This document shows positions 1 through 64,000 of a stretch of 64,000 bases of DNA, in pieces. The DNA lies in NCBI GenBank assembly GCA_034780895.1, contig JAUZTB010000064.1:86298991-86362990 (forward strand). Direction: 5' to 3'. The position numbers and the translations under genes are program-made. Below the pieces are notes generated by a model that was not told the DNA's origin, searched no databases, and saw nothing but the letters and a program-made list of their open reading frames with translations. Origin of the DNA: Rhynchobatus australiae. Its lineage: Eukaryota. Numbering within the stretch: position 1 is the stretch's first letter; each line of letters opens with the position of its first letter.

Positions 1-11800: not shown

Positions 11801-13729
11801 GGACAAATATATCACCATAAATGATGATAATAGACTTCATGGCAGATGACTCTGCATGAGCAGAAATTGGCCAACCAAAGCAATATCTAGAGAAAAATGT
11901 GAGATGATATACAACTGAAAGAGGGAGCAAAATGTCACAGCTTCATCCTGAGCCTAAAATCAAGTAATGAGCAACCCAATGCCCCATAATCTACCATGAT
12001 TTTTTGGAAACAAATAATCAATATTTTTCAAAATCGTCTGCAGCATGAAGGAAAAAAAATAACCCCAGAAACAATGAAGAAATGGGGCATATGGAATGGC
12101 AAGACATGGGGTATAATTTCTACCCAAAGGTGGGCTGACCTGATTGCTAGAGGAACAAGGTAATGAACAAATAACCGTACCACAAGTGGGATATAAATTG
12201 TATCCCAGAGACCCTTCATCATTTCCTCTCTTAATACCTCTCTCTAGCTTCTAAAATTGAAATTTTGAAGACTTTTGCTAATTGGCATGACCCAACTGTG
12301 TTATTCAGCCCCAGTAAAACCACTGCTCACTAATCAGTGGTACCAGAGGGAATAATAATGGACACATTATTTGACATTATCTCCAAAAATCCACAGTGGT
12401 GCATCGCGGCCTGAGACGCTTCCCTGGGAACTTCACTACTGACCCCATCCATGTCTGGGGCTCCAAGGGAACTTTCATTGATTAACATATCTGTACCGAA
12501 TATATGTCACAGGACACCACCTCGGATACTTGGCTACTAAAATGATCAGAAAATGAAATAGAGGTGAACTGGACTAGATTGGGAAATGGGAGGGGTGAAG
12601 GAAGGGGATGTCCCCATGACAGTTAAATCACTTTGATATTCTTTCCACAGACTCTAACATGACAGCAATACCACCTAATTTGTAATTTGACGCAATGTTG
12701 TGCAAGATGAAATAGAAAGCCAATTTTCATTAGAGGTAATAATTGTTAGTTTAAATGCTGNNNNNNNNNNNNNNNNNNNNNNAGTGTCAATTTCAATAAT
12801 GTTTCTTAGCCCTTTATCTTTAAATACTTTTCTCTATCTGCTCTCAGGAACTGGCAATGCTTACCTCCGGGCACTGAGAAACAGTGTACAGCAGTAACAA
12901 ACCCGATGAACGGAAGTTCACTTAACAACCATGTATCGATAAGCTTAGTGTTTCCAAGGAGCTTTGCAAGACTGAACTTGCCAAAGGCACAATAATTGGC
13001 ATTATGAATAAAATGAGTTTTATGGATCAGAGCCATGGCATTAAGCAAGCACTTCCCCAGAGCATTGATTAGGCAACTGTTTCCTTGAGGACCCAGCTCC
13101 CTCTTTGCCTATATTGAAGATAAAATCAAGGAGCATCAGGTGATGATTCTTCATTAAAAAGTAACTAAATTGCCAAAATGCAGGAGTACAGAAAAAAATG
13201 AATGTTAAAGCCTAAAATGCAGGAGTACTATTTGTTCTTCCACCTTACTTACCATTCCATTACAATCCTCTTTCCCTACCAATACTCCACTTCCTGATCC
13301 AAGAATTTCTCAAGATATCTTCATGACTTTTCTTCCCCCAGCATATGTATAGGGCAACCACCAGAAGGTGTATGGCAGGCTTGCCTTCATCTGTTGGGGC
13401 AATGAGTGGAAAAGTTCAGAAGTCATGTTGTAGCTGTATAAAACTTTGGTTAGGCCACATTTGGTGTGCACTTCTGGTCACTACATTGTAGGAAGGACAT
13501 GGAGGCTTTGGAGAGGTTGCAGAAGGGGCTCACCAGGATGTTACCTGGATTAGAGAGTATGAGCAATAAGGAAAGGTTGGATAAATTTGGTTTATTTTCT
13601 CTGGAGTATACAAGGCTGAGGGGTGACTTGATGGAAGTATATGATAGGTGCAGATAGGATAGATAATNNNNNNNNNNNNNNNNNNNNNNNNNNNNNNNNN
13701 NNNNNNNNNNNNNNNNNNNNNNNNNNNNN

Positions 13730-13832
13730 AAGTGTGGCGACACTTGCGGGCTGCCCCCAGAACACTCTACACAAAAGACGTATTTCACTGTGTGTTTCAA
13801 TGTATATGTGACTAATAAAGATATCTTATCCT
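13730..13832 (+). mobile_element. V-SINE 3' part
   Basis: Closely matches the 3' part of the complete copy at 45039-45334, including the tail 'gtgactaataaagatatcttatc'. Confidence 0.85.
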
Positions 13833-13870
13833 TGCAGACAGGTCAAATTCCAGGGGCATAGATTTGAAGT

Positions 13871-13940
13871 AGAACATAGAACATAGAACAAAGAAAAACT
13901 ACGGCACAATTCAGGCCCTTCGGCCCACAAAGCTGTGCCG
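13871..13940 (-). mobile_element. Isolated CR1 3' tail
   Basis: 'agaacatagaacatagaaca...caggcccttcggcccacaa' is the reverse complement of the CR1 tail seen at 5650-5700. Confidence 0.75.
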
Positions 13941-14679
13941 AGTAATTGATGGAAAGATTAGAAGAAAGGTGAGGAGAGATTTTTCACCTTGAAGGTGATA
14001 GGAGTTTGGAACACCAGCTGAAACAATGGTGGAGACAAAACATTTGAAAATAATTGGATGATTACATGAAGAGTCATGACCTGCAGGGCTACGCAGCTAT
14101 GCTGAATAGCTATTTTATAATCAGCGCAGATATGATGACCAAAATGGTCTTTGTTATCATAAAATTTATATGTTTCCATGATTAAATAAATCTACAATAT
14201 TGATGAGAAAAGAGGAGGTGTTGGGGGAGGGGGATGGGAAAATAAACTGCTAGAATTTTCACTCTATTAAAATCTTACAGGATGCAGATGAAGCCCCAGC
14301 GAGACACTTCTGTCAGACCATAAGGACATTCAAATTATATTTATGCCACTTACTGCAAAAACACAATATATACTATGATTGTTATATAAATACTACAAGG
14401 TTTCAACTCATGAACTACACAATTTCCAATCAGTAAGTACTATGATTTATTCTACATTGGTTATGATTATCTATTCAGATGCTTTTTTTCCTCTCTTCTG
14501 GTGACAATATACTTCATGGAAGGTCAGGACAACATACAAGCCCTTCAGTTCCACTGAAGGCATGTGCTCAGAAGCCACTGCAGAAGTGAGCAATCACTGC
14601 AAAAGTGAGCAATTAGCTCCAAGTCTATTTGGAGACATGTTTCTAGTTGTATGTACTGTATATTGGGACAGAATAAGCA

Positions 14680-15118
14680 AAGTTAAAGTCAAGTTTATTG
14701 TCATATGCACAAGTACAGGTCTGCAAAGGTGTATGAAAAACTGACTTGCAACAGCATCACAGGCATATAAGCAGCATTTACAAGAAAAACATAAATTAAA
14801 CATACATTGTACACAAATTTTACAAGAAAGAACACAATTAAAACCAAAAAATAACAAAGTCCCTTTTAGTGCAAAGTGATCAAAGTGTTCATAATATTAC
14901 TAAATTGTAGTGATTAGAGTTGTGCCGATTGGTTCAAGAAATGAATGGTTAAAGGGAAGTAGCTGTTCTTGAGGCTGGTGGTGTGGGACTTCAGGCTTCT
15001 GTATTTCCTGCCTGATGATAGATCCAAGAAGATGGCTTGGCCTGGATGGTGGGGATCTTTGATGATGGATGTTGCCCTTTTGAGGCAGCACTTCTTGTAG
15101 ATACTTCCAATGGTGTAG
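14680..15118 (-). mobile_element. Rex1/Babar-like LINE 3' end
   Basis: The minus strand reads like the RT C-terminus of the copies at 17506-18470 and 52005-52668 (IIKDPHHPG-like, RxxNSYFP), followed by a 'gacaataaac' tail. Confidence 0.7.
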
Positions 15119-17505
15119 AGAATATCAATTATTGCTTCAGAGGTGGAGCACTATCAAGATTCATGTTTCCGTTGTTTGAATTCAATGGAAATCCATATTC
15201 CTACAATCTATGGACTATTCCCCATATTAGGAAAGATCTTTCTCTCCTCATTCTCAAACTCCAAGTCTGGACATAGGGAAAATGTTGCTAGATTAAAAAA
15301 ATCCTCTAAAACCTGTAATCTCTCCATTTCCTTCACACTTTCTTATTTTAATAGCATAACTCTGCATTCTTCTTCCCTTCCTCCCAGAAATCCACTTATT
15401 CTGCCCCCAGTAAGTTGAGATCAAATCTAAGGCCCCTTGGGTTAACAAATTTCATCCAGGCTTAAAATGAATGGAAATCTATATTCCCACAATCAAAGGG
15501 TATTATTTGCATTAAAACAAAACCCTCTGAGCGATATACTCTGAAGTTAAAGGTGCTCTGGATAATAGAATGATTGTATTGTAAACTATGTATGAAGGGG
15601 TTGTTAAAAGTGGAGTTGCATTATGATTACAGCAGATGCTATCCACTGAATTCCACATTCATGCACTTTTACTTGAAAATTTCTGTCTAGATCTTCAAAT
15701 CAAGTCGAATCAAAATAGTGAATAATGAATTTTCTGTTCATATCTCAGAGTCTGTTTAAAGGAAGAAATGCCTTGCCCGTACTGACTAAAGAAACCAGTT
15801 AATGACTAGCCAGATTTATTTACGTTTTGCAAATGAAGATTTGTCAATTTAATTAATATTTTATTATATGTGTCTTTATATGGTGTCCCTCTGCTTCATC
15901 CAAACACACTGACATTTCTGATTTTATCAACACTTGGTAAATAGATTAAAATGATATAGGAGTGAAGAGGTGAAGCAGAAATGTGTTTCCATAAAATGCA
16001 ATTACCGCAGAGTGCAAGGAATAACCCCTTCATAAATGGCTGATTAAAACTCTGCTTTATACCGCCTCTCTGGGTGCTTTAAATTCTTATTTAATTAACT
16101 GATTATAAAAGCATTTTACTACCTTTGGAAGAAAAAATATAATTTTAAAACTTTTTGGTAAGTTTGAAAATCCAATAGTTTTTTCCTTCTTTTCAAACAC
16201 AATTTTACTTAAAAATAACTGAATTAAACCATGTCACCTAAAGTGAAGAAAACACATAATATCTATATTATTGATTTACTATAATACTTAATAACTGTTT
16301 GCTGTTACACAGCATGAAGCACCTTGAATATTTNNNNNNNNNNTGTCTGAATGAAAGATAGCAATGAATTGAATTTTTTTTCCTCTTTTACAGGTGCTAG
16401 ATTTGACAAGAATTAAAATGATCAAAAATATTCACACCTGTATTCTTATTAAGCAAATAATACACTAAGAAAATTTGTTTTGGTCCATGCCAACTTCTTC
16501 ACAAATAAACCACAACATACAATCATTAATATTGAAGGATCCAAATATGTTTGACAGAAATAGTAATCAAATATAAGAAAGGAAATTTTAAAACAGGCAG
16601 TAAGGTTTTATTTTACATACTTCTAATTTAAGCATTAAATTAATTCCCAATTTTTTTCAGAAGAATTATATTCAGTACTGGCAAATTCTTTATTTTTTTC
16701 TTGAAATTGGAATGCCATGCTTGGTNNNNNNNNNNNNNNNNNNNNNNNNNNNNNNNNNNNNNNNNNNNNNNNNNNNNNNNNNNNNNNNNNNNNNNNNNNN
16801 NNNNNNNNNNNNNNNNNNNNNNNNNNNNNNNNNNNNNNNNNNNNNNNNNNNNNNNNNNNNNNNNNNNNNNNNNNNNNNNNNNNNNNNNNNNNNNNNNNNN
16901 NNNNNNNNNNNNNNNNNNNNNNNNNNNNNNNNNNNNNNNNNNNNNNNNNNNNNNNNNNNNNNNNNNNNNNNNNNNNNNNNNNNNNNNNNNNNNNNNNNNN
17001 NNNNNNNNNNNNNNNNNNNNNNNNNNNNNNNNNNNNNNNNNNNNNNNNNNNNNNNNNNNNNNNNNNNNNNNNNNNNNNNNNNNNNNNNNNNNNNNNNNNN
17101 NNNNNNNNNNNNNNNNNNNNNNNNNNNNNNNNNNNNNNNNNNNNNNNNNNNNNNNNNNNNNNNNNNNNNNNNNNNNNNNNNNNNNNNNNNNNNNNNNNNN
17201 NNNNNNNNNNNNNNNNNNNNNNNNNNNNNNNNNNNNNNNNNNNNNNNNNNNNNNNNNNNNNNNNNNNNNNNNNNNNNNNNNNNNNNNNNNNNNNNNNNNN
17301 NNNNNNNNNNNNNNNNNNNNNNNNNNNNNNNNNNNNNNNNNNNNNNNNNNNNNNNNNNNNNNNNNNNNNNNNNNNNNNNNNNNNNNNNNNNNNNNNNNNN
17401 NNNNNNNNNNNNNNNNNNNNNNNNNNNNNNNNNNNNNNNNNNNNNNNNNNNNNNNNNNNNNNNNNNNNNNNNNNNNNNNNNNNNNNNNNNNNNNNNNNNN
17501 NNNNN

Positions 17506-18470
17506 ACACAGTGCATTGAGGTAGTACAAGGTAAAACAATACAGAATGCAGAGTAAAGTGTCACAGCTACAGAGAAAGTGCAATGACAAAAAGGTGCAAG
17601 GCCATAACGAGGTTGATTGTGAGGTCAATAGTCCATTTTATCAAACTAGGGAACCATTCAATAGTCTTATAACAGCGGGATAGAAGCTGTCCTTGAGCCC
17701 GGTGCTACCTGCTTTCAGGCTTTTGTATCATCTGCCTTATGGGAGATGGGAGAAGAGAGAATGTCCTGGATAGGTGGGGTCTCTGATTATGCTGGTTGCT
17801 TTACTGAGGCAGTGAGCAGTATAGACAGAGTCCAGAGAAGGGAGGCTGCTTTCTGTGATGTGCCGAGCTGTGTCCACAATTCTGTGCAGCTTCTTGCAGT
17901 CCCAGGCACAGCAGTTGCCATACGAAGCTGTGATGCATCCAGATAGGATGCTTTCTATAGTGCATTGATAAACGTAGGTGAGAGTCTCAGGGGATATGCC
18001 AAATTTCTTTAGCCTCCTGAAGAAGTAGAGGTGCTGGTGACCTTTTTTGGCCATGGCATCTATGTGGTTGTACCAGGACAGGCTATTGATGATGTTCACT
18101 CCTTGGAACTTGAAGCTCTCAACCATCTCAACTTCAGCACTGTAGATGTAGACAAGTGCATGTGCACTGCCCCCTTCCTGAAGTCAATGACCAACTCTGT
18201 TGTTTTACTGACATTGAGGAAAAGGTTATTGTCATGACATCATGTCACTAAGCTCTTTATCTCCTTCCTGCACTCTGACTCATCTTTTTTTGAGATTCAG
18301 CCTGCTATGGTGGTATCATCTGCAAACTTGTAGGTGGTGTTAGAGCAGAATCTGGCCACACAGTCACTAGTATATAGGAAGTAGAGTAGGTAGGGCTGAG
18401 GATGCAGCCTTGTGGAGCACCACTACTGAGAATAATCATGCCGGAGGTGTTGCTGCCTATCCTTACTAAT
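17506..18470 (-). mobile_element. Rex1/Babar-like LINE, RT C-terminal ~1 kb and 3'UTR
   Basis: ORF 17737-18126 reads VESFKF.GV.I.NSLSW.NHI...KK.HQHLYFFRRLKKFG.SPETL...YQCTIESILSGCITA.YGN. Upstream on the minus strand: GAPQGCILSP (~18395-18420) and KFADDTTI (~18305-18330). Confidence 0.85.
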
Positions 18471-18639
18471 TGCATTCACAGAGGAGGAGAGGCATTAACA
18501 ATAAAGAATCAAATAATAATATAGAAATCTGATAGATTTTAAGATAAAGTTCAAAACCAAGTCTGATTAAAACAATAGATCTTGAATGCTTTGAACCATT
18601 CAAAGTCTCTGGAAGTCAGCATCAAACATTTAATACTAC

Positions 18640-18855
18640 ATAACAAAAATCAAAAACCTGAGAAGCTGGAAATCTGCAATAAAAACAGGAATTTCTGGAA
18701 AATCTCTGAATTTCAAGCGGCATCTAGGGAAAGAGAAACAGTTTACAGATTATACTATTTTTGTTCTGATGAAGGGTCCCAGACCTAAAACTAACATTTC
18801 CTCTTTCCACAGTTGCTGTCTGAGCTGATGAAGTTTCCCACATTTTCTGTTTCCA
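18640..18855. mobile_element. Inverted pair of Penelope-like pLTR segments; right arm carries a hammerhead core
   Basis: Left arm 'gctggaaatctgcaataaaaacaggaatttctggaaa...gcatctagggaaagagaaacag' is minus-oriented. Right arm reads tgtt-CTGATGA-a-gggtc(cca)gacct-AAAAC-t-aaca (18762-18796), then the pLTR body. Confidence 0.7.
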
Positions 18856-21799
18856 TGCTATTTATTTACCTGCATTGAAAGTTACAGCAAAGACTAATGG
18901 TGAGTGAGGTTGGGACTTCTCTCTGTATACTGTCATTTAAACAGGTAAATGCTTGATTGGACCGTGTCACTTTTGACCAACAATGTGTGTTGTAGGATTA
19001 CAGGAATTTACTACATTTGCATGGCCCTGCCCTTTTGGTTTCACATTTCAACAGTAATAAGAGCAAATACAGGTGTGCTGCCTTGAATGAGAAATTGCAT
19101 CCTAAATGGATCTCTATCAAACAAATGTGATGCTGAGCAACATAAAGAGGTCAAGGACAAAGGTTACAAGGAACATCTTAAAAGAGTTGATGGACAGGCA
19201 AAGTACTTAAGTGCTTAACATCTAGGTAGCCAAGTCATGGCCATGACTGGGGATGGAAATGGAGGTTAAGAAGAAGGACAGGACTAGAGGAGTGCAGAGA
19301 TCTTGTGAAGCTGTAGGAGTGGAGGATTTTTTAGAGCCAAAGAAGTGTGAGGCATGGATTGATTTGAGTTCTAGGCCAAGAATGTTCAATTCAAGGTGTT
19401 GCAAGGTAAATGACAAACTAGGTCAGAAACACAGGGGATGGGGTGAATGATATGATGTGAGGAAGGATACAAGTCATGGATAAATTTTAAGAATTTATCT
19501 CCTTGTGGTTGTATCTGGTACTCTATTTGTTTACCATGGTGTCTTGCCAAAGTGAAGATAATTAATGTGACAAAACATTGCCAAACATCCCTGAAATCTT
19601 CTTCCATAATTCCAGCTTCCTCATCAATGAAGCTACATGATTATAAATCTGCTCTTCAATTGGCTTTACCTATTTTCCCAGATTAAAACCTAATGCCAAC
19701 CAAAATCTGTTGGGAATCAGGAGCAGGTGGGTAATTCCCCTACCCAATCTTTAGCCTTCTTTGAGGATTTGTGGAGCAGTAAAAAACATTAGGAATATTA
19801 GAAAAATGTTAATAACCACTCTCACTCTGCATATGTTTTCCACACTTAGCCCTGATCCCTCACTGCATGCATCTATTGGCAAAATCTTAACTGTTTCTAA
19901 TGTATTTCATGGAAAAAAATATCCTTGCAATATTTAATTCTGTCTGATTTTATAGGACTGCGAATATATTTTGTGATCTAACAGAATCAGTCAAATATTG
20001 TGTGGCGAAAGCTACTTATTCATAATCTATGTTAGTTGTAAATGCTGTGTATGCAGTCTATTACTAACATGTCATTTCACATCCCCTTGGCTCCCTGGTT
20101 CAAGGATCAACATTTTAATTAATTGCAGTACACAGACAGTCTAATTCTTTATTTAGAACTGTGGCATTGTCTGAATTATTGGCCAGATTTTTTTGGATTT
20201 CATGTAAAAATTATATTTTTCACCACCGATATTTTTATGCCTAAGTTTCGGAAACTCCAGTGCAAAGGCAAATGTTCTGTATTTAATGACCGATCTTGTC
20301 AGCCATTCCAGCTGTGCCTTGCCCCTGGATTCCCCAAGGAGGAGGCTCTTGACCTAGTTGAAGAAATTAGGTGCTAAACTCACTGAACCCACATTGCCAG
20401 AGGAAAGTCACACTTAAAAGAAATGTGGGCAAAAGTTAAAAACTTCTCTTTGACTCTTTTTCTCATTGAGCAGTCTGCCCTGCCTGGGGAGCTTTTCTCA
20501 AAAGGTGCTGCACAAGTCTGGCTTATGCACGTTAATGAGGTTTCCACTTCACTTTCGATGTGGAAATGAAGGTGGAAAGAGAGCAAGGCTGATGAAATTT
20601 CTAGCAATCTGATTTCAGTTCCATGGGCTTAATGTTAAGACAGAAACCTGAATTTACAATCACCAGAATTTTAAAAAAATGGCAGTAGGCTGCTGCAAAA
20701 CATAAAAAGATGGGTGGATTCAGACCAGAGAAAAAAAATCTTTGCAGTAAATGTCTAGTCCTAAAGAAAGACAACATTGAAGTTCACAGCTGACCCTTAT
20801 TTCATTATCAAAGTGATTGTGAATATAAACGCATAGTTGTCAGTCTCTCTCTAAGTTAATTTGACCCCCAAAATATTCAAATATCACCAGTTACTCTTTT
20901 GAGTAATTTTAAGAAGTAAACATCCTTCAGAAATATTTCTTGCAGGACCTGGGAATTACTTGACATATGCCTTTAGTTATATTTCTTCCTGCATGTTAAA
21001 GCTCAANNNNNNNNGTGTAATAACTTGCTAAAAGTCCAATCTGACGATGACATGAGAATGGGAGAAGATCTCAGAGTTCAAACACTGGTGAGAAAAATTG
21101 CACATCTCCTCTATTTAATTACATTTATAGTTTGAGAAAGAAACAATGGAAAAATGGAGAAAATAGACAAATTCAAATAATCTACAAAAAGAGAAATAAA
21201 AATGGAAAGAAGATTACAGTGCATGTGTGTGTATGTGTGTTTGTGAGTTCAAGAGAGAGAAAGAGAGAATGAGAAAGATAACTTTTTAGAAAATGAAACA
21301 CTAAATACTTGATCTGATTAAAATATCTAAGAAAGGTTTGTCACATGCAGATTGAGATTGAAAAGATCAAGGTATTCCATTTCCGGTCCAGAAAGACTGA
21401 TATGATATTCTATTTCGTAGCCAGAATGACTGACAGGCATTGAATTGATATTTGTATGTCATTAGACACTCTCAATTGCTGACCCTTACTCTTTGAAATG
21501 TTTAAGAGGCAACCAAAGTGAAAATCCAGTTGGTTCTGAAAATTGAAGAGAAGCTAAAGTGAGAAGTTAAGTCAGCTGAACTTACTGGCCAAATTGTGAA
21601 TGAATAGTTACTGTCGTAATAATTGACAGCATTCTATTAATTTGCTGACAAGATTCTGCCCGATCATTTGGAAAGTGTGTTCCTTCCATTACAGACGTAA
21701 CCTAGATCAATTACTTACAGGGTTTCTGCCATTAGTCTTTCCTCTGGGTTTTTTAAGTTTGGACATATAAAATTACTGAGAGTGCAAGATAATATAAAG

Positions 21800-22030
21800 A
21801 CATTGGCTAATGAAGTAGAAATGAAATGAGCAGAAAGTATTTTTCATAGTCAATTGCTATAACCTGAAAGTGTTAGAAGGAATTTTAACAATGACTTTCA
21901 AGAGGGAATTGGATAACCACAGGAATGCAAAAAAATCGCATGGCTATGGAGAAAGAACAGAGGAAGTAGACTAATTAGTCCAATGGGCTTAATGTCTTCC
22001 TTTGGTACTTTGATTCAATGATTCAATGCA
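21800..22030 (+). mobile_element. Degraded CR1 3' fragment
   Basis: 'actttcaagagggaattggataac...ggctatggagaaagaacag...aatgggcttaatgtcttcctttggtac' resembles the CR1 3' end. Confidence 0.6.
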
Positions 22031-22244
22031 GCCAAAAATGTTAACCAGATCTGAGGCAGATTTTTAATGCTAATATTTTCAGAGTTACAAGTCATAGAAT
22101 CAGAGTTATACGGCATGAAGACAGTCTATTCAGCCTACCAATAGACCCTTTAATATCTGTATGGATATCAAAAGCATCAAATCCATCAGAATTACAGTTT
22201 CAAATCTCACTTTTGAATAATGTACTTGAATGGGTATTTTTTTT

Positions 22245-22750
22245 TCTGAATGTTGGCATCATCAGTAAGACCAGCATATATTACCGATCACTAATTGCCC
22301 TTATATGTGGTGATGAGCTTTAAATTGGTGCTGTCCTCAAGTGTTGGTACTCCNNNNNNNNNNNNNNNNNNNNNNNNNNNNNNNNNNNNNNNNNNNNNNN
22401 NNNNNNNNNNNNNNNNNNNNNNNNNNNNNNNNNNNNNNNNNNNNNNNNNNNNNCCTCAAGTGTTGGTACTCCCACAGTGTTGGTGTTCCCATGCACCTAT
22501 TTCCCTTGTCCTTTTTGACGATAGAGGTTGTGAGTATGGGAGGCGCTGTTAGATCGACCTACAGTACATGAATAACTGCAGTGCCTTATGTAGATAGCAG
22601 ATGCTACAGCCAAAGTGCAATGTCTATGGCAGTGAATGGGGTGTCAATCAAGTGGGATGGTTTATCCTGGATGGTTTTGAAATTCTAGAGTGTTCCTGGA
22701 GCTGTAGTCATCCTAGCAAGTGAAGATTACTCCATCATGCTCTTGACTTC
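22245..22750 (-). mobile_element. L2-like LINE 3' portion (same family as 8490-8855)
   Basis: Begins with the reverse complement of the family terminus, 'gaatgttggcatcatcagtaagaccagcatatattaccgatcactaattgccctt', and continues into degraded RT C-terminal sequence. Confidence 0.6.
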
Positions 22751-25700
22751 TCAGATCTATTTAAATGTCAACCTGAGGCAACGTGAAAAATACTAACTGA
22801 AAAGAGCAGTAGAAGTAGCTTTGTCAACATTAAGGTTAATTACTCACTAACCTTGCTGTGCATAAATTGGTTACCATGTCTTTATTGACATTGTGAGTGA
22901 TTTTTATTTTCAGCAGTGATGGGAGGCTGTGCTCATGGGTTTCACCTCATGGGTTTCACCCGTGTTGTACACACGGAAAGAAGTATCAGCTGGGGGTCTA
23001 ATGGGCAGCTGATAAATGACTGTCAAGCTACAAAGCATTTTGGAATGTCCTGAGCAAATAAATGCTGTTACGTCAATGCAAATCCNNNNNNNNNNNNNNN
23101 NNNNNNNNNNNNNNNNNNNNNNNNNNNNNNNNNNNNNNNNNNNNNNNNNNNNNNNNNNNNNNNNNNNNNNNNNNNNNNNNNNNNCCATCTGAAGAAATAG
23201 GAAATAAGAATCAGAAACCTTAAGAATGAAAGAGTGACCTAAAGAGCTGGTTTGTTTTGGTCATAGTGATACGAAGTTCAGAATTTTATTATATTCGATC
23301 AGTAGATAACGTCAATCACAAACACTTCACTCCTCATATGCCATTCCAACTATGTTTTACATAAACTTCCAACTATTTTGAAGTGTAACTATTTACAAAA
23401 CTTTGCATGTATCTGTCAGATTTAACTATTGCAGCCTTGTGGCATCATTTAATCCTGTATTATCTGCCAATTAGAGTGCAAGTAGAAGCAATCTCCTTTC
23501 CATCAGTATAATTGTACTTATCCATGTGATAAAATTATATATTGTGGTCACCCAACAATCAGAAAACTGGCAGAACTTATACCATTAACAAGTCTAATAG
23601 GTTGTAGAATAGATAGGTTGTTGTCTACTAATAACCTGATGGATGTAAATAGAAATTATAAGCTATTACCTTTCACAAGCCTAAATATCTCATGTCATTA
23701 ATGTGCATTTTTTCCACCTCATTAGAGATGCGGCTATAGTAGGTTATGTCAGAAAAAGTAATCAATTAGAATTTCAGCGGCTTGATATGCTGGAACACAA
23801 AAGCAAGGGTTGTAGTTGAATTATTTTTTAGGCCACATCTGTCTCTGGATCGGCTTCAGGAAACAACGCTTGATTTTCTCTAATTAACTATAAGTTTTTA
23901 GTTTGGTTTTTTTTTTGTAATGTAAATGGCCATCACAATCAGGTTCCTCCACTGAAATGTGCATCGTGGGGTGAAATAAGCAAGATGTTAACTAATTTTT
24001 TTTTAATCTCTCTCCGCTGCTGAGCGTGTCACTCAGGCATCACATCTTCTGAAATTTCCTCGCCTTGTTCATGGAAACATATTGGAGCAGCATTTGCCAG
24101 CTGTCGGCTTCCTGTGCCTTCTGCTGCCATTATCCTGAGGCACCACCCCACCTTCTGGCCTGCCAGGCTGCAAAGAGATCATAGCAAAGGGGAGGGAAGA
24201 AAAAAAGTGCCTCTTTGTAGATCAGGCTGTCTTCCCATGATTTGTACGTACTGATGAATGAACCTGTTTGCCTTAAAGCTCAGCGGTGCAAAAAGAATAA
24301 TTCCCAAGTCTTGTGCCTAGTTCTCCTGTGAAGTGCTGATGTTCAGTGCTAATGAGTGGATGAAGCAAACTGTTCTCCTTTATTACATAATTAGGCAATT
24401 TTTCCTCTTCTTAAAGTTCATTACAAGTAAACCATAACTTTAATCCAGGATGATACAGTTGATCACAGTTAAATAAATAGCTGTTAGTGGATTTTTATAT
24501 TGACTCAATTACCAAACAAAGGAATTATTTTTCAATCCCCAATATTAATTCCTGTTGGGAATACTTATAGGTATATGTTTCTTAATAATAAAGTGCAAAA
24601 AAAGTAACATTCCTTGTAACATGCAGTCATATATTTACATGTTATTACAAAGCAGTTTGGGACTCACATTAATGTAATCGTGCTGGTATGGTTTGAGAGT
24701 CGAGATGGCCATCAAAGCCTTGAGCACTTTTAAGTGAGAGATCTGAAACCACCTCCAGCAGAGAGTCTCATGCTGCTGGAGTTCAGACTGGCTACAGCAT
24801 GCTGGAGCCCGGTACATAGCACCTTGTTCAAAGTATTCAAGCAATCCACAGCCATCTACGGGGACTTAATTAACATTCTTTACAATGCTTTTAATCTTAA
24901 AAGAGAGTCAGTGCTCCTGCTTCAGATCTTCACATGTAAAAAATAAGATTTATATCAAGCTCCACATTTATCTCTAAACCTGTACCTACTGAACTTCCTA
25001 AAGACTGACTTAAGAAGATGATGTTTTTGATAACCTGCCATGTAGCTTCACCGGCCAACAGTACATGTTAGGAAGGTTAGCACAATGTTCTGTCCGTTAT
25101 AGCTGAGGAATCTTAGGGAATGCTGTAATATACTCCAGGCAGCAAGGCTCCTTGTTGGCAGAAAGACCTTATGAAATCAAATGTGTTATTACTGAGAACC
25201 TGACTATATGTAATCACAGCATCACAGAGTAAATGAAAAGCAAATTGAGAAAATGACCTTGGTCTCAGACCATGTCAGTGGTGTATCTGTCCTTGTCATT
25301 ACCCATTTCAAGCATTAATAATGAACATTTTGTAAACTGCACATTAGAAGTTATTGCATTCTTATTAAGTGGTTTCCCAATGGAAACAGTCAGGAAGCAA
25401 GCAGCCTGCTAGGAAAAAGAACCTGCTTTACAGCTGATGGTGTCAACAGATTTACAGTGACTGAAAATGCTGAACAGGCACAACCTTAACTAGAAATGGG
25501 TGATTTTATTGTTAACTTGTTTATTTTTCTTAAAACTAAATCTACAAAATAGTCAAATTGGCCGCTGTAATAACAGTAATTTCTCCTCATTGGTGCTCTT
25601 AATATACTCCCCACCTACTCTTGGCTGCTGAAATTTCCCAGAGATTCTGTAGGTCTTCTGCCTGTGTTATGGCTGGGCATTAAGGGAGCCCTGGGGATTC

Positions 25701-26704
25701 AATGTACAGCTAATCACTAAAGTTACAGAAGACAGGGAGAAGTCCCATAAAAATTCCAGCCTAAGTAACTTCTTTCATAGTCTATGTTGACAACCAGTTC
25801 CTTACTCTACAGCTTTCCAGTTAGAGATAGATTTATCCTGATTAGTCTGTATGATGGAGAATATCAAAATAGTCATCCTTAATTGAACATTTGCTTCAGC
25901 TTGTTCCTACCTCATTGATTTCTTGTTGTCTCAGTTCTACCATATATCATTCATTCATATTTTCCCATTATAACTTCCAATAACTGCCTATATGGCAACT
26001 TGAGTGAATAGCTGAAGTCTGAACATGTGCAGTGTTCCCAATTTTTCACAATTCCTCAAAATTGGAAAAAGTAGTTAATTTAATACTGAACACTTCTGTT
26101 CATCAGTTTTCCTTCCAATGTTTTTGAATAACAAATTTTAAAACTCCTGTGGAAGTAACTATTATGTTGCCAAAAAAGAGATTAGGTATCTTTGTCTGTG
26201 TTTCTATGAGCATGTGAGAGAAGCTGGAATAATTACACAATTTCATCTCAGGAAAGTAATTGGGACAATATTGACATTTCTATTTATACTTTTACAACAA
26301 TTTTAAATTTAAATGCATTTTAATTTATTTCATTTTATCTGTTCAGCACTCAAAGCCTATTAAAGTATCTGTTTGGTGCTTTAACTATATGCTGCTTTGA
26401 AGTGGTAATAGTTTTTTAATTGGTTACAAAAGGTTCACTATTCTCCAACTGGCAATTTTTTCTGTGACAAGTGAGCTATTTAGTTAAAGACATTTTTCAT
26501 CAAGTGCAAATTGGCAAAAAAGGAAAGGAAGAAAATCATAGGGGGATGGGGAGATTTTAAGTTCTAAGAACAGCTGGGTTTTGCAGTAGGTGAGAGANNN
26601 NNNNNNNNNNNNNNNNNNNNNNNNCGGAAATGTAATACAACCCGCCAACTATACGATTTAACCTGAGAACATCAAGCAGCGATAGGGAACCCTCTGTGGG
26701 AATC

Positions 26705-27150
26705 AAAGAAAATTGCAGCACTGAAACAGACCACTTGGGCCTTCACTTTCATGATGGTCAAAAATGAGCGAGTTAGGCTAATGTCATGACTTAGTGTGTC
26801 AGTCTTTAGCGCTATAGATTATGGCACCAAGTATGCTCTCCAAATGCAATGAAGGTGTCTGCTTCCATCATCCTTTCTGCTGATCCTTTCACCCAGGATC
26901 TTAAGTCTCTGTCCCCAACTTCCTGCCAAGGAAAATGGGTCCTATCTGTTCACCACATTAGAACCTTTCATAACGTTTAAGTATCTTTTAACCTCCACTA
27001 AACTTCCTTCATTTCAAGGTGGACTTCCTGAGCCTGAACAATTTTTCCTTACAGATCAGATTTTGGGCCTTACATTCATTACACTTCTCTTCTGTACTTC
27101 CCTGTTCCTATATTCTGTTCCTGAATATAAAGGAGAGCTGTGTTGATAAA
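26705..27150 (-). mobile_element. Highly degraded CR1 3' fragment
   Basis: Tail 'gcagcactgaaacagaccacttgggcc' followed by CR1-like minus-strand sequence. Confidence 0.5.
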
Positions 27151-27399
27151 TTATATTACTTATACAAGTTTCATTAACTGCAATTTTGGAACTGAACCAA
27201 GGGGCTACGTGTTTCCCAAATTCTCTGAAACTTGCCAGTGAAATTCTGCTGAGGGTTGGACTGAGGAGGGAACAATGTAGTTTTATTATAAGTAATGCAG
27301 ATTAACAAGTACTTTCCTGAATGAGACTGCACCAGATTCTCTTCAAAGGAGGTGTGCTTGTTCTTTCCTCAGCAAAACATGATGACATTCTTGAATGAT

Positions 27400-29280
27400 G
27401 AGTGCTAATCTTGTTTTTCAGTGCCCAAACTATGGTCCCCAACCCAAACTTGACCCGTTGCAACTCCTGGTTTGGTCTGATAACTCTCCCAGACACTCTC
27501 TCACTGGTAAGACTACCAAGAGTTGCATGCACTCAAACTTCCTCCATGACCTCCGCTTTCCAAAATGGTAGGAGATCACAGAGAAAGTCTTGTGGCATGG
27601 ATATCAGAGATTTGAAAAGATTGCTGATTGGGAGGGGTACAATCAAGGACTTGATGAGAGTTGGAAGGAGGACCATGATGTTGGGGTGGGGTGGGAGGGA
27701 ATGGCATAGTGGTATTGTCAGAGAAGGCATAAGGATTGCTGGCTGGAATGCAGAGGATCAAGAATTTGAGGAGGAGTATGGTGTTGATGGGGGTTTGNNN
27801 NNNNNNNNNNNNNNNNNNNNNNNNNNNNNNNNNNNNNNNNNNNNNNNNNNNNNNNNNNNNNNNNNNNNNNNNNNNNNNNNNNNNNNNNNNNNNNNNNNNN
27901 NNNNNNNNNNNNNNNNNNNNNNNNNNNNNNNNNNNNNNNNNNNNNNNNNNNNNNNNNNNNNNNNNNNNNNNNNNNNNNNNNNNNNNNNNNNNNNNNNNNN
28001 NNNNNNNNNNNNNNNNNNNNNNNNNNNNNNNNNNNNNNNNNNNNNNNNNNNNNNNNNNNNNNNNNNNNNNNNNNNNNNNNNNNNNNNNNNNNNNNNNNNN
28101 NNNNNNNNNNNNNNNNNNNNNNNNNNNNNNNNNNNNNNNNNNNNNNNNNNNNNNNNNNNNNNNNNNNNNNNNNNNNNNNNNNNNNNNNNNNNNNNNNNNN
28201 NNNNNNNNNNNNNNNNNNNNNNNNNNNNNNNNNNNNNNNNNNNNNNNNNNNNNNNNNNNNNNNNNNNNNNNNNNNNNNNNNNNNNNNNNNNNNNNNNNNN
28301 NNNNNNNNNNNNNNNNNNNNNNNNNNNNNNNNNNNNNNNNNNNNNNNNNNNNNNNNNACCAAGCACAAAAGTTAGGGGTTCTGCTCTTTTGATCCTGCCT
28401 ACTTATTGACAGTAGGTGTCTGCCAAGTCTTGAGGATTGCTGCACAAGGAGCAGCAACACTGTGCAACCCAGAGGAGGAGCTGGCTGGGCAACCACCGGA
28501 TCAACAGCAGCCTCCTGTTGACTTCCTCGCACCACAGAGGGGGGACCTAACAGGAGGCTGTTCCCTGCACACTGAGGCTCTACAGCCTTAATACAGTATA
28601 CCAACAGTGTCTTAGGACACTGGNNNNNNNNNNTCTAGTGGATACCATCTGCCTGTGGCTGTCAAAGTGTTCAAAAGGTTCCCCAAGGATTACTCAGCTT
28701 TATGCAAGCAAACTATCCAGGCAAGCAACATTTATCTTGCCTATGTGGGCTGTCTTCTATCATGGATGTTTCCACCCAAAATGGGAGGGAGCTCGGATTT
28801 GCTGCTCCAGCTGGATTCTTGCAGGTGTCCAAAGAGATGGACTGCCCTCTGATGAGGTGGCTCCAGAGCAATTTGAAGTGTTCATCAGCCAGGAAGAATT
28901 TCACTTTATTGGTACCCAACTGATCTGAACCAAAGGAATGTACTTCTTTGGGTCTGTGCGCAAGACATTGAGGTGGCTGATTCCTCCACTCTGAAGTACT
29001 CCACCCTTTACTAACCCATTCAGTCCTCTAAGTAGATGTAAAGACTGCCTGCTGGAGATGAAGGTTTCTCACTGATTTACAAGATTGCCAAAAAGCAAAG
29101 CACAGCAACACTCTAAATGAAGCCACCCTACCGCTGATAAAGCTACTGAGCAAGGTGTTAGAGTGCCGAAGTGTGAGTGTCTGTTCTAGTCGATGGAGGG
29201 TCTGGCTATGATGCTCTGAGTGTGGACCCTCATTCGACATTGCCCTTCGGTTGCGCATCTTGCTGGATGAGTTCAGTCTC
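27400..29280 (-). other. Possible very old non-LTR retroelement remnant(s), family unresolved
   Basis: GC-richer block across a gap. Weak motif echoes only: LLSSFISGRVASFRV (RT-like), ELQRVKFGLG.IVW (L1/Tx1 C-terminus-like), and an L2-like 3' segment at ~27580-27690. Confidence 0.25.
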
Positions 29281-30934
29281 CCTCTGTAGGTGACTGAAAA
29301 CGTGAATTAGAACTTCACGGCACAAATTAGAAGGTAGAAATATTTATGGTTTTGCTTGCACATATGATCGCTTTTCACCCTCTGCTGATTTCCAATCCGG
29401 TGTTATATGCAAAATGCCTTGATGAGACACAGTTCTGTCACCGGGATGCTGTGAGGCCCTTATCTCCAATGGCCACCGGACATCCATTAACTTATCTATC
29501 TCATGGGCCGTCCCCTTCAGCAGAAGTCAACTGGCTACTGGGGGGAGGACCACCTCCAGGACTACGCTGCACCACAGAGAGGGCCCACTGGTCTTCTGCC
29601 TCTCCCTGGTGCTTTGTGTTCTCTTCACTTCAGTGACAGAAAGAAGAGATCTAACCCAATCACGAAACAGCATCAAGGAAGCTAAAAGGCTCACTCCCTT
29701 TCCNNNNNNNNNNNNNNNNNNNNNNNNNNNNNNNNNNNNNNNNNNNNNNNNNNNNNNNNNNNNNNNNNNNNNNNNNNNNNNNNNNNNNNNNNNNNNNNNN
29801 NNNCAAGGAAGCTAAAAGGCTCACTCCCTTTCCTGCATTTGAGGCTTAAACTTCATTTTGTTAAATAGTGTAATCTTTGAATTGAAATCAGGTTGGGCCA
29901 TAAGAGAATATCAACATTATAGCCACAGCATTTGCTTAAAGGGTAATGATACATAAACCGCCATTGAATGTATTTCCCACTGCAGTCCAAACTAGCCAGC
30001 AGATGCCTTATTATTGTTTTAGAACCTGGCTAGAACAAGTAGGTGCTTCAAGCAAGCAACATCACAATTGCAGCCCTCAGCAAGGGAGCCCATTTTAAAA
30101 CAGTTCGCAGATGTGTGAAATTTCAGAGTGTTAAGATGCATTTTATTTTACATGGCCCAATTCAGAAATACTCTTTGCAAACTGAGCGATAAACCTTGCA
30201 CAAATAAAAACTATTAAAATAATGATCATAGACCAATATAGCAGTAGGCTGTGACATGCAGATCTGCACTCGTAATGCAAATTCGGCAGGATGGATCAGG
30301 CTTGCACAGCACATCCTCATTAGGGTATTGGTTAGCCTCATTTTGCTGCTGTCAAAGACGATCTTTGTTATTTTATTCCAATCAAGCCCCAAGAAAGAAT
30401 TCATAAAGTGGAATCCCTGCAGGATTCATGTTCCTGTACTACTTCCAAAAATCATCCCTTTGAACAACATAGTGGCAGTTATAAGGTTGAAAGAAATAAC
30501 TGCAAAAATTAAATAATGTGACCAATTTATATATTATTGATACTAATAGTAAGAAAAGTGTTACTGCTTTGCACAGTACTATCGATATGCTCATTAATTA
30601 TGTTAAGTATGGTAACAGTGAGTTATCGCCCCACAGTCAGGCTTGAGCTCACTCACTTGCTTGCTCTGATTTTTGCTGCTTGATGCCTTTTTCATCTTTA
30701 TTTTTAACTTAAAAACAGCTGGACAAATCCTACTGTTCTATGGAAGCTGGGTTCACAAATTGCAACCAATTGTAGATTGACGTCTGCAATTTTCACTATT
30801 CTTAAACATTGTTTTACCAGTATTAATGCTCCCATGTTGCTTGTTATTTACCCCCAGTGCCTAATGTTACTAATGTGGATGACCATGTCAATAGGGTGAA
30901 ATAAAGGGAAGACCTCTAGTGATATAATACCTTC

Positions 30935-31325
30935 ATGATCTGAAGATTCCCCAAATCACTTTGCACTCAATTTAAGGTTGTCATTTTTTTAAGTCACAAG
31001 TAGTCAACTTGCACACGCCAAGCTCCCATAAGTGATGACATGATAATGACTAGATAATCTGTTTTAATTATATTGACCGAGGCACACGTTTTGGCCAGGG
31101 CAGCAGGGTTGATTTTACTGCTCTTTAAGTTAGAGTGATGTGGTCTTTTAGGTCTCCCAGAGGGTACCATACAGGACCTTGCTTTATCTAAAAAAGTGAA
31201 CCACACAACAGTGCATTCACTCAGTACAGCATGAAGTATCACCCCAGATTTCTGGCTCAAACTTCTGACTCTTGAATCTATACCCTTCTGACTTAAAGGT
31301 GAGAGAGCTACCGATTGAGGATTGA
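30935..31325 (-). mobile_element. Deu-domain SINE (SacSINE1/AmnSINE1-like)
   Basis: tRNA-like head at the right end (reverse complement of 'cttgaatctatacccttctgacttaaaggtgagagagctaccgattgag'). Central 'cagtgcattcactcagtacagcatgaagtatcaccccagattt' resembles the Deu domain. Confidence 0.7.
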
Positions 31326-31454
31326 CTGACAACTGATAAGTGAATGGAAGGAGTAGTCAAGTGGAAAATAGGTTTAGGAAGTTAACCTCTGAAATAAAGG
31401 AGATAAAACTGACCAACACTTTCAAGATTGTATTGAAAACTGGCAAACTTTGAT

Positions 31455-32830
31455 TGAAGCAAAAAACAAAAGCAGAAAAAGCTGGAAATACTCGGAAGGT
31501 TAAACCACATTTGTGGGAAGAGAAACAGAGTCATCCTTTCATATTGGAGACCCTTTGTCAGAACTGAAAAACAGACAAAAGGGAGAGGAAAAAGAGGAAG
31601 GCAATACAAAGAAGGGAAAAATAAAACAATCTGAGCTAATAGAGTCATACAGCACTGAAACTGGCCCTTCAGCCCAAGACTGCCTGCCATCAAAGCTAGT
31701 CCCATTTGGGGCGTTTGGCCCAGATTCCTCTAAACCTTTCTATCCATGTAGCTGTCCAAGTACCTTTTAAATGTCATTAATGTCCCCGCCTCCTCAACCA
31801 CTTCCTCTGGCAGCTCACTCCATAAACAGGCCACCTTCTGGGTGAAAAAGTTGCCTCTCAGATTCCTATTAAATCTCTCCCCTCTCACCTTAAATCTATG
31901 CCCTCTAGTTTTTAATTGCTTAACACTGGGAAAAAGACGGTGTACATTGACCCTGTCTATGCCCCTCATGATTTTATGCACCTCTAAAGGATCACCCCTC
32001 ATTCTCCTACACTCCCATGAAAGTAGTCCCAACCTGCTCAGCCTCTCTATTACTCAACCCCTCGAGTCCCCACAACTTCTTCATCAATCTCCTCTGCACT
32101 CTTTCTAACTTAATGGCCTCTTTCCTATAGCAGGATGACCAAAACTGAATATAATATTCCAAATGTGGCCTCACCAGCATCTTGGACAACTGCAATATCA
32201 CATCCCAACTTTTGTACTCGATGTCCTGACTGATGAAGGCCAGAATGAAAAATCCTTCTTCACCACCTTGTCGACCTGCGATGCCACTTTCAGGGAACCA
32301 TGTACTTGGAATCCTAGGTCACTCTGTTCTACCACACTCCCAGAGCCCTAGCGTCCACTGTGAAAGTCTTACCTTCATTTGTCTTCCCAAAATGCAACAC
32401 CTCGCATTTATCGGAATTAAACTTCATTTGCCATTCCTCGGCCCATTTACCAGCTGATCATAATCCCTCTTAATCCTGATAACCATCTTCACTGTCAACA
32501 ACACCAACTATTTTAGTGTCATCACCAAATTCACTAACCGTTATTAGCAATCGTTAGTAATTAGTAATATTACTGCTGCATGGCTGATACAGACCAAGAA
32601 CTGAGGTAACTCGGGTAACTGAGATTACCTGAAGTTGTAGTTTTCAATATCGAATGCAGCCAGAAGGGTGTAACGCGCCCAGAAAGAAGATGAGATGCTG
32701 TTTGTCGAGCTTGCATTGGGCCTCATTGTAACATTACAGGAGGCCACAGACCAATAGGTCAGAGTGGGAGTGAGATAAGGAATAAAAGTAGCAGGCAACA
32801 CAAAGCTGTGGGTCGTCCCTGCAGACTGAA
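31455..32830 (-). mobile_element. Penelope-like element 3' end (GIY-YIG C-terminus + pLTR), split by a CR1 insertion
   Basis: 32585-32830 (-) translates SVCRDDPQLCVACYFYSLSHSHSDLLVCGLL*CYNEAQCKLDKQHLIFFLGALHPSG..IENYNFR, matching the Penelope/Poseidon endonuclease C-terminus. 31455-31570 is the pLTR with a decayed core (cagtt-CTGACAA-agggtctccaatat-GAAAG). Confidence 0.8.
31638..32540 (-). mobile_element. CR1 LINE 3' ~900 bp
   Basis: ORFs 31730-32032 and 32007-32201: LVRPHLEY.IQFWS..YRK....LERVQRR and TRGHRFKVRGERFNRNLRGNFFTQ; tail 'atagagtcatacagcactgaaactggcccttcagccc'. Confidence 0.92.
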
Positions 32831-35800
32831 TTCAATTCTTGTTGAACTGATTTTCACTTTGATTGAAGCAAATTGCTCATTATGTTGAAGACTCATGTTT
32901 TCATTAGGAAGTTAGGAAGTAAAATGGAAAGCCGTCTGAAATTTAGAGTCACCGAATGGGTGTTACATCTCTGAAACATTAGAAGAAGGCTATAAATGAG
33001 ATTCAGACGATTCTGAAAGCAAAACAAAGATATGCCGAGGAAACACATGTACGGGGTTGGTCTTTGGAAAGGAGACAGGTCTATTGAACCTGAAGATGTT
33101 TATCTCATTATGAAAGTTCTTATCTTACACAACAAAGGTGAGGGCTGCCATTCCCTCTGATGCTTCGCTCGGTCCGAGCATAACTGTCAGTGTGGCCACA
33201 AGCGGAACTCTGAAGCCAGCCTGGAAGCAACCATCACTGGGACAGAGTTGGGGAAGATTTGTTTCATTCAGAGGGTGAAACTTTTCTCAGACTTTCGAAA
33301 GATAGACTTCTTGGAAAACACAGTGGTCATTCACAAGTTAAAAGGCAGTTTGGCAATTTTGAGGTGCTGATCACAGATAATTGGCAAAGTTCTCTGACAA
33401 GAAGTTTGTGAGGTTTTCAGAGACCTGGCAGCTTGGGCACCAGACAATATCAGGTCAATTTCCAAAGGTAGAAGGTACTGTAAATGTTGTCAAGAAATTA
33501 CTGAAGAAGGCTAAATCATCACAGTCAGATCCTTACTTGATCATATCATACCTGTGTAGCTTAAGAACCATTATGCTTTCATTTCTGAATATCAGATCAT
33601 CCAGAGAGCCCAACTCTATGCCGTGTTCTTTTTCACCCTGTCTAAATCACTCATTAGGTGTTACATTATTTTATTTTGATTGGAAGCTTTTACAATCGCC
33701 TGCATCAGTGACTGAGAGATTGGAATATGTCTTGCCATGTAGACTAACTCAAACATCCACATCACCCTTTGTGTCCTTGAAATAAACTCGGCTGAGCATG
33801 TTGGCAAGTCATTGTCCAGAGGATACCGAATCTTAAAATCTACAATCATTCTCACAACCTCCCTGGTTCTCTGTGGAGGGGCTTAATCACGATGATCTTG
33901 AGTGACTTGTGCTCATGGTCACAAGATCACAAGATAAGGGAGCAGAAGTAGGCCATTTGGCCCATCAGGTCTACTCCAGGGAAAAGGGATGAGAAAGGAG
34001 GGGGGGTGAGGGGAGAGAGTCAAGAAAAAAAAAATTAATTTTAACCCTAATTTCCAGCCTTATCCCCATATCCCTTGATGCCTTGACTAATTAGATATCT
34101 GTCTATCTCCTNNNNNNNNNNNNNNNNNNNNNNNNNNNNNNNNNNNNNNNNNNNNNNNNNNNNNNNNNNNNNNNNNNNNNNNNNNNNNNNNNNNNNNNNN
34201 NNNNNNNNNNNTGAGACTAACTACTAACTTACACCCTCGTAATTCTCTCCTTTCACCTGTTCTCGCCTAAGCCCGTTGAGCCAAAGCCCAGAACACTCTG
34301 CTGCCCCTCACTCTGCTGCCCCTCACTCTGCTGCCTGCTCCAATGCTGCCCGCTGGATATGGCAGCCTTCTCGTTAAACCGCCTGCGTGCTTCCCAGTGA
34401 CGTCATGCGCCTGCGGTCACTCACCGCTGTCCCAAACGCTAGAAGGAAAAAAAAAACGCTCTCTTCGTTATTTTCCAGCATTCTCCGCTCTCTCGCCGCT
34501 GGAAAGAAAGCCGAAGGTATTTCTCCTCTTTTTAAACCACCCGCGCGGTTCCCAGTGACATCACGTGCCTGCACAGTCACTCGCCGCTGTCCCAAATGCT
34601 GTCCCGGATTGTGCACACATACTGTTCTCCTGTATGTGTATTGGTCCGGTCCATTCCAAAGATCACAGCAAGGATCTCCTCCTTAATTTGCCTGTATTGC
34701 AATGTCAGAGAGACCCATCTGCAAGATTTTTGCTTCAAGACCCTTTTCTGAGGCACCCACCTATGGTATCAACTCTGTTTTATTATCAAAATATGGCAGA
34801 GCAGTTTCTGCTATGCATGTTGCCTTAATTCAGTTGACTATTTGCTCTCGAGTATTTAACTGGCATAGTTCCACCTCCTCCAAGTGGTTCACACATCTCA
34901 CTCAGATGGACAGAAACTTTCTTTGATGGTTAACAAACATGAGAGAGTTTGGAACAAGTGTCTAATTCTGCTTCTGCCTTGCGTTTCGCTAGATCTGACT
35001 TTCAGAATATCTCTGGTGATTGCTTTGAAATATCTTAACTTGTTCAGCTTCACTTATTTCTCTCCGCATCTTTCTTTGAGGCCTGCAATTTGCATTCATG
35101 TCTAGTTTTGCCTCTTACCCTGTTGCTCCTTCTCCAAAGGCTAATATATTATCAGTTATGATCTTTACCCCGCTGATGTCATCAAGTGAAGCATCAAATA
35201 TCACTCAAATCCCTCTGTTACCCTATTGATTCCAAACTGCATTCTTTTTCAATGATATCCATTGAATAACATATTGAAGAGGTTAAACAGGAGTTTCCCT
35301 CCACATGCCAATTTTGCATCCAGCACCTTGGAAAAAAATATTTTTTTGTCCCACTGAAGTCTGGCAAAATATCTTTTGTGTTGTTTTTTTTAATAGAATA
35401 GTGACTTCTCTTAAGAACTCCATGAAGACCTCTTAGGCAAATGTTCAGCTTGCCCATTGATTTCTCAACACACTGAGCTGGATAGTCAAGGGTGGGCATG
35501 TCCCTTGGGCTACTATCCCTGTTTTAGTTATTCTCTTCAAAAAGACTTTAAGTTTCTCCTCATTTATCACTGGAACATGCCTTGCCGCCTCCCCTCATCT
35601 GCGACAAGGGAGTGTTTTCCTTATCCTTTCTCTATTCAATGAAAAGCATTCGCAGATGCATCTGTGAGTTGTACACGAGATGCTATTGCTTCTGTTGAAG
35701 CCGTCTTTACAATCCTGTCATGATGTATCTTTATCAGCCCCACCTGCTGCACTATCTACCTCCAGGTGTAAGTGTGAATCCTTCTAGTCTACTGCAATGA

Positions 35801-48433: not shown

Positions 48434-50084
48434 TGAGTGATGGGGGGAGGAGTGGGAAAGGGAGAGGTAGTGGCTTGTCCCTGGACGCATGATGAGCATT
48501 ACTGTCCTACAGCTTGAAGTTGCCATCTGAATGATATTTAAACAGCACAACCTATTTGGTACAGCAGGACCCAACAAACAGCAGGGGCTCACAAATTGTT
48601 AATGGGTGAATTATCTGTTTTAGTCATCTTGTTTCAGAGATAAATATCAGCCTGGACATTCATTACTGAGTGTCACAAACTACATCAAATGACTGCCAAT
48701 CCACACAACAGCGTAAATTCAATAGGTTTGTAAATCTGTCAAAAATAATAAAGATTCAAATTAATATTTAAGTAATTATTTATTTAGAGAAAGCAGGAGG
48801 CTAGCAAAGTGCTGGTTCTGGATTAGAATAAAATGAGAAGGTTGCAAAAAGAATACACATTTATATTCTCATAGACAATATTGGAACAAAACCCCAACTT
48901 TGGTTGGGTAAGAATTAGAATGCGTACTGATGACCCCTAATGATGATAATCTAGATATTAATTTACAGCCCAGTGGTGACTGGCAGAATCTATCAATTAC
49001 AGCATTAAACTAGCCACCAGCTGCAGCTGCAGCGCACTGAATTACTCCTCAAACTGCTGTCATTTCACTTGAATTTTACAGACACAATTAACACTTAGAC
49101 AATCCATACATTAGTGGGCTGTCTCAGGAAATCTCAGCAGTGCAAAAACAATTCATCAGGAGATTTGCCCAAGATTGATAAATATTAATGTACTTTTTNN
49201 NNNNNNNNNNNNNNNNNNNNNNNNNNNAAAACCACAGAAACAACGTTTAAAAATCTGATTGGAAGGTGAGTGCAGTGACATCCAAAAGGCACCTTCATCC
49301 AATTAAGTTAATGGCCATAATTTTATTCAGATTGTGGACTGGTGGGGAGGGGGGAGGTGGTCCTAGAATTGTGAGGAGGAATCCTGAAAGCCAACTGACG
49401 GGTCAAAGCCTGCAATCTCAAATCAACTGTGCCAATTAATTATGACATTCGCCTTCCACATTTTCAAGCAGTGCGGCAGTCTAGATTCACACCCAGATGA
49501 CATTTTTTCAGCGGTCTTTAGGGAGCCAGAGCACAATTGAAATTGGAGGTGTTCAGATGGATACTGGAGATAGATGTCAACACCTAGACTGAATGATGGA
49601 TCTGCTGGTGGATCTACTCAGAATGAAGAGTGTACTTTCCATAGCCATAATGCTTCTCCCACCATGAAACCATGGAAGTGCTAAATGCATTGGAAATGTA
49701 TTCTCTCAGAAAGTCTCACAAGGTGCTCTTGCCCATGTTTGTCCTGGCAGTATTAAACTTCACCATACCCAGTGTTAATGCTGAGAGCTGACACGATAGC
49801 TCCCTCCTGCCTGAATATTACTGTACTGCCACATCTGGTAGGTCCATCCTGTCAGACGGATGTAACATACCCAGAGATTGTATTCAAGGAGCCTGGGATG
49901 GTAGCGATATGATTTCATTTTGTTGGTATGACCATGTCAACCACCGGGTCCTCATTCCACATGAGAAAGAAAGCTGGGTGCCCAGTTCTGCCGCTAAGGC
50001 AGATCGCTGGCTGCCCCTGCATGTTGGCTTTCAGTGATCTAGCTCTCTTGGAACATCAGCATTATCTAGTCTCTTTAACAAGGA

Positions 50085-50730
50085 CAGAGATTGTTAAAGG
50101 AATTGGGTAATGTTTATGCTCATAGGAACTGAGGTGTCCTTAAACATTAATCACTGAGAGCAAACATGTAGCTGCAGGAAGGCAAATGGTACGTTGTCTT
50201 TTTTTACAAGAAGATTTGAGTACAAGTTGTCTTACTGCAAGTACATAGGGCCTTGGTGAGACCTGGGTACAGTTTTATATTCTGTTGTGGTCCTTACTAA
50301 AAAGAGGATGTACTTAATTTAGAAGGAGTGCAGGGAAGGTTCACTGGACTNNNNNNNNNNNNNNNNNNNNNNNNNNNNNNNNNNNNNNNNNNNNNNNNNN
50401 NNNNNNNNNNNNNNNNNNNNNNNNNNNNNNNNNNNNNNNNNNNNNNNNNNNNNNNNNNNNNNNNNNNNNNNNNNNNNNNNNNNNNNNNNNNNNNNNNNNN
50501 NNNNNNNNNNNNNNNNNNNNNNNNNNNNNNNNNNNNNNNNNNNNNNNNNNNNNNNNNNNNNNNNNNNNNNNNNNNNNNNNNNNNACAGGAGGTTAGATTT
50601 TTAGAATTCTCTGCCCCGAGGTCCATTCCCGAGGTCAACACAGTCATCAAATTTGTCAAAATGGAGATCAATAGATTTATAGATATTAAGCCAATCAAGG
50701 CAAATGGGGATGGTGAAGGAAAATGGTATA
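50085..50730 (+). mobile_element. Degraded CR1 3' portion spanning a gap
   Basis: KANGTL.F..R.FEYK, YRALVRP-like and LEGVQGRFTG motifs; C-terminal FVKMEINRFIDIK.IK. Confidence 0.75.
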
Positions 50731-51099
50731 GAGTAGTTTCCCTCTTCTTCCTCTTCTATAGAAACAATGGCAGCACAATGAAGAAAATTAGGAAATGTAA
50801 TTTGAATAATGCACATGGGTGTCTAGCGAAATATTAAGTTGTTCAGTTTCCTACCTAGTATTTTGTCCCAATAGTCATCTCCCTTTTTCCCTGGTTTCAG
50901 ATGAATGTCAATGGATGTCAGGTCTGAATGGGTAGATTTTCATTGTGTGATGGCCAGTTTGCAGTCTTTTATTGTAAAGAATGTGGATGGTGGGAGTTGG
51001 AGGTGGTGCTGACAATGAGACTTCTTTAGTTATGCATCACACAAGGAATTGATGCAATGCGAGGGAACCAATGCAATGGATGACCCTTTTCATCTTCCT

Positions 51100-51420
51100 C
51101 TCCTATTCATACTTGTCCTCAACAGAAGATGAGTGGTGAGCCTCTTCATCCTCCACCTCTATAATTTCTGCCGCTGCATAATGTGGGTGGGATGTGGTTA
51201 CCACTATCAGTTAAAACACCCTTCTGGGATGTTTCAAATCCATCTACCCAGAACATCATTGGCTTCCTCTATGATGCACCTGGTGACCATGTGACTTTCC
51301 TTGTAGTTATCCTGATTGGTGACAGTCCTGATTGGACTCATGAGCTGAGATTGAAGGCGGAAAACATTGTCTTCGTCCTGGATTGAAAGGTTTAGAATGT
51401 TGGACTGCTGCAATGTGAAA
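51100..51420 (-). pseudogene. Second, more degraded Harbinger transposase fragment
   Basis: Minus strand LQSQLMSPIR....DNYKESHMVTRCIIEEANDVL resembles the consensus WLMTP..YN.SH..TR.IIE.TIG.LK, followed by acidic EVEDEE. Confidence 0.55.
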
Positions 51421-51451
51421 GCCTCATAGGAGCTGTTTTGGAACTTTTATA

Positions 51452-51822
51452 CTGGTTGAAACTCTCTGGTCTGGCTTCTGTGGTCCGGCAACTCCTGTGA
51501 TCCAACATGCTTGAGCCTGTAGTACAGATCTATACTAATTAACTAATTCTAACTAAGATATAAATAAATCTGTACTTGTCTGTAGCTAATTAACCTACCA
51601 AAGCAACTTTCGTGATTCAGTTGACAGTGATCTCAGCCAACAGTTTTACTGACTTAGGGAAACCTTGGGTTACGGACTGTTCTTGGAACCCTTATCTATG
51701 CTTAAAAAGAGCAGTTCTCCTGCTCAGAGGAAGGTGATCGGGGGCAATTACTGGGTTCTGGGATTTCTGTGGTCAGGCACCAGGCAAGTCTCAAGGGTGC
51801 CGGACTATGGAGTTTCAAACTG
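51452..51822. mobile_element. Tc1/mariner-pogo (Tigger-like) MITE
   Basis: TA at 51450-51451 and 51823-51824. Imperfect TIRs: ctggttgaaactctctggtctggc versus right-end reverse complement cagtttgaaactccatagtccggc (18/24). No coding capacity. Confidence 0.7.
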
Positions 51823-52004
51823 TAATTTTAACCATCTAGAATTTTGAAAAAAAAAACAACTAATTTTAATCATGATGACCACACATTTACTGGATTGACA
51901 TAAAAACCCACCTGGCCCACTAATGCTCTTCATGGAAGAAATCTACCACCCTAATCCTCTGTGACCCCAGACCCACCAATGTCGTTGACTCTTAAGTGGC
52001 TAAT

Positions 52005-52668
52005 TGTATAGGAAGCATCCTACCCGAAAGCACCACGGCTTGGCACGGCAACTGCTCTGCAGGAAACTGCAAGAAACCACAGAGAGTTGTGGACACAGCT
52101 CAGCACATCACGGAAACCAATCTCCCCTCTATGGACTCTGTCTACACTTCTTGCTGCCTCGGTAAAGCAGCCAGAATAATCAAAGACCCCACCCACCCCA
52201 GGCATTCTCTCTTCTCCCACCTCCAATCTGGCAGAAGATAAAAAAGCCTGAAAGCACATACCACCAGCATTTCTATCCCTCTGTTATAAAACTATTGAAC
52301 AGTCCCCTAGTACGATAAGATGGACTCTTGACTTCACAATCTACCTCATTATGACTTTGCACCTTATTGTCTGCCTGCACTGCACTTTCTCTGTAACTGG
52401 AACACTTTATTCTGCATTCTGTTATTGTTTTNNNNNNNNNNNNNNNNNNNNNNNNNNNNNNNNNNNNNNNNNNNNNNNNNNNNNNNNNNNNNNNNNNNNN
52501 NNNNNNNNNNNNNNNNNNNNNNNNNNNNNNNACACTTTATTCTGCATTCTGTTATTGTTTTACCTTGTACTACCTCAATGCACTGTGTAATGAATTGATC
52601 TGTATGGATGGTATACAAGACAAGTTTTACACTGTACCTCGGTACATGTAACAATAATAAACCAATTT
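52005..52668 (+). mobile_element. Rex1/Babar-like LINE 3' end
   Basis: TAWHGNCSA..CKK.QRVVDTAQHIT.T.LPSMDSVY..CLGKAARIIKDPTHP.HSLF; same family as 17506-18470; tail 'cactgtacctcggtacatgtaacaataataaacc'. Confidence 0.88.
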
Positions 52669-52699
52669 ACCACTTTATATTATAACAGACAATAGAATA

Positions 52700-53410
52700 A
52701 AACCAGACAGGTCACCCAGCATCAATCTAGGCATTGAACTCAGACACGGCAAAGTTGCTCCCAGTTCAGTACATCTTGCAAAGCTCTTCACACAAGCACC
52801 TGGGGATTTGTGCCCAAATTGGGAGAGCTGTCACACGGACTTGACAAGCTACAGCCTGACATCGTCATACTCACAGAATCATGGCACAGCAAATGTCCCA
52901 GACCCTTTTTTTGTAGGACACACCCACCAAGGGGGTGGTGGGGGGGGGGGGTGCTGCACAATGGTATACAAATGTGAAGGATAAACCCTGGGAATGCTCA
53001 ACATTTACTCCAGACTCCATGTGTTCCCCCTGCTTCCAAACCCACGACTTCTACCTCCAAGAAGACAAGGGCAGCAGGTGCACAGGAGCACCAACACCTA
53101 CAATTTCCCCTCCAAATCAAAGTCCTGACTTGGAAATATGTCACTGGTCCTTTGTCTATGTCCGAGAACTCCCTACCCAACAGCACAGTGGGATGATGTT
53201 TACCAGAAGGACTGCAGCACCTCAAGATAAGATAAGATTTCTTTATTAGTCACACGTACATCGAAACACACAGTGAAATGCATCTTTGCATAGGGTGTTC
53301 TGGGGGCAGCCCGCAAGTGTCGCCACGCTTCCGGCACCACCATCACGTTCCCAGGGACAACTGTGGATGAGCAATAAATTCTGGCTTTGCCAGCAATGCA
53401 CAGACTCTGA
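52700..53410 (+). mobile_element. Internally deleted L2-like LINE (endonuclease start joined to 3' end), with nested V-SINE
   Basis: GFVPKLGELSHGLDKLQPDIVILTES (APE-like start, ~52803-52880) and GGGG motif, then from ~53010 sequence matching the 8560-8850 3' end. Confidence 0.6.
53224..53337 (-). mobile_element. 5'-truncated V-SINE
   Basis: Matches 45039-45145; carries an (aagat)n tail. Confidence 0.85.
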
Positions 53411-54189
53411 AAAAGTAATAAATGGCAAAATTGCAAGCAGCTGACACCTGGGTTATCCAGGCAGAGAAATGAATCCCAGTTCCTGTTAATTCCAGCTATT
53501 GTCATCACAAGGACATTTTACAGAAATGTAGCATTGGCAAATAAGCCATCCATGAGCGGTCTTGAGTATTTATGTGCAGTGAATTGGGAGAATCTAGTAA
53601 ATCACTGGAAGCACCACGGAAGGATCTGGAGGGGATCAGAATGAGGGAAATGTATGGCCACCTGGTCCAGCAGGGAGTCAGCGGACATTTGATTCTTCCC
53701 GATACAGCAATGGATACCTGCAGAACCACTTCTCTTCCATCAGTGTAGAAAATTGGTCCTGAAGTGTGGGCAGTGCTTCATGAGACTTCAAGCCAACTCC
53801 TGCGTCCCTCCCTCTTGTACACATCCTTCTCATTCACTCCACTTCTGTCACCTTCCTTCTTGCGCACACCTTACCACAGGGCCTTTCACCGAAACCCTCA
53901 GGGAAGCAGCTGTGGACTGCAGCACTTATTGACCGACTTGCCTCTCAGATCTGCAGCTTCCTCCAATCTCACTTTTCTCCTGCTTCGGTTTCACTGGTGA
54001 GTTGCAGGAAGGCGAGCTATCCACTCAGCAAAAACATCAAAACTCCTGTCAAAATTGCCCTTAGTAAGCTGTCGCCTTATTGAAATTGTCAACCCAGCTG
54101 TCCCGAGAAGCAACCATACCTGACATTACTGGTTGACACAGCATCCCCTGAAAAATAACATCAACACTTACATTTTCATTGCCTTTGTA

Positions 54190-56705
54190 ACATAGAGCAT
54201 AGAACAGTACAGCACAGGAACAGGCCCTTCAGCCCACAATGTCTGCGCTGACCATGATGCCAAGTTAAACTAATTCCATCTGCCTGCACATGGTCTGTAT
54301 CCCTCCATTCCCTGCCTGTTCATGTGCCTGTCTAAATGTCTCTTAATCGTTGATATCATATCTGCTTCCAACACCTCCTCTGGCAGTATGTTCAAGGCAC
54401 CTAGCTCTCTCTGTGTAAAAAAACTTGCCTTGTAAACCTCCTTTAAACTTTCCACCTCTCACCTTAAAGCTATGCCCACTGGTATTTGACAATTCCACCT
54501 TGGGAAAAATACTCTGACCATCTACCCCATCTATGCCTCTCATAATTTTGCCTACTTCTATCAGATCACCCCTCAACCTCTGATGCTCAAGAAAAATCAC
54601 TCCAAGTTTGTTCAACCTTTCCTTATTGCTAATATTCTCTAACCCAGGCAATATCCTGGTGAACCTCTTCTGCATCTTCTCCAAAGCCTCCACGTCCTTC
54701 CTATAATGTGCAACCAGAACTGTACATGTGACCTAACAAAATTTTATACAGCTGTAACATGACTTGCCAACTTTTATAGTCAATCCCCTGACCGATGTTG
54801 GCAAACATGCTGTATGCCTTCTTTACCACCCCATCTACTTGTGTTGCCACTTTCAGGACTTGCACGCCAAGATCTCTCTGAACGTCAATGCTCCTGATGG
54901 TCCTGCCATTGACTGTAGGCTTTCTTCTACACTTGACCTCCCTCAGTGTAACACCTTATACTTGTCCGGATTAAACTCCATTTGCCATTTTTCCACCCTT
55001 TTTTTCCCAACTGTATCCTTTGACAACATTCCTCACTAATAACTCTACCAATTTTTGTATCGTCTGCAAATTTACTAATCAGTCCACCTACATTTTCATC
55101 CAAATCAAACAAAAGAGGTCCTAGCACTGATCCCTGTGGAACACCACAGGTCACAAACCTCCAGTCGGAATAACATCCCTCCATCATTACCCCCTGTCTT
55201 CCACAGCAAAGCCAATTTTGAATCCAATTGACCAAGTCACCATGGATCCCATGTGCCTTAATCTTCTGCTGCTTAACCCTCATCGGTCATCTCCATCACC
55301 TTCTCAAAGAACTCAATCAAATTCATAAGACGTGACCTGCCCCACACAAAGCCATGCTGACTATCCCTAATATACTTTTTCTAAATGCGAGTAAATCCTA
55401 TCCCTGAGAATCTTCTCTGATAATTTCCCTACCTGTGAGGTAAAGTCTACCAGTTTATAATTTGCTAGATTATCCCTATTGCCCTTCTTAAACAAAGGAA
55501 CAACATTAGCTATTTTCCACTCCTCTAGGACCTCACCTGAGGAGACGAAGATCTATATCAAGTCCCCAACAATCTCCTCTCTTTCCTCTCTCAATAGCCT
55601 GGGATAAACTCCATCAGGCCCTGGAAACCTATCCACCTTCGAGAGGCCCAACACCTCCTCCTTCTTGATATCAACATGCCCTAGAATATCAGCATACCTC
55701 TCCCTGATCTCACTATCCTCCATGTCCTTATCCTTGGTGAATATTGATACTCATTTAGTACCTTGCTTACTTCCTCTAGCTCCAGACATAAATTTCCCCC
55801 TTTGTCCCCAAGTGGTCCTACCCTCTCTGTAGCTACCCTCTCCTTTTTAACGCATGCATAAAATCTCTTGTAATTTTCCTTAATCCTCCTTGTTAAAGAC
55901 ATTTCATGGCCCCTTTTAGCCCTCCTGATTCTGTGTTTAAGTTCTTACGTGCTTCCTGGAATTGGAATTGGTTTATTATTGTCACATGTATTGCAATACA
56001 GTGACAATAATAAACCTTCATATTCCTTTATATTTCCTCAAGGGCCCTGTCCAATTTCAGCTTCCTAAACCCTACATCTGCTTCCTTTTTCTTTCCAACT
56101 AAATTTACAACATCTCTAGTCATCCACATTTCCCAAACTCTGACATACTTGTCATTCTTCCTCACAGGAACATTTTGGTCCTGAATTCTGGCCTTTAAAC
56201 AGCCCCAACACCAGATGTGGATTTATCCAATAACAGCTGCTCCCGATCTATTCTCCCCAGCTCTGTCTAATACTGTTGTAATTCGCCTTCCCCCAATTTG
56301 GCACTTCCCCAAAGTACATTCTTATCCTTATCTATAACTATCTGAAAACTTACGGAGTTATGATCACTATTCCCAAACTATTCTCCCACTGAAACTCCAA
56401 TCACCTGGCCAAGCTCTTTGCCCACACAAGGTCTAGTATAGCTCCTTCCCTAGTTGGACTATCAACATACTGTTTCAAAGAAAAACCTCCTGGATGCACC
56501 TAACAAATTCTGCCGCAGTCAAAATTTGGGAAATTAATGTCCCCCACTTCAACAAATCTGTTGCTTTCACATCTTTCTGTGTTCTGCCTCGGTATCTATT
56601 CCACTAACTCTTGCTGGCAATTGGGATGCCCATGGTATAACCTCATTATAGTGATTGCAATTTTTTTATTCCTGAGCACTACCCATATTGCTTCACTGGA
56701 TGAGC
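54190..56705 (-). mobile_element. CR1 LINE ORF2 (endonuclease-RT) ~2.5 kb, degraded with deletions
   Basis: WIQNWL..GRQ.V, GVPQGSVLGPLLF, ISKFADDTKIG, IKENYKRFY..VK, RLRGDLIEV.KIMRG, FFTQR; 3' tail 'catagagcatagaacagtacagcacaggaacaggccc'. Confidence 0.93.
55957..56016. repeat. Fold-back palindrome made from a Rex1-like LINE 3' tail, inserted in CR1
   Basis: ggaattggaatt tail, then ggtttattattgtcac-a-tgtattg|caataca-gtgacaataataaacc (55970-56016); perfect except for one bulged A. Confidence 0.85.
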
Positions 56706-57729
56706 CCTTGTGGTATGAAAGGCCAGGGGTCAGATGACAGAGACAACACTACTGACCCCCATGGTCAGATGATAGCATTGCCTAGCAGGNNNNNNNNNNN
56801 NNNNNNNNNNNNNNNNNNNNNNNNNNNNNNNNNNNNNNNNNNNNNNNNNNNNNNNNNNNNNNNNNNNNNNNNNNNNNNNNNNNNNNNNNNNNNNNNNNNN
56901 NNNNNNNNNNNNNNNNNNNNNNNNNNNNNNNNNNNNNNNNNNNNNNNNNNNNNNNNNNNNNNNNNNNNNNNNNNNNNNNNNNNNNNNNNNNNNNNNNNNN
57001 NNNNNNNNNNNNNNNNNNNNNNNNNNNNNNNNNNNNNNNNNNNNNNNNNNNNNNNNNNNNNNNNNNNNNNNNNNNNNNNNNNNNNNNNNNNNNNNNNNNN
57101 NNNNNNNNNNNNNNNNNNNNNNNNNNNNNNNNNNNNNNNNNNNNNNNNNNNNNNNNNNNNNNNNNNNNNNNNNNNNNNNNNNNNNNNNNNNNNNNNNNNN
57201 NNNCAGTGCAGGAATATGTTGGTAACATAGCCAGCTCCATTGTAACTCTGCTATGGCATGATTTCCCCTGGATGGTGAGAATTAAAATCTCTCCTTGTCC
57301 ATCTGAGGGTAGAAAGTATAAAAGAAAAGCAAATATTGTTGAAATTTTAGAGATTCAACTTGGATGTAACATTGAAATGTTTAAAATGGAAGGATTAAAG
57401 TTATTTTTCACAACAGCAGAGTCAATGAGATTGGTTTTCTTTGTTTCAATGAAAATTACTTTGCACAAATTACAACTTAGGTAGTTTACTACTTGCACCC
57501 AGAGTTGATCTTGGTTTTGAATTTTTTCTTTCAGTAACAAAATTGATAAAGAAAAATTGCTGATGAAATCAATTTACTTCTTGACTGACCCTGCTCTTTA
57601 TAGAGTAAAAGGATTGACAGGGAAATGATCAGAATTGATGGATAATATATACAAATGCAAGTTATTTTATTTGAAATGCCCCTTCATTAACTCCTTCCCA
57701 TGTTATTATTGGGACCCTTTATTTCTAAG

Positions 57730-57849
57730 TCCAGATAAAGGGTTTCAACCTGAAATGTCGGCTCTCCATTTCCTTCCATATATGCTGCCTGATCCGTTGA
57801 GTTCCTCCAGTGCTTTTCGTGTTGCTCCAGGTTCCAGCATCTGCAGTCT
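57730..57849 (+). mobile_element. Penelope-like pLTR mini-insertion with a decayed hammerhead and perfect 13-bp TSD
   Basis: agtc-CAGATAA-agggtttcaacct-GAAAT-GTC-ggct (57728-57763), then the pLTR body. ctttatttctaag occurs at both 57717-57729 and 57850-57862. Confidence 0.85.
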
Positions 57850-59834
57850 CTTTATTTCTAAGCCCATTTTATAGGTGTTTTTCTAATTGAACTTTGTTCA
57901 TTGCTCACCACAAAATTTCCTCTATTTTGGAAGGAACAATTGTAGTTTGGATAATGACTTGCCAATATTTCTATTGTTACAGACCTAGGTTACTATTGGT
58001 GAATANNNNNNNNNNNNNNNNNNNNNNNNNNNNNNNNNNNNNNNNNNNNNNNNNNNNNNNNNNNNNNNNNNNNNNNNNNNNNNNNNNNNNNNNNNNNNNN
58101 NNNNNACCTTATGGCTTGCTGAACTGAACTTTAAGAACCATTCCTGGACGTGGAGTTTGGGAATTTGTCACACACACACCTGTTTATAAACATAATTTTG
58201 ATTTCATGCAATACAATACTTAAATTCCCTTCTTTCCAAATGTTATTCCCTAAATAGGTCTTTGTATTTTTTTAAGCTGGACATTTTGCCTCTCACAGAT
58301 GGGAGATACTTAGTCTTGAGCTTCAGGTATCACAATAGTGAGGGCAGAGTTGCTGTCAGGTATCTTTTCTCTGCCCACATCTTCCATGAGCTCACAATCC
58401 TTCAGCCTGTCTATCTGTGACACTGTTCTTACAATGTTAAGTTAACTGACAGTTGACATGCCTCGTAATATTTATGTTTATGTAGCATGAACATTTTACA
58501 AATTCTTATGCTTCCTTTTTCAATTTATTTTAAACAAGTATCAATTGTTTTAATATGCTTCATATGTAGTGGGAGAAATGTGTTCTATGAAAACTGGAAA
58601 ACTATATCAATTCCATTCATAAAGTTAACTTGGAAGGGAAAGAACACAGCCTTACAAATTATGTTGTTACTTATCACAAAGTGCTGCTTCTCACCATATT
58701 ACATAATACTAAATCGTTCATATCATTGCAGTAATTAGAAGCTTGCCGACCTGCAGCCANNNNNNNNNNNNNNNNNNNNNNNNNNNNNNNNNNNNNNNNN
58801 NNNNNNNNNNNNNNNNNNNNNNNNNNNNNNNNNNNNNNNNNNNNNNNNNNNNNNNNNNNNNNNNNNNNNNNNNNNNNNNNNNNNNNNNNNNNNNNNNNNN
58901 NNNNNNNNNNNNNNNNNNNNNNNNNNNNNNNNNNNNNNNNNNNNNNNNNNNNNNNNNNNNNNNNNNNNNNNNNNNNNNNNNNNNNNNNNNNNNNNNNNNN
59001 NNNNNNNNNNNNNNNNNNNNNNNNNNNNNNNNNNNNNNNNNNNNNNNNNNNNNNNNNNNNNNNNNNNNNNNNNNNNNNNNNNNNNNNNNNNNNNNNNNNN
59101 NNNNNNNNNNNNNNNNNNNNNNNNNNNNNNNNNNNNNNNNNNNNNNNNNNNNNNNNNNNNNNNNNNNNNNNNNNNNNNNNNNNNNNNNNNNNNNNNNNNN
59201 NNNNNNNNNNNNNNNNNNNNNNNNNNNNNNNNNNNNNNNNNNNNNNNNNNNNNNNNNNNNNNNNNNNNNNNNNNNNNNNNNNNNNNNNNNNNNNNNNNNN
59301 NNNNNNNNNNNNNNNNNNNNNNNNNNNNNNNNNNNNNNNNNNNNNNNNNNNNNNNNNNNNNNNNNNNNNNNNNNNNNNNNNNNNNNNNNNNNNNNNNNNN
59401 NNNNNNNNNNNNNNNNNNNNNNNNNNNNNNNNNNNNNNNNNNNNNNNNNNNNNNNNNNNNNNNNNNNNNNNNNNNNNNNNNNNNNNNNNNNNNNNNNNNN
59501 NNNNNNNNNNNNNNNNNNNNNNNNNNNNNNNNNNNNNNNNNNNNNNNTTATTACACAGAGGTAATCATTCAGAGAGAAATAATTCTTTAAGTGAGCTCCT
59601 CTTTCTAACATTCCCACTCCCAACATTGTGTCATCCTGATAAATAATAATATAATATTGTGGACCTGAAATCTACTTAGTCTGAAATCTATTAATATAGG
59701 GTGTGCATTACAGTAAATGATTCATAAAGTTCACATGTTAGATATCTTTTTATAAAGCTGTGCCATTTTATTCAAACTGCTATAAAGTGCAAGAGGGTAG
59801 CTGACAAATGTCTGTCCCATCAATGTGCAGATGC

Positions 59835-60120
59835 TTGCACTGACTTAGCAAAGTAACTGGAGTTTGTGGCCCTCCTAAGCAATCCAGGAAGGTCAAATAT
59901 TTGACTCTATGTCTGTGCTGAGTTAGTTGAATGTATCTAAAGTACCAGGAATGGCAAGTGCAATTGAGTTCAGTCCTCCTGGGTTACAGAGTGGGTTCAC
60001 AATCCTGTTTGTTATCTAATGAGCCCTGCTATAAATTACAAATGTCTGAATATTAGGAGGAGACTGATTTCCTTCTTCAATTTGCCAACTTCATAAATTA
60101 ACTTGCTTCTCACTGTAAAG
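59835..60120 (+). mobile_element. Old tRNA-derived SINE (LF-SINE-like, tentative)
   Basis: 'ccaggaaggtc...tatgtctgtgctgagttagttga...aatcctgtttgttatctaatgagccctgct'; related to 43820-44060. Confidence 0.4.
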
Positions 60121-61189
60121 GATATTAGGATAATGGTCTTTTGAATGAAGGGAAGATATATTATACAAATAAATATCACCCAGTCACGGTAATCAGCTTG
60201 ATTCTGGGAAATGTTGGATGCGGGGATTCAGCCCTCACCACAACAATCTGTGACACAGCCAATTGGTGCTTTAATATTCTGGACCACCGGGAAAGCATTC
60301 CACTCTACCGATTATATTTTGANNNNNNNNNNNNNNNNNNNNNNNNNNNNNNNNNNNNNNNNNNNNNNNNNNNNNNNNNNNNNNNNNNNNNNNNNNNNNN
60401 NNNNNNNNNNNNNNNNNNNNNNNNNNNNNNNNNNNNNNNNNNNNNNNNNNNNNNNNNNNNNNNNNNNNNNNNNNNNNNNNNNNNNNNNNNNNNNNNNNNN
60501 NNNNNNNNNNNNNNNNNNNNNNNNNNNNNNNNNNNNNNNNNNNNNNNNNNNNNNNNNNNNNNNNNNNNNNNNNNNNNNNNNNNNNNNNNNNNNNNNNNNN
60601 NNNNNNNNNNNNNNNNNNNNNNNNNNNNNNNNNNNNNNNNNNNNNNNNNNNNNNNNNNNNNNNNNNNNNNNNNNNNNNNNNNNNNNNNNNNNNNNNNNNN
60701 NNNNNNNNNNNNNNNNNNNNNNNNNNNNNNNNNNNNNNNNNNNNNNNNNNNNNNNNNNNNNNNNNNNNNNNNNNNNNNNNNNNNNNNNNNNNNNNNNNNN
60801 NNNNNNNNNNNNNNNNNNNNNNNNNNNNNNNNNNNNNNNNNNNNNNNNNNNNNNNNNNNNNNNNNNNNNNNNNNNNNNNNNNNNNNNNNNNNNNNNNNNN
60901 NNNNNNNNNNNNNNNNNNNNNNNNNNNNNNNNNNNNNNNNNNNNNNNNNNNNNNNNNNNNNNNNNNNNNNTCCAAGTTTTGATATATTACTTAGATGTGA
61001 CCCTGATAAATAAGGTGGCTTCCTTCCCAAAGTAAACCCTTCTAATCTAATGTTTACCTCTTATCAATATTTAGTAAATACATTTTTTAAGTAATCAATA
61101 TTAAACAAACATTTTCATGAATATGTAACGTTGCATCGTCAGTAGGTTAAATCTTTCCTCTCCCCCTCATGTTCACCCTGCATTAGCAC

Positions 61190-61500
61190 TGAAACAGCCT
61201 GTCAGTAATTGACTTATCACCACTCATGTGGTGTAATAATAATACGCTGAGCTAGTTTTATCAGCTCTGATTTACTACAGGCCATATTGGGCGTCATGCA
61301 ATGGACCATAAAACCAAGAAAAATTCACGTGAATCCAAAAGTTTTTGAGGAGCAGATGAAGGAGGTATAAACGGAGATCAGCTGGCCACGGCTCTCTGGT
61401 GTGTGCCAAGCTGTCTGATTGGCTGGAGGGCTACATAGCCATCTTGTCGTTCTGGCAGGCAATACACTGACAGTTTGAGGTAAAAATAGAGCTGCAGAGA
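61190..61500. promoter_or_regulatory. Candidate enhancer/promoter
   Basis: Repeat-free block with palindrome attCACGTGaat (61323-61334), E-boxes CAGATG and CAGCTG, CCATAAAA, TATAAA, an NF-Y-type ctgATTGGctg and two TGACAG sites; adjacent to a GA repeat. Confidence 0.4.
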
Positions 61501-61505
61501 TTGGC

Positions 61506-61522
61506 AGAGAGAAAGAGAGAGA

Positions 61523-61555
<33 letters not shown>

Positions 61556-61583
61556 GGAGAGAGAGGAGAGAGAGAAAGAGAGA
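61506..61583. repeat. (GA)n-rich polypurine microsatellite
   Basis: About 78 bp consisting only of purines on the + strand. Confidence 0.95.
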
Positions 61584-62811
61584 AATAGTGGAAAACACAA
61601 GTAAAAACATTGCCTGTAAAGCTGGTCAGTAAAGCTAAGTTAATGTGTCCTTTTGTTCTAGCACAATGAAAGATATATATTGACTGCATTTACATTCTTC
61701 ATTTTCAGGTTGAAAAAGTTATTTAATAATCCTCACACCTGAATTACAAGTCGACTTTGATTGCTGGTTGCTCCAAATTTAGATATTGAATTTATTTAAT
61801 AGAAACACGCATCGAATATCACTTTAAAATGTAAGCAATGAAACAATCAACCTTCTTTTATAGAATTCCTCTTTCTGCCATTTTAATAGGGTCCAACTGA
61901 AACACAATGGGTCAACCTCATTTTTGAATTCTAAAGAACATAATATCACTTTTGTTTTACTCATATTGTAGACCACACTTGCAATTCCNNNNNNNNNNNN
62001 NNNNNNNNNNNNNNNNNNNNNNNNNNNNNNNNNNNNNNNNNNNNNNNNNNNNNNNNNNNNNNNNNNNNNNNNNNNNNNNNNNNNNNNNNNNNNNNNNNNN
62101 NNNNNNNNNNNNNNNNNNNNNNNNNNNNNNNNNNNNNNNNNNNNNNNNNNNNNNNNNNNNNNNNNNNNNNNNNNNNNNNNNNNNNNNNNNNNNNNNNNNN
62201 NNNNNNNNNNNNNNNNNNNNNNNNNNNNNNNNNNNNNNNNNNNNNNNNNNNNNNNNNNNNNNNNNNNNNNNNNNNNNNNNNNNNNNNNNNNNNNNNNNNN
62301 NNNNNNNNNNNNNNNNNNNNNNNNNNNNNNNNNNNNNNNNNNNNNNNNNNNNNNNNNNNNNNNNNNNNNNNNNNNNNNNNNNNNNNNNNNNNNNNNNNNN
62401 NNNNNNNNNNNNNNNNNNNNNNNNNNNNNNNNNNNNNNNNNNNNNNNNNNNNNNNNNNNNNNNNNNNNNNNNNNNNNNNNNNNNNNNNNNNNNNNNNNNN
62501 NNNNNNNNNNNNNNNNNNNNNNNNNNNNNNNNNNNNNNNNNNNNNNNNNNNNNNNNNNNNNNNNNNNNNNNNNATCACCACATGGCCCAATTTAACAAAT
62601 GACTGGCACTAGTTTAGGCTAACTAGCGCTGACTAAAGCTATCTAGTATGGTTTCAAGGCCAGTTGTTCTGTGGCTAGAGTCAGAAGTTGGAGTCATTCC
62701 CAAAGTCTCAACAGCTTGCTGGAAGCCTTGGTTGAATGGATGAGAGCAGACACCCAAATAATGTGACCATTTATGGGAGACCCTTAGGAATGAGGGGAGA
62801 GGAGGAAAAAA

Positions 62812-63200
62812 TATAAGAACATAAGAAGTTGCTTTTTATCTCAATCTTGAATGGCCAGTCCCTTATTTTGAGACTTTGATGGCTGGCTCTAGATATTCCA
62901 GCCAGGGGAAACAGCAATTCTACATTTATCCTGCCAAGAATCATTACCACCCACTCTTTTAATTATTTCAAGAGTGTAGGCTCAACTGCTTAATCTCTTA
63001 TAAAGCAACCCATTCCTCCCTCATGCAGAATTAATCTGAACTTTTGCTGCATTCACTCTATCTTAAGTATACCCTCTACTAAATGGGTCAAGCAACTTTT
63101 GAGGTAAGCAGTAGGATGACAGTCGAATTCAATGCGAAGAGTGCAGCACGAAGATTGTGGGTACCGAGTGGTGAGAAGTTCAGTAACTTCACACATGCAG
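62812..63200 (-). mobile_element. Degraded CR1 3' fragment
   Basis: 'tataagaacataagaa' tail followed by CR1-like minus-strand sequence 'cccttattttgagac...ccagccaggggaaacagc'. Confidence 0.6.
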
Positions 63201-63364
63201 CCAATGTCAGTGAAGTCCCACCCATTCCCAAGATGAACCACCAGCCTCAGGCACTTCTTAATGTATCACACTCTCATCATTCAACTACCAGTAATCTCCA
63301 TCGATCAGGACTTGTATCCAATTTCATGTGCTCCATCATGCCTTATTGATACAAAGCTTGGGAG

Positions 63365-63643
63365 CACAAACCATCAGGCTCAAAGACAGCTTCTATCCCA
63401 CTGCTATCAGGCTCTTGAATGGATCTCTCATACGCTAAAAGATGAACACTTGATCTCTCAATTTACCTAATAGTGGCTCTTGCATTTTATTTGTCTATCT
63501 GCACTACACTTTGTCTGTAATTCTAACACTATAATTCTGCAATCTGTTTTCCTTTTCAGTACCTCAACATACTTATGTATGGAATGAACTGTCTGGATGG
63601 CACACAAACAAAAGCTTTTCACTGTATCTGTGACAATAATAAA
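63365..63643 (+). mobile_element. Rex1/Babar-like LINE 3'UTR
   Basis: 'caggctcaaagacagcttctatccc...gcttttcactgtatctgtgacaataataaa' is colinear with 52260-52660. Confidence 0.8.
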
Positions 63644-64000
63644 NNNNNNNNNNNNNNNNNNNNNNNNNNNNNNNNNNNNNNNNNNNNNNNNNNNNNNNNN
63701 NNNNNNNNNNNNNNNNNNNNNNNNNNATCATCCCTACATATTGTGTCAAACTCATAACATGCTTCTCCCTCTGTTATGGGAGAAGGTGGCACATAACTGG
63801 TGTCAGCAGCAACAACACACCAGACAACATGTGAGGTGGTAGCGACCCACACTCAGGGAAAGGGGAGAGCGCTGGTCTGTACTGGACAACAGATACACAA
63901 TGTGTAGCCAGTGGAGTGGCAGGGATAAGTGAGTGTGAGAGTTTGTTTAACCCAGTCTACCTTTTCACACTTCACTTCCCACTCATCACGTTGTCTCTTC

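What the first reader, a model, noticed from the sequence alone, without database searches (positions are those of the whole stretch)
57717..57862. Hammerhead-bearing mini-retroelements (90-120 bp) that insert as discrete units with 13-14 bp TSDs
Seen: three short insertions of the same repeat family, at 4832-4935, 36998-37084 and 57730-57849. Each is bracketed by a direct repeat: 10/13, 12/14 and a perfect 13/13 ctttatttctaag. Each begins at or inside a stemI-CUGAUGA-stemII-GAAAC-NUH-stemI layout. Established: Penelope-like elements carry minimal type-I hammerhead ribozymes in their pLTRs, with a very short palindromic stem III thought to need dimerisation. Inference: these are either a SINE/retrozyme-like non-autonomous family mobilised by Penelope machinery, or heavily 5'-truncated Penelope insertions whose truncation clusters at the ribozyme. 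The copies here have core mutations and are probably inactive; the family consensus may be active.
Basis: partly seen in the sequence, partly recalled or inferred. Interest (0 to 1): 0.7.

Follow-up and report, generated by a model that had tools for sequence, protein, structure and literature searches.

The report
Penelope retrotransposon end-stumps carrying hammerheads
These short insertions are real pasted copies of the end piece of a very abundant, known type of jumping gene in what is likely a ray genome; many begin just in front of a tiny self-cutting-RNA motif rather than at its cut site, which likely marks where the template RNA starts, and about half of the young copies carry an inherited change in that motif.

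Summary
The three insertions and their flanking duplications are real. They are not a separate SINE or retrozyme family. They are the ~100-135-nt terminal module (minimal hammerhead, ~65 nt, optional ~35-nt tail) of an RT + GIY-YIG-type Penelope-like element (PLE), likely Neptune clade, at ~170 copies/Mb.

In a random genome sample, 5' ends cluster just upstream of the hammerhead core (32 of 68 arms within ±13 nt). They do not cluster at the cleavage site (6 of 125 versus 38 of 125). Short and long copies are equally diverged within each subfamily. TSDs are real but detectable in a minority (6 of 30, 8 of 23, 20 of 54) and run 8-19 bp. About a third of events are head-to-head units, with the tail on one arm only (36 of 36).

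Two of the three window copies belong to a subfamily with an inherited U4A core change, as abundant as the canonical form (1,325 versus 1,314 exact matches). Likely mechanism (inferred): reverse transcription starts at the tail sites and runs to the RNA 5' end, without ribozyme cleavage. The scan found the same pattern before in this and other shark/ray genomes. Known kind, modest mechanistic interest.

The parts
57717..57729 (+). Left copy of the 13-bp target-site duplication; its last 2 nt (57728-57729) also match element positions +1/+2
57730..57849 (+). PLE terminal module, U4A subfamily (A2), with tail; +1 = 57728
57728..57763 (+). Decayed minimal type I hammerhead: stem I 57728-31/57760-63, core 57732-38 (U4A inherited, G8A private), stem II 57740-51, GAAA 57752-55, would-be cut after 57759
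   Evidence: sequence against the family alignment
57825..57849 (+). Optional 3' tail of the pLTR, slightly short of the usual end; in L297 the tail runs on into the ORF 5' region
   Evidence: (two 3'-end peaks)
57850..57862 (+). Right copy of the 13-bp target-site duplication (first 3 nt also match the tail)
4819..4833 (+). Left copy of a 15-bp TSD (12/15) inside a LINE-like host repeat
4834..4935 (+). PLE terminal module, U4A core, no tail; +1 = 4838; stem III palindrome lost
4936..4950 (+). Right copy of the 15-bp TSD; motif single in 11 of 13 paralogous host copies
36984..36997 (+). Left copy of a 14-bp TSD (12/14)
36998..37084 (+). Module of the older subfamily B, starting inside stem II (no CUGANGA), no tail
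37085..37098 (+). Right copy of the 14-bp TSD
18641..18853 (.).
45996..46099 (.). Second head-to-head unit, cut by an assembly gap
6176..6231 (-). Further decayed module copy
31470..31551 (-). Further decayed module copy (subfamily B)
41993..42039 (+). Further decayed module copy next to a gap
45441..45540 (-). Further decayed module copy with some upstream pLTR (subfamily B)

Best explanation
The insertions are TSD-flanked copies of the terminal hammerhead-bearing pLTR module of an abundant Penelope-like element, likely made again and again from the element's own RNA when its RT primes at one of two internal tail sites and likely runs only as far as the RNA's 5' end, just upstream of the uncut ribozyme. 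Shown here: the module lies about 330 nt downstream of an RT / Cys-linker / GIY-YIG-type ORF and also directly upstream of an ORF start; 3' ends fall in two peaks (about +100 and +130-135); 5' ends pile up at about +1 to +5; head-to-head units pair one tailed with one untailed arm; and a U4A subfamily amplified as much as the canonical one. Taken from the literature: internal RT initiation at two sites flanking the tail, cutting and extension of both target strands, and cleavage not needed for insertion in vitro (PMC11167929). Inferred: that +1 is a transcription start, that head-to-head units come from priming on both target strands with each start site used once, and that U4A impairs cleavage.
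For: Parentage: module in the same orientation 264-497 nt after the ORF end in 16 of 30 ORF-end loci, the rest mostly gapped or cut short. L125 carries RT motifs, a Cys linker, GxIYCxxC...IxET, UTR and module in one piece. Its 4 homologues are from rays, 3 with PF26215. Random-sample coverage falls 70 > 24 > 9-10 > 1 from module to RT. The tail runs into an ATG 35 nt on and a 172-aa frame in L297, 1 of 16 regions fetched upstream of RT-bearing copies; 3 exact genome matches to tail plus first body motif, control 0. 5' ends: 32 of 68 random arms in -13..+13 (1.23/nt) versus 11 in -190..-14 (0.06/nt; p 4e-20) and 22 in +14..+62 (0.45/nt; p 2e-4); 21 of 53 in a second set found with 3'-only queries. 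Cleavage site (+30..+36) 6 of 125 versus 38 of 125 at -3..+5. Sharp edge: in 47 short copies the match to the element is 9-38% at -14..-1 and 66-85% at +2..+5, against 58-88% at -14..-1 in 33 long copies. +1 lies in CCAGTCC, which fits the initiator pattern YYANWYY (pattern recalled). Tail on exactly one arm in 36 of 36 inverted units, 19 of 19 in the random set. No separate short lineage: mean distances short-short / long-long / short-long are 0.234 / 0.239 / 0.235 and 0.192 / 0.195 / 0.194. U4A tracks an independent UTR type (17 of 20 versus 0 of 19, p 9e-8); exact 23-mers 1,325 (A), 1,314 (U), 181 (C+G).
Against: No direct evidence for a transcription start at +1: three RNA-seq runs of a related species showed no place where many molecules begin or end (ordinary libraries swamped by embedded copies, so a weak test). 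Those reads show a 3-4-fold one-strand excess over the UTR upstream of +1, sense if the library is of the usual stranded type, so RNAs spanning +1 exist. No excess of G at -1 as a cap would leave (10 of 47). In D. virilis Penelope the start is 46 nt before a 75-nt intron (PMC2377424, passages) whose end maps to helix I (PMC4209133), and +1/+2 here is also an AG after a pyrimidine tract, so a splice-related edge is possible. The assembly is about 19% N in my sample, which undercounts long copies; only the comparison with +14..+62 is free of that bias. Pfam support for the ORF is weak: RVT_1 E 0.0097, below cut-off, in 1 of 7 fragments, and no GIY-YIG hit. U4A activity is untested. The tail-to-ORF junction was read in one locus only.
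Confidence: 0.6

Rival explanations
1. Same PLE origin, but the 5' edge is set by something other than the transcription start: a splice acceptor at +2 (spliced RNA with a tiny or poorly copied first exon), or template switching and microhomology joining favoured at stem I.
For: The edge sits at an AG after a pyrimidine tract. In D. virilis the intron end maps to the 5' end of helix I (PMC4209133). The match rises from 47% at +1 to 66-68% at +2/+3.
Against: No shared upstream exon: the 60 nt before 22 solo short copies match the UTR no better than control flanks (max 22 versus control max 26). A pattern joining the ORF-end GT site to the ribozyme gave 0 genome matches (one candidate donor only). 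A is retained at +1 in 22 of 47, above background. No GT..AG joint among the 15 joints shown (177 not shown).
Confidence: 0.27
2. An independent non-autonomous SINE-like or retrozyme family: a short master RNA that is itself transcribed and re-amplified by PLE proteins.
For: Discrete size (89-139 nt in 22 solo copies), TSDs and very high copy number. Retrozyme monomers related to pLTRs are reported in vertebrates (bioRxiv 10.64898/2026.07.22.740005). One module tandem (L045) and a few tandem pairs exist.
Against: No diagnostic column separates short from long copies (lowest p 0.02 of 92 columns), distances are equal, and short copies occur in both subfamilies, 24 and 13. Head-to-head pairs outnumber tandem pairs 25 to 5. 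No tRNA gene search was run.
Confidence: 0.08
3. The short copies are reverse transcripts of RNA cut by the hammerhead.
For: The canonical subfamily has a complete minimal core; 14 of 84 spanning copies still match it. Stem I pair 1 covaries between families A and B (C-G 17 of 34 versus U-A 10 of 18).
Against: A cleavage product would start at +33 and lack the core; only 6 of 125 ends lie there. The U4A subfamily gives short copies too. Cleavage was dispensable in vitro for the anole element (PMC11167929).
Confidence: 0.05

Closest known systems
EN+ Penelope-like elements, Neptune clade (PMC8557442: passages and sections 3, 15; PMC3846280: passages)
   Same: RT followed by a Cys linker and GIY-YIG-type domain; heavy 5' truncation; inverted 5'-truncated copy; 30-40-bp tail on one end; variable TSDs (8-10 bp in the rotifer examples); solo pLTRs
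   Different: Here most insertions are reduced to the last 100-135 nt, with a sharp 5' edge at the ribozyme. I found no such end histogram in my searches. Clade assigned by motif, not by a tree.
Minimal hammerheads of metazoan PLE pLTRs (PMC4209133: parts 1-2 of 4)
   Same: 4-5-bp stem I, extra nucleotide after A9, G10.1-C11.1, palindromic 15.2-16.2 with no loop 3; mostly single dispersed motifs and close pairs on opposite strands, read there as truncated PLEs
   Different: Stem II is 4-5 bp rather than 7-8 bp as in Schistosoma; a subfamily-wide U4A variant, not found in my search for that term.
Poseidon_Ac (PAc) of the green anole (PMC11167929: parts 1-2 of 4)
   Same: Ribozyme near the ORF start; two RT start sites bounding the tail; both target strands cut and extended; cleavage not needed for insertion
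   Different: PAc's ORF starts inside stem II; here the ATG read in L297 lies 35 nt past the tail. PAc is Poseidon clade, this is likely Neptune. My evidence is genomic, not biochemical.
Animal non-LTR retrozymes (PMC7229834: passages; bioRxiv 10.64898/2026.07.22.740005: parts 1-3 of 5)
   Same: Type I hammerhead, no coding capacity, pLTR ancestry, dispersed monomers
   Different: Retrozymes are head-to-tail arrays with a ribozyme in each unit and make circular RNA; here tandems are rare, head-to-head units common, and the ends are not at the cut site.

Membership tests
EN+ PLE (Neptune) | Parent ORF with RT and C-terminal GIY-YIG bearing two Cys between GIY and YIG | tested here: met
   Motifs read in L125 and in ray homologues; Pfam RVT_1 only weak and no GIY-YIG profile hit
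EN+ PLE (Neptune) | Cys-rich linker between RT and EN | tested here: met
   CxxCxxC before the EN in L125 and P0002; definition in PMC8557442 section 3
EN+ PLE (Neptune) | RT phylogeny inside the Neptune clade | not tested
   No reference RT set was fetched
EN+ PLE (Neptune) | pLTR module at both the 3' end and ahead of the ORF | tested here: met
   3' side 16 of 30; 5' side tail-to-ORF junction in 1 of 16 regions plus 3 pattern matches
EN+ PLE (Neptune) | Inverted 5'-truncated copy and optional 30-40-bp tail on one end | tested here: met
   21 of 67 random family-A events inverted; tail on one arm in 36 of 36 units
EN+ PLE (Neptune) | Variable-length TSD | tested here: met
   8-19 bp, above shuffled controls, in a minority of copies
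Minimal type I hammerhead | CUGANGA / GAAA / UH core with stems I and II and palindromic stem III | tested here: met
   Met by the majority form of subfamily A1 and by 14 of 84 copies; not met by subfamily A2 (U4A) or by any of the three window copies
Minimal type I hammerhead | Covarying stems | tested here: inconclusive
   Within family A departures are one-sided and mostly CpG-type; one clear two-sided change between families A and B, a second partial
Minimal type I hammerhead | Self-cleavage as a dimer or with protein | not testable with these tools
   Needs an in vitro assay
Non-LTR retrozyme | Head-to-tail arrays with a complete ribozyme in each unit | tested here: not met
   5 same-strand pairs among 196 hits versus 25 head-to-head; window copies are single
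Non-LTR retrozyme | Abundant circular or unit-length RNA | tested here: inconclusive
   One search shows a few go-back joints that genomic tandems explain equally well; no small-RNA data
SINE-like non-autonomous family | Own master lineage with diagnostic positions | tested here: not met
   Short and long copies indistinguishable in both subfamilies, 37 short and 42 long

The most novel reading that the evidence does not exclude
These hundreds of thousands of stumps are strong-stop-like cDNAs running from the two internal RT start sites to the 5' end of the uncut PLE mRNA. They would map the element's transcription start from DNA alone, show in vivo that the two start sites are used one per target strand (36 of 36 inverted units), and show that a lineage with a crippled ribozyme core (U4A) spread as well as the canonical one, so cleavage is dispensable for PLE amplification.
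Probability: 0.4. Interest if true: 0.52.

Novelty: new member of a known kind. Interest (0 to 1): 0.3.

Why it matters
How Penelope-like elements integrate, and what their hammerhead is for, are stated open questions (PMC8557442 section 15). This family gives a large natural record. It ties the two in vitro RT start sites to a strict one-tail-per-unit rule. It puts the 5' edge before the ribozyme rather than at its cut site. It offers a natural core variant (U4A) that amplified as much as the canonical form. Each point gives a simple assay. The finding itself, truncated PLE ends with minimal hammerheads and TSDs, is already described.

Tried and rejected
Rfam scan of the window: no hammerhead, 4 chance hits. 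PDB sequence search with the RT fragment: 2 irrelevant weak hits. Pfam: 5 of 7 ORF fragments had no hit. Single-sequence folding was not significant. Sequencing-run search: no RNA holder listed; only raw-read runs of a related species were offered. Laying them gave no start or end pile-ups; a narrower look at splice joints was not obtained, so splicing into the ribozyme edge remains untested in RNA. Spliced-junction pattern: 0 matches. Shared first exon: none. Cap-derived G: none. The first 30 loci were not used for 5'-end counts because the query included the ribozyme. Rows dropped: of 201 profile hits, 2 at region edges were dropped; 103 of 199 passed identity >=0.77 and score >=70; 2 window copies and 1 duplicate were removed, leaving 78 family-A and 22 other arms; 6 gap-adjacent and 4 other-UTR arms were left out of the 68. 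One of 7 random TSD calls was an internal tandem and was not counted. Some inverted units are counted twice among the 54 arms. 7 inverted arms with short inner arms were set aside before the 36. The 5' ends of the older family B were not quantified. The paper on dimer cleavage of PLE hammerheads (Lunse et al. 2017, recalled) is not held. No paper with the term U4A was found; PMC3088659 passages mention only U4C as much reduced in vitro yet sufficient in vivo for a viroid. No supplements were read; those of the bioRxiv preprint may list chondrichthyan families overlapping this one.

Full report
OBSERVATION. The focal copy is 57730-57849, between perfect 13-bp repeats; 2 nt at its 5' junction and 3 nt at its 3' junction fit both element and target. 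The repeat around the first copy extends to 15 nt (12/15). It lies in a LINE-like host repeat whose paralogues carry that motif once in 11 of 13 copies, which shows duplication on insertion. The window holds about 10 copies, two of them head-to-head pairs. Rfam sees no hammerhead and folding z-scores are unremarkable, so the ribozyme layout comes from the family alignment. None of the three copies has an intact core.

WHAT IT IS PART OF. Long copies extend upstream through a C/T-rich region into an ORF end. That peptide has 25,962 first-look candidates in the genome. In 16 of 30 such loci the module follows 264-497 nt downstream on the same strand; the rest are mostly gapped or cut short. L125 holds RT motifs, a CxxCxxC linker, a GIY-YIG-type segment with two Cys, the UTR and the module in one piece. 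Pfam support is weak (RVT_1 E 0.0097, below cut-off), but the four homologues found are from rays and show the same motifs. By the definitions in PMC8557442 (section 3) this is an endonuclease-bearing PLE, likely Neptune; no tree was built. In L297, 1 of 16 regions fetched upstream of RT-bearing copies, the tail runs straight into the body, with an ATG 35 nt on and a 172-aa frame; a pattern for that junction has 3 genome matches against 0 controls. So the module is the pLTR end, present at the 3' end of insertions and ahead of the ORF.

ABUNDANCE AND ANATOMY. In 140 evenly spaced 10-kb stretches (1,139,385 non-N bases) a profile of the part downstream of the cut site found 196 copies, against 0 in reversed sequence. 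That extrapolates to roughly 300,000 copies. Coverage falls from 70 at the module to about 10 at the ORF end and 1 at the RT. Of 67 young-family events, 23 are solo, 21 inverted, 10 long, 7 flagged as having another shared upstream sequence and 6 gap-bound. 3' ends form two peaks, near +100 and +130-135, the optional tail of PLEs. With +1 set at the A of CCAGTCC, 4 nt before C3, 32 of 68 random arms start within -13..+13 (1.23 per nt), against 0.06 per nt upstream and 0.45 per nt downstream. A second set found with 3'-only queries gives 21 of 53. The cleavage product would start at +33: 6 of 125 ends lie at +30..+36 and 38 at -3..+5. The edge is sharp, with background matching at -14..-1 in 47 short copies. 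Assembly gaps undercount long copies, so the downstream comparison is the safer one.

TSDs AND INVERSIONS. Repeats scoring 8 or more were found in 6 of 30 random non-inverted copies (a seventh was an internal tandem), 8 of 23 anchored copies and 20 of 54 inverted arms, some units counted twice. Controls gave 0 of 300, 0 of 300 and 5 of 295; lengths are 8-19 bp. So TSDs are a real feature, but not universal in these aged copies and not fixed at 13-14 bp. All 36 assessable inverted units pair a tailed with an untailed arm, 19 of 19 in the random set. With 24 of 33 non-inverted copies tailed, independent arms would give that pairing about 40% of the time (hand estimate). One-sided tails are known qualitatively (PMC8557442).

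RIBOZYME. The majority form of subfamily A1 has a 5-bp stem I, CUGAUGA, an extra A, a 4-5-bp stem II, GAAA, a loopless ACGU stem III and C17, matching the minimal hammerhead of PMC4209133. Only 14 of 84 spanning copies keep the core, and departures are mostly one-sided CpG-type changes. One stem I pair covaries between the young and the old family. Position 4 is A in 33 of 84 copies and tracks an independent UTR type (17 of 20 versus 0 of 19). Exact 23-mers number 1,325 with A, 1,314 with U and 181 with C or G. U4A was therefore in the source element of a subfamily that amplified as much as the canonical one; the 4834 and 57730 copies carry it. Whether U4A abolishes cleavage is untested; the passage I found concerns U4C.

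MECHANISM. For the anole PLE, RT starts at two internal sites bounding the tail, both target strands are cut and extended, and ribozyme mutants insert normally (PMC11167929). Applied here (inference): priming at the tail sites near the 5' end of the mRNA and run-off at the RNA's 5' end gives 100-135-nt stumps that begin before the uncut ribozyme. Priming on both strands, one site each, gives the head-to-head units. Priming at the downstream pLTR gives ordinary truncated long copies. That +1 is the transcription start is the weakest step. It fits a recalled initiator pattern, but RNA reads of a related species showed no start pile-up and did cover the upstream UTR, and no cap-derived G is seen. 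The site is also acceptor-like, as in D. virilis, but no shared first exon and no spliced junction for the one donor tried were found.

NOT A SEPARATE FAMILY. Short and long copies are equally distant within each subfamily and no column separates them. Head-to-head pairs outnumber tandem pairs 25 to 5. This fails the retrozyme criterion and gives no sign of a SINE master.

VERDICT. A new member of a known kind: dispersed single minimal hammerheads and opposite-strand pairs were already read as truncated PLEs. My searches found no report of the 5'-end peak or of a U4A lineage, but most subscription papers are not searched. My reading was noted before the look-up. Earlier AI notes of this scan report the same edge and another core-variant lineage in shark/ray genomes; they are not counted as support. 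Interest 0.30.

Noticed in passing
   Followed up: partly
window 4650-5500: The 4834 copy sits inside a decayed LINE-like repeat (CR1-type ORF1 look, label recalled); paralogues served as empty sites
   Followed up: partly
L134:4796-4801 and the ORF end of most long copies: The ORF stop overlaps a G/GTAAC donor-like motif, and the UTR ends in a pyrimidine tract plus CAG at the ribozyme edge, so the whole UTR looks like a possible intron; no genomic spliced form was found
   Followed up: partly
L134:4896-5015: RNA reads of a related species show a 3-4-fold one-strand excess over the UTR but not over the ORF end in two of three runs; could be a pLTR promoter upstream of +1 or a few host transcripts
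   Followed up: no
L045 (about 253-342) and G000:C2:28583727-28583903: Rare head-to-tail module tandems (about 90-150-nt period), possible seeds of retrozyme-like arrays
   Followed up: no
L185:9549, L088:8640, L201:5804: A third young subfamily with a different UTR; two of these three copies show an intact CUGAAGA core
   Followed up: partly
window 47321-47386: A 30-bp inverted repeat with a 6-nt spacer (93% complementary), unrelated to this family
   Followed up: no
window 41819-41892, 45039-45160, 53231-53353, 13730-13830: Another dispersed repeat family, with two copies identical over 74 nt, next to assembly gaps
   Followed up: no
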